A DNA stretch of 64,000 nucleotides. Origin: a bacterium (lineage in GTDB: Bacteria > Hinthialibacterota > Hinthialibacteria > Hinthialibacterales > Hinthialibacteraceae). Positions 1-64,000 of this stretch are shown piece by piece. Where the stretch lies: the NCBI GenBank assembly GCA_963662285.2, contig CAXXMV010000002.1:384001-448000 (forward strand), in the 5' to 3' direction. The notes beneath the pieces were generated by a model that was not told where the DNA came from, searched no databases, and saw only the letters and a list, made by a program, of their open reading frames with translations. The translations under genes were made by a program, and so were the position numbers. Numbering within the stretch: the first letter of the stretch is position 1; each line of letters opens with the position of its first letter.

Positions 1-2
1 GC

Positions 3-3000
3 GGCGCTTCCGGCGCTGTGCACGGCGCATTGCAAACTGGCGCGTTGACTACGACCTTTACCGCGTCGCAGGGATTGCTTTTGATGATCCCGAACATGTT
101 CAAGATTGCTGGCGAATTGACATCAACAGTCTTTCACGTCTCAGCGCGTACGGTTGCTTCTCATGCTCTCTCAATTTTTGGCGATCACAGCGACGTCATG
201 GCTTGCCGTTCCACTGGTTGGAGCATGTTGGCTGCCGGCAGCGTCCAGGAAGTCATGGATATGGCTCTTATCGCTCAAGCGGCTACTCTGGAATCCAGAG
301 TTCCTTGCGTCCATTTCTTTGACGGTTTCCGCATCTCCCACGAAGTTATGAAAGTGGAAGAACTGACCGATGACGACATGAAAGCGATGATCGACGATGA
401 TCTGGTTCGCGCACATCGCGCCCGCGCTCTTTCTCCTGATCATCCTGTATTGCGCGGAACCGCCCAGAACCCGGATGTCTTCTTCCAGGCCCGCGAAGCA
501 GTGAACCCTTATTACAATGCCTGTCCTGGAATCGTCCAGAAATACATGGACAAATTCGCTTCACTTGTTGGACGTCAGTACAAACTATTTGATTATGTCG
601 GCGCTCCAGATGCCGAGAACATTATCATCATGATGGGTTCGGGCGCTGAAGTTGCTCACGAAGCCCTCGAATACATGAATGAGAAGGGCGCCAAAGTCGG
701 TTTGGTAAAAGTTCGCCTTTATCGTCCATTCTCACTAAAACACTTGATGGAAGCTCTTCCTGCTACAGTCAAGAAAATATCCGTACTTGATCGAACCAAA
801 GAGCCAGGCGCCACAGGCGAACCTCTCTATCTCGACGTTGTAGCTGCTATTAATGAAGCAATGGTAGAAGGTTATGCTCCATTCAGCGCTGCTCCTCTTG
901 TTGTTGGCGGGCGCTACGGTCTTTCTTCCAAAGAATTTACTCCGGCTATGGTCAAAGGCATCTATGATGACCTCGCTAAAGCTAAATCCAAGAATCACTA
1001 CACCATCGGCATCAACGATGACGTTACCCACACCAGCCTGGACTACGATGCTTCCTTTATCACTGAAGGCGATGATGTAGTTCGCGGTATGTTCTATGGT
1101 CTTGGATCTGATGGTACGGTCGGCGCTAACAAAAACTCCATCAAAATTATCGGCGAAGATACTGATAACTTTGCTCAGGGTTATTTTGTTTACGACTCCA
1201 AAAAAGCTGGTTCCGTTACGGTTTCTCACTTGCGTTTTGGACCAAAACCAATTCGTTCTTCTTACCTGTTGACTTCGGCCAACTTTGTCGGCTGCCACCA
1301 GTTCGTATTCCTCGAGAAATACGACATGCTGGAAAAAGCAGTAGACGGCGCCGTCTTCCTGCTCAACAGTCCTTATGGCAAAGACGATATATGGGATAAA
1401 TTACCGCGCAAAGTTCAACAGCAGATCATCGATAAGAATCTCAAATTCTACGTAATTGATGCTTATAAAGTTTCACGTGAAACCGGTATGGGCGCCCGTA
1501 TCAATACAATCATGCAGACCTGCTTCTTCGCCATCTCTGGCGTTCTGCCCAGAGACGAAGCTATTCAGGCTATCAAAAACGCCATTAAAAAGACCTACGG
1601 CGCCAAAGGCGATAAGATCGTCGAAATGAATTACAACGCCGTTGATCAATCAGTTGGCAACCTGTATCAAGTAACTATTCCTGCTACAGCAACCAGTACC
1701 ATTGAGATTCCACCACCTGTTCCTGAAAACGCTCCTGCCTTTGTTAAGGAAGTTACTGGTGAAATTATCGCCGGACGCGGCGATGGCATCCCTGTCAGCA
1801 AGTTCCCTGTTGATGGAACTTTCGAAACTGGCACTACCAAATGGGAAAAACGGAGCATCGCTCTCGAAATTCCTGTATGGGAAGATGATATATGCATTCA
1901 GTGCGCAAAATGTTCTGTAGTTTGTCCTCATGCAGCCATTCGCTTCAACGTTTATGATCCATCATGCCTGGAAGCAGCGCCTGCAACCTTCAAATCTGCA
2001 GATGCCCGCGGTAAAGAATTCAAAGACCTCAAAGCTACTATCCAGGTTGCTCCTGAAGATTGCACAGGCTGTGGAGCTTGTGTGCACATTTGTCCCGCCA
2101 AGGATAAGCAGAATCCTGAACGAAAAGCCATCAACATGGCTGATCAGATCCCTCTGCGTGCGCCAGAGCGTGAAAATTTCGAATTCTTCCTCAACTTGCC
2201 GGAATTTGATCGTTCAAAACTTAAGATCAATTCCGTTAAAGGTTCTCAGTTGCTTACTCCGCTGTTCGAATTCTCCGGCGCTTGCGCTGGCTGCGGCGAA
2301 ACGCCTTACCTTCTCCTCATGACTCAACTGTTTGGAGACCGCGCCATTATCGCTAATGCTACGGGCTGTTCTTCTATTTATGGCGCTAATCTGCCCACCA
2401 CTCCATACACGACTAACCGTGATGGACGCGGTCCGGCCTGGTCTAACTCGCTATTCGAAGATAATGCTGAATTTGGTATGGGTTATCGTCTTACCATCGA
2501 CAAGTTCAAGGTCATGGCTGTTGAATTATTGGATAAACTAGCGGCTCAAATTGGCGACAATCTGGTTGCTGGATTGAAAAACGCCGATCAGTCTACCGAA
2601 GCTGGCATCCAGGAACAACGCGACCGAGTTGCTGAACTCAAAACTAAACTACAAAGCTCAGATGACAATGATGCCAAACATCTAGTAAGTTTGGCTGATT
2701 ATCTGGTAAGCAAGAGCGTATGGATCGTCGGCGGCGATGGTTGGGCTTATGACATCGGTTATGGCGGCTTGGATCATGTTCTAGCCTCAGGCCGAAATGT
2801 AAACGTTCTGGTCCTGGATACTGAGGTTTATTCCAACACTGGCGGTCAGATGTCAAAATCGACTCCTTTGGGCGCTGTTGCCAAATTCGCTTATGGCGGC
2901 AAGCCTATCGCGAAAAAAGACCTTGGTATGATCTCTATGACCTATGGAAATATCTATGTCGCCAAGATTGCTTATGGCGCCAATGATACTCAGGCTATCA

Positions 3001-3371
3001 AAGCCTTTATTGAAGCCGAAGCTTATGATGGTCCTTCTATCATCCTGGCTTACTCACACTGCATCGCTCATGGAATCAACATGCGCACTGGTACGGATAA
3101 CCAGAAATCCGCTGTAGAGAGCGGTCACTGGCCACTATATCGCTTCAACCCGGATCTGGCTAAAGAAGGCAAGAATCCTCTGCAATTGGATTCCAAAGAT
3201 CCTAAGATCACTTATGAGGACTTCGCTTACGCCGAAACCCGCTTCAAGATGCTCGCCAAGAGCAAACCTGAAGACTCCAAACGTCTCATTGCTAAGGGAC
3301 AGGATGAGGTTTCCGCCCGCTGGCGTCTATATCGTCAGATGGCTGCTATGGACTATAGCAAACCAGAATAA
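3..3371 (+). CDS. nifJ: Pyruvate:ferredoxin (flavodoxin) oxidoreductase, homodimeric type; 5' end lies outside the window
   Basis: Motifs TFTASQGLLLMIPNM, GTAQNPD, YGLGSDGTVGANK, two CxxCxxCxxxCP ferredoxin motifs, FEFSGACAGCGE, GGDGWAYDIG (TPP binding). Frame is open upstream of the GTG at 18 (GASGAVHG), so the gene starts before base 1. Confidence 0.97.
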   Translation, partial: GASGAVHGALQTGALTTTFTASQGLLLMIPNMFKIAGELTSTVFHVSARTVASHALSIFGDHSDVMACRSTGWSMLAAGSVQEVMDMALIAQAATLESRVPCVHFFDGFRISHEVMKVEELTDDDMKAMIDDDLVRAHRARALSPDHPVLRGTAQNPDVFFQAREAVNPYYNACPGIVQKYMDKFASLVGRQYKLFDYVGAPDAENIIIMMGSGAEVAHEALEYMNEKGAKVGLVKVRLYRPFSLKHLMEALPATVKKISVLDRTKEPGATGEPLYLDVVAAINEAMVEGYAPFSAAPLVVGGRYGLSSKEFTPAMVKGIYDDLAKAKSKNHYTIGINDDVTHTSLDYDASFITEGDDVVRGMFYGLGSDGTVGANKNSIKIIGEDTDNFAQGYFVYDSKKAGSVTVSHLRFGPKPIRSSYLLTSANFVGCHQFVFLEKYDMLEKAVDGAVFLLNSPYGKDDIWDKLPRKVQQQIIDKNLKFYVIDAYKVSRETGMGARINTIMQTCFFAISGVLPRDEAIQAIKNAIKKTYGAKGDKIVEMNYNAVDQSVGNLYQVTIPATATSTIEIPPPVPENAPAFVKEVTGEIIAGRGDGIPVSKFPVDGTFETGTTKWEKRSIALEIPVWEDDICIQCAKCSVVCPHAAIRFNVYDPSCLEAAPATFKSADARGKEFKDLKATIQVAPEDCTGCGACVHICPAKDKQNPERKAINMADQIPLRAPERENFEFFLNLPEFDRSKLKINSVKGSQLLTPLFEFSGACAGCGETPYLLLMTQLFGDRAIIANATGCSSIYGANLPTTPYTTNRDGRGPAWSNSLFEDNAEFGMGYRLTIDKFKVMAVELLDKLAAQIGDNLVAGLKNADQSTEAGIQEQRDRVAELKTKLQSSDDNDAKHLVSLADYLVSKSVWIVGGDGWAYDIGYGGLDHVLASGRNVNVLVLDTEVYSNTGGQMSKSTPLGAVAKFAYGGKPIAKKDLGMISMTYGNIYVAKIAYGANDTQAIKAFIEAEAYDGPSIILAYSHCIAHGINMRTGTDNQKSAVESGHWPLYRFNPDLAKEGKNPLQLDSKDPKITYEDFAYAETRFKMLAKSKPEDSKRLIAKGQDEVSARWRLYRQMAAMDYSKPE

Positions 3372-3412
3372 TTTAATATCACGAAAAATCGTGTATATTA
3401 ATCAGTAATCAC

Positions 3413-3452
3413 AACAGGGCGTCCGGGAGTAATTTCCAGGCGCCCTGTTTTT
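3413..3452 (+). terminator. Rho-independent terminator after PFOR
   Basis: AACAGGGCG...CGCCCTGTT stem followed by a T run. Confidence 0.8.
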
Positions 3453-3639
3453 AATGTCCTGATTCAGACAAAAAATCCATCAAAGATCAAAAATTCCGAT
3501 CTCAAGCCTCAGGATGTTCTTAAGACGATTGATGCTCAAGCAAATAAACCGTAAATTTACTATTATAGAATCAAGAAAGGTATATAATTTAACAACAAAA
3601 TATTTAAAATCCTGGTTTTAATTTGAAAGGATAATAACA

Positions 3640-4629
3640 GTGGATATTTCAACTTCATATCTTGGTCTTGCTTTAAAAAATCCCATCGTCCCATCATCAT
3701 CACCTCTTACAAGTGAATTGGATTCCGTCAAAAAGTTAGAGGATGCCGGCGCTGCAGCGCTTGTCATGCATTCTTTCTTTGAAGAACAAATTCAGTTTGA
3801 GGCGGACGAGCTGAATCATTTCCTGCTGCATGGCACTGATTCTTTCGCAGAAGCAACTTCCTATTTTCCTGAAGCGGACGATTATCGCCTTGGTCCGGAG
3901 GAATATCTCGAGCAAATCCGGAAAATAAAAAAGACTGTTGATATCCCCGTTATTGCCAGCCTTAATGGCGTTTCTACAGGCGGGTGGATCGATTACGCCA
4001 AAAAAATGCAGGATGCGGGCGCTGATGCTATCGAACTGAATGTCTATTTTCTTCCGACTAATCCAGATCAGTCCGCCGCTGATATCGAACAAGTATATGT
4101 TGATGTTGTTAAGGCTGTAAAAAGTTCCGTCATTATTCCGGTTGCTCTTAAGCTTAATCCTTTCTTCACTAATATGGTCAATATCTCAAATCGCCTGGTT
4201 TCCGCCGGCGCCGATGGTTTGGTTCTTTTTAATCGTTTTTATCAACCGGATATTGATATAGAAAAACTGGAGGTTGAACCTAACCTCAAAATCAGCAAAG
4301 CCAGCGAAATGCGTTTGCCTCTTCGTTGGATTGCCATACTTTATGGCCGCATCCAGGCGGATTTAGCTCATACCACCGGTATATACACTGCTACTGATGT
4401 AATTAAATCCATTATGGCTGGCGCAAATGTCACTATGATGTGCTCTGCTCTATTGAAATATGGTGAAAATCATATTGTGGACGTGCTCAAAGATACCATA
4501 GAATGGATGGAAGAGCACGAGTATGACTCTATCGCGCAAATGCGCGGCAGCATGAGTCAGAAAAATTGTCCTGAACCAACCGCGTTTGAACGGGCCAATT
4601 ACATGAAATCACTGCAAAGTTATACGTGA
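3640..4629 (+). CDS. Dihydroorotate dehydrogenase-like FMN protein of the PFOR-associated type
   Basis: YLGLALKNPIV start, PVIASLNG, GADAIELN, GADGLVLFNRFYQPD, FERANY end. TIM-barrel flavoprotein family typically found next to nifJ. Confidence 0.88.
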   Translation: MDISTSYLGLALKNPIVPSSSPLTSELDSVKKLEDAGAAALVMHSFFEEQIQFEADELNHFLLHGTDSFAEATSYFPEADDYRLGPEEYLEQIRKIKKTVDIPVIASLNGVSTGGWIDYAKKMQDAGADAIELNVYFLPTNPDQSAADIEQVYVDVVKAVKSSVIIPVALKLNPFFTNMVNISNRLVSAGADGLVLFNRFYQPDIDIEKLEVEPNLKISKASEMRLPLRWIAILYGRIQADLAHTTGIYTATDVIKSIMAGANVTMMCSALLKYGENHIVDVLKDTIEWMEEHEYDSIAQMRGSMSQKNCPEPTAFERANYMKSLQSYT

Positions 4630-4661
4630 TTTTGATTTTTCACAAATTCAGAATATCCAAT

Positions 4662-4689
4662 AGAAAGCCCCAGCTAATGGGGCTTTTCT
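4662..4689. terminator. Bidirectional terminator between convergent genes
   Basis: AGAAAGCCCCA-gctaa-TGGGGCTTTTCT hairpin with A/T tails on both sides. Confidence 0.8.
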
Positions 4690-4694
4690 CTTAC

Positions 4695-5516
4695 TTATTT
4701 CCCCATCGGTTTGGCGTAACAATAAAGACAATTGTGAAAGCACGACATAGCGTAGCCGCCAATATCTGAACTTTTTGTGCATCCACAGCCTTCTCTTTGG
4801 CTGCCGTCTCTGGCCGCGGAACACCGTTCGCCCGTCAGTTCGCTCAATAAAGGGCCATTAATGCAACTGCCTTGCTTAACCCCATTGGCTTTTAATAGCG
4901 CATCGTTACAGCACGATTCGAGCGTGACGCCTCTATCTTGGGCGTAGCGGCTCATGTGCGACAGGATGTCAACTTTCTGTTCAATAGGCGGATCGTAAAA
5001 ACCGAGGCTTTGCACAGCGGGGCGTTGCTTGACCTTCTTATACCAGGTAACGAAAGAAATTGTACAGCGCGTTACGCCGATATGAGCCATTGCATCGCAT
5101 ATGGGAGCGAAAGAACCAAGGTTGTTGCTTCTCCCCTCATCCCAATAGACGATGGGATCAAAGCGCCAATTGATATGCCTGACCGACCAGCGTTCAGTAA
5201 TCTCCCGTACTTGCCTTAAGCGCTCATCAAGGCCTGGAACTCCCTGTTCCCACTCTGGGCAATCAACCAGACTGAAATTGAAATACCAGCGGTATCGCTT
5301 ATCCCGTGATAAATCCGACTCCAAAAACGGACGAAAGTTCTTTGACCAAAGCACGATGCTATGCACATCTTCCGGCTTCAGGCTGACATGGTAGGTCTTA
5401 TGCTTCATCACCGGATTGCGCACCTCAACGCCGCCTTGCTTGATGCGCCGCTCCAGCCAGGGCATGTAGAATCCGGGAATATCCGTCCTTCTCGAAGCTG
5501 ATATTACTGTACGCAT
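4695..5516 (-). CDS. DUF1848 family protein
   Basis: N-terminal ISASRRTDIP, WSKN, WRFDPI, and C-terminal QREGCGC..S.DIG.Y..CxxxCxYCYA. Confidence 0.9.
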   Translation of the reverse strand: MRTVISASRRTDIPGFYMPWLERRIKQGGVEVRNPVMKHKTYHVSLKPEDVHSIVLWSKNFRPFLESDLSRDKRYRWYFNFSLVDCPEWEQGVPGLDERLRQVREITERWSVRHINWRFDPIVYWDEGRSNNLGSFAPICDAMAHIGVTRCTISFVTWYKKVKQRPAVQSLGFYDPPIEQKVDILSHMSRYAQDRGVTLESCCNDALLKANGVKQGSCINGPLLSELTGERCSAARDGSQREGCGCTKSSDIGGYAMSCFHNCLYCYAKPMGK

Positions 5517-5550
5517 AGATTAATTCCCTGAATTAACGATAACGCATTGA

Positions 5551-5579
5551 TTGACGTTGACAATAAAAAATCATATTAT
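5551..5579 (+). promoter_or_regulatory. Putative sigma-70 promoter for the Gfo/Idh gene
   Basis: TTGACG-N17-TATTAT, about 75 nt upstream of the likely ATG at 5653. Confidence 0.5.
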
Positions 5580-5652
5580 CAATTATTACAATATACAGTA
5601 TTCGCTCGTTATGCGAAGAACATTAATTAATAAGAAATGGGGACATAGGATT

Positions 5653-6969
5653 ATGAACAAAGATAATCGACGCCATTTTCTCAAAACAACTGTCGGTGCT
5701 GCCGCCGCCATGAATCTCATTATCAGAGACTCTGCTCAAGCCGAAGCTAATGATACTATCAATGTTGCAGTCGTTGGCGTAAATGGCCGTGGCAAAGACC
5801 ATATCAAAGGCCAAGAGGGCGCCAATGGAGCGCAGGTCGTTGCGCTTTGCGATATTGATGAAAACGTATTAAAGGAACGCGCCGCCTCTTTCAAGGAAAA
5901 TTATGGACGAGAAGTAAAGACGTTCACAGATTACCGCGAACTGCTGAAAGACAAGGATATCGACGCCGTCTCTATCGCTACGCCTAACCACTGGCATTCA
6001 CTCCAGGCCATTTGGGCCTGCCAGGCCGACAAAGACGTCTATGTTGAAAAACCTCTTTCGCATAACGTCTATGAAGGCCGCCAACTGGTTAACGCCGCCC
6101 GCAAATACAAAAAAATCGTCCAGCATGGAACCCAGAGCCGAAGCAACAAAGGCATGCAGCAAGCCATGCAACTGCTGCATGAAGGCGTTATCGGCGACGT
6201 CTATTACGCCAAAGGCCTGTGCTACAAATGGCGGGATACTATTGGTAAAGCCAAACTCGGTCAAAAGGTTCCGAAGGGCGTCAACTATGATTTATGGCTT
6301 GGGCCAGCTCCTGAACGCGAATACACCTCAAACCGTCTTCATTATAAATGGCATTGGCATTGGGATTATGGCAATGGCGACATAGGCAACCAGGGCGTTC
6401 ACCAGTTTGATATCGCCCGTTGGGGCTTACAGGTCGGACTGCCGGAAATGACCTCTTGCATTGGTGGAAAATTCATGTTCGAGGATGATCAGGAAACCCC
6501 CAATTGCATGGTCGCCACCTACAAATACCCTAAAGAAAACAAAATGATGGTATTCGAAGTGCGCCACTGGATGACCAATCCTGAAATGGGCGGCAATCCC
6601 GGCGGTAATGTAGTCGGTAATATCTTCCTCGGTTCCAAGGGATGGATGATCTGCCCCAGTTACGACAGTTTTAAGGTCTTCCTGGGCAAAGACGGTAAAC
6701 CCGGACCATCTGGCAGAGAAGGCGGCAACCATTTCCAAAACTTCATCGATTGCGTCAAAAACCGCAAAGTAGAAGACCTCAACGCTGATGTTGAAGAGGG
6801 TCACCTTTCCTCATCTCTGTGCCATCTGGCTAATGTGGCCTATCGTGCGCAACGCGTTATCAATCTCGATACAGCTAAAGAAATCGCTATTGGCGACAAA
6901 GAAGCCAACGACATGATGGCTGATCAGGACCGTAAGTACCGTAAGCCTTTTGCTCTTCCTCAAATCTAA
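5653..6969 (+). CDS. Tat-exported Gfo/Idh/MocA family oxidoreductase
   Basis: NRRHFLK twin-arginine signal, VGVNGRG Rossmann motif, ATPNHWH, YVEKP, DLWLGPAP, WDYGNGDIGNQGVHQFD. Start moved from the track's 5551 to ATG 5653, which follows AGGA. Confidence 0.93.
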   Translation: MNKDNRRHFLKTTVGAAAAMNLIIRDSAQAEANDTINVAVVGVNGRGKDHIKGQEGANGAQVVALCDIDENVLKERAASFKENYGREVKTFTDYRELLKDKDIDAVSIATPNHWHSLQAIWACQADKDVYVEKPLSHNVYEGRQLVNAARKYKKIVQHGTQSRSNKGMQQAMQLLHEGVIGDVYYAKGLCYKWRDTIGKAKLGQKVPKGVNYDLWLGPAPEREYTSNRLHYKWHWHWDYGNGDIGNQGVHQFDIARWGLQVGLPEMTSCIGGKFMFEDDQETPNCMVATYKYPKENKMMVFEVRHWMTNPEMGGNPGGNVVGNIFLGSKGWMICPSYDSFKVFLGKDGKPGPSGREGGNHFQNFIDCVKNRKVEDLNADVEEGHLSSSLCHLANVAYRAQRVINLDTAKEIAIGDKEANDMMADQDRKYRKPFALPQI

Positions 6970-7016
6970 TTGCATCTGTCGTGAATTAGGTTTTAAGGTT
7001 ATGATATAATTCAATC

Positions 7017-7045
7017 CGGCCCATGGGAAACCGTGGGCCGTTTTT
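7017..7045 (+). terminator. Rho-independent terminator
   Basis: CGGCCCATGG-GAAA-CCGTGGGCCG followed by TTTTT. Confidence 0.85.
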
Positions 7046-7148
7046 AATTTTTGCAGCAATTTACAATAAATTACATTATTTCACGCTATAATCGGGAAAC
7101 ATTATCTTAACGGTTTTAACAAAATATGATAAGAAATATGATAGAGAA

Positions 7149-7198
7149 GGGTGGCAAGGGCAAGACCGCATTGCGGTCAGCCCTTGATCAAGCCACCC
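7149..7198. repeat. GC-rich nested palindrome (REP-like or structured RNA element)
   Basis: GGGTGGC/GCCACCC, AAGGGC/GCCCTT and GACCGC-att-GCGGTC nested stems inside an AT-rich intergenic region. Confidence 0.5.
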
Positions 7199-7316
7199 AA
7201 TATAACTTGAAGGCGAAAAGCATAATACTCTTCGGCAAAACAGGTTGCACAGTTTACTTTTTGTAAGTGATCTTATAATAACATTTCTGATTTGCATAAA
7301 ACATAGGATATTAAAT

Positions 7317-9170
7317 ATGATCGATGTAGTGGTTGGCGACAATAACGATAAAAACCGGGAACCGAATTTTACTGATGAAATACAACCCGATACTCCTGAA
7401 TCAACAGGATCACCCGAAGAACCTCCAAAGAAAATCAAGCGAAAAAGATCGATGCACAGCAACGCGCTTCTACTTTTCACCGCTGGACTCACCATATATA
7501 TATTTCTGGCAATTTTAAGCATCAATAACAAATACGTCGATTTCGGTGATGGAAATTATCTGTATATATCATGGCGTATAACCGAGGGCGATCTGCTCTA
7601 TAAAGACTTGCCCAGCCCTCAGCCGCCGCTGTTGCTCTTCCTGGGCGCCTTCTGGCTGAACCTGTTGGATGGCGATCCCACCCTGGTTCGACTGTGGCAG
7701 GTGTTGCAGCACGCCCTGACCGCCTGCTGCATCTGGGGCATCGCCGCACAACTTTTTAAGCGGCCCATATTTTCGGCCTGGGCGGCTTGCATCTACCTAT
7801 TTCTACCCGAAGGGGTCTGGTGGTCAGCGGGATTCCAATCAGAACCATTGCTGATTCTTCTGTTATGTTTTAATCTGCTGATATTCATCAAGGCGGTTCA
7901 GGAGGATAAGCCCACCATTGGCTTATACGCCTCAGCATTTATCGCGGCGCTATGTTGCTACACCAACATGACGGCGCTGCCCTATATTCTGCTGCAATGG
8001 TTCTTTGTAGGCTTTAGGTTCAGGCGGTTTTTTATCCGCTACAGCCTGGCGTTGATGATTCCCGGCATTATTATATTCATCGTCATGTGGTTCTACAGCC
8101 AGGGGCTATATATCGAGCATGTATTCTTCCGCCAGGTCGGAACCTATCCCAACGAATCAATATTTCAAACAATAAAATATTTCCTATTCAAACTATATGC
8201 CGAAGGCGGCGATATCGTATTCTATGAAGGCGGGTTTCTCTTCGCGGCAATGGCGGGAATACTGTTGTACACCAGTGAAGACGGCAAAGATCCGGTTATC
8301 GAATATGTTCTATGGTGGGCGGTTTTCTCCATAGGTTCGATAATCTTCGTCACCAAAGGCGGCACGGTTGAATACATCTTCACCCTCGGCGAGCCAGCCG
8401 TAGCTCTTTTCTCAGCTTATTTCCTACTTACTCTTTTCGCCGCTTCCGGCATCAGTTTCCGTTTAAGTTCTTTCCGCCACACCATGAAACTTGGTAAATG
8501 CACTATGATCATTTGCCTGCTGTTGCCCGTTTTAATGATCAAGCCGCTATCGCTGTTATATCGAACCTTCTCTAATGGCCCTATCGACCTAAGCGAATTT
8601 GGTTATGGAGAGCAAGGTGTTTTTGAGGTATCCGGACCGAAAATGGATGAAGCTGCTTTATTTATCCAAAGTTATTGCCCACCCAATAAAACCATGATCG
8701 CTCCTCCCTATTACGCTTTTCTGGCCAAGCGCAAATTGGCCGAAAATTCTTCATCATTATTTATTCTGGGTCATGCCTATTACACCGAGTGGGAACGTTT
8801 AGCAAAATCACGCGACCTTAATTTCGATCTACCTGATCGCAATGAGGCGAAAATGTACAATAAAGAAGGAACCGACTATAACAAAGAAGGAACCCATTAT
8901 AATACTCAAGCCATCTATGACCTTGACGCGCTGTTCAAACAAGAGCCGCAACTGCGCCAGGAATATCCTGCAATAGCCCTATTTCTCGATATGCGCGATC
9001 AGATCAGAAATAAAGAGGTCGGCTTAATAGCGCAAAACATGCGCCACTTTTTCTTCTACGTCCCCCCGCTCCATCAGGCCATACGGGATTTCTGTAAACC
9101 TATGAAACCGGAACTACAATTAAATCTAAAAAACCGCGAAGAAAAAATCGTCTTCTATCAGGTGATTTAG
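7317..9170 (+). CDS. Polytopic membrane GT-C glycosyltransferase (ArnT/PMT-like)
   Basis: First TM helix followed by the acidic loop DFGDGNY..W.I.EG.LLYKD..SPQPP, then about 10 TM segments and a soluble C-terminal domain. Start uncertain (7245 TTG or 7317 ATG). Confidence 0.7.
   Translation: MIDVVVGDNNDKNREPNFTDEIQPDTPESTGSPEEPPKKIKRKRSMHSNALLLFTAGLTIYIFLAILSINNKYVDFGDGNYLYISWRITEGDLLYKDLPSPQPPLLLFLGAFWLNLLDGDPTLVRLWQVLQHALTACCIWGIAAQLFKRPIFSAWAACIYLFLPEGVWWSAGFQSEPLLILLLCFNLLIFIKAVQEDKPTIGLYASAFIAALCCYTNMTALPYILLQWFFVGFRFRRFFIRYSLALMIPGIIIFIVMWFYSQGLYIEHVFFRQVGTYPNESIFQTIKYFLFKLYAEGGDIVFYEGGFLFAAMAGILLYTSEDGKDPVIEYVLWWAVFSIGSIIFVTKGGTVEYIFTLGEPAVALFSAYFLLTLFAASGISFRLSSFRHTMKLGKCTMIICLLLPVLMIKPLSLLYRTFSNGPIDLSEFGYGEQGVFEVSGPKMDEAALFIQSYCPPNKTMIAPPYYAFLAKRKLAENSSSLFILGHAYYTEWERLAKSRDLNFDLPDRNEAKMYNKEGTDYNKEGTHYNTQAIYDLDALFKQEPQLRQEYPAIALFLDMRDQIRNKEVGLIAQNMRHFFFYVPPLHQAIRDFCKPMKPELQLNLKNREEKIVFYQVI
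8856..8897 (+). repeat. In-frame 21-nt tandem duplication encoding YNKEGTD/YNKEGTH
   Basis: tacaataaagaaggaaccgac / tataacaaagaaggaacccat. Confidence 0.85.
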
Positions 9171-9301
9171 ATAGATAGGTGTAAAAACGTACTGATTCGT
9201 GAATATAAAAAGCCATATAGGATAATCTTTTTATAAGACCAAACATGAAAATAAACGAACATGCTTTTAAGAATCGCTCTAGTGAATAATGGGGATTAAT
9301 T

Positions 9302-11173
9302 GTGGTTGAAGGATGGGTCTGCTTGTCAGAATCAGGTAGGGCGCTGTTAGATGTTAATCTGGCGGCATTGCATGAAACTCAACCTTCGCTGATTCAGGTC
9401 ATCGAACAGCAAAAGAACAGGACGGATATTTTACTCAAGCCATTCGATAAGGGATTCTATCTGTGTAAATATCTGGTTGACGGCAAAGAAATCTCCATTC
9501 ATGACGCAGCAAATGTAATTCCTCACGCCTCTCAATTTTGTCAATCAATTCTGCACTCCTTCGATCAGGGCGCCTGGCTGGTTATGGCTCATGGCGCAGG
9601 ACTGGGTTACGCCATTCACCAGGCGTCAATTCAACTGGAAACCAAACGGCGCGGCGAACCGAAAGGCATTATATGTCTGGAAAAAAACGCTGGATTATTA
9701 TGCGCCGCGTTTTCTCTTTTTGATTTTACTATTCCCATTGGTACGGGGCGCATTCTGTGGGCGGTGGGTGATAGTTGCCAAGAACAATTATGCGCCCTCT
9801 GTCTGGATCACCATCTGGAGACGCTTGATAGAAAACAGATTCATGTTTTATCAGCGCTCAAATCAGAGATTGACTCTAATGCCAAAAAAGAATTAGAAGA
9901 GACGCTGCAATCATTTTGGCGTGAGCATCAATCGCTAAGAGAAGCATATTTTCAAAAACTAAAACAAGCCGATCAATATTGGTCTAATCCATCATCTGAG
10001 ATCAGCAAAGTCTGGACCCACTTCAACACTGATCGGGGCGGCGCCGAAATGCTGGTTGGATTGATAGATGGCTTTAATGAGTCGGGTCTCAAAACGCGGG
10101 CGCCGATGATGAAAGACCGGCTCTTTACCCGCTTCTATCGAGTAGCTGCGGATTTCTTCGATTTTCATCCTGACCTGATTCTATCCCAAAATCATTCTTC
10201 GGATTACATGGCGTCATTCGCGCAACAAATCCCAATTCCCCGCGCCGTATGGTACGTGGATGATCCTGCCAATATGGCCAATATCCCGTTTAATCAATAT
10301 GACCGCATCTTCTCGGTGTCTGATTCGTTTGTGAATGAAATAGAAGATAGAGGCGGGAATTTTACCGGCATCCTGCATCCTGCCGCTCCCGGTATTCTCA
10401 CTCCACCACAGAAACAAGATTGGCGTTTCCAGGCGTCTTATGTTGGATCGGTGCATGATAATCGAAAAATTCTGGATGGCATCCCAAGTGAGATTCGCGA
10501 ATGTCTTGAGAACGCAATTCTGAAAATGCAAAAAAATCATTTGAATACTGATATACCTAAAGCGATTTCTCAATTGTTGGAAGTGGATCAGATTAATCTG
10601 TTGGCCGGGATGCTGGCTGCATTAATTCCAAAAGCCCGTTATATGAATTCAGCCCAGACGGTGCAATATTTCATATATATGGAAGCCAACACCCGGAGGC
10701 GGGTTGAAGCCATTTCTCTCCTGGATGATATAGAAGGTCTGGCAATATATGGTCAATCTGCGTGGAAAGAACTACTCCCGACTCAGCGACTCAAGAAAGC
10801 CTATTACGGATCGATTGATTCACGCAATGACCTGTTGGAACTCTACCGCACAACAAAAATCAACCTCTGTTTCAACAGTCTTCAGGGATTCGGATTCATT
10901 AATCCACGCTTGTTTGATGTCCCTTCTGCGGGAGGATTTATTCTGGCTGAGTGGGTTGCGTTGCTTTCCAGCATCTTTGCAGACGAATCAGAATGCGTAT
11001 GGTACAAATCTATGATTGAAATGAAAAACAAGATTATAAATTATCTGGATGATGATGAGAAACGTTTGGATATAATTCGTAAGGCTCAATTGCGAATACT
11101 TGAAAAGCATACTTATAAACATCGTGCGCAAACCTTGTTGAAAGCGCTCAATTCTCAAGAGAAGAACCTATGA
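9302..11173 (+). CDS. Glycosyltransferase with C-terminal CgeB/Glyco_trans_1_2-like domain and Maf-like N-terminal region
   Basis: GAGLGY...CLEKN N-terminal motif, WYVDDP, KINLCF...NPRLFDVPSAGGFIL, HTYKHRA. Confidence 0.75.
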   Translation: MVEGWVCLSESGRALLDVNLAALHETQPSLIQVIEQQKNRTDILLKPFDKGFYLCKYLVDGKEISIHDAANVIPHASQFCQSILHSFDQGAWLVMAHGAGLGYAIHQASIQLETKRRGEPKGIICLEKNAGLLCAAFSLFDFTIPIGTGRILWAVGDSCQEQLCALCLDHHLETLDRKQIHVLSALKSEIDSNAKKELEETLQSFWREHQSLREAYFQKLKQADQYWSNPSSEISKVWTHFNTDRGGAEMLVGLIDGFNESGLKTRAPMMKDRLFTRFYRVAADFFDFHPDLILSQNHSSDYMASFAQQIPIPRAVWYVDDPANMANIPFNQYDRIFSVSDSFVNEIEDRGGNFTGILHPAAPGILTPPQKQDWRFQASYVGSVHDNRKILDGIPSEIRECLENAILKMQKNHLNTDIPKAISQLLEVDQINLLAGMLAALIPKARYMNSAQTVQYFIYMEANTRRRVEAISLLDDIEGLAIYGQSAWKELLPTQRLKKAYYGSIDSRNDLLELYRTTKINLCFNSLQGFGFINPRLFDVPSAGGFILAEWVALLSSIFADESECVWYKSMIEMKNKIINYLDDDEKRLDIIRKAQLRILEKHTYKHRAQTLLKALNSQEKNL

Positions 11174-11838
11174 AGCCTTTGTTATCCATATTGCGCTCCA
11201 AGTGGTTGTGGGGGATAGGCCTCGCTTTCTTTGTATTATTCATCTGCTTTTGCTGTACTTTTCCCACTCGAACTCCGGCGATGAATCCTACGATAAAACA
11301 ATTTGTTCAGGAACATACGCCCGGTTCAGAAATAGACTTATTTAATGGAAAAGATTTATCAGGTTGGGATATTCATGGTTTTGGAAAGTGGAGCGTCAAA
11401 GATGGCGTATTGTCCGCCAAACGTGGTATTGGTTATCTCTCTACTCAATACAGCGAATTTGAGGACATTATTATATCAGTGCAAATTCGTATTAGCGCAA
11501 AAGGAAACAGCGGCGTCTTCTTTCGTGCGCAACACCCCGGTTTAGGTTTTCGTCCTTGGCCGGTTGGTTATGAGGCTCAAGTCGATAACCATGACGCAAA
11601 GAACCTGACTGGCAGTCTCTATGACAGAGTAAGCGCAGTAAAACAATATGCTAAAGATGATGAATGGTTTGATATGAGGATTGCCGTGATTGGCGCTAAC
11701 ATAAAAATTCAAGTTAATGGTGAAACAGTAGTCGATGCAACCGATTCATCTTTTTCTAAAGGTTTTATCGCCTTGCAAGCGCATGATGTTTTCTCACGCG
11801 TCGAATATAGGAATATAAAATTAAGCATACCCGATTAA
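11170..11838 (+). CDS. DUF1080 (3-keto-disaccharide hydrolase-like) protein, membrane-anchored or secreted
   Basis: LFNGKDLSGW, GNSGVFFR, GYEAQV, TGSLY, GFIALQAH, YRNIK. Overlaps upstream stop (ATGA). Confidence 0.92.
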   Translation: MKPLLSILRSKWLWGIGLAFFVLFICFCCTFPTRTPAMNPTIKQFVQEHTPGSEIDLFNGKDLSGWDIHGFGKWSVKDGVLSAKRGIGYLSTQYSEFEDIIISVQIRISAKGNSGVFFRAQHPGLGFRPWPVGYEAQVDNHDAKNLTGSLYDRVSAVKQYAKDDEWFDMRIAVIGANIKIQVNGETVVDATDSSFSKGFIALQAHDVFSRVEYRNIKLSIPD

Positions 11839-11858
11839 GCGTATTTTAAAATACCACT

Positions 11859-12437
11859 CTAAATCTTACTTATTGCTTTATTGTAAGAGTAATCAAAGAG
11901 TAGTTCCCATTCAGAACGCTGTATCTGCTGGCATAATCTTTCTATTGGAGTCTTCTTTCCGCAATTTTGGTTGCATAGATCCGCAAAAGCCGACGCATTC
12001 CAGATACCTCCACTATCCGTGAAAATATCAGGCGCATCCTTTACTTTCAGTGATAAATCATGGGCGATACTGTATAATTGAATAAAAATGGGGTGAGTTG
12101 GTACTTTCGAAAACCAATATTTCGCATTTGAATAATCAGCTTCGCGTCGGTGTATGATCCCATGTAGATAGCTGCTGGTAGTTGAGGGAATGGTTTGGAC
12201 AATCGAATGTGATTCTTCCAGGTAATCGTGGTAAATCCAAATACATGCAATACATATGCAAACCATGTATTGGTCGGATGCCTGCTCATGCTGGAGAATA
12301 TTATTGACTGAAAGTCCATTCAACGCGGGGCGCATTGTTTCGTTCGGTGTTCCTGGCCCTAAATCGAATACCCGATTCTCTCTTAAGAATTGATGGATGT
12401 TGGATCCATAGGCGTTTGGATTGAATACTAGCGGCAT
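11859..12437 (-). CDS. Conserved hypothetical protein
   Basis: 192-aa ORF with the motif WIYHDYLEESHSIVQ...YLHGIIHRREADYSNAKYWF...EWELLFDY, resembling a conserved uncharacterised family. Confidence 0.75.
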   Translation of the reverse strand: MPLVFNPNAYGSNIHQFLRENRVFDLGPGTPNETMRPALNGLSVNNILQHEQASDQYMVCICIACIWIYHDYLEESHSIVQTIPSTTSSYLHGIIHRREADYSNAKYWFSKVPTHPIFIQLYSIAHDLSLKVKDAPDIFTDSGGIWNASAFADLCNQNCGKKTPIERLCQQIQRSEWELLFDYSYNKAISKI

Positions 12438-12772
12438 ATTAACAGGACCTAATCAAATTATTGGGGGATCATGTATTTGTCGATCTAGACTCATTATAGA
12501 GTAATATGGATTCGATCCAATATGGATATTAGATTTAAGCTTAAAACATAGATATTTATCCATTGTTCGCCTATATTCTTTATAGAGCGGTTCTTGAAAT
12601 TATGATGTTGTTGATTCTTTGTCCTGATAATTGATGCGCCTTCAGGATTGAGCCTTAATATCCAGGGCAAACTATGATATACAGGATATTGTTATGTAAT
12701 TACATTATTTACTATATAATTCGCAAAATTAGTATAGAATAATTTCGGGCAGAGAAATTAACGTTTTTCATC

Positions 12773-15700
12773 ATGTTAGATATCCTTACTTCTATGAGAT
12801 ATACATTGGGCGTTGCGTACGGCATCTTGTTTTCACTACGATTTAGAAATCGATGGATTTTCTTAATCATTATCTCCTGTTTCTTAGCTGATTCATTATT
12901 TGCAGATATAAACAACCTCACCCATCGTGCGTTTTATCCTTCTGACGGATTGGCGTACGAAGTAGTCCGCGATATCTATAAAACTCCTGATGGAGTGGTT
13001 TGGTTTGCGACATGGGGCGGTGGAATATCATCGCTGGACAAAACCAAATGGAAGACATATACAACAAAGAATGATCTTCCTTCTAATGATGTCCGCGTCC
13101 TCATGGTTGATAGTTATGAGAATCTTTGGGCTGGAACGGCTGATGGGATGGCGGTATTGCATCAAGGTAAATGGACTAAAATTCTATGCGATATTTATAA
13201 TGATTTTCTCTTTAATATTTTTTCTATCACAGAAATACATCCAGGTACTATCTGGATCGGTCTAGAGAAAGGCTTTATCCTGCAATATAAATGGTCTAAT
13301 GATGCCTCGCTAAAAGATTCATCTCCCTCATTCCTAAATGGTTCTTGGACTTTAATTCTGAATCCAAAAGATAGCGGCGATCAGGATATTCGTGATATCA
13401 GGCGAATGAAAAATGGGGAGATATGGGTTGCATTAGAATTCGGTGGGATTCTTGTTTATGCTGATCAGCAATGGCGATTGCTTGATGGTATTAAATGTCC
13501 CAAGAGTGCACGATCAATATTTCAGAGACGAGATGGCTCCATTTGGGTGGCTACTGATGGAAGCCTATGTAAATATGATGGGTGTGATTGGGAAATTATT
13601 TTAGATGATGATTCCGAGACTTTGTACGTTTCTGAAACTGTGAATGGTGAATTGTGCGTCGGGGGGAAAACGGGATTCAAAATATATAGTAATGAAACAT
13701 GGCTCCAACCGGCATTTGTAAGAGATATTCCTTATCCTTATATCGAGTCGATAAGTTGTTTTGATGATGGAACTATATGGCTTGGCTCTCGATATGGCGC
13801 TCATCTCTTATCTTATTGCTCATGGTTTTTGTATAATCATCTCACTGATGGCGCCTCCCTCAATGGAAATGTATTTTACGCTGATCCTGACACGCCTCCG
13901 GCTGCAGTGGATAGTGAGGGGAGGTTGCAGCGTTTTTTAAATGATGCATGGACGCCTACGGCTTTTCTGGGCGCTGACGTTAAAGAGGCTAAAGAATCTA
14001 CCAAGGCCTATGATGGGAGAATATGGATACTCTCCGGTGATAAAGTGGTGCAGGTTTCATTGACTGATAATATCCTTCTTCAATCAGTTAAAATTCCTGA
14101 AGAAAAGAGCCTTAGCCATCACCTTTTCCAATCGAGTAAGGGACGATTATTTTTATATGGCAAGAAAGGCGCATACGAATTTGTGGATAATGCCTGGATT
14201 CCTCAGCCATCTTATCCCTTTTACGAACGGAAATCCCTCTTATGTATGGAGGAGACCGAAGATGGTTCTATCATCGCAGGATTGGATTTTTCTTTTGAAA
14301 TTTGGCGTAGTGATAAATATGAGGAGATTGATTTAGAGGAAGGCAAGAGAGTCTTGCATCCCTTATGGACCTCATATCGTGACAAATCCAATACTTTATG
14401 GTTCGGAACCTCTGGTTCAGGAGTGATTCAGTATAAGGATGGCGCCGTCTCTCAGCATATAACAACAGAGGATGGTCTTATTAGCAACCGTATCTCGTGT
14501 TTTTATGAAGCTTCGGATAATGCGTTGTGGGTGGGATCTTTTGCTTTAGGCGTATCGTTTTTATACGATAATCGCTGGGTGAACTATACCCGTTCGGATG
14601 GTTTGGCTAATGATCGCGTCATGGCAATTGGAGAATATCCCAAAGGAGTCATCTGGATTTCGGTTAATAATGCGGGAATTTTTCGCAATAATTACTCAAC
14701 TGACGCTCCTGAAGCAAAGATTGAAAAATATCCTACACAAGTATTTCCCAATGGCCGGGGGATTTTTTATGTATCAGGTATTGATGCATGGAAAAAGACC
14801 AAACAATCTGATTTATTCTTTTCCTGGCGCATCGTACCTAATAAGGCTGAATCAAGTATAATTCCCTGGTCTTCCTTTAATAAAGAATCCGTTATTGTCA
14901 CTCATCGCCTTAATCCGGGAGAATATATTTTTCAAGTTCGCGTCGCAGACTCTGATCGGAACATTGATCCTACTCCCGCAGAAGTTCATTTTGTGACGCT
15001 GCCTTACTTATGGCAGACAGCGGAGTTTCTGTTGCCGGTGTCTCTGTTGTTTATGATTGCTGTAACTGCTGTTTATATAGGGATTCAAAAGCGCTATGCA
15101 ATGCTTGAATCTGAAAAAAAATATCGCGAACTCGTCGAATCAATTGATGATATCGTTTATTCGACGGATGAAAGTGGAATCATTACATACATCAGTCCCG
15201 CCGTTGAAGATTCAGTGGGATACAAGCCTTCTCAGTTAATCGGACAATCTTTTGACTGTTTTGTTCATGAAGAGGATCGAGAGAATATATACCAAGGTTT
15301 TAAAAGCCTGCTTGATGGTAATATCAAAGCTGGAGAATATCGGTTTATCTGCCGTTCGGGCGAGATTATCTGGTTGCGAACCTCTTCTCATCCCACTTAC
15401 GAGAATGATCGTATTGTAGGTGTAAGCGGTATTGCCGCTAATATCACGGATAGAAAAATGGCGGAAGATGCCCTGCAAAAAGCTAAGGATGAACTGAGTA
15501 AACGCGTTGTTGAAAGGACGGCTGAATTATTAAATGCTAACATGACTCTCAAAGAGGAGATTCTGGTTCGTCAACAAGCCCAAATTGATTTGGAAAGAAG
15601 CGAAAAGAAATTTCGAACTTTATTTGATCATGCTGGTGATGATATTTTTATTCTTGATTTTGAAAGACGCATCCTTGAAGCAAACCAGGGCGTCTGTCTT

Positions 15701-17137
15701 CGGTTGGGGTATAGTCGTAATGAAATGTTGCGCAAATCATTGAATAATATCGTATCAGTAGACTGTCTTGGTTTTATTCCTGAGTGGTTCATGCAAATCG
15801 AACAACATGGATTCGCTGTTTTTGAATCGAAACATGTTAAGAAGGATGGTTCTATTGTTCCGGTTGAGGTCAATGCATGCATCTTTAATTTGAAAGGTCA
15901 AAAAGCCATTCTCTGCATCTGTCGTGACATTACTGAACGCAAACAGATTGAAAAAGAACGGCTTCTGTGTGAAGCGCAAATTCGGCAATCACGCAAAATG
16001 GAAGCTGTCGGCGAACTGGCCGGCGGAGTAGCGCACGATTTTAATAATTTTCTCCATGTCATCCAGGGTTATACCCAAATGGTCATGAAGGAACTCAGCC
16101 CGAATAACAAATCATACGAATATCTGGATAAAGCGATGAAAGCAGCTGAACGATCCGCCGATCTGACCCGGCAGTTATTGGCTTTCAGCCGCAGACAGGC
16201 GCTTAATAAGGAGTTGCTCGATTTCAATGCGCTGATATCTGAATTAGTTGCTATGTTAAGTCGTATTATTGGTGAACATATCGAAATAAGTCTTGATCTT
16301 TATCAAGAACTTGGCAGTATCCATGCTGATCCGGCTATGATGGAACAGATTCTTATGAATCTATGCGTTAATGCTAGAGATGCTATGCCGGATGGTGGGC
16401 GGTTGGATATTTCAACAGAAAATGTTGCGCTTTCTCAATCCTTCTGTGAAAAACAACTCTGGGCTAAACCTGGCGAATATGTTCTGTTGAAGGTTTGTGA
16501 TACTGGTTTTGGCATTGCGCCTGAAATCTTAGATAATATTTTTGAGCCGTTTTTTACAACTAAAGATCAGGGTAAAGGGACTGGTTTGGGTCTTTCTACG
16601 GTATATGGATGCGTCCGGCAGCACAATGGGCTTCTCAATGTAAAAAGTGCCATTGAAGAAGGTTCTGAGTTTTTAATTTACCTTCCTAGGGTTGAAGAAA
16701 CAATACCAATTGTTAAAAGCGTTCGAGAAGAAACCTCGATATACGGCGCTGAAACTATCCTTTTTGTTGATGATGAACCGATGGTGCGTGATTTGGCAGT
16801 ACAGGTACTTGAAGATAGTGGGTATACGGTTCTTTTGGCTTTTGATGGAAATGATGCATTGAGCGTCTTTGAAGAGAATGCTAATTCTATCGACTTGATT
16901 ATACTTGATTTAATTATGCCCAAGATGAACGGTATAGAAGTTTATAATAAGATTATAAACCAGTGGGGCGAAACAAGAGTTCTCTTTAGTAGTGGATATA
17001 GTTCTGAAATTTCTAAAGTAATGGATAATGGAGATGATTTCTATACTATTTCCAAGCCATATGCTCCCGCCATCCTTCTTCGAGCGGTACGCGAGGCGCT
17101 TGATTCAGAGAAAATCACTACAGAAAAGAATGCTTAG
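12773..17137 (+). CDS. Hybrid sensor histidine kinase: extracytoplasmic beta-propeller and Y_Y_Y-like domain, TM, two PAS, HisKA, HATPase, REC
   Basis: Reg_prop-like repeats (DGLA..VVRDI, DG.IW.AT), PGEYIFQVR, PAS domains ending DITERK, H-box LAGGVAHDFNN, EPFFTTK..GKGTGLGL, receiver LFVDDE...DLIMP...KPY. Confidence 0.93.
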   Translation: MLDILTSMRYTLGVAYGILFSLRFRNRWIFLIIISCFLADSLFADINNLTHRAFYPSDGLAYEVVRDIYKTPDGVVWFATWGGGISSLDKTKWKTYTTKNDLPSNDVRVLMVDSYENLWAGTADGMAVLHQGKWTKILCDIYNDFLFNIFSITEIHPGTIWIGLEKGFILQYKWSNDASLKDSSPSFLNGSWTLILNPKDSGDQDIRDIRRMKNGEIWVALEFGGILVYADQQWRLLDGIKCPKSARSIFQRRDGSIWVATDGSLCKYDGCDWEIILDDDSETLYVSETVNGELCVGGKTGFKIYSNETWLQPAFVRDIPYPYIESISCFDDGTIWLGSRYGAHLLSYCSWFLYNHLTDGASLNGNVFYADPDTPPAAVDSEGRLQRFLNDAWTPTAFLGADVKEAKESTKAYDGRIWILSGDKVVQVSLTDNILLQSVKIPEEKSLSHHLFQSSKGRLFLYGKKGAYEFVDNAWIPQPSYPFYERKSLLCMEETEDGSIIAGLDFSFEIWRSDKYEEIDLEEGKRVLHPLWTSYRDKSNTLWFGTSGSGVIQYKDGAVSQHITTEDGLISNRISCFYEASDNALWVGSFALGVSFLYDNRWVNYTRSDGLANDRVMAIGEYPKGVIWISVNNAGIFRNNYSTDAPEAKIEKYPTQVFPNGRGIFYVSGIDAWKKTKQSDLFFSWRIVPNKAESSIIPWSSFNKESVIVTHRLNPGEYIFQVRVADSDRNIDPTPAEVHFVTLPYLWQTAEFLLPVSLLFMIAVTAVYIGIQKRYAMLESEKKYRELVESIDDIVYSTDESGIITYISPAVEDSVGYKPSQLIGQSFDCFVHEEDRENIYQGFKSLLDGNIKAGEYRFICRSGEIIWLRTSSHPTYENDRIVGVSGIAANITDRKMAEDALQKAKDELSKRVVERTAELLNANMTLKEEILVRQQAQIDLERSEKKFRTLFDHAGDDIFILDFERRILEANQGVCLRLGYSRNEMLRKSLNNIVSVDCLGFIPEWFMQIEQHGFAVFESKHVKKDGSIVPVEVNACIFNLKGQKAILCICRDITERKQIEKERLLCEAQIRQSRKMEAVGELAGGVAHDFNNFLHVIQGYTQMVMKELSPNNKSYEYLDKAMKAAERSADLTRQLLAFSRRQALNKELLDFNALISELVAMLSRIIGEHIEISLDLYQELGSIHADPAMMEQILMNLCVNARDAMPDGGRLDISTENVALSQSFCEKQLWAKPGEYVLLKVCDTGFGIAPEILDNIFEPFFTTKDQGKGTGLGLSTVYGCVRQHNGLLNVKSAIEEGSEFLIYLPRVEETIPIVKSVREETSIYGAETILFVDDEPMVRDLAVQVLEDSGYTVLLAFDGNDALSVFEENANSIDLIILDLIMPKMNGIEVYNKIINQWGETRVLFSSGYSSEISKVMDNGDDFYTISKPYAPAILLRAVREALDSEKITTEKNA

Positions 17138-17181
17138 ATATGTTCTCGAAAAGCGTTCTGTTTTGTGCAAATATCACTATC

Positions 17182-19332
17182 CTATTGAGCATATCCCAAT
17201 GAGCGTAGATGGTCTATCATAGCTGGATCAATTGGTTCAAGGATTTCTGTTAAAGAACCAAACTCTTCAGATAATAATTCGTTGGACTGAATTCTCTCTC
17301 CGATATCTTTTTCAGACATTCTTTTTACCAATGCACTTAAAAGATTAATAATGTTGACCTCGAAATCAGGATCATCTTGCATTCTCTCAATTGCTTCTGC
17401 GTTATCTTTTTCTCTCTTGATCCATAAGGAAAGGTCTTCTGGCGTTGGTATGTTTTTTTGACAGGAGTTTTGCTTAATGTTTGCTAAATTGCCATTCTCG
17501 AACGGAGGCATAGCGGCTACAAATTCTGTTTGAGTATTATTATTTTCAGCGCCGAAATGGAAATGTCCCAGAGGAGTGAATTCCTGGTGGTCATTAACAC
17601 GGTCTATAATCCATACGCGATCAGTTCTAATGCTGAACTTTTTGTTGAAACTTCTGGTTTGCAGTTCCCAAATGATTTTATATTTATCATTCCAGGCCGA
17701 TATCGCATTCCCGAATGCTGCATCAGCGGTATGGATGTCGCGCAATTTTTGCTTAGGATTCTTCCACAGAGATTCGATGCTATCTCCGGTAAAAAGGTCT
17801 TGTGCTATTGGATGATTAGATTCACCAATAAGGTCCAGGATAGTCGGCGCAATATCGATTCCACTGACGCTTTGCTCAATATGCACGCCGCCGGGTATCA
17901 GTTTAGGGCATGAAGCGATCAATGGAACATGAATGTCCTGGTTATGCATTGTCCAGTGATCGAAATAGATGCCTCTCTCTCCAAAGTTCTCTCCGTGATC
18001 TGCTGTAAGAATAACGATAGTGTTATTTATAATCTGCATTTGGCGCATGGATTCCATCAGCCTGCCGATCTGCTGGTCAGTGCTGGTTATTTCTGCGCCG
18101 TATTCTTTTTTGAAATATTCCAGGTCGGTGAATCCCGCAGCCCATTGCGGGGCATTACCAAAGGGGAAAACCGCTTGATCCATAGAGTGATGTTCCGGTG
18201 ATTTTGGATCGCCTTTGTAATACATCTTGTGATAATTCCCATCAGCCTCGTATGGCGTATGTGGATTGAAATAATGCAGCCATAAAAAGAAAGGGCGTTC
18301 CCGCGGCTGTTCCATGAGTTCTATTGCCGCGCTGGTTGTCATGGAATCGGGGCGAATCTTAATCTTCTCGCTCGGTTTATCGTATATATCGAATCCTTGT
18401 TTAAGACCGGTCATGATATTATCAAGATGCCACACGCTCATAACGGCCTGCGTTTCATAACCCAGTTCTCTCAATATAAATGGTAATGAGGGCAGCGAGC
18501 GATTCAGCCGTTCCATATTATCAATAATTCCATGAACGTAGGGATGCACTGATGTGAAAATTGATAAATGCGCTGGATTGGTATAGCACGACGCAGAATA
18601 GGCTTTTTCAAATATAACGCCGCTTTGAGCCAGTGCGTCTATGGCTGGCGTCTGAACCCATGGATTCCCGTAACACCCCAGAAAATCAGCGCGTACTGTA
18701 TCGAAGGTTATTAATACAATATTGGGACGATCCGTTTGCTTTACTGGAACTTGACGGCCTTTAGATATAATGCGGGGGCTGCCCCATAAACCCCAATCGC
18801 TGTTGGCATTTCTGGAATCTACTTTTTCTCCAATCAGCGTTTCAAACCGAACTGTGGATTTTGTATTCTCGAACTGATTAAGTTCGATCTCTTCATTAAA
18901 CCAACAGCGATGTTCAGGATTTTTCTTGGGATCAATATATCTCGAATAAACTAATTCCGGGGCGCCTTCATCTGGTTCAATGTAAATCTGAAAGCGGATT
19001 CCGTCTCCAGCGCTTTTCCATGCGCCGGGCGCAACTCCTATAGAGAAAGCAATTTTTGCTTTAGCGCCGAGGAATATATCCTTGAAACGCAGCTGGCATG
19101 GAGCATGTTGAAAGATTCCCCATTGGGAATAATCCTCAATCTCAAAACGGGCGGCATGAACATAATCTGGTTTTGAGGCTTGATATTCGCCTTTGTCGAA
19201 AAGGTGAACAAAATCAATCTCTGTATTTATGGTCGCAACCTGCTTGCCGCAGGCGGAAAGTAAACCGAGTAGAGCCAATATTAGTAATTTAATGTGTGAT
19301 CTCCACAAAATATTATTTGTCATGTCTCCCAA
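17182..19332 (-). CDS. Sulfatase-like (alkaline phosphatase superfamily) lipoprotein
   Basis: Lipobox LLSA-C, PNIVLITFDTVRADFLG, TPAIDALA, FFLWLHYFNPH, TADHGE, C-terminal LRSLGY. Start may be ATG 19323. Confidence 0.85.
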   Translation of the reverse strand: MGDMTNNILWRSHIKLLILALLGLLSACGKQVATINTEIDFVHLFDKGEYQASKPDYVHAARFEIEDYSQWGIFQHAPCQLRFKDIFLGAKAKIAFSIGVAPGAWKSAGDGIRFQIYIEPDEGAPELVYSRYIDPKKNPEHRCWFNEEIELNQFENTKSTVRFETLIGEKVDSRNANSDWGLWGSPRIISKGRQVPVKQTDRPNIVLITFDTVRADFLGCYGNPWVQTPAIDALAQSGVIFEKAYSASCYTNPAHLSIFTSVHPYVHGIIDNMERLNRSLPSLPFILRELGYETQAVMSVWHLDNIMTGLKQGFDIYDKPSEKIKIRPDSMTTSAAIELMEQPRERPFFLWLHYFNPHTPYEADGNYHKMYYKGDPKSPEHHSMDQAVFPFGNAPQWAAGFTDLEYFKKEYGAEITSTDQQIGRLMESMRQMQIINNTIVILTADHGENFGERGIYFDHWTMHNQDIHVPLIASCPKLIPGGVHIEQSVSGIDIAPTILDLIGESNHPIAQDLFTGDSIESLWKNPKQKLRDIHTADAAFGNAISAWNDKYKIIWELQTRSFNKKFSIRTDRVWIIDRVNDHQEFTPLGHFHFGAENNNTQTEFVAAMPPFENGNLANIKQNSCQKNIPTPEDLSLWIKREKDNAEAIERMQDDPDFEVNIINLLSALVKRMSEKDIGERIQSNELLSEEFGSLTEILEPIDPAMIDHLRSLGYAQ

Positions 19333-19725
19333 ATCCCTTGGATTAGAGTATTTTATAATCAGTCTTGATGATTTATTTAATGATTACTTAGTTGTTTTAA
19401 TGATTGTACACGATCAATTTATTATTCCATAATGGTAACCACTATTAGATTCATTTGATGAATTTTATGGGATATGCAGGTTGCCAGCGTATTTATAAAT
19501 GTTTTTCTTATTAAAATTCAAGATTTGTGATCATATTATAGTTGCTCTTTAAGTTTTGGATCGTTAACCTGTTGTAAGAAGGCTGTATTTCTTCGTCTAA
19601 AAAATGATTTTTATTGTTTAAAATTATCTGTATTACATTCGTGACTGGAATATAATACATGTTATATACGTCGATAAATAGTAATAGTAAAAAAGTGTTA
19701 TCCATAAAGGATTGAAAATAAAACA

Positions 19726-21135
19726 ATGCGTACTCTAATGGCTTTCTCAATAATGGCTTTGTTGGCAGCGTCTCCGGTATTGCTGTTTGCGCAGGACGAC
19801 CAATCCAAACCGGTGGTATACTTCATTCCCTTTGAGGGAGAAGTTGAGATCGGCTTATCAACAGTTCTTAAAAAAGGTTTTAAAGAAGCCGACCAACAAC
19901 GCGCTACTTATATTTTTCTAGAAATGAATACCCCCGGCGGACGCGTCGATGCCGCGCTGGATATAGTCGATCTTATTCTAAATAGCAAAATTCCTGTAGC
20001 GGTATATGTAAAGGATGGCGCAACATCCGCCGGAGCGATTATCAGTCTCGCCGCTGACAATGTCTTCATGAGTGGAGAAAAACTCTCCACCATCGGAACG
20101 GCTTCTCCGGTTCTGGGCGGCGGAGGCGCTTCAAACGAAACTATGGAGGCTAAAGCGCTTTCTTATGTCCTGGCTAAAGTGAGGGCTATTTGTGAAGAAA
20201 AAGGCTTCGATGAACGAAAAATCGAACTTGCTCTAGCCATGGTCGACAAGGAAATGGAAGTGAAAGATAGTAATGGGGATGTGATTTCAGCCAAAGGAAC
20301 GCCTCTGACCTTAACCGCCAAAGAAGCCTTGAAATATGGTTTTATCACCAGCATCGTCAGTAATCGCGAGGAAGCCTTAGCCTATCTTGGGCTTCAAGAC
20401 GCCATACAAATCTTTCGTCAAGAACACGTTTCGGAACGTATAGGCCGATTTCTCTCCAGTATGATGGTGACCAGTCTAATGCTGAGCATCGCTTTTCTGG
20501 GAATATTCATCGAATTCAGATCGCCTGGTTTTGGTTTACCGGGGCTTGTCGGCATTATCGCTTTGGTTCTATTCTTTTGGGGGCATCATATCGCCGGTTT
20601 GGCGGGTCTGGAGGTTCCAATTCTTTTCTTGATTGGAGTATTTCTACTATTTTTAGAATTATTCGTCATTCCCGGCTTTGGATTAACGGGGATTTTCGGC
20701 ATTCTTTTCATTATGTCTTCAATTGTGGTTACTTTGCTCGAACAATCCATTACCAGCCCTCATTTCTACTATGTGGTTGGGTGGGGAGATGTCCTTTATG
20801 CCACAGGCATCACCATGGTTACTATGCTGATTGGTATTACTGGCGCTTTATTGGTTCCATTCATGATACCGGTTTTTGCCAAAGCTCCTTTCGGCTCATG
20901 GTTGTATCTAAAGCAAATTGAAGACAAAGCGAGCGGTTATCATTCTGCTGAAGATGGTCTGGATTTACTTAATGGAAAAGAAGGCATCGCTAGAACCAAT
21001 CTGCGGCCGGCTGGCATCGTCGAGATTGAAGGACGCCGGGTGGATGTCGTCAGTCAGGGCGGCTATATTTCTCTCAATTCTCCTGTTAGGGTTATTAAAG
21101 TCGAAGGTCGGCGCGTTGTTGTGCAACTTTTATAA
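19726..21135 (+). CDS. nfeD: NfeD-type membrane-bound serine protease (long form: ClpP-class domain, TM, OB-fold)
   Basis: MNTPGGRVDAA, ATSAGA, TLTAKEA, E...PGFG, LRPAG...GRRVDV. Confidence 0.9.
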   Translation: MRTLMAFSIMALLAASPVLLFAQDDQSKPVVYFIPFEGEVEIGLSTVLKKGFKEADQQRATYIFLEMNTPGGRVDAALDIVDLILNSKIPVAVYVKDGATSAGAIISLAADNVFMSGEKLSTIGTASPVLGGGGASNETMEAKALSYVLAKVRAICEEKGFDERKIELALAMVDKEMEVKDSNGDVISAKGTPLTLTAKEALKYGFITSIVSNREEALAYLGLQDAIQIFRQEHVSERIGRFLSSMMVTSLMLSIAFLGIFIEFRSPGFGLPGLVGIIALVLFFWGHHIAGLAGLEVPILFLIGVFLLFLELFVIPGFGLTGIFGILFIMSSIVVTLLEQSITSPHFYYVVGWGDVLYATGITMVTMLIGITGALLVPFMIPVFAKAPFGSWLYLKQIEDKASGYHSAEDGLDLLNGKEGIARTNLRPAGIVEIEGRRVDVVSQGGYISLNSPVRVIKVEGRRVVVQLL

Positions 21136-21159
21136 AAAGAATATCTTACGAGGATAGTT

Positions 21160-21639
21160 ATGGTTATCTTTATTATTGTTCTTCTCTTACTAGGGCTTTT
21201 CTTTATTTTCCTTGAATTATTTGTTCCAGGCGGCATAGTTGGTTCCATTGGCGCCATTCTAATGGGAACTGCCATCATAATGTGTTTTTATCACTATGGT
21301 CCTTCTACCGGAATTGCCGTCTTTCTGGGAAGCTGTGTTGTGTCTGTGATTGCGATTGTTTTGTTTATAAAATTATTTCCTCACACTGCTGAAGGAAAAT
21401 GGATTATTATGAGTAATACGCTAGTCAAAGCCAAAGGTTCTCACTCTGATACGGCTGCGCATGAAAGTCTTATTGGCGTAGAAGGGATTTCTGAAAGCGA
21501 ACTGCGGCCAGTGGGAATCGCTACCGTTAATGGTCAACGCCTGGATGTTATGACCGAAGGGGATTTCGTTGAACCGAATACCCCGGTCCGCGTTTTGCGG
21601 GTGGATGGCAACCGAATTGTTGTCGAACGATCTGCATAA
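21160..21639 (+). CDS. Short NfeD family protein
   Basis: TM segments with ELFVPGG and C-terminal LRPVG...RLDV.TEG...VDGNRIVV. Confidence 0.88.
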
Positions 21640-21704
21640 TATGCATAATAAAAGAATATCAAATAAATGTACTAAATATTAATGCGACAAATCAAAAAAG
21701 GAGA

Positions 21705-22730
21705 ATGATTATGGATGGTCTCGAAGGATTGTGGGTGCTTTTACTGATTCTGTTTTTTATAGTTATGTGCGTGTTCGTATATTTCGTACCTGTCAGATTA
21801 TGGGTTGCGGCGTTTACTGCGGGGGTCAAGGTTTCCATATTTTCGCTGATTGGGATGCGTCTTCGCCGGGTTCCTCCCAGCATGATCGTCAATCCTCTGA
21901 TTAATGCTACCAAAGCCGGATTGGATCTAAACACTGATATGCTTGAAGCTCATTATCTATCTGGCGGTAATGTATATCAGGTAATTCAGGCTCTGATTTC
22001 TGCCGATAAAGCCAACATCCCGCTTACTTTTGAGCGTGCGGCAGCTATAGACCTTGCCGGGCGTGATGTCTTTGAAGCCGTTCAGATGTCAGTTCGGCCA
22101 AAGGTTATTGATGCTCCTGATTCCACCAAGGGGCCCGATAAAGTTGCGGCTGTTGCGATGGATGGAATCCAATTAAGGGCCAAGGCCAAAGTGACGGTTA
22201 AAGCTAACCTTGATCGCCTGGTCGGCGGCGCCACTGAAGAAACCATTATCGCCCGCGTCGGCGAAGGAATCGTCACTACAATCGGTTCTTCTAAATCGCA
22301 TAAAACTGTTCTCGAAAATCCTGATTTGATTTCCAAAAACGTTTTGAGCAAAGGGCTTGATTCCGGTACGGGATTTGAGATTCTATCCATTGATATCGCT
22401 GATGTAGATGTTGGCGATAATATCGGCGCCAAATTGCAGATTGATCAAGCTAACGCCGACAAGCAGATCGCCCAGGCTAAAGCGGAAGAGCGTAAAGCAA
22501 TGGCTATTGCTCAAGAACAGGAAATGCGCGCCCGCGTCGAAGAAATGCGCGCCCGCGTCGTCGAGGCTGAAGCGCAGGTTCCTCTTGCTATCGCTGATGC
22601 TTTTCGCTCTGGTAAATTTGGAGTTATGGATTATTACAACATGAAGAATGTCATAGCTGATACGGAAATGCGGCAATCAATTGCCAGTCCACCAAATAGC
22701 AAGACGGATATGGATGATCCTAAAAGTTAA
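21705..22730 (+). CDS. floA: Flotillin-like protein FloA (YqfA/UPF0365)
   Basis: [66 protein letters not shown] favours ATG 21711. Confidence 0.95.
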
Positions 22731-22821
22731 TAGTTCTGTATAAGAACAACTTTATCTTTAAGATTCAAATAGCATCATATATAGCGGTTAATAAAAGTTT
22801 ATATGTATTGAAATCTCTGGA

Positions 22822-22858
22822 TTAGTCCAAAGCCTGATATTTTCGGGCTTTGGACTAA
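22822..22858 (+). terminator. 16-bp hairpin downstream of floA, probable terminator
   Basis: TTAGTCCAAAGCCTGA-tattt-TCGGGCTTTGGACTAA; no strong T tail. Confidence 0.55.
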
Positions 22859-22891
22859 GTAGTGAGGCTAACTCATTATGTCAGGCGACCT

Positions 22892-22925
22892 CGTCCCCTC
22901 TCCCTCTGGGGCTATGGTGAGGGGG
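22892..22925 (-). repeat. Degenerate CCCTCACC...GGGAGAGGG-type REP-like palindrome
   Basis: Minus strand reads CCCCCTCACCATAGCCCCAGAGGGAGAGGGGACG, related to the element at 27294. Confidence 0.55.
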
Positions 22926-23280
22926 AATTACAGAAAACCGTCTGACAAAAGAAATTGGTCGAACTACTAGAGCCAAGCTTATTTTGAGCATCACTCATTT
23001 CTCCCTATCCTAAGGCATGTCTTTTGCTGTCGGTTAGCGACATATTTAGGTTATCGTTAACGCGGCTGTTTTTTTTACAAGGCTTTGAACTATTGAAAAC
23101 TGGGTAGAACCATCCTGATGACCTTGAATTTTCCTCTTATGACTTTAAAATCACTCACTCTACGGAATTAACATGCTGAAATTACCAGCGTTACAAATGA
23201 TTTTATTTCTGCGGTTAATTACTCTTTCTATTAGAGTACCTATAATACTGTTTCTTTTACACTTAAATTGGAGATAACCC

Positions 23281-24186
23281 GTGCGTTGTATTGTCTTGGT
23301 TAAACAAGTGCCGGATACAAAAAATATTACCACTGAAACCATGAAAGCTGATGGTACGGTCAACCGTGCTGCGCTTCCAGCGGTATTCAATCCCGATGAT
23401 CTTTGCGCTCTCGAACTGGCTCTTCAGGTTCGCGACCAATATGGCGGCGAAGTTCATGTGATTACAATGGGGCCTCCACGAGCGGTGGATATTCTTCGCG
23501 ACGCTTTGTGCAGAGGCGCGGATGAGGCTTTTCTGATAACGGATCGCCGCTTCGCTGCGGCTGATACGCTTGCCACATCATATACTCTGTGTAAGGCTAT
23601 ACAGAAATTGGGCGACTACGACCTGGTTTTCTGCGGCAGCCAGGCGATTGATGGCGACACTGCGCAAGTCGGTCCACAGGTTGCTGAAAAAATGGGGCTT
23701 CCCCAGGTAACCTATGCTCAGGAAATCACTATCGAAGACGGTAAACTTCTTGTTCGTCGTGAAGTTGAAGGCGGATACGAAATCCTGAAACTTTCTGCTC
23801 CCGCTTTGATTACCGTCGCTGGTGGTTATGTTCTTCCTCGTCCCAAAAACGCTATGCGTATGATTCAATACAGAAATGCAACGACTTATCTTTCTGTACC
23901 TTCTCAAATTCAAGATAAATACCCTGATCTTTCTGAGGAAGAACTGAATAACAAGGTTGATCAACATACGCAATTCCTTAAAGATAAAGGTCTTTTGATT
24001 GATGTCTTGACGGCGGATGACATAAATGTTGAGGATGAGCGGATTGGAAAAGCCGGCTCTCCGACATTAGTCTGGAAAGTTCAAACAGTTACTTTGCAGA
24101 CTTCAGAATGTAAAGAAATCGAATCTAACGAGAGTGGAATTAATTCATTAATGCGGGAACTGCTTGATGATCGCGTGCTTGGTTAG
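23281..24186 (+). CDS. etfB: Electron transfer flavoprotein subunit beta
   Basis: VLVKQVPDT, NPDDLCALE, TMGPP, ADTLAT, G.QAIDGDTAQVGP, GSPT. Confidence 0.95.
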   Translation: MRCIVLVKQVPDTKNITTETMKADGTVNRAALPAVFNPDDLCALELALQVRDQYGGEVHVITMGPPRAVDILRDALCRGADEAFLITDRRFAAADTLATSYTLCKAIQKLGDYDLVFCGSQAIDGDTAQVGPQVAEKMGLPQVTYAQEITIEDGKLLVRREVEGGYEILKLSAPALITVAGGYVLPRPKNAMRMIQYRNATTYLSVPSQIQDKYPDLSEEELNNKVDQHTQFLKDKGLLIDVLTADDINVEDERIGKAGSPTLVWKVQTVTLQTSECKEIESNESGINSLMRELLDDRVLG

Positions 24187-24217
24187 AGCGACTCTTAAAA
24201 AACGTGCGCCAAGGTGG

Positions 24218-24253
24218 TTGTTAAAAGTTCCCAAAAGATGAAACTTTTAACAA
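24218..24253. promoter_or_regulatory. Perfect 12-bp inverted repeat in the etfB-etfA spacer
   Basis: TTGTTAAAAGTT-N12-AACTTTTAACAA, with TATAAT at 24275-24280. Confidence 0.45.
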
Positions 24254-24344
24254 ATCAAATGTTTTCAATGCGTGTATAATTTTTATTAACCGCATTATTC
24301 GCTTCATTTATTAACAAGAACTTTAATTGGGATAAGACTTCATT

Positions 24345-25361
24345 ATGGCTTCAACACAGGAAATTTGGGTTTTTGCTGAACAGGAAGATGGTAAACTAAA
24401 GCCTGTCGCTTTAGAACTCTTAGGCCGGGCGTATAAACTAGCCAAAGAACTAGGCGTTCAAGTTGGCGCCATGCTTCTTGGCGATAACGTTCGCGGTTTG
24501 GCTGATGAACTTTGCCAGCATGGCGCTGATAAGGTATATCTTGCTGATAATCCAGAACTTAAACAATATCGTACTTTGCCTTATACAAAAGTTGTTCGCG
24601 ATATAATTGCTCAATATAAGCCACAGATTGTTCTATATGGCGCAACAATGATCGGGCGCGACCTGGCCCCGCGTATAGCGTCGAATATGCAAACGGGTTT
24701 AACTGCGGATTGTACAGACTTGCAAATCGGCGGTTACTCCAAAAAAAGCACTGGCGAGGATATTAGTGATATTCTACACCAGATTCGACCGGCATTCGGC
24801 GGCAACGTCATCGCGACTATCGTCAGTCCATATCACACGCCTCAAATGGCTACGGTTCGCGAAGGTGTTATGAAACCCCGGACTTTCGAAGAAATCCGTA
24901 AAACGGAAGTAGTTTATTTTACTCCAACTATCACCGACGCGGAAAAAGTCGTTGAGATTATCGAGCGCTATCAAAAACCCAGGACAGTTGATCTTCGCGC
25001 TGCCCGTATCATCGTATCCGGCGGCGCAGGAGTCGGCGGGCCGGAGGGATTTGGATTGATCGGCGAATTAGCCCATGTTCTTGGCGGTGAAGTTGGCGCA
25101 AGCCGTGCTGCGGTTGATGGTGGATTCATCGGAAAAGATCACCAGGTCGGGCAAACGGGAACAGTTGTAAGGCCGGTTCTGTATATTGCATGCGGCATCA
25201 GCGGCGCTATTCAGCACCGGGTTGGTATGCAGAATGCAGCCAAGATAATTGCCATCAATATTGATCCTCAAGCCCCGATTTTCTCAGTCGCGCATTACCG
25301 TATAGTAGGCGATCTCTTCAAAGTGATCCCTATGCTGATACGGGCCTATAAAACATTATAA
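24345..25361 (+). CDS. etfA: Electron transfer flavoprotein subunit alpha
   Basis: IWVFAEQ, GRDLAPR, TGLTADCT, RPAFGGN, SRAAVD, QVGQTG, GISGAIQH. Confidence 0.96.
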   Translation: MASTQEIWVFAEQEDGKLKPVALELLGRAYKLAKELGVQVGAMLLGDNVRGLADELCQHGADKVYLADNPELKQYRTLPYTKVVRDIIAQYKPQIVLYGATMIGRDLAPRIASNMQTGLTADCTDLQIGGYSKKSTGEDISDILHQIRPAFGGNVIATIVSPYHTPQMATVREGVMKPRTFEEIRKTEVVYFTPTITDAEKVVEIIERYQKPRTVDLRAARIIVSGGAGVGGPEGFGLIGELAHVLGGEVGASRAAVDGGFIGKDHQVGQTGTVVRPVLYIACGISGAIQHRVGMQNAAKIIAINIDPQAPIFSVAHYRIVGDLFKVIPMLIRAYKTL

Positions 25362-25446
25362 TCTTGATAATTCAATATTTACGCTGCTGATTCAGGCGTG
25401 AATTTAACCTGATTGATAACTTAAACGCCTTTACTGGAATAAAAAC

Positions 25447-27171
25447 ATGTCCAACTTTTATACCGACAATTCTGATCTTCAATTTGCGTTCAGACACATA
25501 GACTGGTCTGAGATCATTTCTATGAAAGAGAAGAACTATTCTGAAGCAGATCAGTATCCTGATGCTCCAGCATCTTTTGAAGAAGCGCTGATCAATTATG
25601 AAAGCATCCTGGAACTGGCTGGCGAAGTGGCTGGAGAATATATCGATCCACGCTCCGCCGCAGTTGATGAACAAGGCTGTAAACTAGAAAATGGCGTTGT
25701 TCATTATGCTCCCGAAACCGATGATTCCCTTAGAGACCTCACTCATGCCGGATTGATGGGCATCCCCCTGCCGCGCCGTTTTGGGGGGCTTAATTGCTCT
25801 ACCGTTATTGGCAATACCGTTATAGAAATCGTTTCCCGCGCTGATGCGGGATTAATGACTATCTTCGGATTGCAGGAAATCGCCGAAACCATCAATATGT
25901 TCGCCAGCGACGAACAAAAAGCAGCGACTCTTCCCCGATTTGCCCGTGGAGACGTAACCGGAGCGATGGTTTTGACTGAACCAGATGCCGGATCAGACCT
26001 TCAGGCGGTTCAGCTTCGCGCTAGTGAAAATCCTGATGGAGATATTTTCCTTTTGAATGGCGTTAAGCGGTTCATCAGCAATGGCTGTGGAGAGATTCTT
26101 CTGGTTCTGGCCCGGAGCGAGCCTACACGTAAAGGCGCCGCTGGTCTTAGCATGTTCCTTTGCGAAAAGGGACCTACTGTTAAAATCCGCCGCCTCGAAA
26201 ACAAACTGGGCATCAAAGGTTCTCCGACTTGCGAAATGCAGTTCATGGATACCCCTGCTCAACTGGTAGGCAAACGTCGTAGAGGTTTAACCCATTACGT
26301 TATGTCGCTTATGAACGGCGCCCGCATCGCTATCGCCGCCCAAGCAACAGGCATCGCCGAAGCTGCTTACCGGGCTGCGGTGGATTACGCCAAAACCCGT
26401 GAACAATTCGGTAAATCAATCATAAAGTTCACAGCTGTTGCTGACATGCTGGTTGAAATGAAAACCATGGTCGAAGCGTCCCGCGCTTTGAATATGGAGA
26501 CCTGCTATGCCATTGATATTGATAAACTTCTTGAAGAAAAACTCGATAAAGAAAGCCTCGAAGGCGATGAGTTGCAAGAAATCAAAGCCCGGAGGGCCTC
26601 CTATAAACGCTTCGCCGCTATGCTAACGCCAATGAGTAAGATGTATGCCACCGAAATCTGTCAGAAAGTCACTCATGACTCAATCCAGGTTCATGGCGGA
26701 AGCGGATATATGAAAGATTATCCGGTGGAACGTTATTATCGCGACGCCCGCATTACCAATATCTATGAAGGGACCACTCAACTTCAGGTTGTCGCCGCAA
26801 TCGGTGGAATAACCAGTGGAACCTTTATGGCGTATCTCAAAGTATTAGATGGATATATGACGGATTCGGTTGATCAGTCATTATTGAAATCAGTTCGCGA
26901 CCGCGTTGCCAAAACGGAAGAGGTTATCGCCTTCTTCAGCGAAAAGGAACAGGAATACCGCGATCTATACGCCCGTGAGATGGTCGATCTTGCTATTGAA
27001 CTGATTCTTTCTTATCTCTTGCTCCGTCAATCAGCCAACAATGACCGTAAGAAAATCGTCGCCAATCATTTCATTACCAAGACAGCCTTGGTGATGGACA
27101 TGCGAATGGAACGCATCAAGAGCGGCGAAACCGCTACTATCGATTTCTTTGAAGAAATTGTTGTTGAATAG
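25447..27171 (+). CDS. Acyl-CoA dehydrogenase with N- and C-terminal extensions
   Basis: MSNFYTDN start, AMVLTEPDAGSDLQ, NGVKRFI, KLGIKGSPTCE, R.QFGK, QVHGGSGY, RDARITNIYEGT. Confidence 0.93.
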   Translation: MSNFYTDNSDLQFAFRHIDWSEIISMKEKNYSEADQYPDAPASFEEALINYESILELAGEVAGEYIDPRSAAVDEQGCKLENGVVHYAPETDDSLRDLTHAGLMGIPLPRRFGGLNCSTVIGNTVIEIVSRADAGLMTIFGLQEIAETINMFASDEQKAATLPRFARGDVTGAMVLTEPDAGSDLQAVQLRASENPDGDIFLLNGVKRFISNGCGEILLVLARSEPTRKGAAGLSMFLCEKGPTVKIRRLENKLGIKGSPTCEMQFMDTPAQLVGKRRRGLTHYVMSLMNGARIAIAAQATGIAEAAYRAAVDYAKTREQFGKSIIKFTAVADMLVEMKTMVEASRALNMETCYAIDIDKLLEEKLDKESLEGDELQEIKARRASYKRFAAMLTPMSKMYATEICQKVTHDSIQVHGGSGYMKDYPVERYYRDARITNIYEGTTQLQVVAAIGGITSGTFMAYLKVLDGYMTDSVDQSLLKSVRDRVAKTEEVIAFFSEKEQEYRDLYAREMVDLAIELILSYLLLRQSANNDRKKIVANHFITKTALVMDMRMERIKSGETATIDFFEEIVVE

Positions 27172-27187
27172 TAAAAACAAAAATTAC

Positions 27188-27229
27188 AAAAAAGCCCTTG
27201 ATGATCATCTTCATCAAGGGCTTTTTTTT
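27188..27229. terminator. Bidirectional Rho-independent terminator
   Basis: AAAAAAGCCCTTGATGA-tcatct-TCATCAAGGGCTTTTTTTT. Confidence 0.9.
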
Positions 27230-27293
27230 GTGTTAAGCTTAAATTTTTTGTTATCAAGCATTGATGATCCTGGCAATGGGTAATTGTTATCAA

Positions 27294-27326
27294 CCCTCAC
27301 CTAGCCTCTCCCAATCTTGGGAGAGG
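27294..27326 (+). repeat. REP-like palindrome (CCCTCACC-TAG-CCTCTCCCAA-TC-TTGGGAGAGG)
   Basis: Perfect 10-bp stem preceded by CCCTCACC, located between convergent genes. Confidence 0.65.
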
Positions 27327-27400
27327 AATGTTAGACCACAGTGTTTTCTAAAACTATAAATTTTCCAGTTGACTTTAGAATCATAATCTAACTGCCGTTT

Positions 27401-27682
27401 TTAGGATGAAGTGCGATCACGGACTTTTTGCTTTTTTGATTCTCTCTCTGATTCTAATTTAATGATTTCATGCGCCATCTCTGCTTGAATCTGCTGTATG
27501 ATTTGCGGGTCGCCCATAGCAGATGCAATCTTCTCGTCGGCCATGATCTTTGCTTGAGCGATCTGAGCCTCGTATTTTTCGCCAATCTCGGCGATTTCCT
27601 TCTTCTGCTCTTCCGTTATAGGGGGACCAGAAGGAGATTCTTTCTCTAATCTTTCCATGGCCAATTCATAAGCGCTTTTCAT
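27401..27682 (-). CDS. Conserved small helical hypothetical protein
   Basis: MKSAYELAMERL N-terminus, RBS AAGGAG, directly downstream of dnaJ. Confidence 0.85.
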   Translation of the reverse strand: MKSAYELAMERLEKESPSGPPITEEQKKEIAEIGEKYEAQIAQAKIMADEKIASAMGDPQIIQQIQAEMAHEIIKLESERESKKQKVRDRTSS

Positions 27683-27706
27683 TTCTTATCTCCTTGTTAA
27701 CGGATT

Positions 27707-28852
27707 TTATCCACCAAATACCTGTTTCACCTTATCAAAGAACGAACTGGTATGCGGATTGGTCTCTTCGCCGCTGATTTGCGCAAATTCGTCTAATATT
27801 TCACGCTGGCGGGCGGTTAAGCGTGTTGGGGTTTCAACCACAATACGAACCAGTTGATCTCCCTGGCCATATCCACGGATGCTGGGCATTCCCCGGTTTG
27901 ATAATCTGAACATCTGGCCGGTTTGCGATCCGGCGGGGACCTTCATAGATATTCTTCCTTCAAGGGTGGGTACCTTCAACTCAGCGCCAAGAGCTGCTTG
28001 AGGGAAAGAAATGGGAATTTCGCAAATCAAGTCGTCTCCATCACGTTGAAACAAAGGATGATCCTGAACGGTTAAAACAATATACAGATCGCCTGGAGGG
28101 CCGCCATTAAAACCAGCTTCGCCTTCGCCGGTTATTTTAAGTTTTAGACCTGTCATTGAACCGGCGGGAACCTTAACATTGACGCGTCGGCGGCTCATTA
28201 TACGGCCGTTTCCATGACACTTAACGCATGGATTTTTAATGATTTGCCCGGTTCCATTGCAACGGTTGCAGGTACGCGAGATGCTGAAAAAGCCTTGCGA
28301 CAACCGGGTCTGCCCCGAACCGTTGCATTGCGGGCAAACGCCTGGTTTATGTCCGGGAGCGCATCCGCTTCCTGAACAGGCGTCGCATGAAACCTGTTTA
28401 GGTACTTCAATTGGCTTGTCAACTCCTTTGTAGGCGTCTTCAAGCGTCACTCTAAGATCGTAGCGAAGATCATCACCACGGCTGGTTCTTGATTGAGAAC
28501 CTCGTCGAGTACGTCCCCCGCCGAATATTTCGTCAAATATATCGCCAAAACCGCCGAATATATCCTGGAAATCGCGGAAAGCCGCATCTCCATGGCCGCC
28601 GCCGAATCCACCCTGCCCTACTCCGGCATGGCCAAACTGGTCGTAATTACGGCGTTTTTCTGCATCAGACAAAATTTCATAAGCTTCTGTGGCTTCTCTG
28701 AATTTTGATTCGGCCTTTTTATTGTTCTGATTCCGGTCGGGATGATATTTAAGCGCTAATTTGCGGTAAGATTTTTTAATCTCATCAGGAGATGCTCCGC
28801 GATTGACGCCAAGTATTTCGTAATAATCTCGTTTATCTGCCATTATGGCCAT
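27707..28852 (-). CDS. dnaJ: Chaperone DnaJ
   Basis: J-domain with HPD, G/F region, four CxxCxGxG repeats, C-terminal domain. Alternative start 28843. Confidence 0.98.
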
Positions 28853-28962
28853 ATCCTAGCCGTCTTTGCGCCATTTTGGCGCAAATTCAGGGGTTTAATT
28901 TAATTTATTAAATCTAATTAGTGAAAATAGCAATTCCTATACCTGAATTAAGGCGTATTGGA

Positions 28963-29952
28963 TTATTCTATCAAAGAAAAATAATTTGAATAATAGGACA
29001 AGATCATATAAGCGACAAATCCCATGATTATAAAATAAAAAAGCATCGGAACAATGCGGCCTAATTGATGGAATTTCCTTTCTGCTTCCAGCTGCTCGAA
29101 TTTTGCGTATTTGTTCAGCATAGACTCTAGTTTTCCAGATTCTTCTCCAGTTGCGATCATGCCAAGTGCGATGGGAGTGAATAGCCGGGTATCTGACATG
29201 GTTTGGGCGATATTGCCTCCCTCTTTGAGAAGATGGCTCGATTTAAGCAACCTTTCTGAGATAACCATGTTTGCGCAAGTCAGAGCTGAGTCGCGGTATG
29301 CGTCGAGAACCGAAAAACCAGCTATGTATAGATTTTCGAAGGTCTTGGCGAATTGAGCGTTGTTGAAATGCCTTATTGCTTTGCCAAAAAATGGAATACC
29401 CAAAGCTATCCGGTGTAATATCCGGCGCGTGATCGATTGTTGGTTCAAGAACCTGAAGGCGGCAAGGAAAAGGATGATTCCTATAACCAGACGTATGGCG
29501 TTCCACATCAGTGATGTCAATAAATCATCAACACCACCCAGAAACATGGCTTTCAGAAGCGGACAAACCACTATCGCGGTGAACAGGATCATTGCCGGGT
29601 AAATCATATCAATCCACATACGAATCCAGATATGTCTTAAATCACCTTGCAACCGTGCGATATTCGACATGGCGAAATTAGCCGTACCGCTTGCTTCCCC
29701 TGCTTTCACTATCTTTCGCTCTAGTATGGGGAAAATATCACTATGGCGATCAAAGGCAGTAGCAAGCGAACCGCCGGATTTTATATGATCGGCCATATCC
29801 TGCGCGGCGCGGCGTAATTTTGATGACTCCAGTTGCGCAATAGTCTCCAGGCTTCTAACCGGAGGTATTCCTGCGTCTAGCATCTGTTCTAATTGTTGGT
29901 AAAAAGCGATTCGCCTTTTTCTTGATACACCAAAAAACGGGAACAATGACAT
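28963..29952 (-). CDS. Type II secretion / type IV pilus inner-membrane platform protein (GspF/PilC family)
   Basis: Two T2SSF repeats (QL..ML.AGIP...GEASG; GEESGKLESML) with intervening TM helices. Confidence 0.85.
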   Translation of the reverse strand: MSLFPFFGVSRKRRIAFYQQLEQMLDAGIPPVRSLETIAQLESSKLRRAAQDMADHIKSGGSLATAFDRHSDIFPILERKIVKAGEASGTANFAMSNIARLQGDLRHIWIRMWIDMIYPAMILFTAIVVCPLLKAMFLGGVDDLLTSLMWNAIRLVIGIILFLAAFRFLNQQSITRRILHRIALGIPFFGKAIRHFNNAQFAKTFENLYIAGFSVLDAYRDSALTCANMVISERLLKSSHLLKEGGNIAQTMSDTRLFTPIALGMIATGEESGKLESMLNKYAKFEQLEAERKFHQLGRIVPMLFYFIIMGFVAYMILSYYSNYFSLIE

Positions 29953-30108
29953 TTTGGTTTTCTTTCTTTATCAAGATGAGTCTAATCTTATATTACTTTA
30001 TAACGATTATGCAGTGAAATGAGGATCACATCTTTGGTCAAACGCCGAAGAGAGATATAGTATTAAATTCAACGTATACAATTCTAAAGAAGAGATTATT
30101 CTATAATT

Positions 30109-31866
30109 ATGATTAAAAGAACTCATTATTGCGGTGATTTACGGGCTGAAAACATAGACGAGAATGTTTCATTGTGCGGTTGGGTGTGGCATTGGAGGGA
30201 TCACGGCGGCGTCATCTTTATCGACGTTCGCGACCGGACTGGCCATAGCCAGTTAGTCTTCGATCCTCAGGTCAACCAGGAATTGTATAAACTGGCTAAC
30301 GAACTGCGCAGCGAGTTCTGTATCGGTATTGTCGGTAAAGTGCGTAGTCGTCCCGAAGGGACCGAGAATCCCAATATGCCAACCGGACAAGTTGAAATCC
30401 TGGTGAGTGAACTCACCATCTTCAGCGAATCTGAGACTCCCCCGTTTCCTCTCGATGAGCATGTCGAAGTTGGCGAAGACATTCGTTTGAAATATAGGTA
30501 TCTTGATCTGCGGCGCCCGGTTCTGCGCGACCATGTCATCTTCCGCAGCCGTACTGCGCAGGCGGTGCGCAACTATTTTTCGGGTAATGGCTTTATTGAG
30601 GTCGAAACGCCGGTGTTGAGTAAATCAACGCCAGAAGGCGCCCGCGACTTCCTGGTTCCCAGCAGGATTAATCCCGGACAGTTCTTCGCTCTACCCCAGT
30701 CTCCCCAACTATACAAACAACTCTGTATGGTCGCTGGCCTGGATCGTTATTTTCAAATCGTTAAGTGTTTCCGTGATGAAGATCAACGAGCTGACCGGCA
30801 GCCGGAATTTACTCAAATCGACCTGGAAATGTCGTTTATAACTCCAGAAGATATCTACGCGGTCATGGAAGGAATGATCAAGACGCTTTGGAAAGACCTT
30901 CTGGATATTGAGGTTGAAACCCCGTTCCCACGCATTCCGTATTGGGAGTCAATGGAGCGTTTTGGAATCGACCGCCCCGATATCCGTTTCGATATGGAAT
31001 TGAAAGACCTCTGCGATATCGGTTCTGAATCCGATTTCAAAGTGTTCCGCAGCATCGTCGAAAATGGCGGGAAAATATCCGGCATCTGCGTCAAAGGCGG
31101 AGCGTCCTTCAGCCGTAAAGATATTGATAACCTGACTTCGGAAGCGGCCATCTATGGCGCCAAAGGTTTGGCGTGGATGAAGGTGACCGATAATGGGCTT
31201 GAATCAAACATCGTTAAATTCTTCTCTGAGGGATTGCAGAAAAAATTGATTGAAAGATTCAATGCCGAATCTGGCGACCTGCTGCTCTTCGTAGCCGACC
31301 AAAAAGAAGTGGTGTACGCTTCATTGGCTCATTTGCGCTTGCATATTGCAGGCAAGCAGGAACTTTACGATCCGAATGAAAACAAATTCATCTGGGTGGT
31401 TGATTTCCCCATGTTTGAAAATGATGATCAAGGCAATCCCACGCCGTTGCATCATCCATTTACTTCACCTTATATAGAAGACCTCGATTTGCTGGAAACT
31501 GATCCATTGAAGATTCGTTCGATGGCTTATGATATGGTGCTTAATGGAATCGAAATTGGCGGAGGCAGCATTCGTATTCACCAGCGGGATGTTCAAAGCC
31601 GGGTATTCAGAGTGCTTGGCATTAATGAAGAGCAAGCCAAAGAAAAGTTCGGTTTCTTGTTGGATGCCTTAAAGTTCGGCGCCCCGCCCCACGGTGGACT
31701 GGCTTTCGGTTTCGACCGTATGATTATGCTTATGCTGAAAGAACCGAATATCCGCGAAGTAATTGCTTTCCCCAAAAACCAACGCGCTCAAGCTGTCATG
31801 GAAGGCGCTCCTTCAAGTGTTGATCCTGACCAAGTCAGAGACCTGGGCTTAAGGCTTAAGTTGTAA
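30109..31866 (+). CDS. aspS: Aspartate--tRNA ligase, probably non-discriminating Asp/Asn
   Basis: RTHYCG, RDHGG, RLKYRYLDLRR, TPEGARDF, LPQSPQ, FRDED.RADRQPEFTQ, HHPFT, GAPPHGG. Confidence 0.98.
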   Translation: MIKRTHYCGDLRAENIDENVSLCGWVWHWRDHGGVIFIDVRDRTGHSQLVFDPQVNQELYKLANELRSEFCIGIVGKVRSRPEGTENPNMPTGQVEILVSELTIFSESETPPFPLDEHVEVGEDIRLKYRYLDLRRPVLRDHVIFRSRTAQAVRNYFSGNGFIEVETPVLSKSTPEGARDFLVPSRINPGQFFALPQSPQLYKQLCMVAGLDRYFQIVKCFRDEDQRADRQPEFTQIDLEMSFITPEDIYAVMEGMIKTLWKDLLDIEVETPFPRIPYWESMERFGIDRPDIRFDMELKDLCDIGSESDFKVFRSIVENGGKISGICVKGGASFSRKDIDNLTSEAAIYGAKGLAWMKVTDNGLESNIVKFFSEGLQKKLIERFNAESGDLLLFVADQKEVVYASLAHLRLHIAGKQELYDPNENKFIWVVDFPMFENDDQGNPTPLHHPFTSPYIEDLDLLETDPLKIRSMAYDMVLNGIEIGGGSIRIHQRDVQSRVFRVLGINEEQAKEKFGFLLDALKFGAPPHGGLAFGFDRMIMLMLKEPNIREVIAFPKNQRAQAVMEGAPSSVDPDQVRDLGLRLKL

Positions 31867-31890
31867 GCGTTTTATTAATATAATATTTAT

Positions 31891-31918
31891 AAAAGGGCGC
31901 TTTGATAGCGTCCTTTTT
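31891..31918 (+). terminator. Terminator after aspS
   Basis: AAAAGGGCGCT...AGCGTCCTTTTT hairpin. Confidence 0.75.
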
Positions 31919-32013
31919 GTTTTAATATAACGTTTTGAGTTTTGTTTTATAAAATTCAATCCGCGAATTTTCTTTTTTTCTCATTTCCGAATAATGCACT
32001 TGGGAGGGATGTA

Positions 32014-33441
32014 ATGGTAAATCAGTACTTAATTAATGTGATTTATATGTATGTTTTGCTTTTCGCTTTAATTCCTGTGTCTTTTGCTCAGGATGCAGTG
32101 AATATTCACAAAGTAACTGCTGTGGGTTGGGTTGACGTCGATTTGCCCTCTTTAGGGACGGGATTACCAGGCGGCGAGTTGGCCGTAAGCGTTAGATTTC
32201 CCAAGGTAGCGCGATACTCTGACGGCGCTCCTACACTAATCTATGTTCCCGGAGGAACGACGCCCGGGAATAGTCTGGATTCATCTTTATCGCGTTACGC
32301 CGATGATATAATTCTCGTCACATTTTTGTTCCCAGGTGGCTTTAGTATCACAGCTGGCCGTGAATCAGATGGAACCTATGATGATCGCGGTGAAAACTGC
32401 ATCTTGGCGTTGCGCGATGTCATTCTCTTTGCGGCAGGGGAAAAGGCCGATAGTCTGGGACGAACTATTGATGATCTTTCTCCGGTTACCGTATTGCATA
32501 ACAATGTCGGGCTATTAGGCTCCTCCAATGGAGGAAACATTGTGATCGCTGCACCTGCTTCGTATGGCGTCGATTTAGTAGATTACTTGAAATACATTAT
32601 TCAGTGGGAATCCCCTGTTTGCAGCCAGTTCGCCACTACCAATCTTGGTGGAGTGCAAATTCTTTGTGGAGGTGATGATCAATACTGGCGCGTTGTCAAT
32701 CCACGGTATCAAGCCTATGGATCGCTCGAAGTGGATATCGACTATAGCCAACTTGCATTTAATCCCTCTGGAGATAATAAGATATTCTTTGATGGCGATG
32801 CAGATGGCGCCTATACGGTTAAAATTACCGGAGCGACTCCTTGTGTTACACCGGATGTGAATGGAGACGGCGTTCTCTCCAATAACGAAGATTTTGCTTT
32901 GAGCGCCTACCAGGATGGAATCAAGGATGTTTATTCACGTCAAGCAACCAAGGCCTTTTTAGATTACGATATTTTTAATCTTTCCGATCCAGCGAATTCC
33001 TGGCCGCACTTTATCGCAACTCCCGCAGAAGCAGATGCTTATTGGGATATACGTGAAGCAGTGCGGATGTATCACGATGCATTTACGAACGTTCCATTGC
33101 TGGAAGGGATGGTGCTTGGAAGCGTGGTTGATCACGTACAAACCGCCCCGGATCATCCGCACATTCACCAGATGTTTGATGGATGGGATTATCATGGGAA
33201 ATGGATTCAGATTAATCCCAGTCCTTCTTATATGATAGAAGTATCACCCCTTATGATCCTTCGTACTGACCTGCCTGATAATACAGCCAATACGGAACCT
33301 GTGGATTGGACTGATTCGTCAGCCTATCTTATGGCGGAAGATATTTCTGATGACATTTACCAAATGGCTGCTATTTTACAGATGGCAGACCGGGCGCACG
33401 ATGCTGCTGCGACGGCTATCTCTGATTGGATGACCTTTTAG
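32014..33441 (+). CDS. Secreted alpha/beta-hydrolase-fold protein with Ca-binding-like D-x-[DN]-x-D-G motifs
   Basis: Signal peptide (..VSFA|QD), IYVPGG oxyanion region, G-S-S-N-G-G nucleophile elbow, DGDADG and DVNGDG motifs. RBS GGGAGG before ATG 32014. Confidence 0.65.
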   Translation: MVNQYLINVIYMYVLLFALIPVSFAQDAVNIHKVTAVGWVDVDLPSLGTGLPGGELAVSVRFPKVARYSDGAPTLIYVPGGTTPGNSLDSSLSRYADDIILVTFLFPGGFSITAGRESDGTYDDRGENCILALRDVILFAAGEKADSLGRTIDDLSPVTVLHNNVGLLGSSNGGNIVIAAPASYGVDLVDYLKYIIQWESPVCSQFATTNLGGVQILCGGDDQYWRVVNPRYQAYGSLEVDIDYSQLAFNPSGDNKIFFDGDADGAYTVKITGATPCVTPDVNGDGVLSNNEDFALSAYQDGIKDVYSRQATKAFLDYDIFNLSDPANSWPHFIATPAEADAYWDIREAVRMYHDAFTNVPLLEGMVLGSVVDHVQTAPDHPHIHQMFDGWDYHGKWIQINPSPSYMIEVSPLMILRTDLPDNTANTEPVDWTDSSAYLMAEDISDDIYQMAAILQMADRAHDAAATAISDWMTF

Positions 33442-33478
33442 GGTGAATCGGATTTGGCCTTCATTGAATCTGCGTTAT

Positions 33479-33509
33479 AAAAAAAAGCCCCCGGAAAGGG
33501 GGCTTTTTT
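33479..33509. terminator. Bidirectional terminator
   Basis: AAAAAAAGCCCCC-GGAAA-GGGGGCTTTTTT between convergent genes. Confidence 0.9.
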
Positions 33510-33530
33510 AGAATGCATCAGTGGTTTTCT

Positions 33531-35060
33531 CTAATGAATCATCCACTCTTTTACATCTGTTGGCGGGCCGCCTAGGATCAATACGCCGTAACTGGATTCT
33601 ACGTGTGGAGTACCCTGCCAACGCAGTTGATAGTCGGGTTCAGTGCCGCCTTCATCGTCATCGTTTACTGTGAAAGTGATGCCGATTGGACCAGTACCAA
33701 CGATCATTTCCTTTTTGAAACGTATTTCTCCAACCCATCCGGTATCGGTAATGGTGGCCCAACCCCACCAATCTTCATTATCCGTGTCGCCGATGAGCGG
33801 ACTGTTAGTGGTATTTGCATCCCGTGTGGCGTTGCCTGCAGTTAAGACAAACTGGCCTTCAATTAGATCTGCGCTGCCATAGCGGTTGTTGCTGGTATCT
33901 GCGCCATGATCCAGATCCTGATCGATGAATACCTCCATAGAGTCGTCATGCCATGTGTTGGCGTTATGCGATCCCTCCGGTTCGGTGTCGTGAAGAACTG
34001 TTTGATCTAAAACATCTGCAGCAACATATAACCAAACATCATCATGCATTGTGTAAATAGTGAATGATATATCACCTTCTAAAGCGGGCATGATGTCTTC
34101 AATTAAGATTCCACTCTTTGGCGTTATGGTTTCTGATGCAGCTAAACTCCAATCGGCTTCATCCATCACACCGTCAATAGTTACTGGTCCGTTGACAAGG
34201 GGCGCTGTGATTTCACGAGGACCAAAATAAAGCGTTCCATAAGTGGATTCCACATGCGCTAATCCGCACCACCTCAGTTGATAGCGGGGATCTGCGTCAT
34301 CGTCATCATCATTAATTGCTATATTGAAACCAATCGAAGAGCCTTTGGAGGGATTCCCGATGATGGAAAGTTTGATCTTGAATTCAACATCATAGCCATT
34401 GTCGGTTAATTCAGCGCGTCCATACCAGTCTGCATCTTCTCCAAAAGTGGGATTGCCCGCTTCGTTATCACGCCGGGCGTTAACTGCTGTTATAACGAAT
34501 TGCCCGCCAGTAGCGAATTCACGCGCCTGATCATCCGCCGATGCTTGAGTAAGCGATGTTTCGAATTTGCTGTTGTCGCCATCGATAAATATTTCTACTG
34601 AATCATCATTCCATGTGGATTCATCTTCACTGTCAGGAGCGGCGTCATTGTATGCAACGAAATCGTCCAACACTCGCACAGCGATATAAAGGTATTCTTC
34701 ATCATAGGCGGTATAAACTGTACAAGAGCAATCAGCGGTGCTATATGGGACGTCATCGGGGATATTTGAATCAACCAATCCACTCTGGATTACTCCTTCA
34801 TCGTCTAAGCCTATGTCCCATAGGATTGACCAAAAAGAGCCTGACGCGCCGGAACTGGTGGCGGAAAACTGCCACTCTATATCATCTATGTATCCATCAA
34901 CAATTGGCGTCAGCATTCCCTGGTCTGCGAAGAACGAAACCGGCTCAGTGACTTCAAAAGGAAACTCCGCGCAGAATACGGGAAGCGCTGAGATGCCAAG
35001 TAGAATCATGCATACTGTCAGGCTGCTTAATCTTTGATATAAAGTAAATTTCATAATCAT
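33531..35060 (-). CDS. Secreted acidic protein with two tandem CBM9-like (DOMON-type) sugar-binding domains
   Basis: Signal peptide and an internal duplication of DG..D..W / YD..YLY / WxDDS.E.FID / GQFV.TA.NA.RD / YQLRW.G..HVES.YG. RBS position favours ATG 35054. Confidence 0.8.
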   Translation of the reverse strand: MIMKFTLYQRLSSLTVCMILLGISALPVFCAEFPFEVTEPVSFFADQGMLTPIVDGYIDDIEWQFSATSSGASGSFWSILWDIGLDDEGVIQSGLVDSNIPDDVPYSTADCSCTVYTAYDEEYLYIAVRVLDDFVAYNDAAPDSEDESTWNDDSVEIFIDGDNSKFETSLTQASADDQAREFATGGQFVITAVNARRDNEAGNPTFGEDADWYGRAELTDNGYDVEFKIKLSIIGNPSKGSSIGFNIAINDDDDDADPRYQLRWCGLAHVESTYGTLYFGPREITAPLVNGPVTIDGVMDEADWSLAASETITPKSGILIEDIMPALEGDISFTIYTMHDDVWLYVAADVLDQTVLHDTEPEGSHNANTWHDDSMEVFIDQDLDHGADTSNNRYGSADLIEGQFVLTAGNATRDANTTNSPLIGDTDNEDWWGWATITDTGWVGEIRFKKEMIVGTGPIGITFTVNDDDEGGTEPDYQLRWQGTPHVESSYGVLILGGPPTDVKEWMIH

Positions 35061-35080
35061 CCTCCAAATTCATTGAAATG

Positions 35081-35132
35081 ATGCGAAAGAATTCGCATAA
35101 TCAAATATTTCATACTTTTTTTTATAAGTCAA
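35081..35132 (-). promoter_or_regulatory. Putative sigma-70 promoter and downstream operator-like palindrome for the CBM9-like gene
   Basis: Minus strand TTGACT-N17-AATATT with TG extension, then the inverted repeat ATGCGAA-N4-TTCGCAT at 35081-35098. Confidence 0.45.
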
Positions 35133-35202
35133 CGGAGGTTAGGAGAAATATAAACAAATTATTGTTTTTATTTATATATGTAGATGCGTTAAAAAAACAG
35201 AC

Positions 35203-35237
35203 AAAAAAATCCCCTTTCTATAGGGGGTGAAAGGGGA
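35203..35237 (-). terminator. Rho-independent terminator of the 109-aa orphan gene, with a C-rich loop
   Basis: Minus strand TCCCCTTTC-ACCCCCTATA-GAAAGGGGA-TTTTTTT. Confidence 0.8.
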
Positions 35238-35339
35238 GAAATAGGGGGTGAAAGAATTGGGGGTTGAGTGATCCAATTCGTTTGTGAGCTTTTTTTAAGA
35301 ATTGCTCTGAAAGAGCATGTTTAGCACATTACGATTAAT

Positions 35340-35669
35340 TTAATTTGCGATAATCTTAGATGTTGAGGCTGAGTCGGCGTATTGTTTGCGTAATTCAAGA
35401 AGTGATTTTTGAACCTCTTCCAATCTCGACTGATATTGAGGTATTTCCTGAGATACTATATCCATCATTCCGTAATCGCGATTGCGGATATTGGTTAATT
35501 TTACATCGTCGAGCACCAGAACCATCGCTTCAAGGAATTCAGCTTTATCGATTAGCCGTTTTTCCATCTGCACCCAATGATCGCCAGCGGTTTTGATGCG
35601 ATCAGTATAGCGAGTTGATGTTGTTTTGATATCTTCGGATTTGGTTGGGAATGTCAGGATGGTAGCCAT
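35340..35669 (-). CDS. Hypothetical 109-aa coiled-coil protein
   Basis: ATG with GAGG upstream, own sigma-54-type promoter and terminator; heptad-like helical sequence; no recognisable family. Confidence 0.75.
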   Translation of the reverse strand: MATILTFPTKSEDIKTTSTRYTDRIKTAGDHWVQMEKRLIDKAEFLEAMVLVLDDVKLTNIRNRDYGMMDIVSQEIPQYQSRLEEVQKSLLELRKQYADSASTSKIIAN

Positions 35670-35709
35670 GTTAATTAACGCCTCGTTTTCTAATATGCTT
35701 AACTAGAAA

Positions 35710-35725
35710 AGCAATGGGCGTGCCA
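35710..35725 (-). promoter_or_regulatory. Sigma-54 (RpoN) -24/-12 promoter
   Basis: Minus strand TGGCACGCCCATTGCT matches TGGCACG-N4-TTGCW exactly and lies 40 nt upstream of the ATG at 35669. Confidence 0.8.
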
Positions 35726-35858
35726 TCTTGGTAATCATTATTTATATCTTGATTTTATTGAATTTGAGTGAAAAGGTTGTTGGATTTGAAGGGAAAGAAA
35801 GTTCTCTTTACCAGATATCGGCAGAGAACATTTTGCCGGAGCGTGCTGCTTTATCGCC

Positions 35859-36212
35859 TTAATCGTCTAGTCCAGGTTTTCTTCTCAACTGTTTTTTTAA
35901 TGAGATTTGCTTTTTTTGAGTGAGTCTCTTTATATGGACTTTTCCGGGGATGGATGTTGGCACTCTAGGGCGGCGCCTGAAATAATAACTTTGCAGTTTT
36001 TGACGCAATAGTTCTAATGCAATCTGTTTATTTCGATATTGGTAGCGCTCTCTCTGGCAGGTGACAGTAATTCCAGAGGGGCGGTGTCTAAGCCGAACAG
36101 CTGTTTCCCGTCGGTTGACGTTCTGTCCCCCCTTGCCGCTGGAGCAGTAGGTATCAACATTGCATTGAGCAAGCAACTCGTCATTATCTGAGGGAATTCT
36201 TGATGAAATCAT
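35859..36212 (-). CDS. Short GGQ-motif peptide-chain-release-factor-like protein (ArfB/RF-1 domain type)
   Basis: [27 protein letters not shown] plus a very basic C-terminal tail. Real start is ATG 36212 overlapping the rnd stop; the track's longer N-terminus is a shadow of rnd. Confidence 0.85.
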
Positions 36213-37363
36213 TTTTTGTTTTCCAGAATATTGACAATTGAAGGCAGTAAAATCTCTGCTTGCCACTGCATCATGGGGCTGCATTCCATAATATTTTTTA
36301 CTGTAGTAGGCCGGTTGTGCGCGATAGCGGTGATAGCGGCGCGCGTGGCGAGAACGGAAGGAGGAATGCCCAGTTTTTCGGCAATTTTTCCACTTTGATT
36401 TAATAAAGCGTTGACTTCTTCCTTGCAATTGGGTAAGGGAGAAGAACTGCGGGGCAGTTTCCGGATTTCGGGCCATTCCGATTCAGGTAAATTGTTGGCT
36501 TTTTGTATGGCTTTCTCAAGATATATCAGCCGATTACCTGAGCAATTGCGCGGAAGACGCGGACCACCTTTCAAGGTGGGATGGGATTGTGATGTAACCC
36601 AATGAACGATATCTAATATTGTATGGTTGCCGATGATCTTAAATGGAGGCAGGTCGACCATTTGGGCTTCATTTTCTCGCCAATGCCAAATTTCATGCAA
36701 AAAAGCCATCTGGCGCCGATTTAAGTAACGAACCCCTTTGATTCGCCATGCTTTTTCAATATCTCTTGGTTTATCGATTGCAGTAGCTTGTACAACTCTT
36801 TCGCACGCTTCCTTATGCCATTCAATGCGCTTTTGTTCGATCAATTCTCTTTCAAGATGTTTTGCTAATGGAACAAGGTAATGGGTATCCTCATAGGCGT
36901 ACTTCAGTTGTTTTGGAGTTAGAGGACGTTTAGACCAATTGGTTTTCTTGCCTAAATTATCTAAATCCTTATTAAAGAGCATCTTAACCAAAGGAGAAAA
37001 CCCAAATTCGCTGTATCCTAAAATCTGAGCGGCGAGCATGGTGTCGAACACCGGCTTATTGGGCCGGAAATCAAAGGATGATCTCAACATGCGTAAATCG
37101 TAATCGGCGCCATGAAATATCAGATGCTTGTCAGATATAATTTTTAAAAACGAAGATAAATCCAGTTTGGATAATGGATCGATAATAAAGTTTTCATTAT
37201 TTATAGTTAACTGAATCAGGCAGACTTTGGCGTAATAATGATGAAGACTGTCGGCTTCAGTATCTAATGCGATTCTCTTTACTTTTCTTATTTGGTTGAT
37301 AAGTTCATCAAGAGCATCGTCGGTATCAATGTATTTAAATTGGTTTTCTTCCTGGGTACCCAA
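36209..37363 (-). CDS. rnd: Ribonuclease D (DEDDy exonuclease plus HRDC)
   Basis: [44 protein letters not shown]...D.PPF. Confidence 0.92.
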
Positions 37364-37739
37364 ACTAATTCAATCCTCCCTGCCGAAGAAATTAGTGATT
37401 TTAAGATTAACCTTATTCTTTTTTGGATTTCTTACTTTTATTCTTTTTCTTCTTCTTTTTGGTTTTACACAATTTGGTGCAAATACCTTTATCATCGCAT
37501 AACTTACATCCGCTCATGCTTATTCACCAGTAAATATTGTAATTAAGAAATAATATATCAAAATTATACTACTGGTTTCTCATCTAGGAAGCATGATTGG
37601 AGATGGTTTCATTAAAAATATAGGGCGATGGGTTAATTTCGTGTTACCTTCACTCTCAACCCTGAATCCATCGTTGTTTCTGTATTATGCTTATAATCAA
37701 GAAAGAAAGCAACTTTACCAAGCATGGAGGGAAGTGGAA

Positions 37740-39848
37740 ATGATTATTTATTCACACTCAATTAAAAAGTTGAAACTCAATTATTTATTAAGGGTATTTG
37801 CGATTTTTTCAATATTATCATTCATTTCCATAGGATCGTGCACTGCTGAACAAGAGTACTCTTTGGATGGTGATTGGCTTTTTAAGCTCGACCAGACAGA
37901 TAAAGGATTAAGCGATAAATGGTTTAATACACAGCATGACCTGTCGTCATGGGAGCATGTAACTATCCCTCATACCTGGCAGGTTGAATCCGGGAAAGAA
38001 GATTATTATGGAGTCGCCTGGTATAGCCGGACGGTAGCGGGGGATTTATCCTGGCGAGAAAAAATAATCCGGTTAGAATTTGATGCTGTATATCGTGATA
38101 CTATGGTTTGGGTAAATGGAAAGAAGATAGGCGACCATATCGGCAGTGGTTGGACTCCATTCGCATTTTCTATAACGGAATTTTGGAATCATAGCGGCGA
38201 TAATATAATCACGGTTAGGGTTGATAACCAGTTTTCTAAAAAGGCTTTGCCTTATTTGCGTTCATCTGATTGGGCGGCGGATGGAGGGATTATCCGCAGC
38301 GTTCGTCTTAAAATATTACCTCGCGCATATATTGAGAGTATTATGGTTCAATCTATCCCGAATCAAGATAACTCTTCAGCCAAACTTGATGCGCGTATTA
38401 AGTCTATCACTCCTATTGGCGACAGTCGATCCTATTCTTTGTTTGTTTCTGTTTTTAACCCGTTAGGCAATATTCAGTCTTCTTCTCAGGTCGCGTTCGA
38501 CGAAACTACTCCGGGGATGCTATCAGCTAATATTGCTCAAGTTATTCAATCGCCAATATTATGGCATTTTGATCAACCAAGACTTTACCGTATGGTGGTT
38601 CGTTTGCTTGCAGGCGGTGAAATAATACATCAACGCGAAACCCGTTTTGGCGTCCGTTCCATTGAATTAAAAGATGGTTTTATCTTTCTTAATGGAGAAG
38701 CTATGCGCCTTATGGGCGTCGAATGGATGCCGGGCAGCGATCCGCGCTATGGTATGGCCGAGTCTCCCCGATTTATGCGTGATATCCTGGCTGATATGAA
38801 AGAACTTAATTGCATTATCACCCGATTTCATTGGCAGCAGGATCAATCGGTTTTCGAATTCTGCGATAACAATGGAATGCTAGTACAGGAAGAAGTTCCT
38901 TCTTGGGGAGGTAAAACCATGGAAGGAGATTTCTCTGGCATCCAGTCGATGCATACTCGGGAAATGATTGAACCTCATTACAATCATCCCTCTATATATG
39001 CTTGGGGGCTTTGCAATGAAATTGGCGGCCAGAGCAAGGCGGCCCATAAGTTTATTAGTGACGGCATTACTCTGGCGCGGGAGATTGATCCCTATCGGCC
39101 TTTGACTTATGCATCAAATTCGCTGCAAAATAATCACGGGGAAGATGCTTCTAAGTTACTGGATTTTTTGGAATGGAATGATTATTACGAATCCTGGTAT
39201 GGTGGATCGGTTCGAGACGCTGAATCTAACCTGGAAAAAATCGCCAAGGCTTATCCCGGTAAATCGTTGATTGTGTCTGAATATGGTCTTTGTGAATGTG
39301 ATCCCAAAAATCCAACCAGCGACGAGCGGCGTATTGAGATATTAAAAACCCATACGGACGTCTATCGTAAATCACCACTTGTAGCGGGCGCCATCTTCTT
39401 TGATTATAACGATTATCGCACCCATATTGGAGATAAAGGACAAGGATCGTTTCAGCAGCGCGTTCATGGAGTAGTCGATCTTCAGGGTAGAAGAAAACCA
39501 TCCTGGGAAGCGCTGAAGCGTGAATCGTCTCCTATTCGTTCCATCTCCATCAGCGATCCCCGGACAATGGATTCCAAGACCAGCGCTTCGGTTGAAATAT
39601 TGACCCGTTCATTGGAAAACGATCTTCCGGCGTACACTCTTCGTGGATATTTATTAACATGGGTGGCTTATGATTCTAATGATCTGCCTTTAGGAACCGG
39701 AAAAAAAGTTTTGCCTGATATCTCGCCGGGAACCAGACATCAAGTCAAAATTGAATGGCCCAAAATAGATGCTCTTAGCCGTATTCGCGTGGATGTCTAT
39801 CGTCCTACGGGATATTCAGTATCCGGCGCTGACTGGAAAACTAAATAA
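37740..39848 (+). CDS. Secreted glycoside hydrolase family 2
   Basis: SLDGDW.F, G.AWY, V.VNG, GGIIRSV, LW....P.LY, FG.R, HYNHPSI.AWGLCNE (acid/base), VSEYG (nucleophile). RBS GGAGG favours ATG 37740. Confidence 0.9.
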   Translation: MIIYSHSIKKLKLNYLLRVFAIFSILSFISIGSCTAEQEYSLDGDWLFKLDQTDKGLSDKWFNTQHDLSSWEHVTIPHTWQVESGKEDYYGVAWYSRTVAGDLSWREKIIRLEFDAVYRDTMVWVNGKKIGDHIGSGWTPFAFSITEFWNHSGDNIITVRVDNQFSKKALPYLRSSDWAADGGIIRSVRLKILPRAYIESIMVQSIPNQDNSSAKLDARIKSITPIGDSRSYSLFVSVFNPLGNIQSSSQVAFDETTPGMLSANIAQVIQSPILWHFDQPRLYRMVVRLLAGGEIIHQRETRFGVRSIELKDGFIFLNGEAMRLMGVEWMPGSDPRYGMAESPRFMRDILADMKELNCIITRFHWQQDQSVFEFCDNNGMLVQEEVPSWGGKTMEGDFSGIQSMHTREMIEPHYNHPSIYAWGLCNEIGGQSKAAHKFISDGITLAREIDPYRPLTYASNSLQNNHGEDASKLLDFLEWNDYYESWYGGSVRDAESNLEKIAKAYPGKSLIVSEYGLCECDPKNPTSDERRIEILKTHTDVYRKSPLVAGAIFFDYNDYRTHIGDKGQGSFQQRVHGVVDLQGRRKPSWEALKRESSPIRSISISDPRTMDSKTSASVEILTRSLENDLPAYTLRGYLLTWVAYDSNDLPLGTGKKVLPDISPGTRHQVKIEWPKIDALSRIRVDVYRPTGYSVSGADWKTK

Positions 39849-39862
39849 AGGATTATCAATCA

Positions 39863-42800
39863 ATGCGTTATTTGTTGTCGACCGGGATCAATGTTCTAAT
39901 TCTTTGCGCTTCAATATGCGCATTTGCGGATGTAGAAAATGCTGTTTTAGGCGGAATTGGAACAGGGAAAATCGAAATTCAGTCAAATGGAAGATTGGCC
40001 AATATCACTATTAACCATAACCAGTTAAAACCCATAAACGATGAGAATGGTTGTTTTGCTGCAATCGCGGTTAAAAGTGGAAAAGAGTCTATTGTCAAGC
40101 AATTATACGTGAACGATGATGATTCAAATTGCATTGATGAGGTTAGCCTAAAAGGTGAATTTCCTTTCGCGCGGATTGATTATAAAGATCAACAACTTCC
40201 GGTTTCAGTTTCTCTAAGAACTTTTAATTCTGTCCTTCCCGGCAACCTGGATGATTCATGTTATCCGGCTATAGCATTCAAATTTTCGGTGCAGAATCCA
40301 GATAAACGTCAACATGAGGTTTCGTTGGCCATGTCATGGCGCAACCTGATTGGATTAGGCGGAACAACTCAAGAGACTATCGATCTTGCGGGGAAAATGA
40401 AGCACCATATATATAGCGGCAGCCGTATGTCGGGCGTCCAGTATCAATTCGAACCAGCTGCGGTGGAGGGATTCGCCCAAAATACTCTGGGAGAACATGC
40501 GCTGGTTTATCAGTCAAGTAATAAAGAAAAAGCATCAATCCTTCCTATCTGGCATCCTGAATCCGACCCTACGGCTTTTTGGTTGTTCCTTAATGATGCG
40601 GATAAAGTGAAGAAAACCAAAGACGCCGCGTTCGATTATGCTGGCGCCGGTTTTAATCGACCCGCAGCAGCTGTTGCATCGACTCAGTCAATTCCTCCCG
40701 GCGAGTCGCGGGATTTTGTGTTTATCCTTGGCTGGTATATGCCCCATCAGGTTAGTCTTGATGGCGTAGATCATGGCGTATATTACGCTTCGCAGTGGAA
40801 ATCGCTTGATAAGGTTATCGGCGTTTTTGGTAAGTATTGGCCTGAACTTGCGGATCAAGCGCAGGCGTGGCGTGATAGTTATCTCAATTCTTCGCTGCCC
40901 GGCTGGTTGGTAAACCGTATGCTGAACGGTATGGCGGCGCTGTCGTGGGATGGACTGTATCTCAATGATGGCCGTTTCTCGTTATTAACTCGCGATCCTC
41001 AATATCCGGGGAATCTTGGTTCGCCGGAAGAGCGCCTGGTTGATTCGCTTTTTATGTTGCAATGTTACCCGGAATTACTACGTTCTGAATTGCGCCTTAT
41101 GGCCAATTGTCAATTGGCGGATGGCGAAGTTCCATCGGCCGTTGGTAATTTGTATGGTCTTGTCGAGAATGGCAATATATCAGGCGGTTTTATCGGCAGA
41201 CCGGATTCAACATCTGCTTTCGTCTTGTTGGTTTATCAATACTTTCTTTGGACGGGAGACCGTGAATTTCTGGATGATATGCATCAACATGCGCGTTATG
41301 CTTTGCGTTGGCTGATGTATCGCGATGCTAACCAGGATTCCGTTCCTGATGGGGCGTCGCTATGGCGGTGGGGGAAAGATGGCGTGACATCATTGTTTTC
41401 CGGGAATCTGGCGCTTGCGGCATTTCGGGTTGGAGAAGAATTAGAACAGATATACGGCGATCTGGAGTTCCAGAACTGGTGTAGGAAGCATGGTGAAATA
41501 ATCAGTCGTAATCTGAACAGTCAGTTGTGGAATGGATACGCCTATAACGCATTTTTTGATCCTGCCCGTCCAAGCGCATTGGATAGCGGTAATAGCATCC
41601 CTGGTCTTCTGTGCGGCGAATGGTATGCATCGCAGCAGGGATGGGACAAGTTGTTTCCAGCGGATCGAGTATTCCGGATGACGCAGACTTTGGCCAACCG
41701 CATTAATGCGGTGGATAGCAATGCCGGTTCATTTGTTTTTGGACCATTGGCTGAACCGGGCTGGCGCTATGGATTCGCCGCGGCGTCTACCGGATCGCTG
41801 TTAGTGCGTAACGGTTTTTACGATTCAGCATTTCGCTTGCTTCAGATGAAATCAAACACTCCAGAATTATTTTCTCAAAAAGATACTGGACTATGGTCGG
41901 TTACTGCTTCTTTGCAAGGCTTGAGCGTTGATATGCATCGTCACTGTCTGATTGTAGGTCCAAGCCTTCCCGCAGCGTCGCAATCATTCGCCGCTCCCTT
42001 CTCAACCCCGCTCTATTCCGGCGAACTGCGTTATAGCCGTTCATCGCTGTCCGGGCAGATGCAATGTGAAATTGAATTTGATCGCGTCCCCGACAAGAAA
42101 GAGTTCAACCTGCAGCAAATTGCTTTTGCTTTACCTGGGAACGTTGATGCCAACCAGATGATATTGCTGGTTCACCACAATGGAAAATCATTGGTCGGAC
42201 AGGATTTCTCCCGTGAATCATTGCGCGTGTTCGGTTTTCAGCCGGTGCTGCGAGTGAAAAAAGGCGATGTCCTCTCACTATTATTGAGTCCGAAAGACGG
42301 CCCCCGGTTGTTGGTCGATGTACAGACGCGTGATATTAAGAATTATGGAATTAAATGCCGCATTGAAAAAAACGTTCTGGCGCTGCCGGGCGTTTCGTTT
42401 TATATGACCAATCTTATTCAAGAGCGACAACTTGTCTCCGTCGAACTTGCTAATCCAGCCGACAATAAACAATATGCAGTTTTCATCAATGGCCAGCAAC
42501 GCCCGTTTGCGGTTCCTTCCGCTGATCCGATCCCGATGCTTCTGCCTTTGAGCCTTGTCTCGGCTGAAGAGAGTTCCGTCCTAAGTATGGCGGCTAAAGG
42601 GTGTCAGGAAACTGTGGTGAAGATATCCGACATTTCTGGAGTGGAAAAGTTAAAGAATAAACTTTGGATTCTTCAGGAAGAAGTCAACCGGCTGGTTCAG
42701 CAGGATATAATCCAGCGCGGAGTCAGGATAGACGTTATTCCCACAGATGTTGTCGAACAACTTAAATTCCCCGAACTGGATGAAACAGGAGATTCGTTGA

Positions 42801-43732
42801 ATGAAGATATCGAACGTTTCAACCAAGTGAGGACGGAATACATGGAATTTATTCAGGGATTGGGGCTTGATCCGGTTCTGGCTTCTGAACTGACGGGGTA
42901 TTTCGTTCCAGTGGATATCGCTGTATCAGCTAGTGAAATTATTTCCGGCAGCCAGACTTTTGCAGTGAATGTTCGTATGAACAATCCACAGAAGTCTCCC
43001 ATACGGGCGCGGGTGAATTTAGACATTCCTGAGGGTTGGAGTTCAGTGGCGCATGGCGATATCGAGTTTGATGACCGTACAAATGCTCAAACAGAAAGAG
43101 GCTTTCTCTTCTCGGTTGATTCTTCAGTTGGATTGTGGAAGAAACGGTATACCTTTGACGTCGTTTTCAGCGGCGCCTGGAAAGGATATCCCTTCCGTAG
43201 GGTCGTCCCGGTTTCCATCGGGCATGATTTTATTAAACGCTGGCTGATTGTCGGGCCGTTTGCAAATGCCAGGGGCGAGGGATTTGGTAATATTAAGCCT
43301 CCGGAGCATAACATTCAGACTAAAGAGACTTACTCCGGTTTAGGCGGCGAAGTCGGTTGGACGGAACATGAATTCGCTGATGGTTACGTAAACTTCGACT
43401 CAGTGCTTCAACCAAATGATAATGCTACGGCTTATGCATACACCAGTATATATTCGCCGCGTGAACAGGTAGTCAATTTCAGGATTGGCTGCAATGGAGA
43501 CTTGAAACTCTTTATGAATTATCAACCTGTATACGCCAAGCGGAATATCGGGCGCCTCAAACCGGGAGGCGTGATTATACCGCACCGCATTTATCAAGGA
43601 TGGAACCATGTAGTGGTCAAAGTCAGTGAACAGGTCGGTCCGTGGGGATTCTATTTTGAACTATATGATCCACAGGGCAATCCACTGGATGGCGTTCAAT
43701 ATGCATTGGACAAAGCGGATAGTGATGGGTAG
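39863..43732 (+). CDS. Large secreted GH116-like protein (GBA2_N plus (alpha/alpha)6 domain) with C-terminal accessory beta domains
   Basis: Signal peptide, LGGIGTG.I, GEFPFA, S.YPAI.F, F.L.WY.P, LP.WL, Y..WTGD.EFL, LWNG; C-terminal W.IVGPF...AYAYT...GWN..VVK module. Confidence 0.75.
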   Translation: MRYLLSTGINVLILCASICAFADVENAVLGGIGTGKIEIQSNGRLANITINHNQLKPINDENGCFAAIAVKSGKESIVKQLYVNDDDSNCIDEVSLKGEFPFARIDYKDQQLPVSVSLRTFNSVLPGNLDDSCYPAIAFKFSVQNPDKRQHEVSLAMSWRNLIGLGGTTQETIDLAGKMKHHIYSGSRMSGVQYQFEPAAVEGFAQNTLGEHALVYQSSNKEKASILPIWHPESDPTAFWLFLNDADKVKKTKDAAFDYAGAGFNRPAAAVASTQSIPPGESRDFVFILGWYMPHQVSLDGVDHGVYYASQWKSLDKVIGVFGKYWPELADQAQAWRDSYLNSSLPGWLVNRMLNGMAALSWDGLYLNDGRFSLLTRDPQYPGNLGSPEERLVDSLFMLQCYPELLRSELRLMANCQLADGEVPSAVGNLYGLVENGNISGGFIGRPDSTSAFVLLVYQYFLWTGDREFLDDMHQHARYALRWLMYRDANQDSVPDGASLWRWGKDGVTSLFSGNLALAAFRVGEELEQIYGDLEFQNWCRKHGEIISRNLNSQLWNGYAYNAFFDPARPSALDSGNSIPGLLCGEWYASQQGWDKLFPADRVFRMTQTLANRINAVDSNAGSFVFGPLAEPGWRYGFAAASTGSLLVRNGFYDSAFRLLQMKSNTPELFSQKDTGLWSVTASLQGLSVDMHRHCLIVGPSLPAASQSFAAPFSTPLYSGELRYSRSSLSGQMQCEIEFDRVPDKKEFNLQQIAFALPGNVDANQMILLVHHNGKSLVGQDFSRESLRVFGFQPVLRVKKGDVLSLLLSPKDGPRLLVDVQTRDIKNYGIKCRIEKNVLALPGVSFYMTNLIQERQLVSVELANPADNKQYAVFINGQQRPFAVPSADPIPMLLPLSLVSAEESSVLSMAAKGCQETVVKISDISGVEKLKNKLWILQEEVNRLVQQDIIQRGVRIDVIPTDVVEQLKFPELDETGDSLNEDIERFNQVRTEYMEFIQGLGLDPVLASELTGYFVPVDIAVSASEIISGSQTFAVNVRMNNPQKSPIRARVNLDIPEGWSSVAHGDIEFDDRTNAQTERGFLFSVDSSVGLWKKRYTFDVVFSGAWKGYPFRRVVPVSIGHDFIKRWLIVGPFANARGEGFGNIKPPEHNIQTKETYSGLGGEVGWTEHEFADGYVNFDSVLQPNDNATAYAYTSIYSPREQVVNFRIGCNGDLKLFMNYQPVYAKRNIGRLKPGGVIIPHRIYQGWNHVVVKVSEQVGPWGFYFELYDPQGNPLDGVQYALDKADSDG

Positions 43733-43734
43733 GA

Positions 43735-45222
43735 TTATTCACCCTCAACATTAAGTGATGGCCGACGTAAAAACCCGAAAGCTATTGTTATGGTTGCCAG
43801 GATTAATAAAACTGCCGAGATGGGGCGGCTTAAAAACATCAGGCTGTTGGCATCTGGCAACAATAACGCCTGACGCAAGTTCCGTTCGGCCATTGGGCCA
43901 AGGATCATGGCTAACACGACTGGCGAGGCCGGGAATCCATAGCGCTTCATGCCATAACCCACAGCGCCCATGGCGATAGCCACCCATACATCGAACATAC
44001 TGAATTGCAGCGCATAGGCGCCGATTACGCTGAGTACGCAAATGATGGGTAATAGTACGCGTTTATCGACCAGGATGATGCGGGCGATCACCCGCACGGA
44101 TAACAGTCCGATGGTCAGCATGGCGATATTGGCCAGCATCATGGCGCCGAAGATCGGATAAACCACTTCGGGATGCTCTTGAAACAACATGGGGCCGGGT
44201 TGCAAGCCCTGTACTACCAACGCGCTGAGCATGACGGCGGTTACTGCATCACCGGGAACGCCCAGGGTCAACATAGGGATCATGGCGCCGCCAGTGGCGC
44301 CGTTATTGGCCGCTTCGGCGGCGATTATGCCTTTGGGTTCTCCCTGTCCGAATCTTTCTGGATGTTTATCTATGCGTTTGGCTTCGTTGTAACTTACGAA
44401 TGCCGCGATATCGCAGCCCGCGCCGGGCAGGCTTCCGATAAAGGTTCCGATTAATCCAGAGCGCAGCAGAGTGAATTTATATTCCTTAAACTCCTGCCAT
44501 GACGGAAGCGAGAAGCGGGGGCTTTCGGTTTTACCTTCTCTACTCCATCCCTGCGATATTTCATAAAAAACCTGGGCGAAGGCGAAGAGTCCGATTAATA
44601 CTGGAATGAAACCTAATCCATCATATAAATTCGGTTGACCAAAACTGAAACGTGGAATCCCCGCAATTGGATCAAGACCAATTGTGGCGATCAACAATCC
44701 AAAGAAACCTGATAGTACTCCCTTTAGAATATCCTTACTGGATATAGTTACGATCATGCTCAAGCCGAATATGGCCAGGGCGAAATATTCTGGATAACTG
44801 AACCTAAGCGCAAAGCTCGATAGCAGCGGGCTGAACAGAGTAAGCGTAATAGCGCTGATCATTCCTCCGGTGAAGCTAGCGCATGCGGCCAGGGCGATAG
44901 CGTGCCCCGCCTCTCCCCGTTGGGTCATGGGGAAGCCGTCGAGCACGGTTGCGGCGGCGGCTGGAGTGCCTGGCGTGCAGATCAGAATAGCGGCGATTGA
45001 ACCGCCATAGATAGCGCCAACGTAGATGCCGATCAGCATGGCCATGCTCGATTGGGCGTCCAATCCCAGGCTTAGGGTGAACGGTAGCAGCAGCGTCACG
45101 CCCATAGTTGCGGTTAGCCCCGGCAAGGCGCCGAACAGGATGCCTAGCGCAACGCCCGAAAAAACCAGACATAGCATGGATGGACTGAAAGCAAGTAGAA
45201 AATTGGAAATTATTGAATCCAT
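43735..45222 (-). CDS. tctA: Tripartite tricarboxylate transporter permease TctA
   Basis: GALPGL, GAIYGGSI.AIL...PGTP, DGFPM, EAANN, P.LTLGVPG, G.QPGP. True start ATG 45222 overlaps the tctB stop (TAATG). Confidence 0.95.
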   Translation of the reverse strand: MDSIISNFLLAFSPSMLCLVFSGVALGILFGALPGLTATMGVTLLLPFTLSLGLDAQSSMAMLIGIYVGAIYGGSIAAILICTPGTPAAAATVLDGFPMTQRGEAGHAIALAACASFTGGMISAITLTLFSPLLSSFALRFSYPEYFALAIFGLSMIVTISSKDILKGVLSGFFGLLIATIGLDPIAGIPRFSFGQPNLYDGLGFIPVLIGLFAFAQVFYEISQGWSREGKTESPRFSLPSWQEFKEYKFTLLRSGLIGTFIGSLPGAGCDIAAFVSYNEAKRIDKHPERFGQGEPKGIIAAEAANNGATGGAMIPMLTLGVPGDAVTAVMLSALVVQGLQPGPMLFQEHPEVVYPIFGAMMLANIAMLTIGLLSVRVIARIILVDKRVLLPIICVLSVIGAYALQFSMFDVWVAIAMGAVGYGMKRYGFPASPVVLAMILGPMAERNLRQALLLPDANSLMFLSRPISAVLLILATITIAFGFLRRPSLNVEGE

Positions 45223-45734
45223 TATGAACCGAACCACCCCGGTAAAGGAACGTTTAATATGCGTTGGAATACGAAATATAATGCGAAGGTAACGCTGATA
45301 GTCCACACTGCAATGCGCAATGGTCTGCGTTCGCCAAGCATTACAATGGTGACGGATAGAAATAGCAGAGTGGCTGCAATATAACCAAGAACGGGTATGC
45401 CTGCTGCGTACAATGCCAGCGTTATAAATGTTATTAGCGCTAAACGCTTGTTTTTTTGTCCGGCGATATGTGCTTCGCTGGATGTATGATGCCGCCATTT
45501 AATACTTATACCGCGCACTATGAGAATTATGCTCAATGGCCCCATGAAGCATGATAGCAAGCGGGGGTAAAATTGCGGCCCGAAGTTTAACTCTTCCCGC
45601 GCAAAGGCGCCGCTGCTGATATAGGCGGTCAGAGCCATAGTCAGCAGTAATGCTCCGATAATAATATCCGCCCAGGGTTGAACTATGTCTTGATCAGTGT
45701 TTGGTTTTATTGGTTGATTATTAATTGTATTCAT
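45222..45734 (-). CDS. tctB: Tripartite tricarboxylate transporter small subunit TctB
   Basis: GPQFYPR, four to five TM segments, LGY..AT, F...L.VPLP. Confidence 0.9.
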   Translation of the reverse strand: MNTINNQPIKPNTDQDIVQPWADIIIGALLLTMALTAYISSGAFAREELNFGPQFYPRLLSCFMGPLSIILIVRGISIKWRHHTSSEAHIAGQKNKRLALITFITLALYAAGIPVLGYIAATLLFLSVTIVMLGERRPLRIAVWTISVTFALYFVFQRILNVPLPGWFGS

Positions 45735-45744
45735 ACCATTGGTA

Positions 45745-46704
45745 TTACAAATCGAGTCCTTCAATCAGTTCAGCTATTGATTGAGACTCGCTGCGCAGGA
45801 AGGCTGCGAAATCTTCTGAATTCCGGTAATGCAGTCCAAGCATCATTTTCTGCGCCGTCTCTTGGAATGCTGGAGCATCAAAGGCTTTCTTGAATCCTTC
45901 TTCTAACTGATTAACGATAGGCTCTGGAGTGTCTTTGGGAACCGCCAGCCCCCGCCAGGTGGCATGTACTAAATCAAGGCCTAGTTCTTTGAAAGTGGGG
46001 ACATTAGCAAGATTGGCGAATCGCTCGTCTGACATAACTGCTAAACAGCGCAAGTCGCCGGATTGCACGAATTGTAAAACTTCCGCCGGGCTGACCGCTA
46101 CGGCGCTTAAATGCCCGCCTGCTAATTGAGTGACTGCCGGGCTGGCGCCTTCATGTGGGATATGAGTGAATTTCGTCCCGGTTAGTTTTTCCAGTTTTAC
46201 GGCGCCCAGATGCCAGACTGCCCCAGGTCCGGAATTGCCGATGGTGATCTGTTTAGGATGCGCTTTGGCGTATTTCAAGAAATCATCCAACGTTTTCCAT
46301 TCAGAATCAGCTTTAATGGTTATGGCCGCCGGGTCCTGGTTTAATTGCATGAGCGCTTTGAAATCCGTGTCATCTATTGGAGCTCTTCCCAGTGGTTTGT
46401 AAGAACAAAGTTCATAAGTGATCATGGTTACGGTGTAACCGTCAGGCCGGGCTTTCATGCCGTAGGTATGACCTACGGTACCAGAGCCGCCAGTTCGGTT
46501 TATTACATTGACGGCGACGCCGAAAACTTTTGATGCTTCCTGGGCTAGAGAACGGGCTAAAGCGTCGGTGCCCCCCCCGGCTTTCCAGGGCACGACGATA
46601 TTTATAGATTTAGACGGGAATGTGGCATCCGTTGGAGCGCAGGCGGCAAATGTTATCGCTATCGATAAAGAGATCAGGACGAGTCGAAATATGTATTTGT
46701 TCAT
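45745..46704 (-). CDS. tctC: Tripartite tricarboxylate transporter substrate-binding lipoprotein TctC (Bug family)
   Basis: Lipobox FAA-C, FP.K.I..VVPWKAGGGTD, PDGYT, VPTFKE.G, WRG..VPK.TP. Confidence 0.94.
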   Translation of the reverse strand: MNKYIFRLVLISLSIAITFAACAPTDATFPSKSINIVVPWKAGGGTDALARSLAQEASKVFGVAVNVINRTGGSGTVGHTYGMKARPDGYTVTMITYELCSYKPLGRAPIDDTDFKALMQLNQDPAAITIKADSEWKTLDDFLKYAKAHPKQITIGNSGPGAVWHLGAVKLEKLTGTKFTHIPHEGASPAVTQLAGGHLSAVAVSPAEVLQFVQSGDLRCLAVMSDERFANLANVPTFKELGLDLVHATWRGLAVPKDTPEPIVNQLEEGFKKAFDAPAFQETAQKMMLGLHYRNSEDFAAFLRSESQSIAELIEGLDL

Positions 46705-46957
46705 GGTTATTCCTTCCCGGATGAAGGTCGTTTATTAACGGCTTCTCTACTATACCAGAGGTTTAGCAAGGAGCAAGATGGTTTGATATAATACAAAATA
46801 TTGCTTCTGCCTCTAGACACCAAACCTTTTATTTGGCTATATGATGATAAGGGTGGTTTTCTGTGAAATCTGGGTATTTAATTACCTTAGGTGAGCAGAT
46901 TAATATTAATCACTCCAGGCGGATTATTCCGTCAACAAAATCTTAAACATATGGAGA

Positions 46958-47707
46958 ATGAAGATGAAAAGATTCGTAACAATCGCAATGATTTTCGCGA
47001 TTCCTCTAGTGTTGGTTGCGTCGCCTGCCATGGCGCAGAAATACAATCCTGCAATCAATCCACCTGCAAAACCATTTAATACCCTCACAGATCAAGAAAA
47101 AGCGGATGGATGGGAACTATTATTTGATGGCAAGACGCTTAAAGGTTGGGAAAGAGACGAGAATTTCCCCGGCGAATGGAGCGTTACCAGCGACGGCATC
47201 ATTTTTAGCGCCAAGGGAGCGACTCACCTGTTCAGCGCTAAAAAGTACAAAGATATTGATTTGTCCTGGGATGTATGCGCTTATGACGTCGGCGTGCCTG
47301 ATGTAGATGCACCTATGGCCAGCCCGCGCATGGGCAACTCAGGCGTTTTCGTCCGCGGGATCAAATCCGGCGGTTCATTCCCCCAAGGTTATGAAGTCCA
47401 GGTTGATCCTTATGATATCAAAAATCCAACCGGCGGCGTCTATGGCAAAAATCCTGGCACCCTTTTGGTTACTGAAGATGGCAAATGGAAACCAGAAGCT
47501 TTCTTCCAGATTCACGAAGGTAAATGGATGCATCAACGCGTGCGCATCGAAGGCAATCGTTTGCAGATCTGGGTTAATGGCGAAAAAACCATGGATTGGA
47601 CCGATCCAGATAAATCATTCCCCGAAGCCGGTTATATCGCCCTGCAAAATCACCACAAAACAGATGTAGTTCTTTTCACGAACATCAAAATTAAGGTGTT
47701 GGACTGA
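46958..47707 (+). CDS. Secreted DUF1080 family protein
   Basis: Signal peptide (AMA|Q), NTLT..EKADGW.LLFDGKTL.GW, GNSGVF, GYEVQ, GYIALQNH, F.NIKI. Confidence 0.92.
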   Translation: MKMKRFVTIAMIFAIPLVLVASPAMAQKYNPAINPPAKPFNTLTDQEKADGWELLFDGKTLKGWERDENFPGEWSVTSDGIIFSAKGATHLFSAKKYKDIDLSWDVCAYDVGVPDVDAPMASPRMGNSGVFVRGIKSGGSFPQGYEVQVDPYDIKNPTGGVYGKNPGTLLVTEDGKWKPEAFFQIHEGKWMHQRVRIEGNRLQIWVNGEKTMDWTDPDKSFPEAGYIALQNHHKTDVVLFTNIKIKVLD

Positions 47708-47763
47708 TATTAACTTGATTATGATTGGCTGCATGTTCAATCATAAATCATACTGAATATGTT

Positions 47764-47795
47764 AAAGAGGCGGGATTCTTCGATCCCGCCTCTTT
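47764..47795. terminator. Bidirectional terminator
   Basis: AAAGAGGCGGGAT-tcttcg-ATCCCGCCTCTTT. Confidence 0.88.
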
Positions 47796-47826
47796 CTGTA
47801 TCTTAATACCATTTTGAATGAATCGG

Positions 47827-50802
47827 TTAATTTGAATCCTCTTTGGTTGGTTCCTCGATCTTGATGACGCCTAAATCACGCACTTCTCCCGGTTGACCGG
47901 GGGCGATGGGGATGGTGGTTAATAATTTACCATATCCTCCGGCATCTTTGATTTTTATGATTCCTCCTTCTACCGGAACATGCTCTAATAAAAAAGTACC
48001 ATCTTTTAGATCGATTTCCGTTCTATGAAAAGCACGGTTTAAATTGTTGATGCCCAAACGGTCTTCGTGGATATTAAAATTATCCATTGTTATTTCAAAT
48101 AGAACATACGGTGGGTCTATATAATCTAACATTGTTCTCTCATAGATTAACTGCCCTTTTATTGAAAATGATTGAGTGTCATGAGTGAGAACAATCGTTT
48201 TTTCTTCATCCCTTTGAAGAGTAAAACCTTCGGATAATGTCGGCGCCGTATTTTCCGTACGTACAGATAAAAGGAAAGGACCGTCTGCAATTTCAATTTT
48301 GTCAAAATGAAATGCTCCTTCGGGATGCGAAACGTTCTGAACCAGGTAATCTCCGAATCTTGGATTACTCGGCAGTAAAAATATTGTATAGTCTTTTATG
48401 GGATTGTTATCATTCCCTAAAACAGTACCAGCAATGGATGCATAGCCATCATTGTACTTTTTCAAGACGATTTTAATATCTTTAGCAGCCCATTGAGTAA
48501 ATTCTTGACTGAATGCAAAATAATCATCCTTTGCTCTAATTGACAAGATGGTTTTTTCAAAATCATCTTTTTGGGGAATTTCCAAAAATGCATTGTAAGA
48601 ATTTTCAAAATTCAGAACAAATTGACCATTCTCATCGGTCCATGAATGAGCCCAGTAATCATAATCTTTACTCCTGGATTTCAAAATCCCTTGTATCGGA
48701 ATTCGGCTTAAAGGATTTTCTTTTTCATCTACCACCACACCGGCAAAGTAATCATTATTAACTTCCAGAACAAAATCCAAATTAGTCACTGGAATGTTTG
48801 GCTGAATGATTATATTCTTCTTTATCCCTCTATAGTAACCCTTCTTTTGTTGGGTATATATATTATATTCACCAGAAATAACCGCCCGTTGATATTTACC
48901 CTCCGCATCTGTTACTGTCCATATATCTTCCTTCTGCTTAATTTTTGGCTGAAAATAAACACCGATGTTTTCCATTGGTTTCCCAGAAGAATCAACTACT
49001 TTACCTTGAACCAGTGTTTTGGGATCGTATATAATCTCGATGTTCTTAATTTCTTCTCCAAGAGAAGGATCTATCTCGATTTGTCCTGAATCACCATACA
49101 AGGGATGATGGGATTGAAGGTAAAACTCATTATCCGAAACATAATAATCCAATATCAGTTTGAAGCGCCCTTCATTATCTGTTTTAAGAGACTGATCGAT
49201 TTTATTTTTGGGATATACTTTTGCGTAATTATGTTCTACGTCGCGCCAGATAAAAATTTCACATTTTTGTAAAGGTTGTCCTTCACTCAAACAAACCCGC
49301 CCAGAAACGCTCCATGATTTCTCTAAATAAAGGTTTATATTTTCAACCTGAGTTTCATTTTCTAATATAAGAATCGGATTCGGTTCCGGTTTGATCTTTG
49401 AATAGAGTAAGGGCGCAATCTCATGCCAAGAGATACTATTCCTTTTATATTCTGCATATATATCTGAATCCTTTCTATAATAATAAGGTGATTGAGTTAT
49501 GTAATTGATATGTGGATATATGGCAATAACGTAGGAACCGCCCGCCAACGAGTTGAAAAGGTAACTACCATCGGAATTAGTTGTTGTTTGCGCGTCTGGA
49601 GGTACGTTATACCTTTTTTTATCATAGTTCCAAAATACTTGTTTGTTTTTTAAAGTTTCGATATCGTATGCGATTACTTTTATATCACTGACTGGTTGTC
49701 CGCTATCTTTCTCAAAGACTCTCCCCGAAACAGAATATTCTCTATTCTCCAACGCCAGAGTTACTTCATGCCGGTCTTTAACAAGTTTGATTTCACATTG
49801 TGACTTTTCCCCGCTTGTATACCATACATGCTCAGCATAAATCACATATTCACCAGGAGGAACATCCTCGAAGGTAGTGAAACCGGCAGTATCGCTGGTT
49901 TCGCTGATCATCATAATGCTTCCAGTACCGGGTTTTGATTTCAAGGTAACTTTGGCGGAAAAAATTGGTTCGGATTCTACGTTTTGCACATAAACGATAA
50001 TCCGTCCTTTGGTTCTTAAATGCATAGTCGCTGGTTGTAATTCGGCATCTACATGAACAGCTTCTTCATGGATCAAATATCCAGCAGCGCTTACGCTGAC
50101 AAGATAACTACCCGCTGCGATAGGAGAGAATAATGCTCCGCCGTTTTCGCTAGTAGAACGGTCTTCCAAATCGGCGCCATCGACGCGCAACGTATCAGTG
50201 GTTGGAGTAATAGTGACTTTTGCTCCAACTACTGATTGTTCATCCTGGTTAATCACATTGAGTTGTAATGCCGCTTTGACGGCAACCAGCATTTCAAGAC
50301 TGTTGTCACCTGATGTCAGATTGCAGTCTAACTGGTTTCCAAACGTAGTGTTGTTGTTAGCGATAGTAACAGTAGTATTTACTGCATTCAGCCTATTTAG
50401 AGTAAGCGTTCCATCTTTATCCAGCGACTGTTGAAGTGCGTCATCTCCATTTTGGATGAATACTTGCTCGTTTGATAAGGGTTGACCTGACATATCACGA
50501 ACCATCAGGATGAGATTGGCTGTTTCCGGCTCGGTGACAATGGTTGACGATTGATCATCTGATTCGCCTGGCTGTTCATTGGCGTTGACAATGATATTGC
50601 TGGAATCAACCGTGATTTCTTCGCCTGCTTTGATCGATTTTTTAATCAATCCATCGTTACTGACAAACTGTACTTCCCCGGATTCCACTGAAATAGTCAT
50701 CGACTTGGGCGGCGCAGCCCATAAAGACAGTCCATGAATACACAATACCAACAACGCAATCACCAACGAATAATATGGGGAAAATCTTTTATATTTATAC
50801 AT
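47827..50802 (-). CDS. Large secreted protein with multiple carboxypeptidase-regulatory-like beta-sandwich repeats and an N-terminal FecR C-terminal-like segment
   Basis: RBS AGGAGA and signal peptide; repeats of the form SGRV....G.P....TD..G.F/Y....L..G.Y; residues 35-65 MTISVESGEVQFV...IKAGEEITV. Confidence 0.8.
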   Translation of the reverse strand: MYKYKRFSPYYSLVIALLVLCIHGLSLWAAPPKSMTISVESGEVQFVSNDGLIKKSIKAGEEITVDSSNIIVNANEQPGESDDQSSTIVTEPETANLILMVRDMSGQPLSNEQVFIQNGDDALQQSLDKDGTLTLNRLNAVNTTVTIANNNTTFGNQLDCNLTSGDNSLEMLVAVKAALQLNVINQDEQSVVGAKVTITPTTDTLRVDGADLEDRSTSENGGALFSPIAAGSYLVSVSAAGYLIHEEAVHVDAELQPATMHLRTKGRIIVYVQNVESEPIFSAKVTLKSKPGTGSIMMISETSDTAGFTTFEDVPPGEYVIYAEHVWYTSGEKSQCEIKLVKDRHEVTLALENREYSVSGRVFEKDSGQPVSDIKVIAYDIETLKNKQVFWNYDKKRYNVPPDAQTTTNSDGSYLFNSLAGGSYVIAIYPHINYITQSPYYYRKDSDIYAEYKRNSISWHEIAPLLYSKIKPEPNPILILENETQVENINLYLEKSWSVSGRVCLSEGQPLQKCEIFIWRDVEHNYAKVYPKNKIDQSLKTDNEGRFKLILDYYVSDNEFYLQSHHPLYGDSGQIEIDPSLGEEIKNIEIIYDPKTLVQGKVVDSSGKPMENIGVYFQPKIKQKEDIWTVTDAEGKYQRAVISGEYNIYTQQKKGYYRGIKKNIIIQPNIPVTNLDFVLEVNNDYFAGVVVDEKENPLSRIPIQGILKSRSKDYDYWAHSWTDENGQFVLNFENSYNAFLEIPQKDDFEKTILSIRAKDDYFAFSQEFTQWAAKDIKIVLKKYNDGYASIAGTVLGNDNNPIKDYTIFLLPSNPRFGDYLVQNVSHPEGAFHFDKIEIADGPFLLSVRTENTAPTLSEGFTLQRDEEKTIVLTHDTQSFSIKGQLIYERTMLDYIDPPYVLFEITMDNFNIHEDRLGINNLNRAFHRTEIDLKDGTFLLEHVPVEGGIIKIKDAGGYGKLLTTIPIAPGQPGEVRDLGVIKIEEPTKEDSN

Positions 50803-50833
50803 GATTTATCTCCTGATTTAGTTTTTACTGACG

Positions 50834-51424
50834 TTATTCATCTAGTCTTATATTGAACACTGTTCCTATCACCTCAATTTTACCAAACGGTGTTTGAACC
50901 AACATCAGCCGTTCAGTATCTTTGGCGGCTTCCACCCGGATCGCGCCTCCCTGCAGTGAGATATTCCGCTCGGATCCAAAGCGGACGGCGATCTGAGTTT
51001 CTGGTGAGCAGCTCAATAATGATTGGTCTTTCAAAAGAATTTTGGCCGAAATTCCTTTGGGAACCATAACAAAATTCCCGCTTTGTAATTCATTGAGCCA
51101 CAAGCGGGAAACTTGCGTTTCTTGTTGGTTGGATTCATAAACGAATTGGACTGATTGAACTGGTCCTGACACAGGTTGAACGATGTAGAATAAGCCTATA
51201 ATAACGAAGATTAGCAGCGTATAGGCTGCCGTATGACTCCAAGTTAATTGTGGGTGAAATAACCATGAAATAACAGATAATGGAGAACGGTTTTTTTTTG
51301 AAAATCGCGCTGAGGCTTCTTTCAAAAAACGTTTTTTTGCCAATTCCCGATTGTAAGAAACAGCGCATTGGTTGATGCTATCGCGTAATTTCTCTTCGAA
51401 TGGCGTTAAAGAATCTCTATTCAT
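50834..51424 (-). CDS. Membrane anti-sigma factor with C-terminally truncated FecR domain
   Basis: Cytoplasmic N-terminus, one TM helix, then A.I.L.DQS.L...PETQI......I.LQGG.I..E.AK......VQTPFG.IEVIGTVFNI and stop. Overlaps the sigma stop (ATGA). Confidence 0.8.
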   Translation of the reverse strand: MNRDSLTPFEEKLRDSINQCAVSYNRELAKKRFLKEASARFSKKNRSPLSVISWLFHPQLTWSHTAAYTLLIFVIIGLFYIVQPVSGPVQSVQFVYESNQQETQVSRLWLNELQSGNFVMVPKGISAKILLKDQSLLSCSPETQIAVRFGSERNISLQGGAIRVEAAKDTERLMLVQTPFGKIEVIGTVFNIRLDE

Positions 51425-51987
51425 GATACTCGTTCCTCTATAATCGGCTGAATGGATTCACGCAGGCGTTTCCTAGCGCGACCCAGTAAGTTTTTTACAT
51501 GATCAATCGTGATTTCAAGCGTATTTGCAATTTGTTGATGAGATTGTTCTTCGAGAAGCCGCATTATAATTGCAGTACGTTGCAGAGGAGGCATGTTTTG
51601 TATTTCAGATTCAATAGTCTGACGAATGCGTTTTTCATGTAAATGTGTTAATGGGCATTTTTCATCCTGGTTGACATCATCCACCGTTGGAGCAATTTGA
51701 TGCAGCGATACGGTTAATAAGCCCTTTTTCTTCATACGATCAATGCAGCGGTTTCGTACAATACGGCGTAAATACGCTGAAAGAGTACCCTGCTCTTGTT
51801 TATAACGGCCTGAGCGTAAAGCCTCTAAAAAACTAATAAGCGATTCTTGTATGATATCTTCGGCGTCGTTCACCTGGCCTAAAAGCATATAACTAAGCCG
51901 CATTAGTGAATCGGCGTAGCGTTCAAAGAGTTCTTCGAATGCGCCGGGATAGCCCTCTATGAGCCTGTTTTCCAATGAATCGTTCAC
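51421..51987 (-). CDS. ECF RNA polymerase sigma factor
   Basis: AFEELFERY, DAEDIIQE, YL.RI.RN.CID, region 4 MPP.QR.AI......S.QQIA..L......VK..L.RAR..LR. Confidence 0.95.
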   Translation of the reverse strand: MNDSLENRLIEGYPGAFEELFERYADSLMRLSYMLLGQVNDAEDIIQESLISFLEALRSGRYKQEQGTLSAYLRRIVRNRCIDRMKKKGLLTVSLHQIAPTVDDVNQDEKCPLTHLHEKRIRQTIESEIQNMPPLQRTAIIMRLLEEQSHQQIANTLEITIDHVKNLLGRARKRLRESIQPIIEERVS

Positions 51988-52024
51988 GAGCGCTCCATCT
52001 AATTGTTTATTGCATCTTAACCTT

Positions 52025-52052
52025 TATACGATAATTTCAGAAAAAGGGTAGC
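52025..52052 (-). promoter_or_regulatory. Putative autoregulatory ECF promoter
   Basis: Minus strand GCTACC-CTTTTT...(16-nt spacer)-CGTATA, about 40 nt upstream of the sigma start; resembles the generic ECF layout with a T-tract and a CGT -10. Confidence 0.45.
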
Positions 52053-52166
52053 AAAGCAATTTTATTACTTGATATGAATGTAAATTGAGATTGGATTCAT
52101 CTTGTAATGATAAAGGAATAAATTTGAGGGAAAATGTGATTATAAACGAAAATACGGCTCTATTGC

Positions 52167-54086
52167 TTATCGAACGATTTGATAGACCACAATTTGTCCG
52201 GGATTATCTGGATAGGCGTCGAAAACCATTTGTAGATGCGCTTGGTTTTTATCCATCCATTGTTGAAGAAAATCGCCTAGCGGCCAGCCGTAGGGGCCAT
52301 AGGATTTTCGTAGACGGTTTAATTCTGACTGGTTGAACAATATATGGGTGATGGTTCGATCCAAACCTTTTTCCAGGGGATGGTGGTTGAATACGGTTGG
52401 CGCGATGGCTTCAAAACGCGCTCCGTAGGATTGCGCTTCTCCAACGAATAACACCCGGCCAACGCGGCGGCCTTCCTCTTTTTGCAGGTTCAGCCAATCG
52501 ATGGCTCTGTAATGAGGAACCCTTTTAGCCAGGTACATATCTTCCAGCATAGGTTGGACGAGATAACCAGCGGTTTCATCTTTTAGTATTATGGTTGTGA
52601 TGCCCAAAATTTGTATGGCTGCTATTACTAGAGCGAAACCTCTAATAGCAATATCGGCGCCGTCCCTGGATAGGACATAAATTCCATAGCCGCCCAGCAG
52701 TGCCATCAGGGGCAGGATCGATGCCAGGAAGCGGTCATTTCTCTGCGTCAAAAAGAACCAGGCGCAATATGCTGTGGTCATGAATATTATTGACCTGTAT
52801 ATGGGGTGGTTTCTGGCAGTTTTCCAAATCAATGGAATGCCCAGCAGCCATAATGCCGAGAATCCTAATGGGATGGATTGAGCAAGGCTTTTCTGAAATG
52901 GCAGTGACATTATATCCAATGTAATGTTCCATGTGGAACTTAATTTTGGCGCATGAACCAGCGAGAACATTTCGGAAAAGAAATCCGGTGAATTTACGAA
53001 GTATGGCGTAAGCAGTGGGAACACAGGATTTTGATATAAAAACCAATTACGGATTGCCCAAGGCAGGAAGATCGCAACGCCGCCGCATAAAATCAGGAAT
53101 AATGGAACAAATATGCGTTTTTGAAGCGTGTTCTTTATATCAAATAATATCATTACACAGAAAGGCAAGCCGATGGATAGCGCAGCGATATATTTTGATC
53201 CAAAAGCGAAACCCAACGCAGCCGCCATCATTACCGCATCTATCGGGCGTTTTTCGGTTCGGTATCGCTCATAGGCCATCAGTAATATTATGGCTGAGGC
53301 GCTTAATGCCAGATCAATGTTGGCCTGGATTATCAGGCGCTGGGTCAGTCCGGTAGCCAGAAAAAAAAGAGGCGCCAACAGGTTATTGGAAGGTATGCCC
53401 CATATTCGGCCTAGCCTCCATACCGCTAAAGCCGCAATGCAGGCGAATAGCAGATTTATGGCAGTGCATCCAGCCGGGCTTCGCGAGGCCAGAGGCCACA
53501 TATAAAGCAATTCCGTATTCATGGGAAAAGCGGCGTAGACATTATATGGAAAGGCAACCCATGATCCTGTTTTTATATAATGATCCGGCGCCGCGAGATG
53601 GTATTCATGCGCATCATACCCCACTGGGGGTAAAACGGCGGCTATGATTCCAAGTAATAACACGACAGTTAATAGGGTGAGTTCCAGGCGGGATAGGCTC
53701 TGTAGATCAAGTTTGTAATTCGCTAAATCAATTATTCTGTTGCGCCACCAACCCCAGGAGGCGAGAATTAAGATTAGAGATGAGCCGTAGATCATCCAGG
53801 GGAAAGCCAGATGGATGGTTAATAATATAAACGCATAGGCGCTGGCCAGGCACAGAGATAGAAAACTGGCGTAAATCAGGCGCTCAATATTATCAAGTGA
53901 TTGGTTCGATGAAATCCGGTCTAGCAACAGGTTGGCAATTGGAAAGAATGATAAAAGTGGAAGCAGACCCAACAGCAGCGCCCGCAGATGTAATGTCGGC
54001 AATAGCAGCCAGGGATTGGCGTATAACAGGACGCCAAGAATGATTATCGCTAAGGCAAGCGTGAATATGGGTTGCTTTGGTTTCAT
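52167..54086 (-). CDS. Polytopic GT-C type membrane glycosyltransferase-like protein
   Basis: Many TM segments, PP.GYDAHEYHL..P loop, P...E.LY, G.KY, PW.IRN....NPVFP, RFL...P. Confidence 0.7.
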   Translation of the reverse strand: MKPKQPIFTLALAIIILGVLLYANPWLLLPTLHLRALLLGLLPLLSFFPIANLLLDRISSNQSLDNIERLIYASFLSLCLASAYAFILLTIHLAFPWMIYGSSLILILASWGWWRNRIIDLANYKLDLQSLSRLELTLLTVVLLLGIIAAVLPPVGYDAHEYHLAAPDHYIKTGSWVAFPYNVYAAFPMNTELLYMWPLASRSPAGCTAINLLFACIAALAVWRLGRIWGIPSNNLLAPLFFLATGLTQRLIIQANIDLALSASAIILLMAYERYRTEKRPIDAVMMAAALGFAFGSKYIAALSIGLPFCVMILFDIKNTLQKRIFVPLFLILCGGVAIFLPWAIRNWFLYQNPVFPLLTPYFVNSPDFFSEMFSLVHAPKLSSTWNITLDIMSLPFQKSLAQSIPLGFSALWLLGIPLIWKTARNHPIYRSIIFMTTAYCAWFFLTQRNDRFLASILPLMALLGGYGIYVLSRDGADIAIRGFALVIAAIQILGITTIILKDETAGYLVQPMLEDMYLAKRVPHYRAIDWLNLQKEEGRRVGRVLFVGEAQSYGARFEAIAPTVFNHHPLEKGLDRTITHILFNQSELNRLRKSYGPYGWPLGDFLQQWMDKNQAHLQMVFDAYPDNPGQIVVYQIVR

Positions 54087-54511
54087 TACGCCCTACCTGA
54101 GTCCAGGAAGCCTTGTAGAATCCATGCGGCGGCGGTTTTGTCGATCACTTGTTTACGTTTTTTACGGGATACGTCGCCTTCAAGCAGCGCCCGCTGGGCG
54201 GCATGAGTCGAGTAGCGTTCATCCCACATGCGAACGGTTATTTTGAATCTTTCGCGGATTTTCGATGCCAGAGTCTTGGCTTCGTCCGTCATTTCGCTGG
54301 ATGAACCATCAAGGCGTCGCGGCATGCCTACTACTACAAGAGTAACGTTCTCTTTTTGAATGATGACTTCCATTTTATCAAGTGCATCATCATGAGATTC
54401 AGGTTCAAGCGTATCATAGGGTTGCCCGGTTATGCGCAATTCATCCGATAAAGCCAATCCGATGCGTTTGGTTCCTACGTCCAATGCTAAAATTCGTCCA
54501 CTACTGCTCAC
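54086..54511 (-). CDS. ruvX: YqgF/RuvX pre-16S rRNA nuclease
   Basis: ILALDVGTKRIGLALSD, VVGMP, WDERYST, IDK.AA..ILQ.FLD. Confidence 0.96.
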   Translation of the reverse strand: MSSSGRILALDVGTKRIGLALSDELRITGQPYDTLEPESHDDALDKMEVIIQKENVTLVVVGMPRRLDGSSSEMTDEAKTLASKIRERFKITVRMWDERYSTHAAQRALLEGDVSRKKRKQVIDKTAAAWILQGFLDSGRA

Positions 54512-55530
54512 GTTTTATTCTCCGGTATACTGAAAAGTGAAAATCGCTCTCTAGATGAAATGCTGAAACTATGACGGGGCTGATTTTCATCACGTCCGAT
54601 CTTGATATTCCTGTTCAGGTGTGCAGCCCAATATTGCAGATTGCTTTTTCCCGCACCGTAGACGATTGAGATGTCCTTGGGATTTATGATGATTTGCGTC
54701 TGGTTGCTATCTTTCATTATTGATGTAATGGCTTCTCTGGCAAGGCGTGATTCGATTTCATGGCGTAATGCGGGATGCCAGGGACCGGCGATAACCTTGT
54801 CGGCGCCGTCGCCGTCTTGGTCAGATAGTGCCAAGCCGATGCGGGCTATCGTTATATCGGCTTTAAAGAATAACCGGTATGCATGGCTGCACTGCGTTAT
54901 GGCCTGTTCGATGGTCATAGGTTGATAATCGTTGCGGTGATGCATTTTTTCCAAAGGCGTACCATGCAGAACCAGGGTTGGCGAGATACGTACTAAATCC
55001 GGGTGCAGCTGAACGGTCTCATCAACTGTTTCATAGAACGAAGACTCTGATTGTGCGGGTAAGCCGCACATTATATGAAGCCCCAGGATGAATCCGTGAG
55101 CAATAATCCTTTGGCATGCGTCCCGTATATCATCTGCAGAATGGCCGCGTCCACTGCGTTGCAGGACGTGGTCATCGAATGATTCAGCGCCCAGTTCGAT
55201 GGTTCGTACGCCATTAGCCCATAAAAACTCAAGCGTAGCATCTGATACGCAGTCCGGGCGGGTTGAGATTCGGATTGAACAATTATTGATCTTATTAATA
55301 TACGGATTGACCAGGGCGAAGCACTCTGCCATTTTTTCCTGTGATTGGCCGCTGAACGTCCCGCCATAAAAGGCGATTTCCCAGTTTTGGTCGGAATGTT
55401 GCGGGATAGATTCCAACATATTGCGCCAGTTGTCTTTATGCTCCGCGTCACCTGTTACTAATGGTTGGTTGCAATAGACGCACTGATGGGGGCAGCCTTT
55501 ATGGGGAAGGTAAATAGGTAGGATTTTCAT
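54508..55530 (-). CDS. Radical SAM protein (YhcC/Elp3-like)
   Basis: PIYLPH.GCPHQCVYCNQ, AFYGGTF, ISTRPD, IELG..S, AGPWHPA. Confidence 0.9.
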   Translation of the reverse strand: MKILPIYLPHKGCPHQCVYCNQPLVTGDAEHKDNWRNMLESIPQHSDQNWEIAFYGGTFSGQSQEKMAECFALVNPYINKINNCSIRISTRPDCVSDATLEFLWANGVRTIELGAESFDDHVLQRSGRGHSADDIRDACQRIIAHGFILGLHIMCGLPAQSESSFYETVDETVQLHPDLVRISPTLVLHGTPLEKMHHRNDYQPMTIEQAITQCSHAYRLFFKADITIARIGLALSDQDGDGADKVIAGPWHPALRHEIESRLAREAITSIMKDSNQTQIIINPKDISIVYGAGKSNLQYWAAHLNRNIKIGRDENQPRHSFSISSRERFSLFSIPENKT

Positions 55531-55654
55531 TAGAGTATTTGCATATTAATTGGTTAGATATCCAAATATCCTTTACCACAAGTCGAGGTAAAACTAAAGA
55601 GGGGATGGTTCTATCAAACCTTGTTCTATCCATTTAAAAATAATTAGACCTGCT

Positions 55655-56374
55655 TTAATCTTCGTCTAACGCCAGGGTGGATAGTGCGTCAGAAGCAGCT
55701 GCTTTTTCAGCCCTTTTTTTACTTTTCCCTTTTCCATGCCCAATGCGCTTGTCCCGGATGAATACTTCAACGATGAAATCTTTGTCGTGGTCTGGACCAA
55801 CAGCTGATAAAAGTCGATAAGAAGGCAATACGCCAAATTCTTTTTGAACTTGTTCCTGAAGCTGAGATTTATAATCAATTATGCTCTCGCCCCGAACTGC
55901 TTTTTCAATTTCATCGGTTAATTGTTTTCGGACGAATTCTTTCGATGCTTCAATTCCGCAGGCCAGATGAATCGCTCCGACAATGCTTTCGAATAAATTG
56001 CCTAAAATGGAAAAGCGGTTACGACCTCCGGTCTGTTCTTCACCTTTTCCCAAGAGAAGGTTCTCACCGATGTCGAGTTCAACCGTGAGTTGCGACAATA
56101 TACGCTTGCTCACAACTATTGACTTTATCTTGGATAACTGGCCTTCACGCAAATTGGGATATCCATTGTATAGCAATTCGGTGACGGTGAAACCAACCAC
56201 GGCGTCACCCAGGAATTCCAGGCGTTCGTTGCCGAAATCGGCGCAATCTTCTTCTTCGTTGGCGTATGAACTATGGCATAGAGCCAGATGCAGTAATGAT
56301 GGATCCATATCCGGGAATCCTAGTTTTTGGGCTAGTTCCCGCATTTCCTGCTCTCGTTGGGAATCCAATCTCAT
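55655..56374 (-). CDS. rnc: Ribonuclease III
   Basis: AL.HSSY, NERLEFLGDAV, EG.LS, GKGE, dsRBD DYKS.LQE...GPDH.K.F...G.GKSKK.AE. RBS AAGGGAG. Confidence 0.98.
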   Translation of the reverse strand: MRLDSQREQEMRELAQKLGFPDMDPSLLHLALCHSSYANEEEDCADFGNERLEFLGDAVVGFTVTELLYNGYPNLREGQLSKIKSIVVSKRILSQLTVELDIGENLLLGKGEEQTGGRNRFSILGNLFESIVGAIHLACGIEASKEFVRKQLTDEIEKAVRGESIIDYKSQLQEQVQKEFGVLPSYRLLSAVGPDHDKDFIVEVFIRDKRIGHGKGKSKKRAEKAAASDALSTLALDED

Positions 56375-56593
56375 GAGCAACTCTCCCTTGTTGAGATATC
56401 ACGAATTAGTAAACATTTGAATTAGCGGGTTTTATCCAATTCAAAAATGATCGTGAATCGTGGATTGGGCATTCCCCCGTCGATAATCGTAAGCCAGATA
56501 TCGTCTTTGACATCTGAATTCAGATTGTCCGCGGCGATCGCCAATCGTTATATGTATTTTACATAGTTTTTCTTAGAGTGAAATAGAACTGCT

Positions 56594-57295
56594 TTAATCA
56601 AGGATAGATTGTAGAAGAAATGCAACGGCGGTGTCGTATTCATCATGCATTTCAGCCAAATCGTGTACTCGTGATTCTGAAATCTCTTCTTCTATCCGAG
56701 TCTCTGGTTTAATTAGAAAACAAACTACCAAGCCTTTTTCCATCTCTTCTGTAAGGATTTTATGGAGAACGCCAAGACAAGAACCTGGAATCGTGACTAG
56801 TTCACGCATGTCTAGTAAAACCAGTCTCTTCTTTCCTGTATTACCGCCTAATGCGGATTGAATTCGACCCATGGATTCGACGCTTACCCGTCCCCCGAGT
56901 TTGAGTATATCAATCATTCCTGCTTTAGATTTTTCAAGAATAAGGTTGTCCCGGTGGGCGCCATGACGCATTTCCTCGATAATATCCTGCTGATTGACGG
57001 AAATAACTCTTACTTGAAATGTACCCCGGCTTTCAGCGCGGCTTACATGCGCTTCAAATGAAGTGTTTGATTCCATTATCTCTGTAGAGGATATCTGTTC
57101 ACCATTCCACGAAGCGGGCGTGGGCATGAGAAATATTACTTTCCCGCGAGAGGTATTCCACGAAGAACTTAGATCAAGATAAGAACCTCTTTGATCGATA
57201 AAAGATGCAAAAAAGGTTTTTTGGCTTTCTTTATCCACGCAAACATAGAGTTGGCGCTTTTGTTCTTCTTCTTTAGGTTTTCCTGGAATAGTCAT
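56594..57295 (-). CDS. Hypothetical protein with C-terminal STAS-like domain
   Basis: C-terminal ILKLGGRV...VLLDM.EL..I..S.LG.L pattern of anti-anti-sigma STAS folds; N-terminal half unrecognised. Confidence 0.55.
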   Translation of the reverse strand: MTIPGKPKEEEQKRQLYVCVDKESQKTFFASFIDQRGSYLDLSSSWNTSRGKVIFLMPTPASWNGEQISSTEIMESNTSFEAHVSRAESRGTFQVRVISVNQQDIIEEMRHGAHRDNLILEKSKAGMIDILKLGGRVSVESMGRIQSALGGNTGKKRLVLLDMRELVTIPGSCLGVLHKILTEEMEKGLVVCFLIKPETRIEEEISESRVHDLAEMHDEYDTAVAFLLQSILD

Positions 57296-57476
57296 GGTAT
57301 TTGGAGATATTCTTTCGTATGAATATAGTAAAAGAGTATAATAATTTCTTCTTATAGATATCTAGTTTGTTAAAATAATGTTCAGATTTACAACTTTATT
57401 ATAAATCAGAATAAATTTCCAGGGATTTGATGCTGATAACTAACTAATGAAATCACGCAAAGATTTTATCATCATA

Positions 57477-58604
57477 TTAAAAAACATATATATACTTGTC
57501 AGTTGCAGGTATATAGAGACGTCCTTTTTCATCAAATGAGGGTCTCGCCTGGATAGAACGTTCCGTTTCATAAAAAGGTTGGCCAATGCCGTTAATTCCA
57601 ATTTTGTGTATCAATCCCAGTGGATCGCCGATATAAACATTGTCATTGGAGTCGCTGACGGAACTGCTTAATAGATACTCGCAGCCGGTGGAATATCGGT
57701 ATAAGCGGGTGTTTCCCTTGGATATTGCATGCACATCGCCATTCAGGTCGGCGATGATAATGCTTCCATCACTCAATAAAGTTGGCGTGGCGTTGATATA
57801 TTTAGCAAAACTGCGTTTCCAAATTATCTTCTCGTGCTGGATTGACCATGCATTGAGGTAACTCTTTTGATCTATGTTGGTTATGAAATAAATTACTCCT
57901 TCGTTCTCATCCAACACTGGTTCTGCGGAGACGGTTAATCTCGTCGCTGGTTTTTTCTGTTTATCATGCTGAAAGAGAATTTTCTCTTGTCCGTTAATAT
58001 CTATACTGACAAATTGAATTCCCTTATCCCAAACAGCGCGTAAGCAGTAGAGAGTTCCATCGCTTGCGGCGCAGGCGCCAGCGTATGGAGAGATGCCAGC
58101 GTCCCAGGAGTTGATTACATCGCCATTTCGGGCGCTTAAAGCATAAAATTTTTCTCCCCAACTATTTAATACGATAGTATTGTTTTTTTGATTGTATAAA
58201 AAATCAGACAAGATGCGTGTGTCGCGCTGGCTAGAAATCTCTTTGCGCCAAATTTCTTTACCATTAGCAGCATCAAGGGCGTAGACTATGCCGCTATGCG
58301 TACCGATAAAAAGTATTTTATCATCCGGTTGCAATACCGGCGCCGCTGAAATGCCACTATCCAGTCTAATGCTCCAAATTACTTCGCCTTCGGGGCGATA
58401 GGCTTGTACTCCTCCGGCCATATCAGTAATGAAGGCAGCGCCAAACTGGTCAAAGATTACCGGAGTTTGCACCGATCCTGCGGCTTTTAAGCGCCGTATT
58501 GGCTTAGGCGAAATATTTAGTGCTCCATCAAAGAATCCCCGGCGGGAATTATCTCCCCCTGCTGTTCGCCAAACTTTTGAATTTGTAGGTTTTATAGTGG
58601 ACAT
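57477..58604 (-). CDS. PQQ-binding-like beta-propeller repeat protein
   Basis: W...GGD..R.G start, repeated G.VYALDA.NG..IW and P.......Y motifs; no signal peptide. Confidence 0.85.
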   Translation of the reverse strand: MSTIKPTNSKVWRTAGGDNSRRGFFDGALNISPKPIRRLKAAGSVQTPVIFDQFGAAFITDMAGGVQAYRPEGEVIWSIRLDSGISAAPVLQPDDKILFIGTHSGIVYALDAANGKEIWRKEISSQRDTRILSDFLYNQKNNTIVLNSWGEKFYALSARNGDVINSWDAGISPYAGACAASDGTLYCLRAVWDKGIQFVSIDINGQEKILFQHDKQKKPATRLTVSAEPVLDENEGVIYFITNIDQKSYLNAWSIQHEKIIWKRSFAKYINATPTLLSDGSIIIADLNGDVHAISKGNTRLYRYSTGCEYLLSSSVSDSNDNVYIGDPLGLIHKIGINGIGQPFYETERSIQARPSFDEKGRLYIPATDKYIYVF

Positions 58605-58606
58605 GA

Positions 58607-59842
58607 TTAACTATTAACTCTTTGATAGGTTGGTTGATATTCAAATCTTGCCGATTCTAAATCAACTCCGGCTATTTCAATATTTTTTATCCGGTTTTCA
58701 CCCATTCCTTTGCGGCGTGACATGGCTAAATAGTTGGTTCCATTGGCGAAAGGATGAGTACGGTCTGCTGCATTGGGATCAAAGCCCATGATGGCGGCGC
58801 TGACTGCATCAGTGCAAACTGCATTACGGCCAGCGATTAACAATCCAGGCCGGGTAACCGAAACCATAGAGCCATTCCACCATCCTTCAGCAGTCTGGAT
58901 AGTGCTGATGCCGTCAACTATTGTCAAATCAATGGGAAAGGCTGCGTTGAGGTCGACGATTAAGCGGGGTACGTTGTAGCCGTGATCTTGAACCACCCAT
59001 TTTCCGGTATATGTATCAACTGAGGTCAGCGGTTTGCTTTCGCAGGTGTGAACCGTCCTGCCCCGGTAGCCGATAGCGTTTTCGTCGGGTTGATCTTTTA
59101 CATCATCTCCATAAAGACTGCTGGGGGGGACGCCGATCAGGTTTTTCATCCCCATGGTCACTCCGCCGGATACGTGGCTTTTCAACTTCCCCAGTGATAT
59201 CAACACGTCAGTTTTAACGTATGTTTGATTGACCTCCCAGGCTGAAGCGATTTCCCCGCCTCCGGCAACCTTAACCAGGGCATAGGTTTTATATTGGCCG
59301 AGGTTGCGGGTATTCTCGAATCGCGCTTTGCCGTCCATGGCTTGGTTGAATTGCTCCAAATCGAAGCCATAGCCCAGGAAGGCTTCTTGATCGGGCAAGC
59401 GAAAAGGCAACTGATCGCAGAAGGTGATTTGTCTGGCGCCATAGTCTACCAGCAAACTTCCCAGGGCTTGCGCAACTATGGGGTGCGTAGTTACTGACAG
59501 GTATACAGGGATGCCGCCAACGTCTTCTTCAGACGTGTTGACCAGGTTGACCTTAATGGTTACGAATTTGTTTTTAACTAACCTGCGTACATCTCCCAGG
59601 TCATCCAGCATCACCGATAAAGCACGGCGGACTTGCGCATAATCATACCTTTTGCAAAATCCGATACTGACGGGAGCGCGGGGGATGTTTTGATTCTCAT
59701 CGGCTGCTTTGGTAGAACCGGGCGATGCAAGGGCTGGAGTAATCAGCGCAGCCGCCGCAGTATATTTAAGAAAATTTCTTCGGGAAAGAATGCCGCCGGG
59801 GCATTTTGGCGCGTGGTTCAGTATATGTTGATTATTTCTCAT
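58607..59842 (-). CDS. Tat-exported DUF362 domain protein
   Basis: SRRNFLK Tat motif, V.IKVNL, TTHP, KLKSH..G.T.GMKN..G, DLTIVDG, DAV.A..MGFDP. Confidence 0.88.
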   Translation of the reverse strand: MRNNQHILNHAPKCPGGILSRRNFLKYTAAAALITPALASPGSTKAADENQNIPRAPVSIGFCKRYDYAQVRRALSVMLDDLGDVRRLVKNKFVTIKVNLVNTSEEDVGGIPVYLSVTTHPIVAQALGSLLVDYGARQITFCDQLPFRLPDQEAFLGYGFDLEQFNQAMDGKARFENTRNLGQYKTYALVKVAGGGEIASAWEVNQTYVKTDVLISLGKLKSHVSGGVTMGMKNLIGVPPSSLYGDDVKDQPDENAIGYRGRTVHTCESKPLTSVDTYTGKWVVQDHGYNVPRLIVDLNAAFPIDLTIVDGISTIQTAEGWWNGSMVSVTRPGLLIAGRNAVCTDAVSAAIMGFDPNAADRTHPFANGTNYLAMSRRKGMGENRIKNIEIAGVDLESARFEYQPTYQRVNS

Positions 59843-60013
59843 TTTCCGCCCTACTCGTCTTTATCGATTCTTGTACTTTTAGATATACTCGTTTTGATAG
59901 AATTTGCTAACAAAAATTCTATGGATGAACGAATACTGTTATTCTATATTAAATTGGCATCAAAAGGCAAATATATAGTATACTAAAAAATTTCATGATC
60001 GGGGAGATTGCAG

Positions 60014-60532
60014 ATGGTAAAGCAAAATCTGGCTCATATTTCCAAAAAAAATAAGGTTATCGAAATTCTTCCAAGCAAGAAAATTCATAAAGCCGGGCTG
60101 CTTCATCGCGAGGTGGATATTCTGCTTATAAACCATTTCGGCGTATTGCTGCACAAAAGTAATGAGGCCAATAAATGGGGGCATTTCAATGAAAATGTAG
60201 GTTATAAAGAGCAGTATAAAGATGCAGCCATTAGAGTTTTTAATGAATCTACGGGCTATCATTTTACATCTAAACACTTAAAAAAAGTTGGTGAATATCA
60301 GCGGTGCGTCACTTCAGGAGATGGAATTAACAATCATTGGTCCAGAGTCTATATATCTTTCTTGCCAATTCCCAAAGATTCACTGCTAAAAAAATTACCG
60401 GAAAATGAAAACGTCAAATATTTCTCAAGGATCGAATTATTAGACCTTTTGATGGATAAGACAAGAATCCGTGCTTCATCAAAGTTCTTGTTAACTGAAG
60501 TACCCATATTCTTATACAACTGCGTGCCTTAG
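60014..60532 (+). CDS. Nudix/IDI-like protein with degenerate Nudix box
   Basis: IHKAGLLHR IDI-like motif and E-x7-R-V-F-N-E-S-T-G. RBS GGGGAG favours ATG 60014. Confidence 0.65.
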   Translation: MVKQNLAHISKKNKVIEILPSKKIHKAGLLHREVDILLINHFGVLLHKSNEANKWGHFNENVGYKEQYKDAAIRVFNESTGYHFTSKHLKKVGEYQRCVTSGDGINNHWSRVYISFLPIPKDSLLKKLPENENVKYFSRIELLDLLMDKTRIRASSKFLLTEVPIFLYNCVP

Positions 60533-60542
60533 ATTAATAACA

Positions 60543-61613
60543 TTATTTGATTTCTTCTTGTGAAATTTCAAACGTATCGGGATTGAAATACTTTTTGATT
60601 TCGATTTTTTCCGTGGCTTCTTCAAGCCATAACGCAAAATACTCGGCTTTTTTATGTCGAATTTGCATCTCTTTAATTGTTGCACGGGCTTCCTCAAGTG
60701 ATTGTTCATGATCGGTGGCCCAGATAATATGAAATCCAGCATCGGTCTCGACGATATCACTCAGTTGGCCTTCTTTCAAAGCGAAAGCGGCTTGTTTGAA
60801 TTGTTCTGAACCGGGGCCGGTGCGGTCGAAGAAGCCGATATCGCCGCCGCGCGTAACAGTGGCAGTATCATCAGAATTTTCTCTGGCCAAACCGACAAAT
60901 GTCTTGGCCGGTTGGTCGCCGATCATTTTCAGCAGCTGTTCCGCCCGGATGCAGGCTTGCTGGCGTTTTTCCGGTGAATCGGAAAGAGGCGATTTTATAA
61001 AAATATGGCTGGCCCGCATGCGTGATGGATAAGTGAAATCTTTCTTGTTTTTATTATAATAATCTCTGATATCCTGCTCGGTGACCTCGACATCTGCATC
61101 AACCAGTTTCTGCTTTTCGAGGATTTTTATAGCCATGTGATCTTTAATACTCTGACGGAATTTATCTTCAGTGATTCCCATCCTTGCAATGAATTGTTGA
61201 TATCCACCTTGCTTCTCCAGCGTATCCTTATAGCGGACGAATTCTGCATCCAGTTCTTCGGGGGATGGCGCTATTCCCTCCTGCTCGGCGGTATATTTCA
61301 ATACGTAAATTGTTGTCAGCGTCTTATATAGGTTGGGCGCGATGCTGTGGTAATGAGTCTGTCCCGCTGGACTATCGAAATCCAGACCTTGCTTCTGGGT
61401 CGCCATGCGTCCCAGCATCTCTAATTCATCAAGATATACGGGATTGCCGTTTATTTCCGCTATCAACGAGCGTTTTTCAGTTTTTGCGGCGCAGCCGGAT
61501 AAAAAAAGCGCAGCCAGGAAAAGAGAAAACACAATATTTCGAGCATCATGCATCTTTTTTAATATGCATGTGGAATTACTTGGTAAGACCTTGGAAAAAT
61601 AATATTTGTTCAT
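60543..61613 (-). CDS. PpiC-type peptidylprolyl isomerase (PrsA/SurA-like) lipoprotein
   Basis: Lipobox FLSG-C, IAEING, RASHI.I, F..LA.E.S.D, GGDIG.F, AF.L..G.LS.IVET..GFHII. Confidence 0.92.
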   Translation of the reverse strand: MNKYYFSKVLPSNSTCILKKMHDARNIVFSLFLAALFLSGCAAKTEKRSLIAEINGNPVYLDELEMLGRMATQKQGLDFDSPAGQTHYHSIAPNLYKTLTTIYVLKYTAEQEGIAPSPEELDAEFVRYKDTLEKQGGYQQFIARMGITEDKFRQSIKDHMAIKILEKQKLVDADVEVTEQDIRDYYNKNKKDFTYPSRMRASHIFIKSPLSDSPEKRQQACIRAEQLLKMIGDQPAKTFVGLARENSDDTATVTRGGDIGFFDRTGPGSEQFKQAAFALKEGQLSDIVETDAGFHIIWATDHEQSLEEARATIKEMQIRHKKAEYFALWLEEATEKIEIKKYFNPDTFEISQEEIK

Positions 61614-61850
61614 AGGATATCACTTATGAATGATGAACCGGTAAAAAGTGGATGCAAGACGGAACTTACGCAATCTTATATGAGTCAGCCTTGAACATCT
61701 TAAAATATTGTAGTCAGAAAACCATTTTAGACTGTATACCGTTTCGTCATAGAATTCATGTTTTATTTTGACCCGGCGGACTCATGCCGGATTTAACTAT
61801 CGAGAGAGTTATTATAGCTTCGCCTTCGCCCGAAGCGAACATGAGTAAAC

Positions 61851-62561
61851 GTGGAACTTGTAGTTTTTTTACCAACATATAACGAACGGGAAAACCTGGC
61901 CCTGGTTGTTGAGCGCTTATTCGGGCTGGGATTGGACATGTATATCCTGGTGGTGGACGATAGTTCTCCTGATGGAACTGGCGATATTGGAGACAAACTC
62001 GCCCAAAAATATAAAGATCGCTTTCGCATCATTCACCGTGATGGTCCGCGTGGGCGCGGCTTGGCGGGGATCGTCGGCTTGCGTGAAGCCTCCCGCATGG
62101 ATTGCCAATACGTTGTGGAGATGGATGCTGATGCATCGCATGATCCCGATGAATTGCCCAGGCTGCTGGATATAGCCAAAAATGTCGACCTGGTGATCGG
62201 TTCCCGCTATATAGAAGGCGGTTCAGCGGAAAGTTTCGGGATGTTTCGAACACTTAACAGCAAAGTCGCCCGTTTTCTTTCAATATTGTTTCTGGGATTG
62301 AATTATACTGATCCGACCTCAGGATACCGGATTTACCGGCGCGAAATTCTGGAACCTCTGCCCTGGGATACGATGATCTCTCCCGGACCTTCAATAGTTG
62401 AAGAGACGCTGTTTTATATCAAACGCAATAAAGCGCGGATCGTTGAAGCGCCTATAGCATATAAAGACCGGCATCAAGGCAGTTCAAAAATAAATATTGG
62501 TATAATCCTGCGATGGATATTAACTCTTCTGAGAATTCGCATATCGGCTGCGAAAGGTTGA
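61851..62561 (+). CDS. Polyprenol-monophosphomannose synthase-like GT2 glycosyltransferase
   Basis: PTYNERENL, VVDDSSPDGT, MDAD.SH.P, VIGSRY..GG, D.TSGYR, R..G.SK. Confidence 0.92.
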   Translation: MELVVFLPTYNERENLALVVERLFGLGLDMYILVVDDSSPDGTGDIGDKLAQKYKDRFRIIHRDGPRGRGLAGIVGLREASRMDCQYVVEMDADASHDPDELPRLLDIAKNVDLVIGSRYIEGGSAESFGMFRTLNSKVARFLSILFLGLNYTDPTSGYRIYRREILEPLPWDTMISPGPSIVEETLFYIKRNKARIVEAPIAYKDRHQGSSKINIGIILRWILTLLRIRISAAKG

Positions 62562-64000
62562 CTGTCGGTTCCTGGCAGAACCGCAGCAGTGGAGCGGCCT
62601 ACTGGTTGACCGTTGTAGTATTCGGTTGGTGCGCCCTTTATGCGTTAATATTCCTGTATCATGGCGGACGTCAGGTTCTTTATCCGTTCGACGTCGATAA
62701 CAGCGAAGCCTACCTGGTCTATCAGGGCGTGCGTATCTCTGAGGGACATTTCTTATATCCCAAACTTGAAGAACCACCGTATCTGGTTGATAATTATCCT
62801 CCACTATATCCGGCATTAATCGGGGCCGGTTTTACTTTTATGGCGCCGAACTTCCATTGGCCGCGCGCAATTTCTCTGGTTTCAACCTGTTTAACAGCGC
62901 TATTGCTGGCATTTTGGACGCTTAGGCTGACGCGCAATAAACCCGCCGCACTATTAACGGCGTTGGTTTATCTATCCTTCTATCATGTCAACAACTGGGG
63001 CGCGTTAGCACGGGTGGACGCCTTGGGCGTGGTTCTGGCGATAGCGGCATTGCTGGTCTTTGAAAAAAAGCGTTCCTGGAAAATGGCGCTGCCTTTGATA
63101 ATTCTATCGTTAGTTACAAGACAAACTCTTTTCGCCGCCCCACTGGCTATCTATGCGGCGCTGTTAACAACGCAAAACCGTAAATCGGCGCATATTTACT
63201 TCGGCGCATTGCTGGGATCAGGTTTGGTGATTGGCGTGATATTGCTGCTGGTTACATCTGGGAGGGCATGGAGTCATCTCGTAATTTATAATGCGAATAC
63301 CTTTCGACTGCGGGACGTATATTATTATTTTAACCAATGGCTTAGTCTTTATACAGTCTGGGGATGCGCTCCATTATTGATTTTCCTTACTCAATATCCA
63401 GGATCAAATCGCGAAGGTAATAGAACCAGCCCATTGCTCTTTTGGTTTACCTTGTTTGCCATCGGCGAAGCGCTGCTGTGCGGCAAGATCGGTTCGGCGC
63501 CAAATTATCTGCTTTCTTTGGCGGCGGCGTCATCGGTTGGCGTGGGTCTGATTTATTCTTATCTCGATGAGGTCAAAGAGTACGCTGGAAACAATGATTG
63601 CGTGGCGAAAAGGAATATTCCATTGATGATATTTCTGTGCGCCTGCGTTCTGCAACTTGGTTCGACCTGGCATTGGCCTAATTCCGCCCGGTCTTTTGGT
63701 TATACGCCGACTACCAAGGATGCTTTGATCGGTAAAAGGTTGATGAAAGACCTGGAGAAAGTCGAAGGGCCGGTGTTATCTGACCGTGCGGGGATTGCTT
63801 TGGTGGCGGGGCATCTCCCTGTTTTTCAACCGTTTATTCTAACTCAGTTGGCTCAAGAAGGACGTTGGGATCAAACCGCCTTGCTTAACCGGATAGAGAA
63901 CCAGGAGTTTAACAAGGTTTTACTGCATTTTGACCTGTCTGATCCCCGCTGGGATAGAGAACGTTTTACCCCGGAAATGATCGATGTCCTGCAAAAATCG
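62558..64000 (+). CDS. GT-C (ArnT/PMT-like) membrane glycosyltransferase, 3'-truncated by the window end; not in the ORF track
   Basis: TTG overlapping the GT2 stop; translates MTVGSWQ...YPFDVDNSEAYLVYQGVRISEGHFLYP...NYPPLYP followed by hydrophobic segments; the same frame reads ...RFTPEMIDVLQKS at base 64000. Confidence 0.8.
   Translation, partial: MTVGSWQNRSSGAAYWLTVVVFGWCALYALIFLYHGGRQVLYPFDVDNSEAYLVYQGVRISEGHFLYPKLEEPPYLVDNYPPLYPALIGAGFTFMAPNFHWPRAISLVSTCLTALLLAFWTLRLTRNKPAALLTALVYLSFYHVNNWGALARVDALGVVLAIAALLVFEKKRSWKMALPLIILSLVTRQTLFAAPLAIYAALLTTQNRKSAHIYFGALLGSGLVIGVILLLVTSGRAWSHLVIYNANTFRLRDVYYYFNQWLSLYTVWGCAPLLIFLTQYPGSNREGNRTSPLLFWFTLFAIGEALLCGKIGSAPNYLLSLAAASSVGVGLIYSYLDEVKEYAGNNDCVAKRNIPLMIFLCACVLQLGSTWHWPNSARSFGYTPTTKDALIGKRLMKDLEKVEGPVLSDRAGIALVAGHLPVFQPFILTQLAQEGRWDQTALLNRIENQEFNKVLLHFDLSDPRWDRERFTPEMIDVLQKS

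Follow-up and report, generated by a model that had tools for sequence, protein, structure and literature searches.

A FecR-type anti-sigma domain divided between two neighbouring genes and probably assembled outside the cell membrane

Two neighbouring genes encode proteins that probably fit together outside the cell membrane and thereby operate a gene switch. Both genes belong to a minus-strand operon in the window, the whole stretch of 64,000 nucleotides that was analysed, whose order is ECF sigma factor, 196-aa FecR-type membrane protein and 991-aa CarboxypepD_reg repeat protein. We consider it likely that the last two constitute a two-gene FecR-type anti-sigma factor, in which, by analogy with self-cleaving FecR proteins, the partner would complete the domain in trans and thereby control the release of sigma.

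Results

Organization of the operon

The ECF sigma factor (188 aa, GTG start; 51421–51987, minus strand), the anti-sigma half (196 aa; 50834–51424, minus strand) and the partner protein (991 aa; 47827–50802, minus strand) had been placed at these coordinates by the original prediction, and all three were reproduced by the ORF check. Pfam assigned Sigma70_r2 (E 2.2e-13) and Sigma70_r4_2 (E 4.2e-12) to the sigma factor, and the NCBIfam sigma70-ECF model TIGR02937 scored 87.1 bits against a cut-off of 42.9. The protein thus has the make-up of an ECF factor, with sigma-70 regions 2 and 4 alone in about 190 aa. Its stop codon overlaps the start of the anti-sigma gene (ATGA), giving the co-oriented, adjacent ECF sigma gene of FecIRA-type systems, and a sigma ORF lies upstream of the anti-sigma gene in 26 of the 27 loci examined.

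The anti-sigma C-terminus reads ...VIGTVFNIRLDE and is followed by TAA. The sequence of the 31-nt spacer (50803–50833, minus strand) contains a ribosome-binding site, AGGAGA at 50809–50814, 6 nt before the partner ATG at 50800–50802. The reading frames of the two genes differ by one base (51424 − 50802 = 622), so that the separate ribosome-binding site and different frame predicted for the partner are both present. Additionally, the anti-sigma frame meets stop codons within the spacer, and two codons 5' of its ATG the partner frame is closed as well. Because the open frames do not overlap at the junction, the two ORFs cannot be joined by frameshifting. A 14-bp hairpin in the sequence between convergent genes (47764–47795, no strand assigned) is the likely operon terminator.

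The anti-sigma half

The anti-sigma half consists of about 64 cytoplasmic residues, one transmembrane helix and the first two thirds of a FecR domain. The helix was predicted from an 18-residue uncharged run in the translation (residues 65–82; 51179–51232, minus strand), and such a run occupies the same position in 54 of 71 relatives. The Pfam FecR profile (PF04773) matches residues 123–194 (50843–51058, minus strand) with E 4.7e-11 and 43.4 bits against a cut-off of 24, covering profile positions 7–82 of 97. This match is common to all 71 relatives, and the window protein lacks a complete FecR/CJM domain in one polypeptide.

The Gly187-Thr188 codons (50861–50866, minus strand) align in sequence with the autoproteolytic G-T site of FecR and FoxR, so that the pair stands at the cleavage position of the self-cleaving proteins. 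Neither residue varies among the 25 aligned split proteins or in any of the 63 alignment rows that include classical FecR proteins. The domain had been predicted to stop at this Gly-Thr; it is indeed truncated, but the genetic break falls 9 residues, or one β-strand, further on. Cleavage by an N-O acyl shift at G187-T188, if it occurs here, would release only a 9-residue peptide.

At E ≤ 0.01, anti-sigma N-domain families matched none of the 71 relatives of the 196-aa protein, and hhalign gave no alignment between the classical FecR N-terminus and the N-termini of these relatives. Since the N-terminus carries no known anti-sigma domain, sigma binding is ascribed to the 196-aa protein solely from gene order and module co-inheritance. 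Two modules are inherited, one formed by sigma and the anti-sigma N-terminus and the other by the FecR half and the partner; the window operon is chimeric, combining two types of operon.

The partner protein

The partner begins with an N-terminal hydrophobic export segment (residues 10–29; 50716–50775, minus strand), identified from the sequence and by comparison with relatives. A possible signal-peptidase site, LWA/AP, is limited to this copy among those compared, and the partners of most relatives carry an uncharged run of 16–26 residues, mostly about 20 (G, S, T and Y taken as uncharged), where no signal-peptidase site is evident. This pattern suggests that the segment is an uncleaved N-terminal membrane anchor in most relatives. 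Of the predicted signal peptide and mature N-terminus, the hydrophobic export segment therefore stands, but a cleaved form, and with it the description of the partner as secreted, is doubtful because most relatives have no obvious cleavage site.

Residues 32–71 (50590–50709, minus strand) are the putative FecR-completing strands, as judged by hhalign, HMM matching and a model of a fused form. Here all 25 partners keep V39, G42 and V44 unchanged despite an overall identity of 13–28%, and in each of them the motif lies roughly 5–17 residues past the hydrophobic segment. The remainder, from about residue 95 to 991 (47830–50520, minus strand), is a linker with a CarboxypepD_reg (transthyretin-like) repeat array. 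Pfam PF13620 matches it in 6 stretches (E 3.3e-42), as expected of a repeated transthyretin-like domain, and of 10 partner fragments taken from other loci, 9 also match CarboxypepD_reg.

One domain on two proteins

In hhalign comparisons, 71 anti-sigma halves aligned with 42 classical FecR proteins over columns 117–200 of 351 (probability 99.7%, E 1.8e-25), and 25 partner N-termini aligned with template columns 199–243 (probability 89.9%, E 1.7e-6). The two pieces therefore lie end to end on the classical profile, at columns 117–200 and then 199–243. For a joining test, an HMM was built from 43 classical FecR proteins only, and 25 anti-sigma/partner pairs were joined in a script. The anti-sigma proteins alone matched this HMM up to positions 82–93, and the partners alone gave local matches starting at positions 81–87 in 25 of 25 cases. 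Once joined, as the original prediction had proposed, the pieces gave a match reaching positions 102–135 in 24 of 25 pairs (pair L030 was not extended), whereas shuffled controls were not extended; the mean gain was 7.9 bits with real partners versus 0.9 bits with shuffled ones. Individual partner scores are low (1.0–17.8 bits). Of 500 trials with shuffled partners, only 26 gave a start at positions 81–87, and the highest score was 5.8 bits, which 18 of the 25 real partners exceeded.

The Pfam FecR profile, which was to be run on each protein, recognizes the anti-sigma half as given above but finds no match at E ≤ 10 in the partner N-terminus alone. When an HMM of the partner motif was run against 50,839 ORFs, its four own paralogues ranked first, followed by residues 278–314 of a fused protein (E 1.1e-3) and then by ordinary FecR proteins. 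On the solved chain 4M0N/4M0H the anti-sigma profile matched residues 23–101 (E 4.7e-7) and the partner profile residues 107–147 (E 0.55, weak by itself). Collectively, these profile alignments indicate that each piece is homologous to a different end of one domain.

Internal repetition is a feature of the FecR fold: the anti-sigma half itself contains a V.V..G.V-like pattern, and MAFFT wrongly placed the partner fragments there. The divergence of the two halves is correlated (Mantel r 0.39); linked genes would be expected to show this, and it has no value as proof.

Recurrence and fused relatives

The proposed searches for paralogous operons and for split and fused forms in related genomes both returned the split arrangement. 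In the source genome, 4 of 9 FecR matches end at profile positions 83–89, each followed by a large ORF with first a hydrophobic segment and then V.V..G.V, giving four operons with the split. Comparison of coordinates revealed 33 adjacent split gene pairs in 16 other, related genomes, with 1–6 diverged copies per genome. The gap between the two genes varies from −71 to +175 nt across loci, and the relative frames 0, 1 and 2 are represented by 7, 9 and 8 of 24 loci. Among the best 83 public cluster representatives, 79 have a stop within 21 residues of the Gly of Gly-Thr and only 2 are fused. A single clade of all split forms was not rejected (AU test p 0.668), and the tree is weak.

The natural single-chain relatives, P0052 (locus L019) and P0020 (1361 aa), belong to the same family and share the repeat array, and their anti-sigma part is 36–41% identical. 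In both, a 7-residue loop separates the Gly-Thr strand from the partner motif that comes after it; they differ from the split forms in being one chain with no second hydrophobic segment. Pfam FecR covers positions 5–96 of 97 in P0052. In an AF2 model of the fused form, the mean pLDDT per 10-residue block is ≥ 93 over residues 31–160, and the model places a strand at 110–116, a loop at the break and five strands at 122–159; the partner-homologous segment is modelled as these five strands, within the high-pLDDT stretch. The break position is a hairpin loop. The top four Foldseek matches of this model were 4M0H_B, 4M0H_A, 4M0N and PupR 6OVK (E 5e-8 to 2e-7, probability 1.00, rmsd 1.9–2.7 Å over 123–124 columns), and the fifth had E 0.04. 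The central claim of the original prediction, one FecR domain spread over two separately translated and exported proteins, is supported at the level of sequence by the fused homologue, hhalign, the joining test and conservation.

Promoter and signalling context

A candidate ECF-type autoregulatory promoter, GCTACCCTTTT, a 12-nt spacer and CGTATA (52025–52052, minus strand), ends 37 nt before the sigma start codon. Its conserved pattern, GCTACC[CT]TTT with CGT[AC]T 10–13 nt on, recurs upstream of sigma in five loci (the window, L004, L025, L027 and L028), in keeping with the earlier promoter assignment. The strict pattern, a narrow one that was defined after inspection of the sequences and might leave other targets undetected, has just two matches in the 7.29-Mb genome, each of them upstream of a sigma gene of this kind. 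TonB-dependent receptor matches are absent from the window's contig (C2), as the original prediction had stated for the locus, and the genome's 7 PF00593 matches all lie on contigs C1 and C6. Furthermore, neither STN nor FecR_C is among the Pfam matches of either protein at E ≤ 1. The source genome encodes an RseP-like M50 protease.

Discussion

The two ORFs lie just 31 nt apart in different frames, as might result from a sequencing or assembly error, a pseudogene, frameshifting or stop-codon read-through. But the split is present in four diverged paralogues and in 33 pairs elsewhere, with varied gaps and all three frames; every partner comes with a start codon and a hydrophobic export segment of its own, and the window junction has no overlap of open frames. 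Read-through, moreover, would add a second membrane segment and place the repeats in the cytoplasm. A junction artefact was also sought in spanning contigs from two runs of one sample, which cover 50300–51500 with 0 differences, though the sample may be the source. As far as sequence data allow, recurrence, the variety of gaps and frames, and contig agreement lead us to reject an artefact or recoding, to which we assign next to no probability. A loss of interaction, in which the truncated FecR half is now self-sufficient and the partner motif a relic of an old gene fission, appears quite improbable. Such a relic could be short and score weakly by itself, as the motif does, but it would decay, yet V39, G42 and V44 are invariant in all 25 diverged partners, at a similar short distance past the hydrophobic segment, and the adjacency of both genes is kept in the 33 pairs of 16 other genomes. 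Halves of the PupR periplasmic region are also described as unstable in vitro when isolated (PMC7186176), and FecR without its C-fragment as constitutively degraded (PMC12036975).

The same structure could, alternatively, serve as a homeostatic capping loop instead of an environmental sensor, which we regard as possible but rather unlikely. The repeat protein would then be the operon's main product, and each new anti-sigma half would be unstable until capped by exported partner; sigma would stay active until enough partner had reached the membrane and transcription was switched off, so that the operon would gauge how well its own product is supplied or exported. Partner and regulator are always neighbours and presumably co-transcribed, FecR without its C-fragment is reported to signal constitutively (PMC12036975), and the strict promoter pattern is confined to two sigma genes of this type, so that no other target gene was found. 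However, that post hoc pattern might overlook targets, an array of at least 6 repeats over about 900 residues would be costly if it merely reported its own presence, and 1–6 diverged copies per genome are better explained by several input channels.

We prefer a two-gene anti-sigma factor completed in trans that acts as an environmental sensor. In this mechanism, the cytoplasmic part of the second gene product probably holds the co-transcribed ECF sigma factor, and its single membrane helix would lead into a periplasmic FecR β-solenoid that extends as far as the strand past Gly-Thr. The third gene product would be translated separately and exported via its own N-terminal hydrophobic segment; the approximately 40 residues past this segment would form the last five FecR strands, followed by a flexible linker and the repeats. 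The two pieces would assemble in the periplasm by strand complementation into a complex that corresponds to self-cleaved FecR or FoxR, with its N-fragment and C-fragment, and the anti-sigma half would be protected while the partner strands are in place. If these strands were pulled out, or the partner were degraded or missing, the incomplete domain would be cut by a periplasmic protease and next by an RseP-type site-2 protease, and the released sigma may transcribe its own operon from the conserved promoter. A TonB-dependent transducer would play no part, and sensing would fall to the repeat array.

The precedent for such protection comes from the self-cleaving proteins. FecR is described as self-cleaving at G181/T182, its C-fragment blocking cleavage of the N-fragment, and a construct without the C-fragment as cleaved and signalling constitutively (Yokoyama 2025, PMC12036975). 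FoxR is cut at G191/T192 according to the literature, and its N and C domains are reported to interact and act jointly (PMC11637429). In both, the C-fragment is described as shielding the N-fragment from site-1 and RseP cleavage (PMC12036975, PMC11637429). The split family resembles FecR and FoxR in its membrane-adjacent FecR domain with an invariant Gly-Thr and in the ECF sigma gene directly upstream, and their working form, in which a periplasmic C-fragment remains associated with a membrane-bound N-fragment, may be likened to the two-gene form. In contrast, FecR and FoxR acquire two chains by autoproteolysis at Gly-Thr, whereas the split family has two genes and a break 9 residues later; the second chain brings an export segment of its own rather than leaving with the N-fragment via the Tat system, and it carries about 900 further residues of transthyretin-like repeats. 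Moreover, STN/FecR_C, FecR_N and a TonB-dependent transducer are missing here.

The PupR CCSSD (6OVK/6OVM) and Parabacteroides distasonis BDI_1681 (4M0H/4M0N) have the same fold as the model of the fused relative. Each is a single chain whose C-terminal STN subdomain binds the transducer (PMC7186176), whereas in the split family the last five strands are on another protein and STN is absent. In RseA-RseB of the E. coli sigma-E system, a separate periplasmic protein likewise shields or informs a membrane anti-sigma factor. The same holds for CnrY-CnrX and VreR-VreA, VreA being a receptor-like partner without a TonB-dependent barrel. In these three systems the partner binds a complete domain, whereas in the split family, as far as sequence comparison indicates, it supplies part of the fold; kinship in sequence with these systems is not expected. 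RseB is discussed in this shielding or informing role in PMC12036975. In other bacteria, a FecR-type protein is one chain, self-cut in the cases studied; here, it would be the product of two neighbouring genes.

Organization of the operon and its gene junction

The three predicted open reading frames of the operon, all on the minus strand, were confirmed in the window. The first encodes an ECF sigma factor of 188 aa (51421–51987) with Pfam Sigma-70 regions 2 and 4. Its stop overlaps the start of a 196-aa protein, the anti-sigma half (50834–51424; Pfam FecR, E 4.7e-11), which is followed by the partner, a protein of 991 aa with six CarboxypepD_reg stretches (47827–50802; E 3.3e-42). A 14-bp hairpin lies at the operon end, and no Rfam match was found in 47400–52400. 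The anti-sigma half terminates in ...VIGTVFNIRLDE, then TAA, after which a 31-nt spacer containing AGGAGA leads to the partner ATG in a different frame. As originally predicted, the FecR domain of the anti-sigma half is incomplete, covering only positions 7–82 of the 97 in the Pfam profile. The break itself, however, is not at the Gly-Thr (G187-T188) where it had been placed; the strand T188–E196 is retained, and the chain ends in the next hairpin loop. The N-terminus of the partner alone gave no FecR match in Pfam even at E <= 10, which is expected because this piece covers only about 15 profile positions.

The region directly upstream of the operon holds an ORF of 639 aa (52167–54086, minus strand) that is rich in hydrophobic segments and has no Pfam match at E <= 1e-3. 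The convergent neighbors of the operon are a secreted protein of the 3-keto-disaccharide hydrolase family (46958–47707, plus strand; PF06439, E 1.4e-38) and, at 43735–46704 on the minus strand, a TctC-type tricarboxylate transporter receptor (E 5.9e-51) with two ORFs with many hydrophobic segments after it. Within the partner, a stretch of about 100 aa is 82–93% identical to the paralogue on contig C8 (from 219484), compared with roughly 10–50% (mostly 20–45%) elsewhere along the two proteins; this pattern suggests gene conversion between paralogous repeats.

The two pieces match opposite ends of a single FecR domain

In the fused proteins P0052 (locus L019) and P0020, both pieces lie in one chain, in which ...GT.F.V.V is followed by a 7-residue loop, by.V.V..G.VLL...L.AG.. 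and then by the repeats. The Pfam FecR match of the fused relative covers positions 5–96 of the 97 in the profile. In profile–profile comparison with 42 classical FecR proteins, the 71 split anti-sigma proteins matched with a probability of 99.7% (E 1.8e-25) over template columns 117–200 only, and 25 partner N-termini matched the same template with a probability of 89.9% (E 1.7e-6) over columns 199–243. Similarly, against a separate test HMM made from 43 classical FecR proteins only, the anti-sigma halves end at positions 82–93 and the partners alone begin at positions 81–87 in all 25 cases. The expectation that concatenation would extend the match was borne out, as the script-joined pieces reach positions 102–135 of this HMM in 24 of 25 cases. 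Joining added 7.9 bits on average with the real partners vs 0.9 bits with shuffled ones. Shuffled partners began at positions 81–87 in 26 of 500 trials and scored at most 5.8 bits, a value exceeded by 18 of the 25 real partners. In one alignment (A3), partner fragments were misplaced onto a repeat internal to the FecR fold, and it was set aside for that reason. Furthermore, an HMM of 40 positions built on the partner motif and run against 50,839 six-frame ORFs returned the four own paralogues, then residues 278–314 of the fused protein and then the genome's ordinary FecR proteins, each hit at the end of its FecR domain.

On the solved chain 4M0N/4M0H, the anti-sigma profile matches residues 23–101 (E 4.7e-7), and the partner profile matches residues 107–147 (E 0.55), a hit that is weak alone and directly adjoins the first. 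A single-sequence search of the PDB with the anti-sigma half had returned no FecR structure; the profile search did find one. The AlphaFold2 model of the fused relative has pLDDT means of >= 93 in 10-residue blocks across residues 31–160, and it places a strand at 110–116 after the Gly-Thr, a loop at the split site and five strands at 122–159. The top four Foldseek matches of this model in the PDB are 4M0H_B, 4M0H_A, 4M0N and PupR 6OVK (E 5e-8 to 2e-7; rmsd 1.9–2.7 Å over 123–124 columns), and the fifth has an E of 0.04.

Distribution of the split form

The split FecR is a conserved architecture and not an error. In the 7.29-Mb genome of the window, a FecR scan gave nine matches, four of which end at profile positions 83–89. 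All four lie in operons of a sigma factor, a short FecR protein and a large protein, and each large protein has an N-terminal hydrophobic segment followed by V.V..G.V; the genome thus holds four split-type operons. When the anti-sigma half was compared by phmmer with the ORFs of 39 related loci, 35 ORFs matched, representing 33 distinct loci. The split type accounts for 27 of these 33, the fused type for one, and ordinary longer FecR proteins for five. In 24 split loci (two others, for which the script found no start, were left out), the stop is separated from the following start by −71 to +175 nt, and the relative frame is 0, 1 and 2 in 7, 9 and 8 loci, respectively. The junction in the window was also checked for an assembly artefact: contigs of two runs from a single sample, which may be the source, cover it without any difference. 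Recoding by frameshift or read-through is also excluded, because there is no overlap between the open frames at this point and the membrane topology of a read-through product would be wrong.

Homologues of the anti-sigma half occur in 19 of 41 genomes, that of the window included. They fall within one order, in 14 of 19, 2 of 4 and 2 of 2 genomes of families f1, f2 and f3, and in 0 of 15 genomes of other families. Similarly, the profile of the partner N-terminus matches 21 of 35 genomes of the phylum (15/19, 3/4 and 2/2 in f1, f2 and f3; 0/9 in other families), with 1–6 copies per genome. Comparing the coordinates of both searches revealed 33 adjacent anti-sigma/partner pairs in 16 genomes besides that of the window. 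A homologue search with partner residues 1–110 returned the query itself only, and a related-locus search with a single protein returned one MAG locus only. In three loci with ordinary FecR proteins of 300–330 aa (L003, L037 and L039), the next genes are of the prepilin type, with an N-terminal methylation motif, and are not TonB-dependent receptors.

An HMM of the periplasmic half was also searched against 1.84 billion cluster representatives, giving 41,843 matches at E <= 1e-3 and 1,048 at E <= 1e-10. Among the best 83 representatives, the chain ends within 21 residues of the Gly of the Gly-Thr in 79; the remainder are two fused proteins of 1361 aa and two other architectures. Some of the representatives P0079 (940 aa), P0085 (691 aa) and P0078 (323 aa) carry 3–4 FecR-like stretches per chain; P0078, one of the 79 short ones, contains the same roughly 100 residues twice, which may be an assembly artefact. 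The lineage is known from metagenome-assembled genomes only. In a quick tree, the fused forms are nested within the split clade without strong support, and an AU test did not reject all split forms as one clade (p 0.668).

Membrane segments and export

The partner had been predicted to carry its own signal peptide. A cleavable one is possible in the window copy (LWA/AP); in most relatives, however, no obvious cleavage site is present. There, a short basic start is followed by an uncharged run of 16–26 residues, mostly about 20, with G, S, T and Y counted as uncharged. We read these segments as N-in, C-out membrane anchors, by which both FecR halves would be tethered near the membrane. A twin-arginine motif precedes the membrane helix in 10 of 54 split proteins (counted when the pair lay no more than 14 residues from the helix) vs 13 of 33 classical proteins, a comparison that is not informative. 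In the fused proteins P0020 and P0052 (residues about 60–90), an Arg-Arg pair lies 10–17 residues before the membrane helix; two proteins are too few to judge Tat export.

Sigma factor pairing and promoter

The 196-aa protein is assigned as an anti-sigma factor from its context; none of 71 relatives (0/71) has a match to an anti-sigma family in the 64 cytoplasmic residues. In its sigma factor, promoter and anti-sigma N-terminus, the window operon (50834–52052) resembles one operon type (loci L004, L025, L027 and L028), and in its periplasmic half and partner it resembles a second (L011, L016 and L007). Judged from these resemblances, the window operon is a natural chimera of two operon types, which could have arisen by a crossover near the membrane helix. 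The chimera, together with the gene order, supports the 196-aa protein as the probable anti-sigma factor.

The candidate promoter of the original prediction, GCTACCCTTTT – 12 nt – CGTATA, has counterparts upstream of the sigma genes of four further loci. The strict pattern, which was defined after the data had been seen, occurs twice in the genome, each time at the sigma gene of such an operon, and a regulon search with it in the same genome gave no convincing further targets. In keeping with its predicted absence from the locus, a TonB-dependent receptor match is missing from the whole contig of the window. An RseP-like protease is encoded elsewhere in the genome.

Proposed mechanism and significance

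As reported, FecR cleaves itself at G181/T182, and its C-fragment remains bound and prevents further cleavage of the N-fragment; release of the C-fragment starts a cascade ending with RseP, and if a FecR construct lacks the C-fragment, it is cleaved and signaling is constitutive (PMC12036975). The N and C domains of FoxR interact and act together (PMC11637429), and isolated PupR subdomains are unstable (PMC7186176). By analogy, the split system probably works like self-cleaved FecR and FoxR, with whose cleavage site the Gly-Thr aligns. The 196-aa protein would be the counterpart of the N-fragment, and the first strands of the partner would form the start of the C-fragment, the two pieces pairing in the periplasm. 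Loss of the partner strands would expose the half-domain to proteolysis and free the sigma factor, which would then induce the operon. In contrast to classical cell-surface signaling, the split system has no STN/FecR_C, FecR N-domain or transducer, and no complete FecR in one chain.

The signal could act on the repeat array, as a ligand, as force or by proteolysis, or it could be no more than how much partner is supplied. A bolder reading, which we hold to be rather improbable, makes the array a receptor-free, TonB-independent tripwire, a membrane-tethered stalk of Ig-like repeats that spans the periplasm. A pull, a ligand or proteolysis would extract the five N-terminal strands from the FecR domain, and this extraction would serve as the signal for regulated proteolysis to begin. 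The 1–6 diverged copies per genome would then be orthogonal channels, with pairing specificity residing in the complementing strands. If this were true, FecR self-cleavage would be dispensable for the two-chain state, contrary to the view that the domain must first fold as one chain.

We found no description of a split FecR in the literature searched; the main text of PMC7826278 is silent on it, and its supplementary tables might list such a neighborhood. Yokoyama et al. speculate that self-cleavage, rather than separate loci, secures proper folding of the complex (PMC12036975), and it is worth testing whether the split FecR family is a natural counter-example. With source names for 3 of 8 relatives looked up, the small protein appears as 'hypothetical protein' or 'FecR domain-containing protein' (two relatives) and the fused form as 'carboxypeptidase regulatory-like domain-containing protein'; among these named relatives, no annotation connects the two genes.

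FecR-type anti-sigma factors hold the central place in the relay of cell-surface signals, and recent work on them has identified the self-cleaved fragment pair as the active state and release of the C-fragment as the trigger. The split family would reach the two-chain state by gene fission, with the halves exported separately and a giant repeat protein in place of the C-fragment, and with neither an outer-membrane transducer nor TonB. It thereby makes testable whether FecR halves can fold and pair once they have been exported separately, how general each feature of the trigger is, and whether matched strand pairs may serve as orthogonal, engineerable sigma switches.
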